Of a DNA stretch of 38,469 nt, positions 1 to 38,469 are shown piece by piece (position 1 is the stretch's first letter; each line of letters starts with the position of its first letter). Made by a program: the position numbers and the translations under genes. This stretch comes from Anaerolineae bacterium (lineage in GTDB: Bacteria; Chloroflexota; Anaerolineae; Aggregatilineales; J027). The notes under the pieces were generated by a model. The model searched no databases. It saw only the letters and a list, made by a program, of their open reading frames with translations, and was not told the origin of the DNA. The stretch is taken from positions 1-38,469 of the forward strand of contig JBNLCD010000003.1 of the NCBI GenBank assembly GCA_050303635.1. Reading direction: 5' to 3'.

Positions 1-2
1 AT

Positions 3-323
3 ACTGACAGTGTTACCAGTGTTACATTTAGCCCTAACGGTCAGACTATTGCCTCCGGATCTGCTGATGGTACAGTTATCTGGTGGAATATTATGACCGG
101 CGAAGCTCTACGTATCTTTTCGGGTCATACCAATGATGTTACAAATGTTGCATTTAGTCCTGACGGCCAGACCATTGCGTCAAGCTCTAAGGATAAAACT
201 ATTATTTTATGGAATGCTAGTAATGTAAGAACAATGCTAGATTGGGTTTACAAAAATCGAGAAATACGTGAATTGACGTGTATAGAACGCCAAAGATTTA
301 ATTTAGACTTGTTATGTAATTGA
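3..323 (+). CDS. WD40-repeat protein, C-terminal part (gene starts upstream of window)
   Basis: Frame is open from base 3: TDSVTSVTFSPNGQTIASGSADGTVIWWN then GHTNDVTNVAFSPDGQTIASSSKDKTIILWN, two canonical WD40 repeats. Confidence 0.9.
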   Translation, partial: TDSVTSVTFSPNGQTIASGSADGTVIWWNIMTGEALRIFSGHTNDVTNVAFSPDGQTIASSSKDKTIILWNASNVRTMLDWVYKNREIRELTCIERQRFNLDLLCN

Positions 324-600
324 TGTGATCATTCTCTCCATTAAAACTTATGATAGAATGATGATTGGAGGAAATACATCATATGGCAATACCAACCAAA
401 AATCACAGCTATTTTTATATGATGTCCAAATCAGCTACCGCAGGAATAATGTGCCGATAGCTTATTAGTGAATCTTCCTAAAAATTGACCTCGATAGGCT
501 ACCCCACCCGGTAGCTTTTTTGATTCCTTATCTCTTATCCATATTTAGATGCGATGCTGAGTGAAAGCATCCATCTCAATCAAATTATCGAGGAGCTAAG

Positions 601-1971
601 ATGTCCCTCTCGAACAAAAACTTCAAAATCTTTTTAATTATCTGGTTCGGCCAGTTGATTTCGCTGTTTGGCACCGGTATGACCCGCTTTGCGTTGATTA
701 TCTGGGCCTATCAACAAACGGGCAATGCGACAACATTGGCGCTTATGGGTGTATTTTCATTTGGCGCAATGGTTGTCGTCAGTCCCTTTGCGGGTGTGTG
801 GGTTGATCGTTTAGATCGCCGCTGGATTATGATCGGCGCGGATACGGGCGCGGGGTTCGCTACAATGGGTTTACTCGCCTTATATAGCGCCAATCAGCTT
901 GAAATCTGGCATTTGTATGTCGCGCAATTGGTCATCGGTAGCTTAGATGCTTTCCAGAGTCCCGCTTATATTTCACTGACCAGTGTTCTTATGCCCAAGC
1001 AACACTATACACGGGTGAATGGTCTACGCTCATTAGCAAGCTCCCTCTCTGAGGTTTTAGCACCAATGTTTGCGGGAGCATTCTTGGTGGCGATTGGCAT
1101 TGCCGGTGTCATGTGGATTGATGTCATTACCTTTTTGGTCGCGGTCGGGTCGTTACTCATCATCCGTTTGCCTGAAATGAAGATTCAGTCAGATGAAGAT
1201 GAAGAATCTCAGGAAAAAGGTTTCTGGCAAGAACTCAGTTTTGGCTTCAAATATATTTATCGCGATAAAGGTCTGTTCTATCTGCTGATGATTTATGCCA
1301 ATATCAATTTCTTGGCCTCGTTAACCTACTATGGTGTGTTTCCGGCGATGGTTTTGGCGCGGACAGGCGGGGATGAACTCGCTTTAGCAACCGTGCAGGG
1401 GGCAATGGGCATCAGTGGGATTATTGGCGGGATTTTAGTCAGTACATGGGGCGGACCTAAGCGCAAAATCCACAATGTGTTGGGCGTAACAGCGTTATCA
1501 TTCTTGTTGGGCGACTTTCTCTTTGGTGTTGGCCAAAATCTCACGGTCTGGATGGTCGGAGCCTTGCTGGGCGTAACGCTGATTCCATTTATCACATCTG
1601 GCAATACAGCGATTTGGCAAGAAAAAGTTCCCCTCAATATCCAAGGACGGATTTTTGTGGTGCAAAATACGTTGCGTCTCGCCAGTATGCCGCTGGGTTA
1701 TTTGCTGGGTGGTTTACTAGCGGACTATGTTTTTGAACCAGCCATGATGCCGAATGGGGCATTGGCCGATACTTTTGGGTGGTTAGTTGGGACCGGCGCT
1801 GGTGCGGGTATGGGACTGATGTTTATCTGCACGGCAACTTTGGGAACGCTCACTGGACTAAGTGGATATCTCATACCTGTGGTGCGCAATGTGGAAGATA
1901 CGGCTGAGCAACGTGTCCTGAAAAACCTTGAAGTGCTCGATGAGAAGTTGAAGCCAGTTGGACTAGATTAG
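601..1971 (+). CDS. MFS transporter (MefA/DHA3 macrolide-efflux-like)
   Basis: 456 aa, about 12 hydrophobic segments, N-terminal FLIIWFGQLISLFGT, motif A-like GVWVDRLDRR, second-half QGRIF; RBS GAGGAG at about 590. Confidence 0.9.
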   Translation: MSLSNKNFKIFLIIWFGQLISLFGTGMTRFALIIWAYQQTGNATTLALMGVFSFGAMVVVSPFAGVWVDRLDRRWIMIGADTGAGFATMGLLALYSANQLEIWHLYVAQLVIGSLDAFQSPAYISLTSVLMPKQHYTRVNGLRSLASSLSEVLAPMFAGAFLVAIGIAGVMWIDVITFLVAVGSLLIIRLPEMKIQSDEDEESQEKGFWQELSFGFKYIYRDKGLFYLLMIYANINFLASLTYYGVFPAMVLARTGGDELALATVQGAMGISGIIGGILVSTWGGPKRKIHNVLGVTALSFLLGDFLFGVGQNLTVWMVGALLGVTLIPFITSGNTAIWQEKVPLNIQGRIFVVQNTLRLASMPLGYLLGGLLADYVFEPAMMPNGALADTFGWLVGTGAGAGMGLMFICTATLGTLTGLSGYLIPVVRNVEDTAEQRVLKNLEVLDEKLKPVGLD

Positions 1972-2010
1972 TTAGGGCGAATCAAGGTTTAAGGTTTAGA
2001 CAAAATATAA

Positions 2011-2045
2011 CTCCCTCTCCAGTCTGCTCAAGCATGGAAAGGGAG
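2011..2045. repeat. REP-like imperfect palindrome
   Basis: CTCCCTCTCCA (2011-2021) ... TGGAAAGGGAG (2035-2045) between convergent genes. Confidence 0.4.
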
Positions 2046-2061
2046 CTCAGAATACTCCAAT

Positions 2062-2100
2062 AAAATGCCCCGCCCGCCTCAAGTAGCGGGGTATTTTTTT
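2062..2100. terminator. Probable bidirectional intrinsic terminator
   Basis: AAAATGCCCCGC / GCGGGGTATTTT stem with A-run before and T-run after, between convergent genes. Confidence 0.7.
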
Positions 2101-2104
2101 AAAC

Positions 2105-2872
2105 CTATTCCACGACCGTGACTTTATCCGCAGGCACCCAGACCAAACTTGCGCCATTGCCAATAAAGATTTGATACCAGAGCCGTCCATCAATTTCAGT
2201 ACTGCTCATGACAAGATATGTGTCAAATCCGTTGCCGTCGTAGTCTTGGGGGAGCTTAAGTTCGTTGTTATTTGCATCTCGGACTACACTGCCACCCGCT
2301 GATTCATAGACAGGTTGAATTTGGCCTACACCAATAGAAATTAATCCAATTTGGGGCATTTGTTGAGAAGTCCCCAGCGATCCAAAATAAGGTACGCCTG
2401 CACAGCTTGGAATGTTACGTACATCATAACTAGAAGTAGCTAATAACGTCCCATTGGTCACTATCCAGTCAACATTTTCTTGTGTTGTATCCGTTCCAAA
2501 AGGAGAGCCTGACGGAGTATCGTAAATATACATTGTTACAGGTGAGGCATCGATTGGGTAGTTACTATCTCCACTCCCTATCTCAGTTTCTGTTGCGGTT
2601 ACAGGCGCACTTGCCGGATCTATGTCGATAAGATCACCGTCGCCATCTCGATAGATTTCATATACAAGATCAAGATTTCCACCTGTATCATCAATAACAC
2701 CCGTCAGTTCGTAGGTAAAGTTTACGCTTGAGGTAGCACATGTCCCACCATCCACGGGATCAATACTTGTAATTCCGCCGAACGAGGCCGCCCAGACTGA
2801 AGTATTTTGGCTTACGAATATTGTCGAAAACACAATAGACAAGCCTGTAATCAAAGTAAAAGAATGTTTCAT
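2105..2872 (-). CDS. Secreted hypothetical protein (tandem paralogue 1)
   Basis: Signal peptide ending SVWA/A; acidic beta-rich domain with two Cys; C-terminal domain ending WYQIFIG...VWVPADKV (SH3-like by inference). Confidence 0.85.
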   Translation of the reverse strand: MKHSFTLITGLSIVFSTIFVSQNTSVWAASFGGITSIDPVDGGTCATSSVNFTYELTGVIDDTGGNLDLVYEIYRDGDGDLIDIDPASAPVTATETEIGSGDSNYPIDASPVTMYIYDTPSGSPFGTDTTQENVDWIVTNGTLLATSSYDVRNIPSCAGVPYFGSLGTSQQMPQIGLISIGVGQIQPVYESAGGSVVRDANNNELKLPQDYDGNGFDTYLVMSSTEIDGRLWYQIFIGNGASLVWVPADKVTVVE

Positions 2873-2991
2873 CTTCCCTAACTCCCTATATTTTCATTTT
2901 ACAAATGTGTTTTTCTAGAAATGATGCCAATTGAAAAGAACAACAGCGCATCTTGCGGCAGAGCAACGCAGTATCCTGATTTCATCAAACC

Positions 2992-3771
2992 TTATTCCAC
3001 GATCGTGACGTTATCCGCTGGCACCCAGACCAAACTTGCGCCATCACCAATAAAGATTTGATACCAGAGGTGTCCATCAATTTCAGTACTGCTCATGACG
3101 AGATACGTATCAAACCCGTTTCCATCATAGTCTTGCGGGAGTCTGACCTCGTTGTTATCGGTATCACGGACTACGCTACCGCCCGCTGATTCATAGATAG
3201 GTTGAATTTGACCAACACTAATAGAAATTAATCCTATTTGGGGAGTTTGTTGAGAAACAGGAGAAGTCTCAAGCGATCCATAAGGTACGTCAGCACAACT
3301 TGGAATATTACGTACATCATAACTAGAAGTAGCTAATAATGTCCCATTGGCTAATACCCAATCAAGATTTTCTTGTGTTTCATCCATTCCAAATGGAGAG
3401 TTTGATGTGGTATCGTAAATATATAGAGTTACAGGCGAGACATCAATTGGATTTGGGTTGTCTCCATTCCCACTCGCCAGTTGGGGTCCGGTTGTGCCTA
3501 CAGTAGCACTTGCGTGATCTAGATCAATAAGATCACCATTGCCATCTAGATAGATTTCATATACTCGGTCGAGATTTCCACCCGTATCATCCGTGACACC
3601 CGTCAGTTCATAGGTGAAGTTTACACTTGAGGTAGCACATGCTCCATCATCTATGTGATAAACGCTTGTAAATCCGCCGAACGAGGCCGCCAAGACTGAT
3701 GTGTTTTGGCTTGCGAATACTGCCAAAAGCAGAATAGATAAGCCTGTAAGCAAAATAAATGTATGTTTCAT
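2992..3771 (-). CDS. Secreted hypothetical protein (tandem paralogue 2)
   Basis: Strongly similar to 2105-2872 along its whole length (e.g. CATSSVNFTYELTGV, NGTLLATSSYDVRNIPSCA, LPQDYDGNGFDTYLVMSSTEIDG). Confidence 0.85.
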   Translation of the reverse strand: MKHTFILLTGLSILLLAVFASQNTSVLAASFGGFTSVYHIDDGACATSSVNFTYELTGVTDDTGGNLDRVYEIYLDGNGDLIDLDHASATVGTTGPQLASGNGDNPNPIDVSPVTLYIYDTTSNSPFGMDETQENLDWVLANGTLLATSSYDVRNIPSCADVPYGSLETSPVSQQTPQIGLISISVGQIQPIYESAGGSVVRDTDNNEVRLPQDYDGNGFDTYLVMSSTEIDGHLWYQIFIGDGASLVWVPADNVTIVE

Positions 3772-3912
3772 CTTTCCTAACTCCCTATATTTTCATTTTG
3801 CAACTGTGTTTTCCCAGAAATGCTAGCAATCGAAAAAGAACAACTGCGCATATTGTTGCTGAAAAATCAAAAGCTCCTTCTTTCGGCAGAGCAACACAGT
3901 GTTCTGATTTAA

Positions 3913-3957
3913 TCAAACCTGTTCCACGATAGTGACTTCATTTGCCAAAACACAGAC
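3913..3957 (-). pseudogene. Relic 3' end of a third paralogue
   Basis: Minus strand reads VCVLANEVTIVEQV*, versus VWVPADNVTIVE* and VWVPADKVTVVE* in the intact copies. Confidence 0.6.
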
Positions 3958-4400
3958 CTTGTCAGCCAGCTTCAGGCGCAGGTAGTTTGTGGTATGGATA
4001 CAAGTATTGCTTGTCTTACCTCCATTTTTGTTATAATGACTGAGGGAGCCTAAACACCTATCCATTAAGGATTGTCTCAATCAAACAATTAAGATAAAGC
4101 CTAATTAGCACTTTACTTATGACGTTAATGGTAGGCAAAGCATATTCACCTTACAATCACCCAAAAGTAGTATATTGAGGGGGGGGTAGTTGGGTGAAGA
4201 TTCCATGAGGACAGTTGTAATATCCCCTTGTATTAGTTTTTAGAAGAATCATCCGTTCCCTTAAAGAAGCAAAATTAAGCGCTTCTATGGGATCGATAAA
4301 CCCTCTTTTTTGCTAAGAGAAGGGCTGAAGTAGGGTTTTAAGAGACAAATTTTAGCCCATTGGGGAAGTCTTACGTATTCAAATAAATAGGGTTGTTTAA

Positions 4401-6779
4401 ATGGCTGAAGTTGAACAGAACACACAACAGAGATTATTGACAAATCGCGAATCTGAAGTACTGACCCTGGTGGCACAAGGTTTAAGTAATCAGCAGATTG
4501 CTGACGTGTTGTTTATCAGCGTCAATACAGTTAAGGAACATCTTAAAAATATTTTTGCCAAGTTTGAAGTGAAGAAACGCACAATGGCAGTGATACGTGC
4601 CCGCGAAATGGGATTATTAAAAAACATCTTACCAAAGACTTCTACGGAAACAGCTAAAGGTAGCTTACCGTTTATGGTAATGCCGCTGATTGGACGGGAA
4701 AAAGAACTAGCCGAAGCAACCAACCTTCTCAATCAGCCGGATGTGCGTTTAATGACCATTCACGGGTCAGGGGGAACTGGTAAAACTCATTTTGCGCTTG
4801 AATTGGCCCATCGCCAGCGAAAACATTTTGCCGATGATGCTTATTTTGTGTCTGTGGGATCTCTTACATCATCCGTATTTTTGCCGTCTGCTTTAGCGCA
4901 TGCATTAGACTACCGCTTTGCGGACCAATCGAACCCCATTCAATCTCTCTTACATTATATTAAAAATAAAAATATCTTGTTGGTCATCGACTGTTTTGAA
5001 CATCTGTTAGATGGTGCTTCATTTTTTGGCGATATCTTATCCTCTGCGCCTAATATAAAAATAATTGTTACTTCACGCGCACGATTGAATATTTTTAGTG
5101 AAGTGATTTTTAGGCTAGATGGTATTGATTTTCCTGAACAAGCTGGAGGGCATGATGTAGCGGAACATGGCGCTGTTCAACTATTTTTGCGGAGCGCTGA
5201 GCGAACACACCATAACTTCAAGCCCTCGCCAAGGGATTTGCAAAATATTGCGCGTATTTGCCAAGTTGTGCAAGGGATACCGTTAGGAATATTGCTGGCT
5301 ACATCTTGGTTGGACACACTTTCTACCGGCGATATATTGGCAGAACTGGAAATCAATTCACAAGCGTTAGATTCTGCGATGCTGGATGCTATTTTCCAGC
5401 ATCAAAGTTTAGATTATGTTTTTGAGCGGTCGTGGCAACTTTTGGATACAGAACAAGCTGAAGTGTTAATGAAATTAGCCGTATTTAGGAATAATTTCAC
5501 TCGAGAAGCCGCCACTGAAATTGCAAATGCAACATTATCTCACTTAAAAGTTCTAGTTAACAAATCTATGCTCCAAGTTGATGCCCTAACAGGCACCTAT
5601 TATCTCCATGAGCTATTTCGTCAAAACGCATTTACCCGCTTAGTTGATAATGATCTTGCAGATATAACGCATCAAGCACATTTCAATTATGTTAAGCAAT
5701 GTATCCTTGATGCGGATAATGACCAAACCCTTATGCCCTTAATTGATGATGTTCGTCAAGCTTTAGACTGGGGTATCACTCAGAAACCTGCTGAGGAAAT
5801 GTTCACCATTTGTCATAAATTATCCAAATTTTGGAGTTATGCAGGTTATATGCAAGAAGGTTTGGACTGGATTTCTCAAATTTTAGCAATAGCAGAAAAC
5901 ATATCTGATGAAAAACGAGCATGGGCCTTACATGACGCTGGAATTTTTGCATTTACCCTAGGTGAAATGGAATTGTGTCGTAAGTATGCCGAAAAAAGTT
6001 ATGCTTTAACAAAAAATTTGGATAATGAAGATCTCCGCTTTAAAGTAATCCTGCATTTAGTTAATCTCGAAACCTTTGAAACTAATTATGCTAAAGCTGA
6101 GGAAATTGCCCAAGAGATGTTGGCCATTAGTCGTGAGCAAGAAAATTTGTTATATGTGGCGCAGGCTCTAACTACACTGGGAATAACAGCCTCAGAACAG
6201 CAAAATTATGAGCAAGCGATTATCTACAATGAAGAATCTCTCGAAATAGCTGAAAAGATTGATGATAAGAAAGCCCTAAGCTCTATATCTACTAACTTGG
6301 GGACATTGTTTCTCAAGCTAAGTGATTATGAAATGGCGGATAGTTATTTCAAGAAAGCATTGGCTATTGCCTATGACATTGGCAATTTATTAGGTCAAGC
6401 CATTATTTTAGCCAATCGAAGTGAAGTGGCTTTTTACCAAGCTGATTATGATAAGGCAAATCAATTTGGGGTAGATAGTTTACGAATATCCCATCAGATT
6501 GGTTTTAAAGCAGGTATTGCCCATCAACTAGAAATGTTAGCAAATATTGAAGCAGTACATAGCAAACCTGAATATGCCACACAATTATATGGGGTGGCCG
6601 AAGTATTGCGTGAAACTATTAATTTCCCACTCTCGCCCCGTGAACAAAAGGACTATGACAATTTGGTAAGTATTATCCGCGAACAGATGACTGCTCATGA
6701 TTTTGAGATAGCATGGCAATCCGGTAGAGAAACATCTTTAACGGATGTTTTAGCATCTTTAATTGATTTAGAGAGATAA
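4401..6779 (+). CDS. LuxR-HTH / STAND (NB-ARC-like) ATPase / TPR transcriptional regulator
   Basis: N-terminal LTNRESEVLTLVAQGLSNQQIADVLFISVNTVKEHLKNIFAK; LIGREKEL; Walker A GSGGTGKT; LLVIDCFEHL; C-terminal TPR-like repeats. Confidence 0.92.
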   Translation: MAEVEQNTQQRLLTNRESEVLTLVAQGLSNQQIADVLFISVNTVKEHLKNIFAKFEVKKRTMAVIRAREMGLLKNILPKTSTETAKGSLPFMVMPLIGREKELAEATNLLNQPDVRLMTIHGSGGTGKTHFALELAHRQRKHFADDAYFVSVGSLTSSVFLPSALAHALDYRFADQSNPIQSLLHYIKNKNILLVIDCFEHLLDGASFFGDILSSAPNIKIIVTSRARLNIFSEVIFRLDGIDFPEQAGGHDVAEHGAVQLFLRSAERTHHNFKPSPRDLQNIARICQVVQGIPLGILLATSWLDTLSTGDILAELEINSQALDSAMLDAIFQHQSLDYVFERSWQLLDTEQAEVLMKLAVFRNNFTREAATEIANATLSHLKVLVNKSMLQVDALTGTYYLHELFRQNAFTRLVDNDLADITHQAHFNYVKQCILDADNDQTLMPLIDDVRQALDWGITQKPAEEMFTICHKLSKFWSYAGYMQEGLDWISQILAIAENISDEKRAWALHDAGIFAFTLGEMELCRKYAEKSYALTKNLDNEDLRFKVILHLVNLETFETNYAKAEEIAQEMLAISREQENLLYVAQALTTLGITASEQQNYEQAIIYNEESLEIAEKIDDKKALSSISTNLGTLFLKLSDYEMADSYFKKALAIAYDIGNLLGQAIILANRSEVAFYQADYDKANQFGVDSLRISHQIGFKAGIAHQLEMLANIEAVHSKPEYATQLYGVAEVLRETINFPLSPREQKDYDNLVSIIREQMTAHDFEIAWQSGRETSLTDVLASLIDLER

Positions 6780-6900
6780 ATAAAAAAATCCAGTCTTTCA
6801 CGGGGCTGAATGGTATCAAAGCTTATTATAAATTAGCTTTAGAGTGAATGTTGGGCAGTGATTTTCTATTGCTCAGTTTTATCTTTATGAAAAATTCCCT

Positions 6901-6935
6901 AAAAATAAAAAACAGGGTCAAAAATGACCCTGTTT
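6901..6935 (-). terminator. Intrinsic terminator after tRNA-Arg
   Basis: Perfect 11-bp stem AAACAGGGTCA-AAAA-TGACCCTGTTT (6910-6935), T-rich run on the minus strand. Confidence 0.8.
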
Positions 6936-6938
6936 GTG

Positions 6939-7012
6939 CGTGCCCGGAGGGACTCGAACCCCCGACCTATTGTTCCGTAGACAATCGCTCTAATCCACTG
7001 AGCTACGGGCAC
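6939..7012 (-). tRNA. tRNA-Arg(ACG)
   Basis: Minus strand GTGCCCGTAGCTCAGTGGATTAGAGCG-ATTGT-CT ACG GA-ACAAT-AGGTCGGGGGTTCGAGTCCCTCCGGGCACG; no encoded CCA. Confidence 0.96.
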
Positions 7013-7024
7013 TCAATAATGAAA

Positions 7025-7052
7025 AGTATACTGGCGTTTTAATCAATGTCAA
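7025..7052 (-). promoter_or_regulatory. Sigma70-type promoter of tRNA-Arg
   Basis: TTGACA (7052-7047), 16 bp spacer, TATACT (7030-7025) on the minus strand. Confidence 0.7.
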
Positions 7053-7104
7053 GACTAAAACCAAATTGTACGATAACAAAAACCGCCAGTTTCTTTGACG
7101 GAGA

Positions 7105-7644
7105 CTAGCGGCTCTTAAATTCTATGAATTTCTTCCAAGAAGCCGGTCCAGTCCCAACTTCGAGAACTAAATAGTTTGTTCTCGGTCTTCTGGGTTCCCA
7201 AAGGAGTTTCATACCTGCTTCACCTGGTAGACGACTGCCCTTCTTGCGATTACAAACATAGCAAGCACAAGCGGTATTTGTCCAAACATCTTTGCCGCCA
7301 CGTGAACGAGGCAAAATGTGGTCAATCGTCATATCGCTTTTGTTGAGTGGCTTGCCTTGAACCATGTCGCCCGGCTTACGTGAGCAATAAATACACACAT
7401 AATTGTCGCGGGTTAAAACAGCCCGCCGACTCCATGTTGCTTGGCGACGTGGCACGTTAATAAAAGTTTTCAGGGCAATAACGGACGGAATAGGAAAAAT
7501 TTCGTGCACACTACGTAAAACCTGCCCCGTTTGCTCAACAATGATTGCTTTGTTGGCTAGAAGCAGGTTGATGGCTCGTGGAATACTAATAATGTCTAGC
7601 GGTTCCCAAGTACTACCATTTAGGAGGAGAACTCTCCCGTGCAA
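7105..7644 (-). CDS. HNH endonuclease (McrA-like, zinc-binding)
   Basis: VLLLNGSTWEPL N-terminus; RDNYVCIYC; TIDHILPRSRGG..WTNTACACYVCNRKKG. Confidence 0.92.
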   Translation of the reverse strand: MHGRVLLLNGSTWEPLDIISIPRAINLLLANKAIIVEQTGQVLRSVHEIFPIPSVIALKTFINVPRRQATWSRRAVLTRDNYVCIYCSRKPGDMVQGKPLNKSDMTIDHILPRSRGGKDVWTNTACACYVCNRKKGSRLPGEAGMKLLWEPRRPRTNYLVLEVGTGPASWKKFIEFKSR

Positions 7645-7682
7645 GGTGGTTTATCCTTAATCTATTTGACCACTTACTTCAT

Positions 7683-7722
7683 ATTATACGGTATAGTGCT
7701 TGTTTGTACAAAATTGTACAAA
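7683..7722 (-). promoter_or_regulatory. Putative HNH promoter with an overlapping palindromic operator
   Basis: Minus strand TTGTAC (7711-7706), 17 bp, TATAAT (7688-7683); TTTGTACA-AAAT-TGTACAAA palindrome at 7703-7722 covers the -35. Confidence 0.5.
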
Positions 7723-7760
7723 TTAAATTATGGTTAAATATTTGAATCCTGTTAACCTAC

Positions 7761-7789
7761 TTGACTGACCTGTATTGAACCCTTATACT
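7761..7789 (+). promoter_or_regulatory. Sigma70-type promoter P1 of the HTH gene
   Basis: TTGACT, 17 bp, TATACT. Confidence 0.6.
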
Positions 7790-7832
7790 ATCAAAAAACA
7801 TCTACACCTAAATTACTATAAAATATTTGTTG

Positions 7833-7861
7833 TTGACAAGGGTTATAACATTTTGTATAGT
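7833..7861 (+). promoter_or_regulatory. Sigma70-type promoter P2 of the HTH gene
   Basis: TTGACA, 17 bp, TATAGT. Confidence 0.7.
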
Positions 7862-7887
7862 TTAGAATGGATTGGAGGATTACTCCG

Positions 7888-8121
7888 ATGAGTGCAACTG
7901 TAAAAGCTAGGCAGTCAGCAGAAGGGAAACCTGGTATTCAACCAAACGCTGTTTATTCCCGCAAGGAAGCGGCGCACGCTCTAGGTGTGAGTTTGAGTAC
8001 TTTGAAGAAACTTATAGACAATGGTTTTCTACAAGTTTCGCAACCTCCCGGTATGCGCCGTGTGTTCATCAAAGGTAGTAGCATCTTAAGTATGCTCGAC
8101 CAAACCATGTTGGACACGTAG
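7888..8121 (+). CDS. Small helix-turn-helix DNA-binding protein (HTH_17 / excisionase-like fold)
   Basis: YSRKEAAHALGVSLSTLKKLIDNGFL...RRVFI; GGAGG RBS at 7874-7878 favours ATG 7888 over 7867. Confidence 0.85.
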   Translation: MSATVKARQSAEGKPGIQPNAVYSRKEAAHALGVSLSTLKKLIDNGFLQVSQPPGMRRVFIKGSSILSMLDQTMLDT

Positions 8122-8160
8122 TTCGTTTTAGTCATTTTATTCGTTTGATCTAATGTAGAA

Positions 8161-8637
8161 AGTGGGGTCTGATGTCCCAATTTTATTCGATAGCCGAGGT
8201 AAATAAACTCCTCCCCAATGGTGCAGTATTGCCCATCCCAGGGATGAATCCGTTTACCGTAACTGGCCTAAGCGTGCTGAATAGCCACCCCGAAGCGGGG
8301 CTTAGCTATCCATTGCCCGCACCTGAGGGTGTAGCACGCAGTGACTCTGGCAACATGCTAGTAGTCAACCCAGATTGGCTTATCGAACGGGATGCCGCCG
8401 GATTTAACATTAACACCGGAGCAGGCCACGATAGAAACGTGGACATCAAGATTAGCAGTTTAACAAATGACTTTCGCCAAGATTTATCGCGACCCTACGC
8501 TGGCGTACCAGGGTGCAGGAGGATGCACGAGCGGCATAAAAACCGCCACTAACGCACACTGGTAATCGGTGAAGCCCAATATTCGGGGCGTAGGGTCTAA
8601 GTCATAGCGACAAAATCCTACGCCCCGATTTTTATTT
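8161..8637 (+). ncRNA. Putative large structured RNA / regulatory leader of unknown class
   Basis: Many nested long-range helices, one crossing helix pair (pseudoknot), G-U pairs mostly favouring the + strand, ending in a strong terminator; see findings. Confidence 0.65.
8583..8637 (+). terminator. Intrinsic terminator / attenuator
   Basis: TCGGGGCGTAGGG (8583-8595) / TCCTACGCCCCGA (8616-8628) followed by TTTTTATTT. Confidence 0.85.
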
Positions 8638-8674
8638 GGGTGTGGGTAACTTGAAAATTTAAGGTGTGACAACC

Positions 8675-8956
8675 ATGACCCACTTACAGAACATAACTAA
8701 GGAAAGACGACAAATCACCGATTTGCACTTAGAAACCCTGCTGGAAACATTGGATCGTATCCATAGTGCCGCTTCAAACGGTACCCTAGCAGATGAAACG
8801 ACTATCGACGAACATGAATTAAAAGGTTGGCTGGAAGACATCATTTATACAGCACAAGAAACTATAAATGAGTTGGCGGCCAACGCCGAAGACACACAGC
8901 AAACCGCTTTGAATATCGCGAACCTGTCTGTCATCCGCTTATACAGTCGTAGTTAA
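8675..8956 (+). CDS. Hypothetical acidic helical protein (93 aa)
   Basis: Protein-like composition (LETLLETLDRIHSAAS...WLEDIIYTAQETINEL); AAGGTG RBS at 8661-8666 before ATG 8675. Confidence 0.75.
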   Translation: MTHLQNITKERRQITDLHLETLLETLDRIHSAASNGTLADETTIDEHELKGWLEDIIYTAQETINELAANAEDTQQTALNIANLSVIRLYSRS

Positions 8957-8989
8957 TCAATAGAAACATCCTAATTCAAAGGAGGCAAC

Positions 8990-9211
8990 ATGTTTAAACG
9001 ACATATCTGACATCCACCAATTAAATTTGGTAAGAAGCTGAGTGATACTGCTCAGGCAAAATTAAGTCGTGATCTTATTTTTAAGTTGTTGGGGAAAAAT
9101 AGCCCCGTAGGAGAGATGACACAATGCATCTTCAACATGTGCGACATCATTATCAGCCAAAATTCGGTAAATATTGCGCGATGCAAACACAAAAACAAAG
9201 CGCCGCCCTAG
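8990..9211 (+). pseudogene. Small ORF interrupted by TGA at codon 7 (or a 6-aa peptide MFKRHI)
   Basis: Strong AAAGGAGG RBS at 8978-8985; MFKRHI*HPPIKFGKKLSD... stays open to TAG at 9209-9211. Confidence 0.35.
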
Positions 9212-9267
9212 TGATGTTTAATGCGGCAGAAAAGGAATTACTCAATGTCACGTTGTTACTCGATTAG
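9124..9267 (+). CDS. Putative 47-aa peptide
   Basis: AGGAGAG RBS at 9109-9115; MHLQHVRHHYQPKFGKYCAMQTQKQSAALVMFNAAEKELLNVTLLLD*; below the ORF-track length cut-off. Confidence 0.35.
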   Translation: MHLQHVRHHYQPKFGKYCAMQTQKQSAALVMFNAAEKELLNVTLLLD

Positions 9268-9500
9268 CAAACAACACAGACCAAGTTATCGCTCAAACCA
9301 TAAGCGCACCAGTCGACGGCAAATTGCTGGTCGTAAATCCAATATTACGGGTGGTGGGATAAATAGTGACCAACATCCGGACGGTGGAGGCGAGTGGTAT
9401 GGAGATTTCCGTTTAGCGCTTGTTACGTCTAGGAAATGTAGCAAGGAGCATTCAAACTTAGATTATCCTACTGAATTTTGCGACATTTTATTGGCTATTT

Positions 9501-9566
9501 AACCCCGATGTTGTGTCCTCTAGCTTAATAGAGGCAAATGCACATAACATCGGGTTCGTTTTTTTT
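9501..9566 (+). terminator. Intrinsic terminator with an internal hairpin
   Basis: AACCCCGATGTTGTGT (9501-9516) / ACATAACATCGGGTT (9542-9556), inner CCTCTA/TAGAGG, then T8. Confidence 0.8.
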
Positions 9567-9696
9567 ATTTGAGATTACACCTCTGTTTTTTCTAAAATTG
9601 ATACCTCTAAATAATTCATAGCTTTGCTAGGCAATCCCCATTAAAAACGCTACAATGAACTCTCAATATTGTTATAAATCATGAAGGAAATAATCC

Positions 9697-10335
9697 GTGC
9701 AGGAACTTGATAAAACGATTGATGAAATTAGTGATGAATTTGAAGGTTTAAATACCGCCCGTGAAGCAACCTTAGCCCGTACCCGGAAGTTAATTAGATT
9801 ATGCGCCAATACCATTCGGGCGATTCATCGTCGGGAATGGGAGAATGCCCAAGAGGGTTTGGCTAAAGCTAAAGAAGTTGCCGAGAATCTGGCGGCTGAA
9901 ATCGTCGAGTACCCTGAATTATATAATAGTGGCTATACCCAAGATTCATTACGTGAATATGCTGAGGCTAATCTTACGTATGTTCTAGTCCGTGGTGAAT
10001 CTCTGCCTAGCCACACCGATCTCAATATTCCCCCCGCAACCTATCTAAATGGTTTGGCTGAAGCGGCGACTGAATTGCGTCGCCATATTTTGGATATTAT
10101 TCGTCACCAGCATGATGCTGAAGCCGAACGCATGTTAGAAGCGATGGATGCGATTTATAGCCATTTGATCACGGTTGATTATACCGATGCGATCACCCAC
10201 GGTTTGCGGCGTCGCACCGATGTTTTGCGCAATGTTCTTGAGCGCACACGCGGTGATTTGACAACTAGTTTACGCCAACAACAACTTCAAGATGCGTTGC
10301 AAGCCTTGGAGAAAAAGGTAGGAATTGAAGAATGA
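9697..10335 (+). CDS. Translin/TRAX-family protein (C3PO-like RNase)
   Basis: All-helical 212 aa; ARE...TRKLIRLCANTIRAIHR, QDSLREYAEA, YLNGLAEAATELRR, LRRRTD match translin-family motifs. Confidence 0.85.
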   Translation: MQELDKTIDEISDEFEGLNTAREATLARTRKLIRLCANTIRAIHRREWENAQEGLAKAKEVAENLAAEIVEYPELYNSGYTQDSLREYAEANLTYVLVRGESLPSHTDLNIPPATYLNGLAEAATELRRHILDIIRHQHDAEAERMLEAMDAIYSHLITVDYTDAITHGLRRRTDVLRNVLERTRGDLTTSLRQQQLQDALQALEKKVGIEE

Positions 10336-10520
10336 GTTTCAAACGCAATGAAATGCTGACTGCTTCTGAAGTTGCCCGCTATGTCTATTGCAAGCGGGCT
10401 TGGTCCTATGACCGGCAGGGTAAGATTCGGGAGAAAAAGAAACCGGCAACAGCCATTTTATTGTTTAGCCTGAGTTGGGTTGTAGTTTTGGTCGCGGTGG
10501 TAGGATGGATAACGCTGTAA
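10332..10520 (+). CDS. Small membrane protein carrying the Cas4-like N-terminal Cys motif
   Basis: LTASEVARYVYCKRAW resembles the Cas4 N-terminal motif; C-terminal TM helix; overlaps the translin stop (ATGA). Confidence 0.75.
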   Translation: MSFKRNEMLTASEVARYVYCKRAWSYDRQGKIREKKKPATAILLFSLSWVVVLVAVVGWITL

Positions 10521-11015
10521 ATGAGCTTGGTTTTAGTTATTCTGGGATTATTGATTGGGAGTGTGTTGCTTTGGGTCGGTGGACGGTGGCTTCGTCAACG
10601 ACTTAGTGGTAATCCTTTTCCTAATCTACAAGGACAACTGGTCTCATCTAAATATGGTGTCACGGGTAAACCGGATTTAATCCTTGAACAGGGTGGCTAT
10701 CCTATTCCCGTGATTACCAAACGGGGTAAAGCGCCCAAATCACCCCACGATAGTCACGTGGCACAAATTCTGGTCCATTGCTTGCTGATCGAGGATATAA
10801 CGCAAATTACCCCACCTTATGGCGTGATTCGCTACGACAATCGTACATTTGAAGTTGATTATGACAACGAAATGTATGAGATGTTGGTTGACCTACTAGA
10901 TGAAATGCACCACGAGCGCGAGCAAGAGCTAACCCTTCTGCCACGTTCCCACCGTAAAAAACACCATTGTGCGGGTTGTCGTCATCGTAAGAAATGTGAC
11001 GAGTCCCTAATCTAA
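10521..11015 (+). CDS. Membrane-anchored Cas4-like PD-(D/E)xK-fold protein, not CRISPR-linked
   Basis: N-terminal TM; YGVTGKPDLI, PIPVITK, HVAQILVHCLLIE, PYGVIRY, C-terminal CAGC-x5-C. Confidence 0.82.
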   Translation: MSLVLVILGLLIGSVLLWVGGRWLRQRLSGNPFPNLQGQLVSSKYGVTGKPDLILEQGGYPIPVITKRGKAPKSPHDSHVAQILVHCLLIEDITQITPPYGVIRYDNRTFEVDYDNEMYEMLVDLLDEMHHEREQELTLLPRSHRKKHHCAGCRHRKKCDESLI

Positions 11016-11074
11016 GCAATAAATACTTAGTAGTTATTTTCTTCGCCAAAATTTAACAGTAAGAGGAGCCGATT

Positions 11075-11569
11075 ATGTCCGATGATGCAATTAAAACTGC
11101 ACTTAAGTTAATGCCCTATGGATTCTATGCCATTACTTCTAAAACTGCTTCCGATGAAAATGCGATGGTAGCGAATTGGGTGACCCAAGCATCCTTTTCA
11201 CCACGCCTACTCGCGCTTGGTATTCAAAATGATTGCCACTCGTATGGTCTCATCAAAGAAGGTCAAGTTTTCACGGTAAATATTTTCCAAGAAGCTGACC
11301 AAGAAGCCATGATGCCATTTACCAAAAGTCGTGCGAAGAAGCCCGATAAGATGATCGAAGCAACTTATACGGCCGCACCTGAAACAGGTTGTCCAGTTTT
11401 AGAAGGAGCCACGGCATATATTGAATGTCGTGTTCAGCAAATTGTTGAAACTGGCGGCGACCACGATATTGTCATTGGGGAATGCGTAAACGCAGGCATC
11501 TTAAAGGAAAATAGCACCGTTGAGGATACTCTTTCACTTGTAAAAATAGGGTGGAGTTACGCTGGTTAA
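11075..11569 (+). CDS. Flavin reductase-like protein
   Basis: MPYGFYAIT, NAMVANWVTQASFSP, TGCPVL...YIECRV, GDHDIVIGE. Confidence 0.9.
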   Translation: MSDDAIKTALKLMPYGFYAITSKTASDENAMVANWVTQASFSPRLLALGIQNDCHSYGLIKEGQVFTVNIFQEADQEAMMPFTKSRAKKPDKMIEATYTAAPETGCPVLEGATAYIECRVQQIVETGGDHDIVIGECVNAGILKENSTVEDTLSLVKIGWSYAG

Positions 11570-11745
11570 ACCACATTCTTCGAAAACGATAAATATGCCC
11601 TGATACCCTGCGATTGAGCCTGGCCTTATTTGAAATGGCGCGTTTAACAGCCTTGGGACCTTTAAAGCTCAATTGCAGGATATTTCTTTTCAGCAGATCT
11701 ATTTTATTTGGGGCAGGAGGCATGATCATGTTTCAGATGTAAATA

Positions 11746-12234
11746 TTAGTCATGCTGATTTTCGAGATAATCAAGCACCATTTTTAAGGCCGCTTCGGCA
11801 CTCGATTTTTTATTGGCAATACGATCTTCTTGCCATTCGAAGCGTTGAACCATACTCATTTTAGGGGTATTGATGGCAATATATGTCAAACCGACAGGTT
11901 TTTCTTCTGTACCGCCCCCCGGTCCTGCAATACCTGTTACGCCGACAGCAATATCAGTGCCAAAAACAGCGCGCGCTCCACGGGCCATTGCCGCCGCCAC
12001 TTGCTCACTTACAGCACCAAATACATTTAATGTGTTTTCTTGAATGCCTAATACACTGTGTTTGATTTGGTTAGAATAGGCAACGGCTCCACCCAGAAAA
12101 TAAGTTGAACTGCCCGCGATATTAGTTAAGCGATCCATAACCAATCCGCCAGTACAAGATTCTGCACAGGAAATCGTTAAATTTTTCTCTAAAAGCAGTT
12201 TTCCCACTTTTGTTTCGAGGGATTGTTCCGACAT
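11746..12234 (-). CDS. pncC: CinA C-terminal family / NMN deamidase
   Basis: AESCTGG, GSSTYFLGGAVAYSNQIK, GAVSEQVA, GVTGIAGPGGGTEEKPVG; start may be ATG 12234 or TTG 12273. Confidence 0.88.
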   Translation of the reverse strand: MSEQSLETKVGKLLLEKNLTISCAESCTGGLVMDRLTNIAGSSTYFLGGAVAYSNQIKHSVLGIQENTLNVFGAVSEQVAAAMARGARAVFGTDIAVGVTGIAGPGGGTEEKPVGLTYIAINTPKMSMVQRFEWQEDRIANKKSSAEAALKMVLDYLENQHD

Positions 12235-12294
12235 AGGGTCTGATATATTCCTTTCGGATTGAGCAATCAACAAAATTGTGCGTCGGTAGGGATT

Positions 12295-12969
12295 TTACAT
12301 TTCTTTAAAAAGCATGCGGGTTTCGCCCATGACAATCACACTGCCATCTTTAAGCGTCATCGCTGTACTGACAGATACGCCGTTGAGCAACGTGCCGTTG
12401 GAACTTCCCATATCAACAAGCCGCCATGTATCATCCACCAATTCAATTTTGGCGTGCGGACGTGAAACGGCATGATCTTGCAACTTAATATCCCATGTTG
12501 CATTTTGAGTCGCCCGCCCAAAGGTGACAGCATCTTGCATGAGGGGAATTTCCATGCCTTCTTGAGCGCCGGCGGTAATAACGATGACTGCTCTACCCCG
12601 CGCGGTTTTCGGACGCAGAAGCGTACCTGTCCGATCTGCTATTTCGACTTCTTTTTGATTAGTAATGGCCGCAAATTGAAGCTGTGGTTGGAATAACCGA
12701 ATGACATCTCCCGCTACCAATGGATAAGGCACATCAATTCGGCGGTCGTTGACAAATACCCCATTGGCGCTTCCTAAATCTTCAATCACAAATACACCGT
12801 ATTCGTGACGAATAATGGCATGACGTCGTGAAACATGCTTTTCGGGGATATAAATGTCATTATCTTGTCCACGCCCGATAGATAGATTAACCCCATCAGC
12901 CAAAACGAACTCCCGTATTTGGTTTGTTGTCGGGTCCTGCCAAGAAATTTTTGCTAAACCTTCAACCAT
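12295..12969 (-). CDS. Tandem double FHA-domain protein
   Basis: IGR...VSRRHA...DLGSANGVFVN and FGR...VSRPHA...DMGSSNGTLLN. Confidence 0.92.
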   Translation of the reverse strand: MVEGLAKISWQDPTTNQIREFVLADGVNLSIGRGQDNDIYIPEKHVSRRHAIIRHEYGVFVIEDLGSANGVFVNDRRIDVPYPLVAGDVIRLFQPQLQFAAITNQKEVEIADRTGTLLRPKTARGRAVIVITAGAQEGMEIPLMQDAVTFGRATQNATWDIKLQDHAVSRPHAKIELVDDTWRLVDMGSSNGTLLNGVSVSTAMTLKDGSVIVMGETRMLFKEM

Positions 12970-13197
12970 AATATTTTGATGTTATCAGCCCCAAAATCTG
13001 CTGATACATCTCACTCCTTTCAGGCAGAATTAAGATTTCATACTTTTTTCAGAAAGGGACAATGTAGCGTCTATCCTACCTAAATACCCATTATAACGAC
13101 AAATATCGACTAATCCTATAAGCGCCTTGATTGTTTTTAGATAGGTGTTTCTCGTACAATATTTATAGCATCATTTTTAGTAAAGGGAAAATTTCTA

Positions 13198-14334
13198 ATG
13201 GTGACACGTCGTTTCCCCGATGATACACCTCCACCGATGCCAGAAGATCCGCCAGCTATAGAGCGGTCAGCTTCTAACTCTCGGAATCGGAATGAAGGAG
13301 CCAAAGCTCATATGCCGCGCACGTTGGCGCAGGTTATGACTGAGGCAAACGATATGGTTGTACAAGGGGATTTATCGGAATATGTACCTATTCCAACCGG
13401 GTTTGACCCGTTGGATGGATTTATTGGTGGCGGTTTGCGTAAAACTGAACTGGTACTTTTGGGTGGCGCACAAGGAATTGGTAAAACAATTACAGCCTTA
13501 CAAATGGCCCGGAATATTGCTAGCCGTAAAGATCATTTTGCCTTCTATCTTTCTTATGAACATACAGAAGCGCATCTCATGCATCGTTTACTCTGTTTAG
13601 AGAGTGTCAATCCGCCTGAAATGGATCGCCGGCAAGGTCTGCGTATGAAAGACCTACACGACATCATTATTTCAGAGCGGGCACGCTCCACATTGCAATC
13701 GAATTCAGCCTCGCTCCAGAAAATTCTACGCGAACATCCTAAAACATCATTGGCGCTATCCCGCATGGCGCGCTACGCAGATCGCTTAATTATGGTCAAA
13801 GCTAGTCCGGCGGTGACTACTCTCAACTCAATTCGTGAAATGACAGCCCGTATCGCTGAAGCAACTGATGGCAACGTTACTGTATTTATTGATTATCTTC
13901 AAAAGGTTGCAATTTATCCCGAAAAATCAAGCGATGAAGCTGAAAAAGTAACAATTGTTGTAGAGGGGTTAAAAGATATTGCTCTATCTGTTGGGGTTCC
14001 TATCCTTTCCATTGTGGCGGCGGACCGCGAAGGTTTGCAAGCCAAGCGGATGCATCTCCATCATTTACGCGGGAGTTCAGCGCTCGATTATGAGTGCGAT
14101 ATTGCTATTATCATGAACAATAAGTATCACATTTTATCTAAGGATGTTGCTTCATTTAATCCCTATGAAGCTAAGAAAGCCCGTGAATGGGTTGTCTTTA
14201 CCATTGAAAAGAACCGGGCCGGACGTGCATTCCAAGACACTGAATTTCAATTGTATGCCCCGTATTTTGCTTTTGATCCCCGTGGGCAACAAGTTCAACA
14301 ACAACTGATTGATGATAAGATTATCGAGAAGTAA
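13198..14334 (+). CDS. DnaB-like helicase C-terminal (RecA-fold) ATPase lacking the DnaB N-terminal domain
   Basis: IPTGFDPLDGFIGGGLR, Walker A GAQGIGKT, YLSYE, VFIDYLQ, LRGSSALDYECD, KNRAG. Confidence 0.85.
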   Translation: MVTRRFPDDTPPPMPEDPPAIERSASNSRNRNEGAKAHMPRTLAQVMTEANDMVVQGDLSEYVPIPTGFDPLDGFIGGGLRKTELVLLGGAQGIGKTITALQMARNIASRKDHFAFYLSYEHTEAHLMHRLLCLESVNPPEMDRRQGLRMKDLHDIIISERARSTLQSNSASLQKILREHPKTSLALSRMARYADRLIMVKASPAVTTLNSIREMTARIAEATDGNVTVFIDYLQKVAIYPEKSSDEAEKVTIVVEGLKDIALSVGVPILSIVAADREGLQAKRMHLHHLRGSSALDYECDIAIIMNNKYHILSKDVASFNPYEAKKAREWVVFTIEKNRAGRAFQDTEFQLYAPYFAFDPRGQQVQQQLIDDKIIEK

Positions 14335-14359
14335 TGTGGATTCATCTAAATAAGTGAAG

Positions 14360-14396
14360 AAGATTGGAGCTCTTCGTGACCTCCAATCTTTTTATT
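14360..14396 (+). terminator. Intrinsic terminator
   Basis: AAGATTGGAG / CTCCAATCTT stem followed by a T-run. Confidence 0.75.
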
Positions 14397-14478
14397 TAGC
14401 AAAAATTGGATGAATGGCTGAGAGAACCAAATCGCTATTAAAACTGCATTAGATTAGCGTCCAATTATTCTTTTAGGC

Positions 14479-14507
14479 TTGACATGAACCCTGTAAAATG
14501 ATATTTT
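14479..14507 (+). promoter_or_regulatory. Probable promoter of tRNA-Met
   Basis: TTGACA, 17 bp, TATTTT preceded by TG (extended -10). Confidence 0.55.
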
Positions 14508-14532
14508 AGCTAAGTTGTAAACAACATAACGG

Positions 14533-14604
<72 letters not shown>

Positions 14605-14608
14605 CTCA

Positions 14609-14645
14609 AAAAACAGATACTCAACTGAGTATCTGTTTTTATTTT
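14609..14645 (+). terminator. Intrinsic terminator after tRNA-Met
   Basis: AAAAACAGATACTCA / TGAGTATCTGTTTTT perfect inverted repeat. Confidence 0.8.
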
Positions 14646-14659
14646 CCCCACTAAAATAT

Positions 14660-14703
14660 AAAACCCGCTGTCAAAAAATATCTTTAACAGCGGGTACTTT
14701 TTT
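14660..14703. terminator. Second hairpin, likely terminating the ABC operon
   Basis: ACCCGCTGT (14663-14671) / ACAGCGGGT (14687-14695) flanked by A and T runs. Confidence 0.65.
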
Positions 14704-14724
14704 GTTTCAATTGAGATACATCAA

Positions 14725-15516
14725 TTAGACATGCATCTTGTAAGCAGTGGCGGCATCTTCCATGTAAGCATGGGAGCCTGACATACCATCCGGCAAAACA
14801 ATACCATCTTTGATGCGGGTTTCCATGAGTTGACCATCACGCATTTCATGGACAACATCTGCTTCTTGCATGACTTGCGGGTCATGGCTCACGATAACAA
14901 TCGTAATACCACGTTCTTCCACCAAACGACGCATCAATTCTAGAATGCGGCGACCAGTTCGGGTATCTAATTGTCCGGTCGGTTCATCTGCCAGAATTAA
15001 GTTCGGATTTGAAGCAAGTGCGCGGGCAATAGCCACACGTTGTTGTTCACCACCAGAAAGCTCATAAGGGCGGTGTTTGGCGCGATCGGCTAAACCAACC
15101 CATTCCAGGGCCTCGGCAACTTGCTTATCCCGTTGTTTGGCGGACATGCCGCGCATCCGCAAGGGAATGCTAACATTTTCGGTCGCACTCAAAAGTGGCA
15201 TCAACCCAAAACTTTGGAAAACAAAGCCAATTTCATGCAGGCGCATATTGAGCACTTCTTGTTCGCTCATGGCATGCAGTTTGCGGCCTAAGATCTTGAT
15301 TTCCCCGCCGGTTGGTTCATCTAAGCCCGCCAAAAGGTTAAGCAAAGTTGTCTTACCCGAACCCGAACGACCAACGATGGCAGACATAAAATTGGGCCAA
15401 AGATCAAAAGAGATATTATTTACCGCATGGATGTCTTCACCAGCTAAGTGATAAATCCGATGTAAGCTATCGATGGAAATAATTGGTTCAACACCACTTG
15501 AATATCCGTTATTCAT
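14725..15516 (-). CDS. ABC transporter ATP-binding protein (LolD/MacB type)
   Basis: GRSGSGKT, FVFQSF, LSGGEQQRVAIARAL, ILADEPTG, SHD. Confidence 0.95.
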   Translation of the reverse strand: MNNGYSSGVEPIISIDSLHRIYHLAGEDIHAVNNISFDLWPNFMSAIVGRSGSGKTTLLNLLAGLDEPTGGEIKILGRKLHAMSEQEVLNMRLHEIGFVFQSFGLMPLLSATENVSIPLRMRGMSAKQRDKQVAEALEWVGLADRAKHRPYELSGGEQQRVAIARALASNPNLILADEPTGQLDTRTGRRILELMRRLVEERGITIVIVSHDPQVMQEADVVHEMRDGQLMETRIKDGIVLPDGMSGSHAYMEDAATAYKMHV

Positions 15517-15525
15517 AATCGTCTT

Positions 15526-16413
15526 TTACTCCTGTACGCTGGCGGGTTCGTGGTTGTTTTCGTGTTCTGGATAAACGCCGATATGATCATCACGCAACTT
15601 GATGAGGACGCGATCTTCCATATCCAAATTTTCGATGTAGGCTTCTGGCAATTGTAAACGCCCGGCCCGGTCCAAAATAGCAAATTCCTCATCCGAAACA
15701 ATGACACCACCGTCACGCTTGCGGAGAATTTCAGTGCTGGTCAAGCCATCACGCATACCGATCACACGATCAACCGCCCGCGCCACCATGACATCGTGCG
15801 TTACGATGATAATCGTAATACCCAAGTCATCACGCAATTCGTGTAAAACGCGGAAGATGGTTTCAGCGGCTTCGGTATCAACTTCACCCGTGGGTTCATC
15901 AGCTAGCAATAAACGAGGTTTATTCGATACACCAACGGCAATCGCTACCCGTTGTTGTTCACCACCAGATAGACGGTCAGGGCGATGATCCATACGATCA
16001 GCGAGCCCCACACTTTCCAACAAATGCGAAGCATATTCGCGACGTTCGCGCGGACGAATACCATTGAGAGCCATCGGCAACTCAACATTTTCACGGGCAG
16101 TCAGATACGGGAGCAGGTTGCGGGCTGTTTGTTGCCAAACAAACCCGACTTCATTCCGGCGATACAATGTTTGTTGTCTACGGCTGAGTTCAAGCAAATT
16201 ATAGTTGCCAACCCGCACACGACCAGCCGTCGGTGTATCTAACCCACCCAGAATATTCATCAGGGTTGATTTACCTGAACCGGACGGACCGATTAACGCC
16301 ATCATCTCACCGCCGCGCACAGTGAGGTCTAAGCCTTGCAGTGCTACGACTTCGAGATCGGCGATTTTGTAGATCTTTACGAGGTTTTCACATTCGATAA
16401 AAATTTCACTCAT
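15526..16413 (-). CDS. ABC transporter ATP-binding protein with a C-terminal extension
   Basis: GPSGSGKS, LSGGEQQRVAIA, LADEPTG, THD; extra tail EEFAILDRAGRLQLP. Confidence 0.95.
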   Translation of the reverse strand: MSEIFIECENLVKIYKIADLEVVALQGLDLTVRGGEMMALIGPSGSGKSTLMNILGGLDTPTAGRVRVGNYNLLELSRRQQTLYRRNEVGFVWQQTARNLLPYLTARENVELPMALNGIRPRERREYASHLLESVGLADRMDHRPDRLSGGEQQRVAIAVGVSNKPRLLLADEPTGEVDTEAAETIFRVLHELRDDLGITIIIVTHDVMVARAVDRVIGMRDGLTSTEILRKRDGGVIVSDEEFAILDRAGRLQLPEAYIENLDMEDRVLIKLRDDHIGVYPEHENNHEPASVQE

Positions 16414-16444
16414 GATGTTTTACCTTATAATCTCAATGTCGCTG

Positions 16445-19400
16445 TTATTCTTCACCGAGCCGTAGCACTTGGTTCACGCTCATACGGCGGAGCCACAACG
16501 CGGCAATCACTAATAAAAGGGTAAAGCTAATCACCAAAGAAGCCAATAACCCGGCTACGCCTAAGGCTGGCAATCTCAGTGTTTCATTTCCAACTAAGCT
16601 GAGGAATGGCAAGATAAGATAGGCCAGTCCTGCCCCTAGTATACTGCCAATTATCAACGCTGGCGTAATTAATGTTACTTGTTCGACGAAAAGTAAGCGC
16701 CAGATATTGTTTGCATTCCAGCCCAGCGAACGCAATACACCAAAGGTGAAGGCCCGTTGTTGAGCAGTCACAGCCAGATAGAACGCAAAGTCGAGCAAAC
16801 TCAGAGCCAAGCTAATCCAGAAGCCCGCAAAAAGCATCCCGGCAATTGCACTGGGCAATGGTTCACGTAGAATTTGACCATAACGATCCCAAGCGTAGAC
16901 AACATCGTTAACGCCTTCAATCTGATCAACTTCAGACTTAAATTGGTCTGTAACTTGCCGATCTGGCACATTCAGCCAGATTTCATTGGCATCAAAGGTG
17001 CTGTTAGAACGGGCTGTTTGATTGAACCACAACCGGGTTGTTTGAAGCGGCATAATGATAAAATTAGACTTTTCATCCAAGACAGTTGGGAATTCTTCTT
17101 GAATATCCACAATTTGCAAGCCCATTGAAACAGTACCCGGACCAATATTCAAATCAATGGGTCGATAATCACCCACCCGTAAATTAGGACGATTAGCGCC
17201 ACTAGAGCTAGCACCACCTTGACTGAAGTTTTTGAAATTGATGGCAAAGTTATCAGAGACAATAGCTGGCACGCCTTCCACAATCACCGGATTAATGGCA
17301 ATACGTGGTTCGGAACTTTGCGCAACAACCCGTCGAATCGTGTAGTCAATCTTCAGTGCGGTTGTATCATTGGCTGAAACAGGTGTAATTCCCTCATCAG
17401 CTACCGCTACATAGTTCATTTCTAAGCCACCAATAGCGGAGTCGAAAATATCGATATCGTCATTGACGGTGATATAAACTTCATCACCCAGCGCCGGTTG
17501 CCATGTTTCGGGAATGATTTCAAAAGTTTCAAAATCAGTGGTAACGCCGTTTTCATCAACAGTTTGCCAGTAGTCCAAGTACATGGTGTGACTAAAACTG
17601 CTGAGCTCACCTTGGCGGGTTGCAACCCCGATTTGATAAATCGAATACGGGGCACGTCCGCTTGTGGGCAAATTAGCGACAAGGGTAACCCATTGTTCAG
17701 CGGGAGTGGTTTGGGCGTCGTCACCTGCTCCGTCTTGTACCTCACCAGATACGGTGACTCCCGTACTAACTGTCGGGCGAGTAAGGGTAATGGTATAAGG
17801 AATGCCTACCTCGTCAACTAGGTAGATATTCAACTCAACATTGGCCTCTGGCAAGTCTTCTTCAGCGATAGATTCTGACCAGACTTGGACCTGCAATTGA
17901 CGGGCATCCACATCTAATGGTAAACCCGGCAAATCAATTGTTTCTTGGCCAAATAGAGCTTCCACTTTGTCTTTGTGTTCTGGATAAGCTTTAGCAAAAG
18001 CTTCGGCATCAATACCAATGACTTGAATAGTCCGTGAAGTACGGTCATTACTGGGGCGAACATCTACATTCAAGACTTGGGCATAACTTTCAACACCATC
18101 AAGGCGGTCCCAAGGACGATCGGCAATATCTGCCCGCGTATCAACTTCCACGCGGACGGCTGAACCAGTTTCATTTGTGGCCACTTCCCAAGCCCCTGAG
18201 TCACGTGTAGCGCTTAAACCAAGACTGGCTGTACCCAGTGCCAATGTGCCAATCAATAAAAGTACCAATTGAGCATAGTGGCCGGGATCACGTTGAACAT
18301 TCCAGACGGCCAACGGCGTGGTTAGAAAACGGCTCTTGGAGGTAAACCTTGAAACAATACCTACCAACGAGGGGAAAATGGTCAACCAGAGCAAAGCCAT
18401 CCCAGTTAGCATGAAAGCAGGTCCCACTAAGTTGAAAGGATCGTTTAAGCCTGTTTCCGATGTTGCATTTTCGGCAACGGTATCAATTGCTTTTTGAGGA
18501 TCGGTGAAGAGTTGGACGACCAAATCACCCATTTCAGCGTCTTCAGGTGAGGCCAACAAGTAGAGACGGAAGAGGAATAAGGTTCCAATTCCTAAACATG
18601 CCAGCATAATCAAGACATGAACCAAGGCCCGCCGTGTTGGTGGGCGTGAAGCGGCTTGCTTAAGCCGTAACAAACTCTTTGATGCGGCAGGAATGGATGG
18701 TGCACTGAGCACGAAAGTTGCCGTTAAGGCACCGGCTAAGGCCAACCAGACTGAATTAATTGGCAACGCGACATTGGCAAGACTGGCATCGCCCAAAACT
18801 TCAGAGAGTGGGCCAAATTCTTCCATAAAGATGAGGAAGAGACGACTAATGCCAAACGCGGCGGCAAAACTTAATATACCGAGCACGCTAATTGTCACAA
18901 ATTGCATCAAGAAGAGTTGACCTGTACTACCCCCACGGGAGGTAATGGTACTCCATTCTTTACCTTGTTGTTGAAGGACAAGGCTGACCGTTGTCACCAA
19001 GTGATAGAGCAACAGAATAAGCACAGCTCCTGAGAGGAAAACAATCGGGCCCTCAGCTTCTTGGACACGGTCACCGTAGCCAGAAATTAAGCCGGTATAA
19101 CCGGAGAAGATTTGGGCCGTTGGGTCATTTTCACGAACTTGGTTACGGATATTATCAATCCCGGTGGTTACATCATCAGCATTATCAGCGTTCACAATGC
19201 TAGGATCGGTGTGCATCCGCCAGATATAACTGGTTCCGGGTACAACCGGTGCAACCCAATCTTCATAAGATACGGGGTCGAAGGCTAAGCCGAAATCAAA
19301 ACGAGTGGCACCCGTATTACCGATTGGAATATCGGCTCCGGTGAGGAACATCCCGTTCCCTTGCCAGAATGGATCGTTCGGATCAACTGCTTCGACAATT

Positions 19401-20338
19401 CCGACGATTTTTACGGAGGCTAAGGCACCACTGCCATCAAGGAAGATGTTCCCCATGAAAAAGCGTGATCCAATTTCAAGTTCAGCTTCTTCAGCAACTA
19501 GCGGGGTAATAACCGCTTCTACTTGACCTCGGTTATACCAGCCAAGTTCATTAAATTCTTGTTCTTCATCCGTAAAACCCGAACCGCTGACATCTTCCGG
19601 CGGTGCGGTGCGTTGAGGTAAACGACCCTCGACAACTACAACACGATCCGCCAAATCATCGAAAGCATACGGTTGATAGCAATTAGGTGAAGCCGCCGCT
19701 CCTAGGAATGGATTTTGTCCAAGTTGGAATAGGAACCCACAAGCGGCAACACCGGACAAACCCGGCGCTTGATTACCCGCGGGTTGGGGTGGTGTGTAAT
19801 CAGACCGTACGTAACGGTCAACATTGGTAATCAGACCACCAAGTTCTTTTTGAACAATCTCTTGCTCATTTTCACCCATGGGTTGTTCACTGATGAGCGT
19901 AATATTGAGGTCTTCATCATCGGCATTATCAAGCGCGTACCGAATATCAACTTCCGTTACGCCCCGGATATAAAGCGGGCCAAGGGCTAGAAAGCCAGTG
20001 ACTAAACTAATGGCGAAGAGCAAAATTGCTAGAATACGCCATTCTTGTTGCATCCGCTTGAATGCTAGCCGAATTATCGGCCAATTTGTTGTGGAAATAT
20101 AACCAACGATTGTTAATATCGTAATCGTAATTCCAAGAAGAAGGAATACTGGCGATATTAGCCTTAATATTAAGCTTATTGTAGCTAATGTCGATCCAAC
20201 TATACCAAGTAGTAATCGGCGGTCAGATCGATTCCATTTTTCTGAAGGTATATTGGTCAATCGATAGACTGCATATCCCATATAGATGAGATTAACTAAT
20301 ATACCAATACCTACAGATATAATATCCGTAAAATCCAT
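16445..20338 (-). CDS. Large FtsX-like (type VII) ABC permease
   Basis: 1297 aa, two large extracytoplasmic domains, SRGGS and C-terminal FGVLRSLGW...LFVEQ FtsX motifs. Confidence 0.88.
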   Translation of the reverse strand: MDFTDIISVGIGILVNLIYMGYAVYRLTNIPSEKWNRSDRRLLLGIVGSTLATISLILRLISPVFLLLGITITILTIVGYISTTNWPIIRLAFKRMQQEWRILAILLFAISLVTGFLALGPLYIRGVTEVDIRYALDNADDEDLNITLISEQPMGENEQEIVQKELGGLITNVDRYVRSDYTPPQPAGNQAPGLSGVAACGFLFQLGQNPFLGAAASPNCYQPYAFDDLADRVVVVEGRLPQRTAPPEDVSGSGFTDEEQEFNELGWYNRGQVEAVITPLVAEEAELEIGSRFFMGNIFLDGSGALASVKIVGIVEAVDPNDPFWQGNGMFLTGADIPIGNTGATRFDFGLAFDPVSYEDWVAPVVPGTSYIWRMHTDPSIVNADNADDVTTGIDNIRNQVRENDPTAQIFSGYTGLISGYGDRVQEAEGPIVFLSGAVLILLLYHLVTTVSLVLQQQGKEWSTITSRGGSTGQLFLMQFVTISVLGILSFAAAFGISRLFLIFMEEFGPLSEVLGDASLANVALPINSVWLALAGALTATFVLSAPSIPAASKSLLRLKQAASRPPTRRALVHVLIMLACLGIGTLFLFRLYLLASPEDAEMGDLVVQLFTDPQKAIDTVAENATSETGLNDPFNLVGPAFMLTGMALLWLTIFPSLVGIVSRFTSKSRFLTTPLAVWNVQRDPGHYAQLVLLLIGTLALGTASLGLSATRDSGAWEVATNETGSAVRVEVDTRADIADRPWDRLDGVESYAQVLNVDVRPSNDRTSRTIQVIGIDAEAFAKAYPEHKDKVEALFGQETIDLPGLPLDVDARQLQVQVWSESIAEEDLPEANVELNIYLVDEVGIPYTITLTRPTVSTGVTVSGEVQDGAGDDAQTTPAEQWVTLVANLPTSGRAPYSIYQIGVATRQGELSSFSHTMYLDYWQTVDENGVTTDFETFEIIPETWQPALGDEVYITVNDDIDIFDSAIGGLEMNYVAVADEGITPVSANDTTALKIDYTIRRVVAQSSEPRIAINPVIVEGVPAIVSDNFAINFKNFSQGGASSSGANRPNLRVGDYRPIDLNIGPGTVSMGLQIVDIQEEFPTVLDEKSNFIIMPLQTTRLWFNQTARSNSTFDANEIWLNVPDRQVTDQFKSEVDQIEGVNDVVYAWDRYGQILREPLPSAIAGMLFAGFWISLALSLLDFAFYLAVTAQQRAFTFGVLRSLGWNANNIWRLLFVEQVTLITPALIIGSILGAGLAYLILPFLSLVGNETLRLPALGVAGLLASLVISFTLLLVIAALWLRRMSVNQVLRLGEE

Positions 20339-20349
20339 ATTCCTCTCCT

Positions 20350-23300
20350 TTACTCATCGCCAAAACGAAGGGTGCGTGACAGAGACAATTGGCGAATGAG
20401 CACAAACGAGAAGGCAAATACGCCGAGCAAAACAACTGCTAAGATGATGCCGAAGTTTCCAATCGCCGCCCATTCTGTTTGCGTGATAAACGGTGGCGTT
20501 ACACCTTCACCAGTTGTACCAAGCGCCAGCCGTGGAACGACTGCAAAGCTGAGCAATACACCCAACACTGCGCCAAGGGCCGCCGCGACACCAACCACAA
20601 AGAATTGTTCAAACAGTAAACTCCATACCACGCGACCTGAAGGCAAACCAAGCGCGCGAAGAATACCAAATTCACCGCGACGGGCTTGCGTAGTCAAAGC
20701 GGCATAAGTTAATAGTCCGACAATGCTGAGTGACATCGCAATCAGGAAAGCAAGGAACATCAACCCCAGCAAGCCTAATGACAAGGGATCTGTTTCAAGT
20801 TGGTCAAATTCGTGGGCATAGGTAACTTCATTGATATAAGTTACATTTGAAGAGTCGCCACCCTGTAAATCAGCCAGAACTGCTTTGACTTCGTCTTCCG
20901 TCTTCACGTCGTCAGACAACTTAAGCCATGTTTCTTGTGGATAGTAAGTTGCTGAAGGGCGTTGATTGACGGCATACAAGAATTCACGAATATCAACCAC
21001 AATGAAGTTTTCTTCATTAAAGAGTGAAGGAAAATATTCAGTCGACCGTCGACTGGTAATCTGCATACTAGAACGATAGATATTATCGAAACTGAAGTTA
21101 ATTTCAGGATCTTCCTTATCGGGATTTTCTTGCAATGCAGTCAAACCGGTGCGTTCAGCGACTGAATCACTGAGAACCGCTTCAAGTGGTTGGGGTTGTG
21201 GATAGTTTAAGTTAACCCCTAAACGCGACCAGAGTGCCAATTGATCGAAGACCACGACAAAGGCTTCTTCGTGCAAGCCGGGATTATCAGCCGCTAAATT
21301 AACCGGACGAATATCTTGTGGTGCGACTTGTGTCAAAGCACCTACATCCGGTGCAAAACTCCAATTACCCGCATTGGCTAAATCATACGGAGTTGCATTG
21401 CCATCCGCATCAATCAAGTTAAAATCGGCGAATAACATCTTGATACGACGTTCGCCGGTATTATTGCTAGTACGGTGTTCCCAATAAAGAGAAACGAGTC
21501 GTAATTCGCCTTGGAGTTCGTAGTTCAGTGCCGAGAAATCTGCTTCATAGTAAATCCAACCGCTGGTAACATGGGCCGCGCTACCAAAGCCGGGACTATC
21601 TTGACCCTGCCGCACATATTCAGAACGAATGGCGGTGAAGGGTACCAATAACCAGGTACCTGCTTCATCTTGGAAGCGCATATTAATGGTCGTGTTTCGA
21701 CCTAAGCGGGCTAAATCTGGTTGATAATTAGTATTTGCCGCAAATGGATTAGTCAAACGATCTAAGCGGACCCATAATCCCATTTTTTCAGGTGTGAAAG
21801 GTAATGTTTCACCCACGGTGGGAATATTCACGGTGGCACTTGGACCATAAGGCACGACAATATTGCCTAAATCGTTTCGCCAATAATCAACGGTTGTTTG
21901 ACCAAACGTACGCGGGTCAATTGCCAAAACGTCAATCGCGGCAAAACCGGTTGAATCACTGTAGGCAACATTCGTAACGCGATGACCCAAGCTTACGGCT
22001 TCCACGCTATCATTCTGCAAGTAGAAATCTTCTGAACGAGAACGTTCAACGCCCAGTGTTGTGTCACGTTCATATAAACGGACATCGGTACCAACCAAAT
22101 AGCGTGCTTGGTCAGCTTGATTGCGTTGGACGGTTGCCCGGAACGAAGTCGCGAACCAGCCAATACTGATCGCTAATGCCAAAAGGAAGGTAATCCGGCC
22201 ATAGTGTAAAGGCTCACGGCTGAGTTGCCATGTCGAAAGTACACCGATGAGATTCTTGCGTCGTTCGGCAAATACAGAAGCAATGTAGGCCGATATCGGG
22301 AAGAGGCGTAACGCTAAAATTGCCAACCCCAACAAAAGCAAGAATGGTGAACAAAGCACCAAATAATCGGGCCGTTTTTCACCACCGGCTGTTTCAATCA
22401 ACGGTGTTGAGCGGAACAGGAACCAAACTAAAACTGGTAAGAAAAAGACGACCAGAATGACATCAATATAGTATTTTTGGAACCAATTCCAGCGTGCACT
22501 CCGGAGCGCCGCCCCACCTGCTGAAATCAATGGTAGCAATAGCGTTGGAATGATACTGAGTGTTAGCGCAATAAAGGTTACCAACGATGCGGCAAAACTA
22601 AAGAGGAAAACTTCAGTTGTCAGCGGGAGCGGGAAATTACTCGTATCTGCAATAACTGGACCCAGCGCTTTTAGTAAGAGTTGAGCCAAAAACGGTGCCA
22701 CCAATGCCCCGAAAACGCTAATTAAGAGGGCTTCAATACCCCGCAAAGCCAAAATAGAGCCATTGCTCGCGCCCCGGCTTTGGAGCATTGAAATTTCCCG
22801 ACGTTCGCCCCGACGGACTAAGGCCGCGGTAACGATCAAGAAGAAGACAACCAACCCACACATTTGAACCAGTAATAAGGTAAACGGCACAAAGTTGATA
22901 CTTTGTTTCCGTGCATAATCTTGCAAAATACCTTCATCCTTATCGGATTTGGTCAATCGATAGTCGATCAATTTTGTATGGTACTTTTTACCAATTTCTT
23001 GATCGAGTTCACGATTATATGCGGCATCTAATTCTTCATCAAAATCGCGTAAGGCTTGGCGGGCTGTATCAATATGTACATAAGACAACTTATTGTGATC
23101 AAACAAAATACGCCAACCAAAGATTGTATCTGTAGCAGGTACATAATCTTGGTAGACGGCTTGAGTATTTTCAGCAGTTGTTAGTAAATTGACTTCACGT
23201 TGCCAGAGACCACCTTCAGTAATGCCCAAGGGAGGATCAGTATTATCTAAATCCATCCAGAATGGATCATTTTCTTCCAGCGGAGCGATAATTGTAGTAA

Positions 23301-24006
23301 TTTGAACAGTAAACGGTTTACTACTGGCATGCGCCCCTGAAACTTGATTTCCCCGATTATCAAGGCGTTGATCAATGGTCAAAACATCGCCAACTTGCCA
23401 GTCAAGTTCGTTCGCGACATCTAAACTGACAGCCACATTAAAATCAATACCATCTGCAAGTTCAGTTTCCGCAGGTAATGTTCCACCTACGACCCGTACA
23501 TGATCTGTCCAATTTTCTAGATAGAGAATACTCGTGCGCGTACTGTCAACAGCTTCGCCATCACTATCTAAAATTCCCATCTTTGAGGTACGGATGTAGG
23601 GATTGACTTCTTTCACCCACTCATCCAAATTCGATTGTGAATTGAAATGAGTGTCTACTGCAGAATTAATGCCCTTATCAACTTCGGCAACTTGCAAAGC
23701 GATATTGGGATTATCTTCCGCTTCTAGCGAAATACGTATTTGAGCATGGGCGTCTGCTGAACGTTCTTGTTCAAGACGTTGAACCATGCCAATCTGTCCG
23801 ACGGCATTACTATACAGAGGAATTAAGGCACCAATCCCAGCACCTAAAATTACACCGATGATAATGGTTAGTAATGAGCGCCACTTGGCCGCTAAACGTG
23901 CAACGGCGACTTTGGGAGCCCAGCTAGCAAAATTAACCACCCCTAGTAATGTCGGGCGGACGTGAGTTGCGATAAATTGTAAAAATAGAGGTACAAACAA
24001 AACCAT
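20350..24006 (-). CDS. Large FtsX-like (type VII) ABC permease
   Basis: 1218 aa, RREISMLQSRGAS and RRGEFGILRALGL...LLFEQ; paralogous architecture to the neighbouring gene. Confidence 0.9.
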   Translation of the reverse strand: MVLFVPLFLQFIATHVRPTLLGVVNFASWAPKVAVARLAAKWRSLLTIIIGVILGAGIGALIPLYSNAVGQIGMVQRLEQERSADAHAQIRISLEAEDNPNIALQVAEVDKGINSAVDTHFNSQSNLDEWVKEVNPYIRTSKMGILDSDGEAVDSTRTSILYLENWTDHVRVVGGTLPAETELADGIDFNVAVSLDVANELDWQVGDVLTIDQRLDNRGNQVSGAHASSKPFTVQITTIIAPLEENDPFWMDLDNTDPPLGITEGGLWQREVNLLTTAENTQAVYQDYVPATDTIFGWRILFDHNKLSYVHIDTARQALRDFDEELDAAYNRELDQEIGKKYHTKLIDYRLTKSDKDEGILQDYARKQSINFVPFTLLLVQMCGLVVFFLIVTAALVRRGERREISMLQSRGASNGSILALRGIEALLISVFGALVAPFLAQLLLKALGPVIADTSNFPLPLTTEVFLFSFAASLVTFIALTLSIIPTLLLPLISAGGAALRSARWNWFQKYYIDVILVVFFLPVLVWFLFRSTPLIETAGGEKRPDYLVLCSPFLLLLGLAILALRLFPISAYIASVFAERRKNLIGVLSTWQLSREPLHYGRITFLLALAISIGWFATSFRATVQRNQADQARYLVGTDVRLYERDTTLGVERSRSEDFYLQNDSVEAVSLGHRVTNVAYSDSTGFAAIDVLAIDPRTFGQTTVDYWRNDLGNIVVPYGPSATVNIPTVGETLPFTPEKMGLWVRLDRLTNPFAANTNYQPDLARLGRNTTINMRFQDEAGTWLLVPFTAIRSEYVRQGQDSPGFGSAAHVTSGWIYYEADFSALNYELQGELRLVSLYWEHRTSNNTGERRIKMLFADFNLIDADGNATPYDLANAGNWSFAPDVGALTQVAPQDIRPVNLAADNPGLHEEAFVVVFDQLALWSRLGVNLNYPQPQPLEAVLSDSVAERTGLTALQENPDKEDPEINFSFDNIYRSSMQITSRRSTEYFPSLFNEENFIVVDIREFLYAVNQRPSATYYPQETWLKLSDDVKTEDEVKAVLADLQGGDSSNVTYINEVTYAHEFDQLETDPLSLGLLGLMFLAFLIAMSLSIVGLLTYAALTTQARRGEFGILRALGLPSGRVVWSLLFEQFFVVGVAAALGAVLGVLLSFAVVPRLALGTTGEGVTPPFITQTEWAAIGNFGIILAVVLLGVFAFSFVLIRQLSLSRTLRFGDE

Positions 24007-24299
24007 AGGCTTATCTGCTCACTTATCCACCTGATTCTTTTAAGTTCTAAATGCGCTATTATAGCAGGCTAGCACATGGAATATACTGTGTTTCACTATA
24101 GCAGGTTGAAACATTAGTCATCTACTCATAAAACTCCAATGTTTGGCCAAAGGTTGAATTTTAGCCGAACTTATAAGCCAGTTCTCATTTTATAGAGTAT
24201 TTAACAGAAAAACTTCGAGGCATTATCATTTCGATGGTAAAACAATCAACCTGTTTAACAGCTTGATTATGAGTCAAATAGGATATTTCTTCGGAATAG

Positions 24300-24959
24300 T
24301 TAGGGTTGCTTCAGACGTAATACTAAAACAACAGGCGGCTGGTCAGTTGCAAGTTTTTGTTCAACCACGCCGTCAATGATGAAATGGTGTTGCGCAGTGA
24401 CACGTTGATAATCAGCATAACTATATGGATAGTGTTCAACCGCATAAGTTTTGCCATCAGCCCCCGTGAATGTCCGTTTAGCACCGTTCCATGCTTGAAA
24501 AGGATGCAAATCACTAATTAAAACTAACCCGTCTGAACGCAGAACACGTTTAATTTCAGCAAATGTTGCTTGAAAACGCGCATGAGGTAAATGCCCGACG
24601 GCTAGTCCACACAAAATAACATCAACAGTATTATCTGCGAGAGGAATATTGTCCATAAATGCTTGCGCGGCATTGTTTAAGACACCCGCCGCTAGCATCT
24701 CAGGTGAGTTATCTAAACCAACAACGAGACGCGCCTCTTTTTGTTGGGCATATTGTCCCCAACGACCTGTACCACAAGCTAGATCCAACACTATTTTGCC
24801 TTGAAGTTTAGGCATCAGCGTTTGCATGGCGGCCGTTTCGCATTGCATAAAAGCATTGTGTGCTTGAGCTGGATATTGTTCCGCCCACTGAGCATAAGCT
24901 TGCACACTTGGCAGTGTTTCTATTGAAGCTTTTCTAAATTTTCGCAACCACTGGCGCAA
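24300..24959 (-). CDS. Class I SAM-dependent methyltransferase
   Basis: VLDLACGTGR, GLDNSPEML, RVLRSDG..ISDLHP; TTG start uncertain. Confidence 0.88.
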   Translation of the reverse strand: MRQWLRKFRKASIETLPSVQAYAQWAEQYPAQAHNAFMQCETAAMQTLMPKLQGKIVLDLACGTGRWGQYAQQKEARLVVGLDNSPEMLAAGVLNNAAQAFMDNIPLADNTVDVILCGLAVGHLPHARFQATFAEIKRVLRSDGLVLISDLHPFQAWNGAKRTFTGADGKTYAVEHYPYSYADYQRVTAQHHFIIDGVVEQKLATDQPPVVLVLRLKQP

Positions 24960-24962
24960 AGC

Positions 24963-25241
24963 TTAATCTCCATAACGTTCGATAAAAAAGCGCGCATAAT
25001 ATTCAGTCCAATTGGCTCCGGGTGCTTGCGCAGTTAATTGGCGATCTACCGTAATAAAAAGATAGACCAATTCACTTTTAGTAATCGTGGCACCCAGTTT
25101 AGTCGGCAACTTGTCGTGCAAATACTCAGCGTACCAAAGCGGCCATTCGGGGTCAGCTCCATCGGTGTCAATAAATGCGGCATGATGGGCATGACCTGTT
25201 TCTTCAAATAAGTCAGCCAAATCTACCAGTAAACTGCTCAT
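24963..25241 (-). CDS. Hypothetical protein (92 aa)
   Basis: GGAG RBS; AHHAAF..TDGADPEWPLWYAEYL; tightly packed behind polA. Confidence 0.75.
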   Translation of the reverse strand: MSSLLVDLADLFEETGHAHHAAFIDTDGADPEWPLWYAEYLHDKLPTKLGATITKSELVYLFITVDRQLTAQAPGANWTEYYARFFIERYGD

Positions 25242-25264
25242 ATAAAGTCGGCTCCTTACGACGA

Positions 25265-28153
25265 CTAATCTAACGACTTCATATCATACCAGTTATGCCC
25301 GACATTTGCATCGGCGCGTAGCGGCGCATCAAGTTGATAAGCGTTTTCCATCGTTTCGCGTACTAATGGGGCTACGTTATCCAATTCAACTTCGGGTACT
25401 TCGAGTACCAATTCATCGTGAACTTGTAAGATCATACGTGCGCGATAATCTTGAACACGTAACTCACGATGGAGATTAATCATAGCAATCTTGAGGATAT
25501 CTGCCGCCGTACCCTGAATCGGCATATTGATGGCTTCCCGCTCAGCCCGTTGTTTTTGCATATGGCCGGCATTGCTGGATTCAAGGAGTTCCGGGAAATA
25601 GCGGCGTCGCCCTAACAACGTTTCGACATAACCATTGGCCCGCGCTTGTTCTTTACTTTCATCCAGATATTGCTTCACACCCGGAAAGCGTTCAAAATAC
25701 GTATCGATAAAATATTGGGCGTCTTTGCGTGACATCCCGGCATCACGCGCCAAACGAAATGCGCCCATACCATACATTAAACCGAAATTAACAGACTTGG
25801 CAAAGCTACGTTGCTCATAAGTCACTTCATCCATCGGAACTTGATGAACTGTCGCCGCGGTACTACGATGAATATCTAAGCCCTGATGGAAAGCATCGAG
25901 CAAAGCCTCATCTTGACTGAAATGCGCCAAAATACGCAATTCAACCTGTGAATAGTCCACGGCCAACAAGACGTGGTTAGCTTCAGCCACAAAAGCCTTC
26001 CGCACGCGGCGACCTTCTTCGGATCGAATCGGGATATTTTGCAGATTGGGGTCAGTCGATGAAAATCGTCCAGTAACAGCGCCTGTCTGATTGTAACTGG
26101 TGTGAACACGACCGGTGGCTGGATTAATCAATGCCGGTAAAGCATCGACATACGTACTCTTGAGCTTAGTTAATCCGCGATATTCCAGAATATAATCAAT
26201 GATTGGGTGTTCACCACGCAAATCTTCGAGAACCGCCGCAGTAATTGAATAGTTGCCTGTCTTAGTCTTCTTGAGACCTTTAGTGGGCAACATCAATTTT
26301 TCAAAGAGTACCTCATTGAGTTGATTTAAACTGCTGATATTAAATTCACCATAATCGCCCGCTAAATCGTAGATTTGGTTCTCAATATCGGCAATACGAT
26401 CATCTAATTCTTCCGATAGTTCGTGGAGATACTCAACATTGAGGCTAATCCCGCGCATTTCAATATCAGCAATAATCGGAATGAGCGGCATTTCAATTTC
26501 TTCGAAGAGTTTTTCGGATTGCTCATCTGGCAATTGTTCAAGCAAAACAGGTAATAAGCGATGTAGCATAGCGGTATCCGCCGCCGCATAATTGGCCGCC
26601 GGGACAATCGGCACCCGCGCGAATGAAATTTGCTTGGCACCTTTACCAATGAGTTCGGTGATTTCTTGCATGGCTTTGCCGAGACGGTCTGATACTAAAT
26701 TTTTGAGGCCTAAATTACGTGATCCTGGTTCACGGACCCATTCAATTAGCATGGTGTCATAAGTGATAGGTTGAACATCAATCCCATAGCGACGAAGCAT
26801 AATAAGATCAAACTTCGCGTTGTGCGCAACTTTGCCAATATCGGGATTGGTGAGGGCGGGGCGTAAGCTATCGATGACAATAGCGAGAGGCAGTTGCTTC
26901 AGCTTTCCGGTTGTTTCTTCGATTTCTGTTTCATCACCAAACATATTCATCTGGCGCGGTTTACCTTTAGATGTCATATCAATACGACCATCGGGCCAAA
27001 CACCACCCTCAATATCATCTGCCGAATCAGATGGCACATGCCCTAATGGAATATAGTAGCCAGTATCGCCATCAACAGCAATTGAAATGCCGACTAACTT
27101 ATCCTGCATCTTATTGACACCCGTAGTCTCAACGTCAAATGCAATCGTTTCTGCTTTATTGAGTTTATCAACCAGTTTTTTCAAGTCGGCTTCGTCATCA
27201 ATAACCAAGACTTGCATTTCGATTGCTTCAGATTCATCGAGAATAATGGGATCACCGTCGTCAAAATCGTCATCGTGCATACCCCGCAAGCGAGAAGTTA
27301 GCGTGCGGAATTGCAATTCGCGGAAGATTTGCAGAACTTCGGCTGGATCATAATCGTGGGTAACACAAGAGGGTAAATCTAGTTGAATCGGCACATCTCG
27401 TTGAATAGTCGCTAATTGACGACTCAAAAAGGCAAGTTCACGGTCCCGTTCTAAATATTCGCGTCGCTTACCCTTAAACTCTTCAATATGTTCGTACACG
27501 CCTTCGATATTGTCATAATCACTAATGAGTTGTAGAGCTGTTTTCTCGCCAATTTTATAAACACCGGGAATATTATCGGATGAATCGCCCATCAAGCCCT
27601 TAAGTTCTGCTAAGTGATGGGGTTCCAGGCCTGCATATTTTTCCGCAAATTCTTTTAATCCCCAGATTTTCTCAGAACGTGTTTTCCGGTCAGGGAGTTG
27701 AACGACAGTATGCTCGCTAACGAGTTGCAAAATATCTCGATCGCCGGAGATAATGCGTATATCACAGCCTAGTTCCTCAGCTTGAGCGGCCACAGTACCG
27801 ATAATATCATCGGCCTCATATCCATCCAATGCCAGAATGGGGATATTAAATGCTTCCACGACTTGATAAATGCGATCCATCTGGATGCTCAGATCATCGT
27901 CCATCTTCTCGCGGGTACCTTTATAGTCTGGATAAACTTCGCCACGTCCGCTGAGACCCCGATCAAAACTAATCGCAAAATAATCCGGTGATTCATCCAA
28001 AATATCAAAAATTAAGCGTGTGAAACCAAATGTGGCATTAGTCGGTTCACCTGATTCAGTCCGAAAAGTGGGTGCTTGCAATGCAAAAAATGCACGATAT
28101 GCGACGGCATGACCATCGACCAAAACAAGTAAGGGGCGTTTAGATGCAGACAT
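25265..28153 (-). CDS. polA: DNA polymerase I
   Basis: 5'-3' exonuclease (LVDGH, YEADD, GDSSDNIPGV), 3'-5' exonuclease (FDVET, HNAKFD, YAAAD), polymerase motifs DYSQVELR, KSVNFGLMYG, QVHDEL. Confidence 0.98.
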   Translation of the reverse strand: MSASKRPLLVLVDGHAVAYRAFFALQAPTFRTESGEPTNATFGFTRLIFDILDESPDYFAISFDRGLSGRGEVYPDYKGTREKMDDDLSIQMDRIYQVVEAFNIPILALDGYEADDIIGTVAAQAEELGCDIRIISGDRDILQLVSEHTVVQLPDRKTRSEKIWGLKEFAEKYAGLEPHHLAELKGLMGDSSDNIPGVYKIGEKTALQLISDYDNIEGVYEHIEEFKGKRREYLERDRELAFLSRQLATIQRDVPIQLDLPSCVTHDYDPAEVLQIFRELQFRTLTSRLRGMHDDDFDDGDPIILDESEAIEMQVLVIDDEADLKKLVDKLNKAETIAFDVETTGVNKMQDKLVGISIAVDGDTGYYIPLGHVPSDSADDIEGGVWPDGRIDMTSKGKPRQMNMFGDETEIEETTGKLKQLPLAIVIDSLRPALTNPDIGKVAHNAKFDLIMLRRYGIDVQPITYDTMLIEWVREPGSRNLGLKNLVSDRLGKAMQEITELIGKGAKQISFARVPIVPAANYAAADTAMLHRLLPVLLEQLPDEQSEKLFEEIEMPLIPIIADIEMRGISLNVEYLHELSEELDDRIADIENQIYDLAGDYGEFNISSLNQLNEVLFEKLMLPTKGLKKTKTGNYSITAAVLEDLRGEHPIIDYILEYRGLTKLKSTYVDALPALINPATGRVHTSYNQTGAVTGRFSSTDPNLQNIPIRSEEGRRVRKAFVAEANHVLLAVDYSQVELRILAHFSQDEALLDAFHQGLDIHRSTAATVHQVPMDEVTYEQRSFAKSVNFGLMYGMGAFRLARDAGMSRKDAQYFIDTYFERFPGVKQYLDESKEQARANGYVETLLGRRRYFPELLESSNAGHMQKQRAEREAINMPIQGTAADILKIAMINLHRELRVQDYRARMILQVHDELVLEVPEVELDNVAPLVRETMENAYQLDAPLRADANVGHNWYDMKSLD

Positions 28154-28180
28154 GGGGAAAATCCTTTGACTGACAGAATG

Positions 28181-28206
28181 CGAACATACGTGCGGGTATT
28201 ATAACA
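28181..28206 (-). promoter_or_regulatory. polA extended -10 promoter with an adjacent LexA-box-like site
   Basis: Minus strand TGTTATAAT (28206-28198); CGAAC-ATAC-GTGCG at 28181-28194. Confidence 0.55.
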
Positions 28207-28251
28207 TATTGCAAAGGTATCATCCTCAGTCATTCAAAAGAAGATTCAAAA

Positions 28252-30174
28252 TCATTCTGGCCAAACCAACTCCCATAAAACAATATCTTGATCATAACTT
28301 GCTGTGGCCAGAATATTTTCGGTCGGGTGCCATTGCATATCTGTTATGGATGAGTTCGAACCCTCCACTTTTTGTAACAGGGTCAAGTCATTTAAATCCC
28401 AAAGTCGTAACGTGCCATCTTGGTGTCCGCTGATCAGTAAATTTTGACTTGGATGCCATGCAAGTTCATAGGTTGGGTTATCTGTATCAATTTCGATAAC
28501 CTTATCCGTAACAATATTCCAAATAAATATACGACCTTCACTATTACCTAAAGCCAGTTGTTTGCCATCACTTGACCAAACTGCGTCATAGAGAAAACTG
28601 GAGCGGTCATCACGCTCAAATCCACTTAGATCATTTCGTTCCGCAATAATCTCTTGAGAGTTGTAATCATAAATAACCACATTCGATCCGAAATAAAAGG
28701 CAATCTTTGAACCATCCGGCGACCACGATGATAGCCTAAATGGTGCATTTAATATTGCTAAATCACTGCTAAGTTCTAGATTTTCGTCGAGGATATGGGT
28801 GTCGGCATAATGAACCAAGATTGTCTTATCAATTGGATGAACACTGATACGGACAAAATCTTGGGCCTTGATTGGTGAATGCCACTCTGCTTCTAAATCA
28901 CAATCTTGCCAATTCCATTTACGGATAGTCATTTCCCAAAATTGACTAGTAAAAATGTAGTTTCCCGTGTTATCCCACTCTAAATCAGCGATGAAAGCGC
29001 GTGGCGTATCACACCCTACCACCAGTTGATGCGTGTCTTGACTCCAAATGCGGAGACGATTATCCCCAAATGGTCCATCCGTAATCCGATAACCACCATG
29101 CCCACTCGCTAAATATTGACCATCGAGACTCCAACCTAAGGTGTCTGTCCACCGATAATGTTCATACAGGGTATTCAATAATACCCCTGATTCAGCATCA
29201 AATATTTGAGCACCACCCACGTCTGATACAAGGATATGATGACCATTGGGTTGCCAATCGATATGACGACCAAAAACTTCGCGGAAAGAAATTTCTGGCT
29301 CTAAATCGATGGGTTCTAAAGTATCAACTGATAAAATTTCCACCGTTGAATCAGGCGAAGTAATCGCAATTTGCGAGCTGTCAGACTTCCAACTTACCCC
29401 GCTGGTCCATTCATCATAAAAATCTACTTTTTTCGCGAGCAGTTGACCTGTTTCAGTGTCAAATAAAGCGAGTTGCGGTATTTCTTGATTGGCCAAGCCT
29501 GTAAATTGGGTATGTTCAGCATTCCATGCCACAGACTGACTACAAGCGCGTCCGAGCAAAATATTATCAATGCGTGTTTCGTCCAGAACCTGACCAGACT
29601 GACTTTGTATTTGACGTAACTGAGGCCCATTTTCATCTTGGCCAAGTATGCCCAGCGTATCATTATCGAACCACTCTATTACATAAGGTATATATACATT
29701 TGCATCGCCGATGGATGGATAGGTAAAAATTATTTCATTGTTGTTCACACCAATTACTTCTATTTGATGATTAGGATTGTAGAGTGCTAGCTTTTGTCCA
29801 TCAGGGCTAAGCGTTGAGCAAAAATATTGCCCTTCAACGGATAACAGATTTTCAGTCGCTAGATCCAAAACAAAAATATTATTCTCTTCATCAGAAATAA
29901 CCAAATGATGATTATTTTCACTCCACTGCACACTATCCAGTGGTATATCTATAACGTGTTTTATGAGTTCAAACTCAGGTGTATACAGCCATAAGCCCTT
30001 GGAGCCCACAACTGCTATCATTGAACCATCTGAACTCCATTGACTGTCTAGAATCGAACCTCGCCCTAGGTGCTCAAGTTCAACCAATTGGGGTGTATTG
30101 GAATTATTTTGAGAATAAACGAACTGAGGAAAAACAAAGACTAGACCCAGTAAAAAGATCACTAATTTTGACAT
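28252..30174 (-). CDS. Secreted WD40 beta-propeller protein
   Basis: Signal peptide; many W(S/H)PDG...ASG..D..LRIW repeats. Confidence 0.88.
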   Translation of the reverse strand: MSKLVIFLLGLVFVFPQFVYSQNNSNTPQLVELEHLGRGSILDSQWSSDGSMIAVVGSKGLWLYTPEFELIKHVIDIPLDSVQWSENNHHLVISDEENNIFVLDLATENLLSVEGQYFCSTLSPDGQKLALYNPNHQIEVIGVNNNEIIFTYPSIGDANVYIPYVIEWFDNDTLGILGQDENGPQLRQIQSQSGQVLDETRIDNILLGRACSQSVAWNAEHTQFTGLANQEIPQLALFDTETGQLLAKKVDFYDEWTSGVSWKSDSSQIAITSPDSTVEILSVDTLEPIDLEPEISFREVFGRHIDWQPNGHHILVSDVGGAQIFDAESGVLLNTLYEHYRWTDTLGWSLDGQYLASGHGGYRITDGPFGDNRLRIWSQDTHQLVVGCDTPRAFIADLEWDNTGNYIFTSQFWEMTIRKWNWQDCDLEAEWHSPIKAQDFVRISVHPIDKTILVHYADTHILDENLELSSDLAILNAPFRLSSWSPDGSKIAFYFGSNVVIYDYNSQEIIAERNDLSGFERDDRSSFLYDAVWSSDGKQLALGNSEGRIFIWNIVTDKVIEIDTDNPTYELAWHPSQNLLISGHQDGTLRLWDLNDLTLLQKVEGSNSSITDMQWHPTENILATASYDQDIVLWELVWPE

Positions 30175-30276
30175 GGTTGCCTCTTCACCAACAAGAAATA
30201 ATCTAAGTGTTATTTTAAGAAATTGCCGAGCATCTCGCTGAATGTCAGCACCACGCTTAACCTCTGTTTGCTAAAC

Positions 30277-30310
30277 AAAAAACAGACGGGCTATGATTAC
30301 CCGTCTGTTG
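30277..30310 (-). terminator. Intrinsic terminator
   Basis: AACAGACGGG / CCCGTCTGTT stem with flanking A-run. Confidence 0.75.
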
Positions 30311-30337
30311 CGTTTTTCAATTTTTGTTCCGAGGAGT

Positions 30338-30877
30338 TTAGTTGAAACTTTCACCGACGTCACGAATAGTCGTCAGAACTTCATCCCACTCTTCATCAGT
30401 TAGTTCAGAATCAGGACTATCTTTGATAAATTCAACTTCAATAATGACCGTGCGGTTGCTCTGCTTGGTATCTTTCGTGAAAAGGGCTAACTTGCCATTG
30501 GGCATTTCAGCAGTTTGGATGGTTTTAAACATCTTGTAGCGTACCACTTGATTCCGCTCGAACTGCACCCCCAACAACTGTAAATCTCTCATCCGTCGAC
30601 TATAGGCGACTTCAGTCGAAGATTCTGTACTGAAGGTATCAATCACAATATACAACGCGCCCGCACTATTGCTGTATTCAAGCGTAATATGCCCAACATT
30701 ATCAACTGACTCAACCGTCAGTTCAACTGTCCGGTTATCTTCGAGCCGAAAAATACCGATTTTATCAGGGAAGCGTTCAGCATAGTGTTTAGCGTCGGCT
30801 TTAGGGCCACCACCACACGCGCTTAAAGCAAGTGAGAAGATTATAATTATCAAGCCAAGCGGTAGTAATTTACGCAT
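30338..30877 (-). CDS. Putative lipoprotein
   Basis: MRK + hydrophobic stretch + lipobox LSAC-GG. Confidence 0.8.
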   Translation of the reverse strand: MRKLLPLGLIIIIFSLALSACGGGPKADAKHYAERFPDKIGIFRLEDNRTVELTVESVDNVGHITLEYSNSAGALYIVIDTFSTESSTEVAYSRRMRDLQLLGVQFERNQVVRYKMFKTIQTAEMPNGKLALFTKDTKQSNRTVIIEVEFIKDSPDSELTDEEWDEVLTTIRDVGESFN

Positions 30878-30920
30878 CGGTTGATGTCCTTTAAGAAAAA
30901 CAATAGTTTTTAAAACTGAT

Positions 30921-30954
30921 AAAAAAGTGAGGGGAAGTTAGGCATCCCCTCGCT
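30921..30954 (-). terminator. Probable terminator
   Basis: AGTGAGGGGA / TCCCCTCGCT stem preceded by an A-run. Confidence 0.5.
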
Positions 30955-30983
30955 AAAGATCACTCATAACTATGATGCACAGC

Positions 30984-31235
30984 TTATTCTGGCAGAATCT
31001 TGGTATCCAAGAAGTAGTCAAGCCAAATTACTAACAACATAGCGATGGAAAAAGCGGAAAGGAAGAAATAGTTCACTCCAAAACGCTCTAAACTTGTCGC
31101 AAAGACCACAAAAACGAGGAGCCAGGTCACAACGAAGCCCACAGCAATGGACACAGCCCATACACCATACCCCATCAGGGTACGCATGGATGCACCTTCG
31201 TTTTTGTTCTTTTCAGGGGTATCGCTCATTTTCAT
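30984..31235 (-). CDS. Small two-TM membrane protein
   Basis: Two hydrophobic helices, C-terminal IWLDYFLDTKILPE; AGGAG RBS favours the start at 31229. Confidence 0.75.
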   Translation of the reverse strand: MKMSDTPEKNKNEGASMRTLMGYGVWAVSIAVGFVVTWLLVFVVFATSLERFGVNYFFLSAFSIAMLLVIWLDYFLDTKILPE

Positions 31236-31373
31236 CTCCTGAAAGTTACACTTCAGTGGCGAAATTTATTTGATAGAATATCGAGCCTGATTGTAACGGA
31301 AGGCCTACGCAAAGGCAAGGTTTTAAGCTAAATTATGCGAATAAACTTAAGCCCCTGCCCTGCAATTTCAGTC

Positions 31374-32972
31374 CTATTTCATGCCTGTCGTCGCGATTCC
31401 ACTAGTAATATGCCGTTGTAGAAAGGCAAAAACAACGGTAATCGGCAGTAAAGTTAAAACAGACATCGCCAAGATGAGGTGCTGTTGGGTATTCAATGCT
31501 CCTTGGAATGATTGGAGGCCCACCGGTAGCGTGAAGAGATCATTTCGACTGACTACCACAAACGGCCACAAGAAGTCATTCCAACGCCACATGACTGAGA
31601 AAATCGCCAATACGGCCAAAGCCGGACGCGCCAAGGGCAAAATCACTTGCCAGAAGATACGCCATTCACTTGCGCCATCAATCCGCGCGGCATCCAATAA
31701 TTCATCCGGAATGGTCAACATATACTGGCGGAGCAAAAAGACGCCTGTTGGCGTTGCCGCGCCGGGAATGATAAGTCCCCACAGATTATTGACCCAGCGT
31801 ACTTCAGAAATCATCAGGAAGGCAGGCACCAAAATGACCGAAATGGGAACCATCAGTGTACTGATGATGACAATAAAGATTGCATCCCGACCAAAGAACT
31901 TATATTTACTCAGACCAAAAGCGGCCATGCTATTGATGAGCAATGTCACGCCTGTGGCTAAAATCGTGACCACCAAACTATTGCGGAGATACACCATAAA
32001 ATTGAATTTTTCGATGCCTTCTTCATAATTTTCAAAGCTAAAGTGTAATTCGGGCACGGCTTCCCAAATATTGGTGACATCGCCATATTGGGTCCTCAAT
32101 TCTTTGAGAACTACAAATTCACCAGCTTCCACATCATTAGGATCGATCATCGGAAAGCCTGCCCCTTTAGGTGGACCCGCTTGGGCAAGCTGTTTGGTTT
32201 CAGTGATCGTCAGACTCGTTTCAACCGTTTGACCTTCAAGTAAGGTAGGAATATGAGAGTCTTTGAGACGATGCGTCGTCACCAAACGATAATCATCAAT
32301 CAGAATATGATATTGCACCAATTGTTGTAATAATTCTGCATTTTCCGGTTGCAATAATGCACCAAGTGTTCCTTGACCATATTCAGCCTCAAATTGCGTA
32401 ATGGCTTCATCAGTCGGCGCTAAGATGGTATAAGGATCGTCGCTACTTAATTCTGGAATATCCGCTTGCGCTAGAACTTGGCCCCAGATCGAAATTTCGG
32501 GATAAGATTGGGCGACTTCGAGCAGATTGCCCTCTTCAAGTGGCGTTAAATCGGGGTTGCTGGTTAAAGTTGTTTCACTGGGTACCAATGCATCAATTGC
32601 CGATTTAAGTGAATTCGGCACAAGCACTGTATCAATGGTTTGAATATACCCATTCGTCGCTTCGATATCTTGTGTCACAATATGCGCTGAATTGAAGCGA
32701 TATTCTTTAAAGGTTACATCCCACAAAATCAATGGTTCATCATAACCTTCAACTTCAACCGCTTTTTGCCGATAAGGCAAAAAGGTTGGGTTTTCAGCGT
32801 AAATAAGTGAAGCATCTTTGAAGGATGACATAATAAGCCACAGCACCGGACCAAACATTACAACCACGCCCACGAGCAAATAGGCATAGGTGATGATATC
32901 GGTCAAGTTGAGGCCTTTGCGTCCTTGGCGTAATTTTAAAAATCCCCAAACGGAGGTAGGTTGGGTTGACAT
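31374..32972 (-). CDS. Carbohydrate ABC permease (MalG-type) with a fasciclin-like insertion
   Basis: EAA loop IPDELLDAARIDGASEWRIF; FAS1 motifs in the first extracytoplasmic loop; GAGGAG RBS favours ATG 32972. Confidence 0.92.
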   Translation of the reverse strand: MSTQPTSVWGFLKLRQGRKGLNLTDIITYAYLLVGVVVMFGPVLWLIMSSFKDASLIYAENPTFLPYRQKAVEVEGYDEPLILWDVTFKEYRFNSAHIVTQDIEATNGYIQTIDTVLVPNSLKSAIDALVPSETTLTSNPDLTPLEEGNLLEVAQSYPEISIWGQVLAQADIPELSSDDPYTILAPTDEAITQFEAEYGQGTLGALLQPENAELLQQLVQYHILIDDYRLVTTHRLKDSHIPTLLEGQTVETSLTITETKQLAQAGPPKGAGFPMIDPNDVEAGEFVVLKELRTQYGDVTNIWEAVPELHFSFENYEEGIEKFNFMVYLRNSLVVTILATGVTLLINSMAAFGLSKYKFFGRDAIFIVIISTLMVPISVILVPAFLMISEVRWVNNLWGLIIPGAATPTGVFLLRQYMLTIPDELLDAARIDGASEWRIFWQVILPLARPALAVLAIFSVMWRWNDFLWPFVVVSRNDLFTLPVGLQSFQGALNTQQHLILAMSVLTLLPITVVFAFLQRHITSGIATTGMK

Positions 32973-32987
32973 AATCTCTCTCCTCAA

Positions 32988-35399
32988 TTAGACCGATTCG
33001 CTACGACGACTAAAGTAGAGTTGTGCCATCGTCGCGATAAATAACACAATCGCCAGTAATAGTGAAGCTGATGAGGCCACCCCATAATTAGCCGGACTAC
33101 TTTCAAACGCCGCTTTATAAATATATTGCACAATGAGCGTTGTCGCTGAACCGGGACCACCACTGGTTAAAACGAAGATATGGTCAAAGGCTTGCACTGC
33201 TCGAATGAGCGCCAAAACCAGAACAACCGTCATCGTTGGCATCAAGAGCGGCAACGTAATCCGTGAAAATTGTTGGAATGAATTAGCCCCATCAATTGAA
33301 GCGGCTTCATAGAGTGCGCGGGGGATAGACTGGAGCCCCGCCAACAAAATCAGGGTATAGAATCCCATATAAGCCCAATCTGCCACGAAAATAATCCAGA
33401 AGAAGGACCAATTGCGCGCATCAGGATGGGCAATAAAGTGAATTTTGCCGATACCTGTATCTTCGAGGAAATTATTAATTAAGCCCGACTGATAGTCTAA
33501 AATCCAGAGCCAGATGTAGGCAATGACAACCGGTGAAAGTAAAACCGGAAAGAAGAAAATACTCCTGAAGAAACCACGCGCTACAATTTGCTGATTGAGG
33601 GCAAGTGCTGTGATCAAGGCTAGAAAAACCATCGAAATGACCTGAAAGGCGACATATTTAAATGTGTTGGGTACAGCCCGCCAAAAATCGGTCCCGACGA
33701 TATTATCCCCACAATCCGGCTTACCATAATTTTCGCATATGATAAGTTTTTCCATTGATTCGGTATGAAGTTGTTCTTCAGAATCAGCCCACCGTTTCTC
33801 TGGATTAAATGAGGTGCTATCCGTGAAACCAAAATAGAAATTGAGTAACATTGGCATCAAGATAAACACACCGAAAATCAGCATATTGGGCAAAATGAAA
33901 AGATAGGCCATTTGCTTATTGCCCATGCGGATCTGGATCGGGGTTAGAAGCATTTCAAAGGGAGCCATTAAGAAAGCAAAAAGCGAATAGAATACAAAAC
34001 TACGCTCGGTAATGGTCGCCTGACCCTCCTGCGAAAGCACTGCATTGGCAATCATACGGCCCAAAATAACGCTGAATGTTCCTATGCTGAGATACATGCC
34101 GATAACGACTGTGATCCCTAGTAAATCAAGAACATTCTTCGGGTGATCGAGATTGGTAAATTGTTGGAGCCATAGGGGCCGTTCTAAAAAGAAATTGTGC
34201 CAAACATTGCGGGTATCGATATACCATTGGGATTTAAGAATTTGCACGGTCGCCAACATCAAGAGTGTTGAAATAATGACCGCAACCGCCCCGCCGATAA
34301 ATGCGCCAATTTTGGGGTCATATTTGCGCTTGATGAAGACGCCTTCAATATTTGAACTCAGCGCAATAATCAAATAAAAGCTCATCCAAAGCGCTATGCC
34401 ACGGACAAGGGTGCTCATTTCTTGGCGGCTATAAAAACTTGCAAAAGGCACAATGATCAGGATGGCGACAAAACTCAACGCACTGCCTATTAAATAGTCT
34501 TTAAGTTGGGATCTCCCTTGGACAATGCGATCTTGATAGAAATTATCAAACACAATATAAACATACAACACCAGTAAACTTGCGACGGTGACGAAGTTGG
34601 TGCTTGTTCCAAGTTGCCAAGATAACCAAAGTAACCCCACAAATGGCAAACTCGTGCCGAGGCCGAGGCTGTAAATCTGAGCTGTCGTTAAATGTTTAGG
34701 TTTGGCTAGACGGGCATGATTGGCGGCGTTGACAGAGGTAAATAACGTTGTATAGACATAAACAAAGCCTGTAAAAACAATAAGCAAAGCACTGCGTTCG
34801 CTCGAACCGAAAACGCGCAACATGGCGATACCGCCCATTGCCATAGTTAAACCTGTAATATAGGAGGTGGCTGGATTCAATCTGAAATGGAAAATGGGGG
34901 CGTGATGTTTATCATCATGTTCCATCATACGCGTAGCAAAACTCATCATAAATAGATATATGAATAGACAGAAAACAATGAATACCCCTGAAACAGGCAC
35001 ATCAACCAGACGAGGTATTGTTATCAGAACGAGGCCGACAATGAGACCCAGCCCTGCACTCATGAAAAAGTTTTTCTGTTTCAAAACATATTCAAGGAGT
35101 GCATGACTCACAATAAAGGAATATACGACGATAAATGCACTCAAAATAATCAAATTTTTATCACTGACAAATTGAAACGACGCGCCATCTAAAATATCAG
35201 ACAAATAACGTTGATTCATCATCAGGGTAAGGCCCAAAACATTGATAATTGCACTAATGACGGCTTGTCGCGTGGGGGGGCGTGAATTGATTGTCGGATC
35301 AATATTTTTGGCGAGACTTTCCCATGTCAATAAATAGAGCGAGAAAAATCCAATTAAAATGAGGATCGGTTGCAAGTTATCAATTATAAATTTAAGCAA
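32988..35399 (-). CDS. Carbohydrate ABC permease (MalF-type) with a long multi-TM N-terminal extension
   Basis: LAGLQSIPRALYEAASIDGA, LTSGGPG; the canonical permease begins near AYLFILP at about aa 497. Confidence 0.9.
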   Translation of the reverse strand: MLKFIIDNLQPILILIGFFSLYLLTWESLAKNIDPTINSRPPTRQAVISAIINVLGLTLMMNQRYLSDILDGASFQFVSDKNLIILSAFIVVYSFIVSHALLEYVLKQKNFFMSAGLGLIVGLVLITIPRLVDVPVSGVFIVFCLFIYLFMMSFATRMMEHDDKHHAPIFHFRLNPATSYITGLTMAMGGIAMLRVFGSSERSALLIVFTGFVYVYTTLFTSVNAANHARLAKPKHLTTAQIYSLGLGTSLPFVGLLWLSWQLGTSTNFVTVASLLVLYVYIVFDNFYQDRIVQGRSQLKDYLIGSALSFVAILIIVPFASFYSRQEMSTLVRGIALWMSFYLIIALSSNIEGVFIKRKYDPKIGAFIGGAVAVIISTLLMLATVQILKSQWYIDTRNVWHNFFLERPLWLQQFTNLDHPKNVLDLLGITVVIGMYLSIGTFSVILGRMIANAVLSQEGQATITERSFVFYSLFAFLMAPFEMLLTPIQIRMGNKQMAYLFILPNMLIFGVFILMPMLLNFYFGFTDSTSFNPEKRWADSEEQLHTESMEKLIICENYGKPDCGDNIVGTDFWRAVPNTFKYVAFQVISMVFLALITALALNQQIVARGFFRSIFFFPVLLSPVVIAYIWLWILDYQSGLINNFLEDTGIGKIHFIAHPDARNWSFFWIIFVADWAYMGFYTLILLAGLQSIPRALYEAASIDGANSFQQFSRITLPLLMPTMTVVLVLALIRAVQAFDHIFVLTSGGPGSATTLIVQYIYKAAFESSPANYGVASSASLLLAIVLFIATMAQLYFSRRSESV

Positions 35400-35420
35400 C
35401 TCTTTTACCCTTCTACCTAA

Positions 35421-35472
35421 GAAAAAAATAGCCTGCTCAATATCTTTTTGTCAGATATAAGCAGGCTAAAAA
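35421..35472 (-). terminator. Intercistronic stem-loop after the binding-protein gene
   Basis: TAGCCTGCT (35429-35437) / AGCAGGCTA (35460-35468) with a T-run on the minus strand. Confidence 0.6.
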
Positions 35473-35493
35473 TTTACTTAACCGTTATATAAA

Positions 35494-36795
35494 TTACTCA
35501 GCCATTGCCTCATCGACAGCGGTTTGAATTTGTTCAATAGCTTCATCAAGCGTGAGTTCACCCACAATAACTTGTGTCAAGCGATCACGGATGTTGGTGT
35601 TCAAAACAAAGCCATATGGATGATATTGAAGATTGTAAGCTTCATCCGCCAACTTCGGAACTTCAGCCAAGAAAACATTGAGCGCATTCAAAACAGCTTC
35701 ATCATCAGTTTGGTATTCAACACCAGCGTTAGCAACACCAATGTGGCCGGGGATGAAGAGTGAACCAGCCGTAAATTCAGCCAGATTTTCTTCTTGGACA
35801 AGCCAATCCATCAACATCGCAACTTCTTCGGGATGGGCTGTAGTATTCATCGCTGTCAAAACAGCACCACCGGGGATACCTGTGCTACCACCAGGGCCGT
35901 ACGGATTCGGGACAGCTTCCCAGTCAAAGGAATCACCAATATTGGTGGCGAAGTAACCAATTTGCCAGCTACCACTCATATAGAATACCAAGTTACCGCT
36001 TGCAAATTCAACTTTACCATCTTGATATTGGTCACCACTACCCACCCAGATTTCGGTGGCGGTGATTTCATCTTCGTGCCAGCCAACAATCATTTCAGCC
36101 GTCGCGCGGAAACCTTCGCTATCAACTGTGATAGAACCATCTTCGTTGACATAGGTAGCACCCAATGAGACCGATGGACCCCAGACACGGTGACCGGAGC
36201 GATCGATCGCCACAGCATACGGAACGCCTGTGATTTCAGCAACTTCAGTCGCGGCACTTACCCAGTCTTCCCAGGTGGGTTCTTCCATCATATCACTTGG
36301 TACATCAACACCAGCTTGTTCGAAGAGGGTGCGGTTAATGAATGGACCTGTAATCGTAAATTGGGTGGGGAAACCGTAAATACCTGTATCATCTGGGCCA
36401 CTGCGGAAGGAATTCAAAACGGGTTCAGCAAAATTTGCTTCCCAGTAATCAACGTCAACCCATTCACTCATGTCTAGATAGAATGGACGGAAGCGAGCGG
36501 TGTCAGTTACACGCGCCATATCGGGCGCTTCTTCACCTGCACCTTCAACTTGGGCTTGCAAAATATCATGCAAGTCAGCATAGCCAACTGTATCTAATTC
36601 AACTTTAATACCATCATGTTCTTCTTCAAAACGATCAAGGAGGCCACGCATGACTTCGCCTTCATTACCGTCGTCATACCACAAAATACGCAACACAACA
36701 TCATCTTGGGCTTGTACAGACGATTGGGCCGGAACTAGTGCCAGTGCCATTACTACAATGGCAACCAACAACGCAACAGATACTAATTTACGCAT
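35494..36795 (-). CDS. Sugar ABC transporter substrate-binding protein
   Basis: Signal peptide; APDMARVT, IYGFP, FINRTLFEQAGV, PTWEDW, SGSWQI. Confidence 0.92.
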   Translation of the reverse strand: MRKLVSVALLVAIVVMALALVPAQSSVQAQDDVVLRILWYDDGNEGEVMRGLLDRFEEEHDGIKVELDTVGYADLHDILQAQVEGAGEEAPDMARVTDTARFRPFYLDMSEWVDVDYWEANFAEPVLNSFRSGPDDTGIYGFPTQFTITGPFINRTLFEQAGVDVPSDMMEEPTWEDWVSAATEVAEITGVPYAVAIDRSGHRVWGPSVSLGATYVNEDGSITVDSEGFRATAEMIVGWHEDEITATEIWVGSGDQYQDGKVEFASGNLVFYMSGSWQIGYFATNIGDSFDWEAVPNPYGPGGSTGIPGGAVLTAMNTTAHPEEVAMLMDWLVQEENLAEFTAGSLFIPGHIGVANAGVEYQTDDEAVLNALNVFLAEVPKLADEAYNLQYHPYGFVLNTNIRDRLTQVIVGELTLDEAIEQIQTAVDEAMAE

Positions 36796-37122
36796 GGGGT
36801 TGGTTTACTCCTAGTAACTATTTGTAAATAAATTAAAGCTCTGAGGTTAAACAAATTTCAAAAAAATCCTAACCTCCCAAAGGTGATTGTAACAACTTAA
36901 ATGGGGTTTGCCACCTTATTTAAGAATTTTTTTCCAAAGTTTAAAAATTCTTAAATTTGATTGTATCCTACTTTGAAAACTTTGCCAAATTGAATAGATT
37001 CGACGTATTTCGCTGAAATATCGAAAGAAAGAACGGTTTAGGCTACTCTTGAAAAAGACGTGTAAGATGAAACAAGTTCGGTCAGACTAATAACTGTAAC
37101 TAAAAACTTGGGAGATGTTTAT

Positions 37123-38438
37123 ATGAAATTTCGCTGGAGAACAATTGCTTTGCTACTGATGTTGAGTAGCAGTTTATTTTGGGAACAAGTTTCAGCGGTG
37201 TATATGCAAGGCAATAATGAAATCACGCATGATGAATTAATAGGATTGCCATCTCTTATTCTATTGACAGTGAATCGAGATGGCAACAACGATCTCGCCT
37301 TGTACAACTGGGAAACCGATGAACTTAGCTATATTGTCACATCTGAGGCGGATGATGGCCATGCCACATGGTCACCGGATGGTTCACAGATTGCTTTTCA
37401 AACAAATCGTGACGGCAATTGGGAGATTTATCTTTATGACGTGGCAACTGAAGTATTACGAAATTTGACAAATGCCTCATCCAACGAGATGTATCCGAAC
37501 TGGACGCCGAATGGTCAAGTGGTGCACATGAGTGACCGCTCTGGTGAACCCGCTCTGTATATCAGTGACCCCACAACTGACGAGATCTCAGGTTTGACGG
37601 ATAACGATACCTGTGCGCCTGATTATCATCCGAATTTTCACCACTTGGAAATGCACTGGCTTATCGGGCGGATTGTGCGGGCTCAGGGGATATTTGGCTT
37701 CTGGATTTAGAAAATGATGAACGCACCAACTTGACACCAGACTCCGATGCCACCGATCGTTATCCGGCATGGTCACCGAATGGTGAGCAAATTTTATTTG
37801 TCAGTCATCGCGATACCAGCCAAGAAATCTATGTGATGGATAGGGATGGTGCCAATCTAACGAATTTAAGTGATCACGAAGCAACTGATAATCAAAGTAG
37901 TTGGTCGCCGGATGGTCAATTTATCATTTTTATTAGTGATCGGGCTGGTACCAATGACTTATGGATTATGGCCGCAGATGGTTCACGTCAAACTAAACTG
38001 TTGAGCACAGGTGACAATCTGAATTGGCCGTGGTGGCAACCCATCGTTGAATCTAAAGGAGAAATGGCAATGAGTGGACAAGGCAATGCGGATGTTGAAT
38101 TTGTAAAAGCAACCGAGCAATCGAATGGCACATGGCGTTTCACCGTCACCGTTCGCCATCCTGATACAGGCTGGGAAGATTATGCGGATGGTTGGGATGT
38201 GGTTCTTCCCGATGGCACCGTACTAAAAGCAACTGATGATTCCTTTACCCGCTTACTGTTGCATCCCCATGAAACGGAACAACCCTTTACACGCAGTCAG
38301 AGTAGTATTGTGATCCCCGAAGGCATCACGACGGTTACGGTTCGCGCACATGATTTAGTTGATGGTTAGGGTGGCCAAGAAGTGTTGGTCGATTTAACTG
38401 AAGATTCTGGCGAGAATTTTGAAGTTATTCGCCAATAA
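37123..38438 (+). pseudogene. TolB-like (PD40-repeat) secreted protein with a His-rich C-terminal domain, disrupted twice
   Basis: WSPDG repeats occur in both ORFs; one missing T in the run at 37635-37638 joins them (PNFSPLGNALAYRAD); in-frame TAG at 38367 is followed by GGQEVLVDL...RQ* ending 38438. Confidence 0.8.
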
Positions 38439-38469
38439 TCGCGTAATATCTATTCTAGGCTGATTTTGG

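What the first reader, a model, noticed from the sequence alone, without database searches (positions are those of the whole stretch)
8161..8451. Large ornate RNA domain with a pseudoknot downstream of an HTH gene
Seen directly: long-range helices TGATGTCC (8170-8177)/GGACATCA (8441-8448) and TTCGATAGCC (8186-8195)/GGC(T)TATCGAA (8377-8387). Two further helices cross each other, CAATGG (8216-8221)/CCATTG (8310-8315) and GCGTGCT (8272-8278)/AGCACGC (8333-8339), which defines a pseudoknot. Local hairpins: ATAGC..CCCCG-AAG-CGGGG..GCTAT (8281-8309), GCACC-TGAG-GGTGT (8319-8332), TGACT-CTGGCA..TGCTAG-AGTCA (8342-8367) and CCGG/CCGG (8398-8419). AGTGG (8161-8165) can also pair with CCACT (8546-8550). 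G-U pairs mostly favour the + strand. I could not find hallmark sequences of tmRNA, RNase P, SRP, group I/II introns, T-box or common riboswitches. Inference: an undescribed large ncRNA or ligand/protein-sensing leader.
Basis: partly seen in the sequence, partly recalled or inferred. Interest (0 to 1): 0.88.

Follow-up and report, generated by a model that had tools for sequence, protein, structure and literature searches.

The report
Structured RNA overlapping a frame-kept ORF
The flagged stretch is not a free-standing RNA gene but most of a small open reading frame, kept open in related Anaerolineae, that evolves like a folded RNA rather than a protein and probably acts as a translated regulatory RNA.

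Summary
On this one sequence they are only mildly unusual: fold z -2.9 on + and -3.3 on -, and perfect helices at chance frequency. No Rfam family matches here or in 15 syntenic loci.

The region is the first 280 nt of a 126-codon ORF (8172-8552). It lies between a conserved HTH_17 gene and a conserved intrinsic terminator (8583-8637), upstream of a conserved 93-aa gene. An ORF in this position, usually with a purine-rich Shine-Dalgarno-like run before it, is present in 18 of 18 assessable genomes of the family, and nearly all indels keep the frame.

The ORF does not evolve like a protein:
- no third-position excess
- dN/dS about 1
- random-like amino-acid replacements
- no family and no predicted fold

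Its synonymous sites are 2-4 times less diverged than in the flanking genes, and substitutions preserve the predicted fold. The sister species shares the nested long-range stalk, which includes the start codon. The proposed pseudoknot is unsupported.

Best reading (0.45): a translated, structure-constrained regulatory RNA in the HTH_17-ORF96 operon. Rivals are an ordinary orphan gene (0.3) and an untranslated ncRNA (0.15).

The parts
7888..8121 (+). HTH_17 (excisionase-type) small DNA-binding protein gene, first gene of the unit. The start is ATG 7888 behind GGAGG, or ATG 7867.
   Evidence: Pfam HTH_17 E 2.1e-6 and 28.3 bits against a cut-off of 27. NCBIfam 'excise' domain at 24.1 bits, below its cut-off of 28.8. 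An ortholog is present in 19 of 19 family genomes. It evolves as a normal gene: variable columns by codon position 5/3/34 in the sister genus.
8162..8204 (+). 5' strands of the nested long-range stalk: P0 8162-8169, P1 8170-8177 (contains the ATG at 8172), P1b 8181-8186, P2 8187-8192, P2b 8193-8197, P3 8198-8204.
   Evidence: MFE helices. The same nested order appears in an independent fold of L003.
8172..8552 (+). ORF126 (called 'ORFX' here): a frame-conserved ORF whose amino-acid sequence is not under visible selection.
   Evidence: Searches show the ORF and its conservation. Searches show the lack of protein-like evolution.
8216..8315 (+). Judged to be chance.
8252..8258 (+). 3' strand of P3.
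   Evidence: L003 has a helix of different sequence at the matching place (CAGCAGA/UCUGCUG against GGUAAAU/GUUUACC).
8272..8367 (+). Inner branch: helix 8272-8279/8332-8339 enclosing hairpin 8281-8309, followed by hairpin 8342-8367.
   Evidence: MFE. In 8342-8367 the three listed natural variants fall in the loop (8354) or keep the pair (8358 C>T, 8359 T>C). In the 8288-8300 hairpin one variant keeps a pair (8296 C>T) and one breaks a pair (8300 G>T).
8375..8448 (+). 3' strands of P2b (8375-8379), P2 (8381-8386), P1b (8431-8436) and P1 (8441-8448), with hairpin 8393-8423 between them.
8454..8471 (+). Motif GCAnnnTT(A/G)ACAAnnGA, the only internal sequence shared by the long-form loci compared.
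   Evidence: Present in 10 of 10 long-form loci examined. The Leu codon is TTA in 9 of 10 and the Thr codon is ACA in 10 of 10. Tail alignment.
8491..8500 (+). 3' strand of P0 (8491-8498). The 10-mer 8491-8500 is also perfectly complementary to the 5' half of the terminator stem (8588-8597), so it is a candidate antiterminator strand.
   Evidence: duplex -22.1 kcal/mol, p 0.037 against shuffles. The in-silico switch test did not respond to blocking the start region.
8583..8637 (+). Intrinsic terminator: stem 8583-8597 with 8615-8628, then a U-run. Its stem sequence is conserved across the family, with compensatory changes.
   Evidence: Alignment-fold z -4 to -7 in the sister genus. Predicted stem probability 0.94-1.00 in 12 of 12 loci.
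8675..8956 (+). ORF96, a conserved small helical protein of no known family and the gene downstream of the terminator. The start is ATG 8675 or GTG 8666.
   Evidence: It evolves as a normal gene: variable columns by codon position 11/5/38 and dN/dS 0.03-0.18.

Best explanation
Positions 8161-8451 are the 5' three quarters of a roughly 480-nt RNA segment (about 8150-8637) in the operon HTH_17 gene - ORFX - terminator - ORF96 of an Anaerolineae (Chloroflexota) genome.

The segment carries a real open reading frame (ORF126/ORFX, 8172-8552). Its openness is under selection, so it is probably translated. Its amino-acid sequence is essentially unconstrained. What is constrained is the nucleotide sequence, and specifically RNA folding.

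A nested long-range stalk (P0-P3) closes a multi-branched domain. The stalk contains the G-rich run before the start codon and the AUG itself. The most conserved part is the ORF's 3' end through a strong, family-conserved intrinsic terminator.

My inferred mechanism is a cis-regulatory, translated leader-type RNA. The stalk limits ribosome access to ORFX. Translation through the ORF, together with alternative pairing of 8491-8500 (with 8162-8169 or with the terminator's 5' half), modulates termination before ORF96 and/or the fate of the HTH_17-ORFX transcript.

Shown: conservation of the ORF, lack of protein-like evolution, RNA-level constraint, and the conserved terminator. Inferred: that it is translated, that it regulates anything, and the direction of any switch.
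For: ORF kept open:
- A + strand ORF of 50-160 codons starts within about 100 nt of the HTH stop in 18 of 18 assessable family loci. The 19th, L006, ends 99 nt after the HTH gene.
- The ORF is longer than in dinucleotide shuffles at p<=0.05 in 9 of 13 loci tested. The - strand reaches that level in 0 of 13.
- A purine-rich run (GGAG, AGGAG, AAGGAG or GAAAGG) lies 3-17 nt before the ATG in 9 of those 13 loci. The window has only AAAGTGGGG and L003 AAGGAAG.
- In the sister genus g5, 5 of 6 indels inside the ORF are multiples of 3 (6, 3, 12, 6 and 9 nt). The sixth is 1 nt, in L012, and only moves the stop up two codons. One-nt indels occur just outside the ORF.
- Five database proteins at 59-91% identity cover 100% of ORF126.
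- Two DNA run assemblies found by k-mers carry a 6-nt deletion at 8404. One also carries a 1-nt deletion at 8296, yet a contig of the same length yields the intact protein P0002.

Not protein-like:
- In g5, variable columns by codon position are HTH 5/3/34, ORFX 29/23/27 and ORF96 11/5/38.
- dN/dS for ORFX is 0.57-1.45, against 0-0.18 for the flanking genes.
- In the window's own lineage the listed differences fall 5/5/3 by codon position in ORF126 and 3/2/16 in the flanks (Fisher p 0.004).
- The mean BLOSUM62 score of replacements is -0.18 to -0.82. Random single-base changes give -0.55.
- There is no Pfam or NCBIfam family.
- A profile search of 1.84 billion representatives finds only the ORF's own cluster plus 3 weak repeat-protein hits.
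- AlphaFold2 gives mean pLDDT 35.9.
- The codon-usage score of 0.049 is below all 63 same-size chunks of the training genes.

RNA-level constraint:
- Four-fold degenerate sites differ at 2/71, 2/68 and 13/59 in ORFX, against 10/92, 12/88 and 34/80 in the flanks (p 0.069, 0.024, 0.018).
- Real substitutions keep the reference fold better than position-shuffled ones in 4 of 5 comparisons with L015 (z -2.8 to -3.3, 0 of 300 shuffles). The 14 control comparisons in HTH and ORF96 give z -0.33 to +1.85.
- Substitutions inferred from P0001-P0005 spare the window's MFE fold (z -1.8, -3.2, -2.8, -2.1, -1.3).
- The window and L003 share the nested stalk.
- The g5 consensus fold also pairs the AGGAG run and the AUG with partners 175-230 nt downstream, and the + strand fold contains many G-U pairs.

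Other:
- The terminator is conserved, with compensatory changes.
- Contigs of two RNA-library runs lie over 7931-9200, including one across the terminator.
Against: - On the single sequence the fold signal is modest, and the individual helices are at chance frequency.
- Covariation is thin. In g5, 5 of 211 predicted pairs show a change on both sides, against 1.7 in shuffles. The structure was derived from that same 6-sequence alignment.
- The threading comparisons all share L015, so they are not independent. One of the five (L010 to L015) gave z -0.16 and L010 to L028 gave +0.13.
- The four-fold-site deficit is only p 0.02-0.07 per pair.
- In two other genera the 5' or central part of ORFX is not constrained at all. 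L009 against L014 differs at 23/72 sites there, against 22/219 in HTH. L013 against L031 is barely alignable there.
- The window-to-L003 helix matches at P2b and P3 need a 1-3 nt register shift relative to the MAFFT alignment, so they are not strict column-wise compensatory changes.
- The start region of ORFX is only somewhat less accessible than that of ORF96 (mean about 0.33 against 0.49).
- The proposed switch failed its in-silico test. The terminator forms with probability 0.94-1.00 whether or not the start region is blocked, in 12 of 12 loci. In the window, blocking did not change pairing of the terminator's 5' half with 8491-8500 (0.35 in both cases).
- An upstream complement of the terminator's 5' half is clear only in the window and in 5 of 5 short-form loci. 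It is absent in genera g3 and g5.
- Contigs of RNA libraries cannot show ends, strand or level, and may contain DNA.
Confidence: 0.45

Rival explanations
1. ORF126 is an ordinary lineage-specific, fast-evolving, probably disordered small protein gene with its own terminator. The RNA helices are incidental and there is no RNA-level function.
For: - An ATG, a long ORF on the + strand only, in-frame indels and a terminator about 30 nt after the stop are what a normal gene has, and most loci also show a Shine-Dalgarno-like run.
- In short-form genera the ORF starts 2-4 nt after the HTH stop or overlaps it, as in coupled operon genes.
- A short peptide motif, (S/N)LTx(E/D), recurs in the long forms. 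The short forms have an L-(L/M)-T counterpart with other Leu and Thr codons.
- Perfect helices are at chance frequency.
- The 5' or central part evolves at or above the neutral rate in two genera.
- Orphan genes often show dN/dS near 1 and no predicted fold (general knowledge).
Against: - Synonymous four-fold sites are 2-4 times less diverged than in both neighbours.
- Substitutions preserve the fold in ORFX but not in the neighbours.
- Even in the conserved 3' part, the two changes listed there (8512 and 8536) are at second codon positions.
- Leu and Thr in the motif use the same codons in 9 of 10 and 10 of 10 long-form loci.
- The sister species shares the stalk.
Confidence: 0.3
2. A large structured non-coding RNA that is never translated. 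The ATG and the purine run are merely parts of the stalk.
For: - Substitutions show no codon periodicity, dN/dS is about 1, there is no fold or family, and codon usage is atypical.
- Substitutions preserve the fold.
- The purine run and the AUG lie inside long-range helices in genera g1 and g5.
Against: - The open frame is kept, on the + strand only, in 18 of 18 assessable loci that have otherwise diverged beyond alignment.
- In g5, 5 of 6 indels are multiples of 3, while 1-nt indels occur just outside the ORF.
- The short forms sit in translational-coupling position.
- No Rfam family matches.
Confidence: 0.15
3. The functional unit is only the conserved 3' part (about 8440-8637). This would be a 3'-end-derived small RNA, or a protein-binding hairpin, made from the HTH_17-ORFX transcript. 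The reader's region would be a neutral translated spacer.
For: - In every genus compared, the stretch from about 40 nt before the TTAACAA motif to the terminator is the best conserved. L013 against L031. L009 against L014: 8/78 and 4/65 sites differ, against 23/72 upstream. g5: 10 of 150 columns variable.
- In the window lineage, contigs over 8412-8587 and 8558-8757 carry 4 and 2 differences. The contig over 7931-8338 carries 16 and the one over 8728-9200 carries 49.
- The terminator stem sequence is conserved family-wide.
Against: - No internal promoter is visible. No -10-like hexamer lies 16-19 nt after TTAACA in the three loci inspected by eye (window, L003, L004; sequences).
- There is only one copy in the genome.
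- This reading does not explain the fold-preserving substitutions and low four-fold divergence over the whole ORF in g5, or the shared stalk in g1.
Confidence: 0.1

Closest known systems
Ribosome-mediated transcription attenuators with leader ORFs (trp, pyrBI, tna operons; recalled, not from a call)
   Same: A translated ORF of no protein function lies directly upstream of an intrinsic terminator that precedes the regulated gene. One strand (8491-8500) can pair either upstream or with the terminator's 5' half.
   Different: This ORF is 50-160 codons rather than 14-30. No run of regulatory codons was identified. The alternative pairing is absent in two genera, and the in-silico switch did not respond. 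The element lies between two genes of an operon rather than at its 5' end.
Long regulatory ORFs that act through the ribosome on downstream RNA structure (SecM-secA, MifM-yidC2, VemP; recalled)
   Same: A long ORF with a poorly conserved body and a better conserved C-terminal part, upstream of the regulated gene, with RNA secondary structure in between.
   Different: No arrest motif was tested or recognised. The C-terminal conservation here looks nucleotide-level: the two changes listed there are at second codon positions. ORFX has no signal or membrane segment that I could see, and ORF96 has no known function.
hok/sok-type mRNAs with long-range pairing that locks the start region (recalled)
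   Same: A structured mRNA of about 400-500 nt in which distant segments pair and enclose the ribosome-binding site of a small ORF.
   Different: ORFX is not a short hydrophobic toxin. The locus is single-copy and is a core gene set of the family. No antisense RNA is evident.
Dual-function RNAs (SgrS/SgrT, RNAIII/hld, SR1/SR1P; recalled)
   Same: One transcript carries both a translated ORF and RNA-level constraint.
   Different: In those RNAs the ORF is a small part of the transcript and its peptide is functional. Here the ORF fills the transcript and the peptide looks unconstrained. No base-pairing targets are known.
Large ornate bacterial ncRNAs (OLE, GOLLD, ROOL, raiA, HEARO; Rfam 15)
   Same: The size class (300-500 nt), a multi-branched fold closed by a long-range stem, and an unknown function.
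   Different: None of them matches. Those RNAs have strongly conserved sequence cores across genera and no conserved ORF. This element has neither property.

Membership tests
Any Rfam 15 family | Covariance-model score at or above the family's gathering threshold | tested here: not met
   Whole window: only 2 tRNAs. At E<=10 over 7600-9100 there were 8 weak hits. The best was RT-8, on the terminator, at 22 bits against a threshold of 87. In 15 syntenic loci only 8 tRNAs were found.
tmRNA / RNase P RNA / 6S RNA | This locus being the genome's copy | tested here: not met
   All three are found elsewhere in the same assembly, above their cut-offs: contig C170, C75, and C120 plus C317.
Ordinary protein-coding gene | Open frame and start signals conserved in orthologous positions | tested here: met
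   18 of 18 assessable loci have the ORF. It is significant at p<=0.05 in 9 of 13 tested, on the + strand only.
Ordinary protein-coding gene | Excess of third-position and synonymous change (dN/dS well below 1) | tested here: not met
   Variable columns by codon position are 29/23/27, against 5/3/34 and 11/5/38 in the neighbours. dN/dS is 0.57-1.45. In the window lineage the split is 5/5/3 against 3/2/16.
Ordinary protein-coding gene | A detectable protein family or a confident predicted fold | tested here: not met
   Pfam and NCBIfam give nothing. The profile search of 1.84 billion representatives finds only the ORF's own cluster. pLDDT is 35.9, though from a shallow 6-sequence alignment.
Conserved structured RNA | Base pairs maintained by compensatory change in homologues | tested here: inconclusive
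   In g5, 5 of 211 pairs show double changes, against 1.7 in shuffles, with the structure derived from the same alignment. Substitutions preserve the fold in 4 of 5 comparisons. The window and L003 share the stalk, with a register shift. There are too few sequences for an R-scape-type test.
H-type pseudoknot | Both crossing helices supported | tested here: not met
   The 8216-8221/8310-8315 helix is absent from the MFE, is of chance size, is broken by 8220 G>A, and is absent in L003.
Intrinsic (Rho-independent) terminator | A GC-rich hairpin followed by a U-run, with the structure conserved | tested here: met
   Located at 8583-8637. Compensatory changes occur across genera. Stem probability is 0.94-1.00 in 12 of 12 loci.
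Ribosome-mediated attenuator | Mutually exclusive antiterminator pairing that responds to ribosome position | tested here: inconclusive
   A complementary strand is present in the window (p 0.037) and in 5 of 5 short-form loci (p 0.000-0.173, three of them above 0.05), but not in g3 or g5. Blocking the start region changed nothing in silico.
Riboswitch | An aptamer core conserved in sequence across distant hosts | tested here: not met
   Outside the genus there is no DNA-level match to 8161-8560 in the 61 genomes searched. nhmmer aligns only L003 across the region. The gap length varies from 310 to 731 nt.
MITE or other repeat | Multiple copies in the genome | tested here: not met
   There is one copy of 8130-8660 in the 6.0-Mb assembly, which is 86% complete in 959 contigs.

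The most novel reading that the evidence does not exclude
A previously undescribed class of long, translated, highly structured leader RNA in Anaerolineae. Only the openness of a 50-160-codon frame and the RNA fold are selected. Ribosome transit through the fold would set termination at a family-conserved hairpin, and so control the downstream ORF96 (and possibly the HTH_17 regulator's own message). That would be a riboregulator read by the ribosome rather than by a ligand.
Probability: 0.3. Interest if true: 0.75.

Novelty: new variant of a known kind. Interest (0 to 1): 0.5.

Why it matters
If the reading holds, this is a core, single-copy locus of an uncultivated Chloroflexota family in which selection keeps a reading frame open without caring what it encodes, and conserves the RNA fold around it. 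That would be a clean natural example of translation used as a regulatory act on a large structured RNA.

It would also be a warning for annotation. The ORF would be filed as a 'hypothetical protein' and the RNA would be missed. Parts of the locus turn up in assemblies of RNA libraries from several studies (only two of those RNA runs were laid), so expression data to test the idea probably already exist.

If the ordinary-gene rival is right, the finding is a routine orphan gene.

Tried and rejected
Known RNA families. Rfam was negative at gathering and at permissive thresholds. tmRNA, RNase P and 6S lie elsewhere in the genome.

Repeat or MITE. There is a single copy in the genome.

Close DNA relatives.
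- The only metagenome scan returned L041, a false positive. It is a high-GC gene that shares one short peptide, as its alignment shows.
- The window lineage therefore rests on the partial difference list (40 of 169 shown) and on substitutions inferred from proteins.

Internal promoter at TTAACA. By eye I found no -10-like hexamer at 16-19 nt in the three loci inspected (window, L003, L004), using the sequences printed. Rejected.

Overlapping gene ending at the +1-frame stop inside TT(A/G)ACA. Only 15-57 open codons lie upstream, with no shared peptide. Rejected.

Frameshift slippery site at TTTAACA. The bases before the motif vary between genera. Rejected by eye.

Column-wise covariation between the window and L003. 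MAFFT misaligned the 3' half, so I compared independent folds instead.

Ribosome-responsive switch. It showed no effect in silico.

My first antiterminator scan picked the wrong stem in several loci and was redone.

Start-region accessibility differed only weakly.

The paralogous HTH_17 locus on contig C166 does not have this arrangement.

ORF96 gave no informative look-alike in the protein atlas (best score 0.79) and no NCBIfam or Pfam family.

Habitat. The run labels were not examined further, and I make no habitat claim.

Literature. Two searches listed nothing on such an element in Chloroflexota. I saw only the listings and the starts of abstracts, read no paper and opened no supplement. 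The comparisons with the trp, pyrBI and tna attenuators, SecM/MifM/VemP, hok/sok, SgrS, RNAIII, SR1, OLE, GOLLD, ROOL and raiA are recalled knowledge.

Full report
WHAT IS AT THE COORDINATES

The minimum-free-energy fold of 8150-8460 uses both long-range helices, the 8272/8333 helix and the hairpins at 8281-8309 and 8342-8367.

The + strand folds at z -2.92 and the - strand at z -3.32 relative to dinucleotide shuffles. In a scan of 27 windows, 8161-8450 scored -2.77. Only the tRNA window (-5.5) and the terminator window (-3.12) scored lower, and ordinary coding windows ranged from -2.1 to +1.2.

Taken singly, the perfect helices are no more frequent than in shuffles. For 8-mers 1 was observed against 0.64 expected, for 7-mers 4 against 2.55, and for 6-mers 15 against 10.

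The 6-bp helix that makes the pseudoknot is unsupported. It is not in the MFE, it is of chance size, a natural variant (8220 G>A) breaks it, and the same-genus relative has no counterpart.

CONTEXT

No Rfam family matches the region at any threshold, and none matches in 15 syntenic loci. tmRNA, RNase P RNA and 6S RNA lie elsewhere in the assembly. The sequence is single-copy.

By the titles of related records, the genome is an Anaerolineae/Chloroflexota MAG. The order of features in the window is:
- a tRNA on the - strand (6939-7012)
- an HNH endonuclease gene on the - strand (7105-7644)
- an HTH_17 gene (7888-8121)
- ORF126 (8172-8552)
- a strong terminator hairpin (8583-8637)
- ORF96 (8675-8956)

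The HTH_17 gene has an ortholog in 19 of 19 genomes of the family. Wherever the contig reaches far enough, ORF96 follows it after a gap of 310-731 nt. This is a core chromosomal locus, not a mobile element.

THE ORF IS KEPT

tblastn and DNA searches find nothing like ORF126 outside its own genus. Even so, each of the 18 assessable family loci has a + strand ORF of 50-160 codons in the gap.

- The ORF is longer than in shuffles (p<=0.05) in 9 of 13 loci tested. No - strand ORF reaches that level.
- A purine-rich Shine-Dalgarno-like run precedes the ATG in most loci. The window itself has only AAAGTGGGG there.
- In three genera with short forms, the ORF starts 2-4 nt after the HTH stop or overlaps it.
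- In the sister genus g5 (six sequences), 5 of 6 indels inside the ORF are multiples of three. The sixth only trims two codons. One-base indels appear just outside the ORF.
- For the window's own lineage, five database proteins (59-91% identity) cover the whole ORF.
- Two DNA assemblies found by k-mers carry a 6-nt deletion, and one of them also a 1-nt deletion, while the frame stays intact.

IT DOES NOT EVOLVE AS A PROTEIN

In g5, variable columns by codon position are 29/23/27 for ORFX, against 5/3/34 for HTH_17 and 11/5/38 for ORF96. dN/dS is 0.57-1.45 for ORFX and 0-0.18 for the neighbours.

In the window's lineage, the differences listed by read laying fall 5/5/3 in ORF126 and 3/2/16 in the flanks (Fisher p 0.004). 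Only 40 of 169 differences were listed.

- Amino-acid replacements in P0001-P0005 score -0.18 to -0.82 on BLOSUM62. Random single-base changes give -0.55.
- There is no Pfam or NCBIfam family.
- A profile search of 1.84 billion representatives finds only the ORF's own cluster.
- AlphaFold2 gives pLDDT 35.9.
- Codon usage is atypical.

THERE IS NUCLEOTIDE-LEVEL, FOLD-RELATED CONSTRAINT

Four-fold degenerate sites of ORFX are 2-4 times less diverged than those of the neighbours: 2/71 against 10/92, 2/68 against 12/88, and 13/59 against 34/80 (p 0.069, 0.024, 0.018).

When the real substitutions between g5 sequences are threaded onto the reference fold, they preserve it far better than the same substitutions placed at random. 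This holds in 4 of 5 comparisons with L015 (z -2.8 to -3.3). One comparison gave -0.16, and the two close-pair comparisons gave -1.86 and +0.13. The 14 control comparisons in HTH_17 and ORF96 gave -0.33 to +1.85. These comparisons share sequences and are not independent.

Substitutions inferred from P0001-P0005 also spare the window's fold (z -1.3 to -3.2).

Independent folds of the window and of L003 (same genus, about 55-60% identical here by my reading of the alignment) give the same nested series of long-range helices, P0, P1, P2, P2b and P3. P2b and P3 have different sequences at matching places. The match needs a 1-3 nt register shift relative to the sequence alignment.

The stalk includes the G-rich run before the start and the AUG itself. 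The g5 consensus fold does the same with its AGGAG run and AUG.

Direct covariation is thin: 5 of 211 pairs, from a structure derived on the same alignment.

LIMITS ON GENERALITY

In two other genera the 5' or central part of the ORF is as diverged as neutral sites, or more. In every genus the best conserved stretch is the ORF's 3' end through the terminator.

The terminator stem keeps a recognisable sequence across the whole family, with compensatory changes. The only internal motif shared by the long-form loci compared is GCAnnnTT(A/G)ACAAnnGA (8454-8471), conserved down to the codons used.

MECHANISM

Strand 8491-8500 is the 3' strand of P0, where it pairs with 8162-8169. It is also a perfect 10-nt complement of the terminator's 5' half (8588-8597). 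A similar upstream complement exists in 5 of 5 short-form loci at 38-51 nt, but not in g3 or g5.

This suggests a 1:2 / 2:3 / 3:4 attenuator read by the ribosome. The in-silico test did not support a simple version of that idea. The terminator wins at equilibrium in 12 of 12 loci, and blocking the start region changed nothing in the window.

I therefore commit only to a translated, structure-constrained cis-regulatory RNA of the HTH_17-ORF96 operon (confidence 0.45). The attenuator is its most likely form. The rivals are an ordinary orphan gene (0.3), an untranslated ncRNA (0.15), and a functional unit limited to the 3' part (0.1).

EXPRESSION

Parts of the 7860-8960 query occur in assemblies of 8 RNA-library runs from 5 studies. 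In the two I laid, contigs lie over 7931-9200, and one spans the terminator. Contigs show presence only.

VERDICT

It is nevertheless a conserved ORF, the pseudoknot is not supported, and the evidence for a conserved fold is suggestive rather than decisive. Interest is 0.5. I class it as a new variant of a known kind (leader-ORF or dual-function RNA).

Noticed in passing
window 7105-7644 (-): A 179-aa HNH endonuclease gene lies divergently next to the HTH_17 gene. It is 72-84% identical in every long-form locus (genera g1, g3, g5). No hit was found within the roughly 1.5 kb held upstream in the short-form loci. In a Caldilineales MAG (L036) a 41%-identical copy lies downstream instead.
   Followed up: partly
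window 8583-8628 and all family loci: The terminator stem keeps a recognisable sequence (GGGGCGU(A/G)G and variants) across six genera. That is unusual for a plain terminator and suggests it is also bound by something.
   Followed up: partly
window 6939-7012 (-) and 14533-14604 (+): Two tRNA genes. A tRNA also lies near the HTH_17 gene in several relatives (L003, L014, L036, L038, L058, L059).
   Followed up: no
G000 contig C166, locus L072 1590-1850: A paralogue of the HTH_17 protein (about 57% identical) exists in every family genome. Here it is followed by unrelated ORFs, one with a heme-binding-like CxxCH motif, and not by an ORFX-terminator-ORF96 unit.
   Followed up: partly
window 9697-10335 and 10521-11015 (+): A protein that hits Pfam Translin weakly and NCBIfam PRK14562 'haloacid dehalogenase superfamily protein' strongly (264 bits, below the cut-off of 291). 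Downstream, after a short ORF, comes a Cas4-like nuclease-domain protein, with no CRISPR array seen nearby.
   Followed up: no
window 8556-8636 (+): A weak Rfam hit to RT-8, a reverse-transcriptase-associated motif, at 22 bits against a threshold of 87. It rests on the hairpin-plus-U-run shape only. No reverse transcriptase gene is nearby.
   Followed up: partly
loci L010, L011, L012, L015 (igr coordinates 169-351): In genus g5 a second, Cys-rich ORF of 42-59 codons overlaps ORFX in another frame and is conserved, presumably because the DNA itself is conserved.
   Followed up: no
window 8960-9700: The roughly 740 nt between ORF96 and the next confident gene hold only short, weakly coding ORFs (for example 9221-9502, codon score -0.105). 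Part of it is conserved in L003.
   Followed up: no

Follow-up and report, generated by a model that had tools for sequence, protein, structure and literature searches.

Between two short genes of an Anaerolineae genome lies an intrinsic terminator whose 5' arm has a second complement further upstream on the same strand. The locus raises the question of whether this arrangement is a switch, in which two mutually exclusive RNA folds decide on transcription of the downstream gene, and what input would set it. The first-pass annotation of the window (the whole stretch of 38,469 nt that was analyzed) had described it as a terminator/antiterminator switch with the anti-antiterminator logic of riboswitches and attenuators and with no recognizable aptamer. 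The best reading of the present analysis is a conserved transcription attenuator between two cistrons, in the order HTH_17 gene, middle open reading frame (ORF), attenuator, and gene of a 93-aa protein.

Genomic setting of the element

The source genome belongs to the class Anaerolineae of the phylum Chloroflexota and is assembled in 959 contigs with a completeness of 85.6%. The switch element is present once in this genome. The features of the locus are collected in Table 1. The HTH protein is 60–77% identical to its relatives and, in addition to its Pfam assignment, matches TIGR01764 below the cut-off. The true start of its gene is probably ATG 7888, with GGAGG at 7874–7878 in front of it. 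A scan for sigma-70-like consensus sequences, which other promoter types escape, found no promoter-like site on the + strand of 7761–9569 besides the one at 7833–7861. The distance from the terminator U-run to ATG 8675 is only approximately 45 nt.

The 93-aa protein has no match in Pfam or NCBIfam, and its 16 homologues carry no useful names. Its AlphaFold2 model features a helical hairpin at a pLDDT of 76, for which Foldseek found no match in the PDB. No relatives of this protein were found in metagenome contigs, and no RNA-binding domain was found in either the HTH or the 93-aa protein.

The terminator is bridged by contigs from four metatranscriptome runs of one study (records 5, 11, 17, and 24), which are 90–99% like the window and may contain DNA. 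Among the contig differences listed (71 further ones stand outside the list), none falls in strands A, B, or C of Table 1. The leftmost contig begins at 7861 and none covers 7600–7860; contig ends cannot show transcript starts. Contig depth is lower past the terminator in some runs, for example, 71.5 versus 29.3 in run X1, a quantity that cannot show levels.

Table 1. Features of the locus, in window coordinates
Feature	Position	Strand	Remarks
tRNA-Arg	6938–7012	-	
HNH endonuclease gene	7105–7644	-	
Promoter-like site, TTGACA-17 nt-TATAGT	7833–7861	+	5' of the HTH gene; consensus match only, 11/12 positions
HTH_17 / excisionase-family DNA-binding protein gene, first gene of the unit	7867–8121	+	PF12728, E 2.1e-6
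Middle ORF, 126 codons, without family, leader-like	8172–8552	+	Crosses strand A; stop between A and B
Strand A, 5' strand of the predicted antiterminator	8491–8501	+	Pairs with 8587–8597: 10 Watson-Crick pairs and one G-U
Shine-Dalgarno-like AGGAGG within the middle ORF	8518–8523	+	In the loop of the GTGCA/TGCAC hairpin (8513–8528)
TAA stop of the middle ORF	8550–8552	+	52 nt past the aligned end of A; 34 nt before the GGG of B
Strand B, 5' arm of the terminator	8583–8596	+	8587–8597 common to the A:B helix
Strand C, 3' arm of the terminator	8615–8628	+	B:C duplex -28.5 kcal/mol
Terminator U-run TTTTTATTT	8629–8637	+	Kept in relatives
Putatively gated gene, 93-aa protein of an unnamed family	8675–8956	+	AAGGTG precedes the ATG; predicted helical hairpin

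The terminator and the competing helix

The hairpin formed by B and C comprises 14 bp and is followed by the U-run TTTTTATTT, as is characteristic of an intrinsic terminator. Its loop measures 18 nt, and a simple terminator scan overlooked it because the loop limit of that scan is 8 nt. The sequence GACCCTACGC at 8491–8500 has the reverse complement GCGTAGGGTC, which is exactly the sequence of 8588–8597 and falls in the 5' arm of the terminator. Strings and fold thus agree with the 10-nt complementarity that had been described at first pass. Counting the G-U pair 8501/8587 found in alignment A2 (see below), the helix has 11 bp. The two helices, 8491–8501/8587–8597 and 8583–8596/8615–8628, exclude each other, as do the alternative folds of an attenuator, and their duplex energies are -22.3 kcal/mol for A:B and -28.5 kcal/mol for B:C. 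The segment 8480–8645 folds at -63.3 kcal/mol with a z of -3.53, and one of 200 shuffles is as good.

A 10-nt inverted repeat alone is not rare. Approximately five exact ones within 160 nt are expected per window (38469 x 150 / 4^10), and 22 such 10-mers at approximately ten places are observed. It is therefore conservation in other genomes that speaks against chance. As a separate matter, the 10-mer GGGGCGTAGG was considered as a member of a repeat family and rejected: the genome contains five forward and one reverse copies, versus six and three for the control.

The remaining elements of the first-pass annotation concern the local folds around strand A. The sequences given for 8492–8514 and 8513–8528 are correct. 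A helix of TACCAGGGTGC (8506–8516) with GCACACTGGTA (8554–8564), proposed to be nested inside A:B, is indeed complementary save for one opposed G/A, but it is not specific to the read-through fold: it forms beside the terminator too and, hence, cannot tell the two states apart. The anti-antiterminator, in which 8492–8514 would fold onto itself and sequester strand A, does not hold. A loop of 2 nt, as its inner helix ACGC-TG-GCGT would require, is sterically impossible; locally, 8488–8518 folds at only -10.0 kcal/mol at best, and the structure is absent from predictions in context. In addition, the natural variant 8512 G>A, present in all four RNA runs, breaks the pair C8494-G8512 and is uncompensated.

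Occurrence of the module in the Anaerolineae

A scan with an HTH alignment, restricted to one genome per species, yielded 268 relatives, of which 80 loci were fetched and examined. The module consisting of HTH_17 gene, variable ORF, terminator, and 93-aa gene recurs across the Anaerolineae. The 93-aa gene lies 259–680 nt downstream of the HTH stop in 70 of the 80 loci, and all 70 have a hairpin with a T-run shortly 5' of this gene, with a stem of at least 11 bp in 67. An HNH gene is located divergently upstream in 42 of the 80 loci. It is the only neighbor conserved beside the module; translin-like, Cas4-like, LuxR-type, and flavin reductase-like genes are not and were rejected as module parts.

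Between the HTH and the 93-aa genes, no recognizable conservation of DNA or protein was found in the relatives. The window is assigned to the module by synteny and by register, its pairs falling at columns 87–97 and 224–234 of alignment A2. The covariance model R1, built from 57 loci with the window left out, scores the window at 8.9 bits (E 0.25) with a wrong alignment and finds no match in a scan of the window's own genome; the model is weak, with 0.49 bits per position and a long variable interior. At the gathering score, Rfam 15 has no match in the window, its leader families included, or at this place in 15 other loci, and the best subthreshold hit is RT-8 with 22 bits versus a cut-off of 87. 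Among the entries listed by a full-text literature search on attenuators and antiterminators in Anaerolineae, none was relevant.

Conservation and covariation of the two helices

Alignment A2 was calculated with MAFFT on sequence only and contains 68 loci, that is, the window and 67 of the 70 loci with the downstream gene; the three left out have a detected stem shorter than 11 bp. Because of the relatedness of the loci, several of which are near-duplicates, cell counts in this alignment overstate independent events. Strand A is found approximately 60–95 nt upstream of the terminator. The A:B helix (16 pairs, 938 cells) is paired in 80.1% of cells, compared with 31–42.5% when slid by one to three columns, and double changes occur at 13 pairs (125 cells). 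Its pairing and covariation scores are reached by none of 500 shuffles; two of the five measures are no better than in many of the shuffles, namely the number of pairs with double changes (203 of 500) and further pair types (167 of 500). The B:C helix (17 pairs) is paired in 86.7% of cells versus 31–54% when slid, with double changes at all 17 pairs. G-U cells exceed A-C cells by 114 to 39 in A:B and by 74 to 18 in B:C, approximately three- to fourfold. This excess points to selection on pairing in the RNA of the + strand. The same asymmetry led to rejection of the proposal that the HTH protein uses A, B, and C as DNA half-sites.

Strand A occurs as CAGTCTTACG, GGTCCCACG, CGGTTCAACG, and ATCCACGC in relatives and as GACCCTACG in the window, and each version complements its own B. 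The relative L028, from the same genus as the window, features GGTCCTAC with GTAGGACC, and the changes are compensatory relative to the window. The core of the first-pass proposal, competition of a helix with the terminator for shared nucleotides, is hence supported: the helix is conserved and covarying in relatives, with the window helix in the family register. Of the two alternative helices proposed there to be sought in homologues, the antiterminator is kept, as is B:C, with compensatory changes; the fold of 8492–8514 is not conserved.

Near-invariant columns of A2 are confined to A, B, and C, to which 19 canonical loci add three isolated positions elsewhere. The ACG/CGU core of the three strands is at least 90% invariant across the class. 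Alignments of the interior are poor. RNAalifold returned no pairs (0) on the MAFFT alignment A3, which comprises the A-to-B segments of 59 loci, because MAFFT split strand A.

Nine of the 68 loci carry the ORF and the terminator without a clear A at the aligned position: L029, L031–L034 (one genus of the window's family), L036–L038, and L040. The modelled long-range partners of B are inconsistent in these nine. Homologues that keep the terminator and lack the complement, the pattern by which the first-pass annotation had proposed to judge its switch, are thus limited to this group. With high confidence, A:B and B:C are real RNA helices that are selected and mutually exclusive.

Order of folding during transcription

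The order of folding was modelled by partition functions for 59 loci. Before B is present, the pairing of A is low, with means of 0.26 to upstream and 0.22 to downstream sequence and values of 0.14 and 0.01 in the window, and the sites are inconsistent among loci. Neither a conserved 1:2 anti-antiterminator nor a conserved pause hairpin was found in the 59 loci, and the anti-antiterminator of the first-pass annotation is not supported. With B present and C absent, the mean probability of A:B is 0.82; in 57 of the 59 loci it exceeds 0.5, and in the window it is 0.91, in line with the antiterminator described at first pass. Nearly every locus then features a junction closed by A:B with two to four G+C-rich hairpins inside. 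The interior of this junction is approximately 45 to 100 nt long, and the stop codon of the ORF sits in the first interior hairpin. At full length, the mean probability of B:C is 0.86, with 56 of the 59 loci above 0.5, and A:B collapses.

As judged by these models, the arrangement of A, B, and C is a kinetic switch. Since A:B forms before C, naked RNA should read through unless A is kept from B during the synthesis of C.

The middle ORF as a probable leader

Strand A is read in a fixed frame, with its TAC as a codon. In 51 of the 68 loci, no stop codon interrupts this frame between the HTH stop and A, versus 5 and 12 loci for the other two frames; L077, L078, and L100 use a different frame. 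The longest + strand ORF in the gap ends 19–67 nt before B in 58 of the 68 loci, and in 43 of these 58 it starts between -45 and +10 nt from the HTH stop. An ORF of this kind was also found in the other ten loci by separate inspections. The ORFs are 38–157 codons long, and their stop codons end 16–65 nt past A (median 28). The ORF, which is predicted to be translated, runs over the antiterminator strand as a leader ORF would and has its end between A and B. The first-pass annotation had overlooked this conserved open frame, 8172–8552 in the window, inside which strand A lies; the element is thus not located in an untranslated leader. The window ORF starts 51 nt after the HTH stop and, like that of L028 (47–51 nt for the two), does not overlap it.

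The peptide encoded by the ORF is barely conserved except for the motif [Q/R]-S-[Y/H/N/Q], which is encoded by A itself, and tblastn with the middle ORF gave no match outside the window. Comparison of 14 close pairs gave 226, 252, and 301 differences at the first, second, and third codon positions, respectively, with 119 synonymous and 356 nonsynonymous codons. Among the strain variants listed, the 126-codon ORF of the window has four synonymous and nine nonsynonymous changes, the HTH gene five and none, and the 93-aa gene 13 and five. Since the frame and its end points are conserved and the peptide is free to vary, selection acts on the frame with its end points and not on the protein, the pattern expected of a leader ORF. 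By informal inspection, no regulatory codon run is shared among 56 leader peptides.

A Shine-Dalgarno-like 4-mer occurs between A and the stop codon in 53 of 56 loci, compared with 14.7% of upstream windows of equal length. Its 3' end mostly lies 9–16 nt before the stop, with distances of 27 nt in the window and 18 nt in L028. In the relatives, this element constitutes the 5', purine-rich arm of the first interior hairpin (P2).

Proposed mechanism and alternative readings

In the proposed mechanism, A and C would compete for B. Paired with C and followed by the U-run, B would form the terminator; paired with A, it would close the multi-hairpin junction and be taken out of the terminator. On naked RNA, A:B would form once B is transcribed, and the polymerase would proceed into the 93-aa gene. 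The middle ORF would be translated from the region of the HTH stop, through A, and up to its end between A and B. A ribosome close behind the polymerase would cover A and melt the first interior hairpin as B and C emerge, leading to B:C and a stop of transcription. With the ribosome lagging, stalled, or absent, A:B would form and the 93-aa gene would be transcribed. Termination would, in this mechanism, be conditional.

The conserved frame, start, and stop tip the balance modestly toward the ribosome on the middle ORF as the input, both directions of its effect taken together. The specific sense, with termination behind a closely following ribosome and read-through behind a lagging or absent one, is suggested by the geometry; it is a tentative assignment that falls somewhat short of an even chance. 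It is favored because untranslated RNA lacks a means of concealing A. Once a ribosome has reached the stop codon, whose first base lies at least 14 nt beyond A, it has left A uncovered, so that occlusion would require either tight coupling or some steric effect. Counted against the main model are the nine loci without A, the atypical ORF start and Shine-Dalgarno spacing of the window and L028, the failed covariance model, and the two shuffle measures. A further, rather doubtful generalization is that of a class-wide 'translation meter', in which a long coupled ORF of irrelevant sequence would place a ribosome on the antiterminator strand, the cell would thereby gauge the tightness of transcription–translation coupling, and the 93-aa protein would be switched on when coupling fails; the internal Shine-Dalgarno-like site may hold the ribosome at the stop codon.

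In the opposite sense, translation of the ORF would clear competing structure from A and free A as B emerges, giving read-through, and untranslated RNA would terminate; in that case, active translation of the upstream genes would govern whether the 93-aa gene is transcribed. The position of the stop codon suits this sense, as a ribosome there has just freed A, with its trailing edge approximately 0–20 nt past A and the first interior hairpin still covered. A precedent exists in the experimentally studied bmrB-bmrCD system, where read-through needs translation of the leader ORF (PMC4191407). The opposite sense is nevertheless unlikely, since no conserved partner hides A on untranslated RNA in either the upstream or the downstream direction (means of 0.26 and 0.22), and A:B is the modelled outcome for naked RNA in 57 of 59 loci.

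Alternatively, a trans-acting factor, either an RNA-binding protein, possibly the HTH or the 93-aa protein, or a small RNA, could bind the GUCUCACG / CGUGAGAC strands, with ribosome traffic being incidental. The invariance of the ACG/CGU core exceeds what the helices alone need, and the module is always accompanied by two small conserved proteins of unknown role. However, the slow sequence change can be accounted for by three-way pairing together with coding, and several lineages have altered helix sequences (GGTCCCACG, CGGTTCAACG, ATCCACGC, and GACCCTACG). The G-U over A-C excess is a mark of pairing and not of sequence read-out, and neither protein features an RNA-binding domain. A trans-acting factor would also leave the conserved frame and stop position unexplained, and this alternative is considered quite improbable.

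The hairpin could also terminate constitutively but leakily and thereby hold upstream and downstream message at a fixed ratio, with A:B kept for another role such as folding or stability of the 3' end of processed or terminated mRNA. That the terminator wins at equilibrium in 56 of 59 loci and that nine of 68 loci have no clear A agree with such a role, but a compensated complement at a fixed distance in at least 57 loci of several orders is hard to explain without competition, which makes a purely constitutive terminator very unlikely. Least probable of all is a riboswitch, the analogy drawn at first pass, in which a small molecule would stabilize the A:B-closed junction and turn the 93-aa gene on: a long-range closing helix whose 3' strand is a terminator arm and which encloses two to four hairpins has the look of one, and with a gated protein of unknown function any ligand is possible, but the near-invariant columns are confined to A, B, and C, the interior varies in length and hairpin number, Rfam has no match in the window or the 15 other loci, and an open frame is maintained across A and on into the first interior hairpin.

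Comparison with known attenuators

The leader-peptide attenuators of amino-acid operons (trp, his, leu, and thr) are ribosome-mediated, rely on 2:3 versus 3:4 pairing, and have leaders of approximately 15–30 codons. The element described here shares with the trp/his type a middle strand with two partners, an ORF over the antiterminator strand, and a terminator just 5' of the gated gene, and the presumed input is likewise the position of the ribosome relative to the polymerase. It differs in that the ORF comprises 38–157 codons, lies between two genes, and is usually coupled to the upstream stop. In addition, no shared regulatory codon run was evident on inspection, no conserved 1:2 or pause hairpin was found, and its stop codon is located downstream of the antiterminator strand.

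In rph-pyrE of E. coli, a full-length upstream cistron serves as the leader, and translation–transcription coupling decides on termination at the intercistronic terminator; the ribosome itself blocks the terminator hairpin, and no antiterminator helix is known to be involved. The use of a whole upstream cistron as leader and the position of the terminator between cistrons are alike, whereas the present element has a separate covarying antiterminator strand and an ORF that ends too far upstream to reach the terminator.

In ON-type transcriptional riboswitches, for example, the adenine-responsive ones, the 3' strand of P1 overlaps the terminator. The Anaerolineae element resembles them in its long-range closing helix, whose 3' strand is also part of the terminator 5' arm, and in the multi-hairpin junction inside. 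It has no conserved ligand-pocket nucleotide, in contrast, and features a variable interior and a position within a predicted translated frame.

The bmrB-bmrCD system of Bacillus subtilis, the nearest studied case considered here, has a leader ORF of 53 codons that must be translated for read-through and a terminator within the coding region, and it responds to ribosome-targeting antibiotics (Reilman et al. 2014, PMC4191407). The likeness consists of a leader ORF of considerable length with alternative stem-loops, and of a terminator before the gated genes, with translation of the ORF setting read-through there and, presumably, here. The differences are that the present ORF stops 19–67 nt before the terminator, that the gated product is a 93-aa protein, and that the host belongs to the Anaerolineae. 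No sequence relation between the two systems was found.

Significance for the Anaerolineae

On the best reading, the logic of this element would be that of known ribosome-mediated attenuation; it differs in its intercistronic position, the long and usually coupled ORF, and the stop codon after the antiterminator strand and well before the terminator. To our knowledge, the cis-regulatory RNAs of Chloroflexota are almost unexplored and transcription–translation coupling has not been studied in this phylum. The module provides a clean natural three-strand terminator switch with dozens of covarying representatives, and its place is intercistronic, not in a 5' leader. Should the ribosome be the sensor, an ORF of full length can act as a leader peptide even though its sequence is unconstrained, and the element would offer a handle on transcription–translation coupling in Chloroflexota. 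The 93-aa protein and its HTH partner would then be candidates for a response to translation stress.

Sequence elements within the module

In four of the related loci (L036 to L039), a motif of canonical appearance, AGTCTCACC or ATCTCACC, stands between the stop codon of the middle ORF and strand B, the 5′ arm of the terminator, and in none of them is this motif complementary to the locus's own, diverged terminator arm. The motif is perhaps a remnant of strand A, the antiterminator strand that pairs with strand B in the window, or else a sequence-specific site.

The start codon of the HTH gene is probably ATG 7888 rather than the codon at 7867: a GGAGG at positions 7874 to 7878 precedes ATG 7888, and the majority of homologues begin at the matching position. 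The terminator-like hairpin covering the start codon of the middle ORF may be a chance occurrence, since shuffles of this region contain on average 2.3 such sites.

Further features of the window
Feature	Positions	Strand	Remark
tRNA gene	6938–7012	−	upstream of excisionase-family HTH gene
HNH endonuclease gene	7105–7644	−	divergent from and upstream of HTH gene
Terminator-like hairpin with T-run	8163–8179	+	covers ATG (8172) of middle ORF
Translin-family and Cas4/DUF83-like protein genes	9697–11015	+	among downstream genes
Candidate tRNA-Val (cac), 98 nt	29708–29805	+	called by ARAGORN

Genes surrounding the module

The translin-family and Cas4/DUF83-like genes are not conserved beside the module in the 80 loci compared. 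Of 20 loci scanned, 6 (L028, L039, L041, L090, L097, and L100) have a minus-strand tRNA gene upstream of the HTH gene, as does the window, and the identities of these tRNAs differ (Arg, Ser, Trp, Val, Val, and Leu). The tRNA-Val candidate, which the Rfam tRNA model does not report at its gathering score, may be intron-bearing or a false call. One relative features a T-box leader (L092, 2099–2343, minus strand; 105 bits) upstream of the HTH gene and on the opposite strand. The divergent HNH endonuclease gene is retained upstream in 42 of the 80 related loci, with amino-acid identities of up to 83%, and may be a further member of the conserved module formed by the HTH gene, the middle ORF, the terminator, and the gene of the 93-residue protein.
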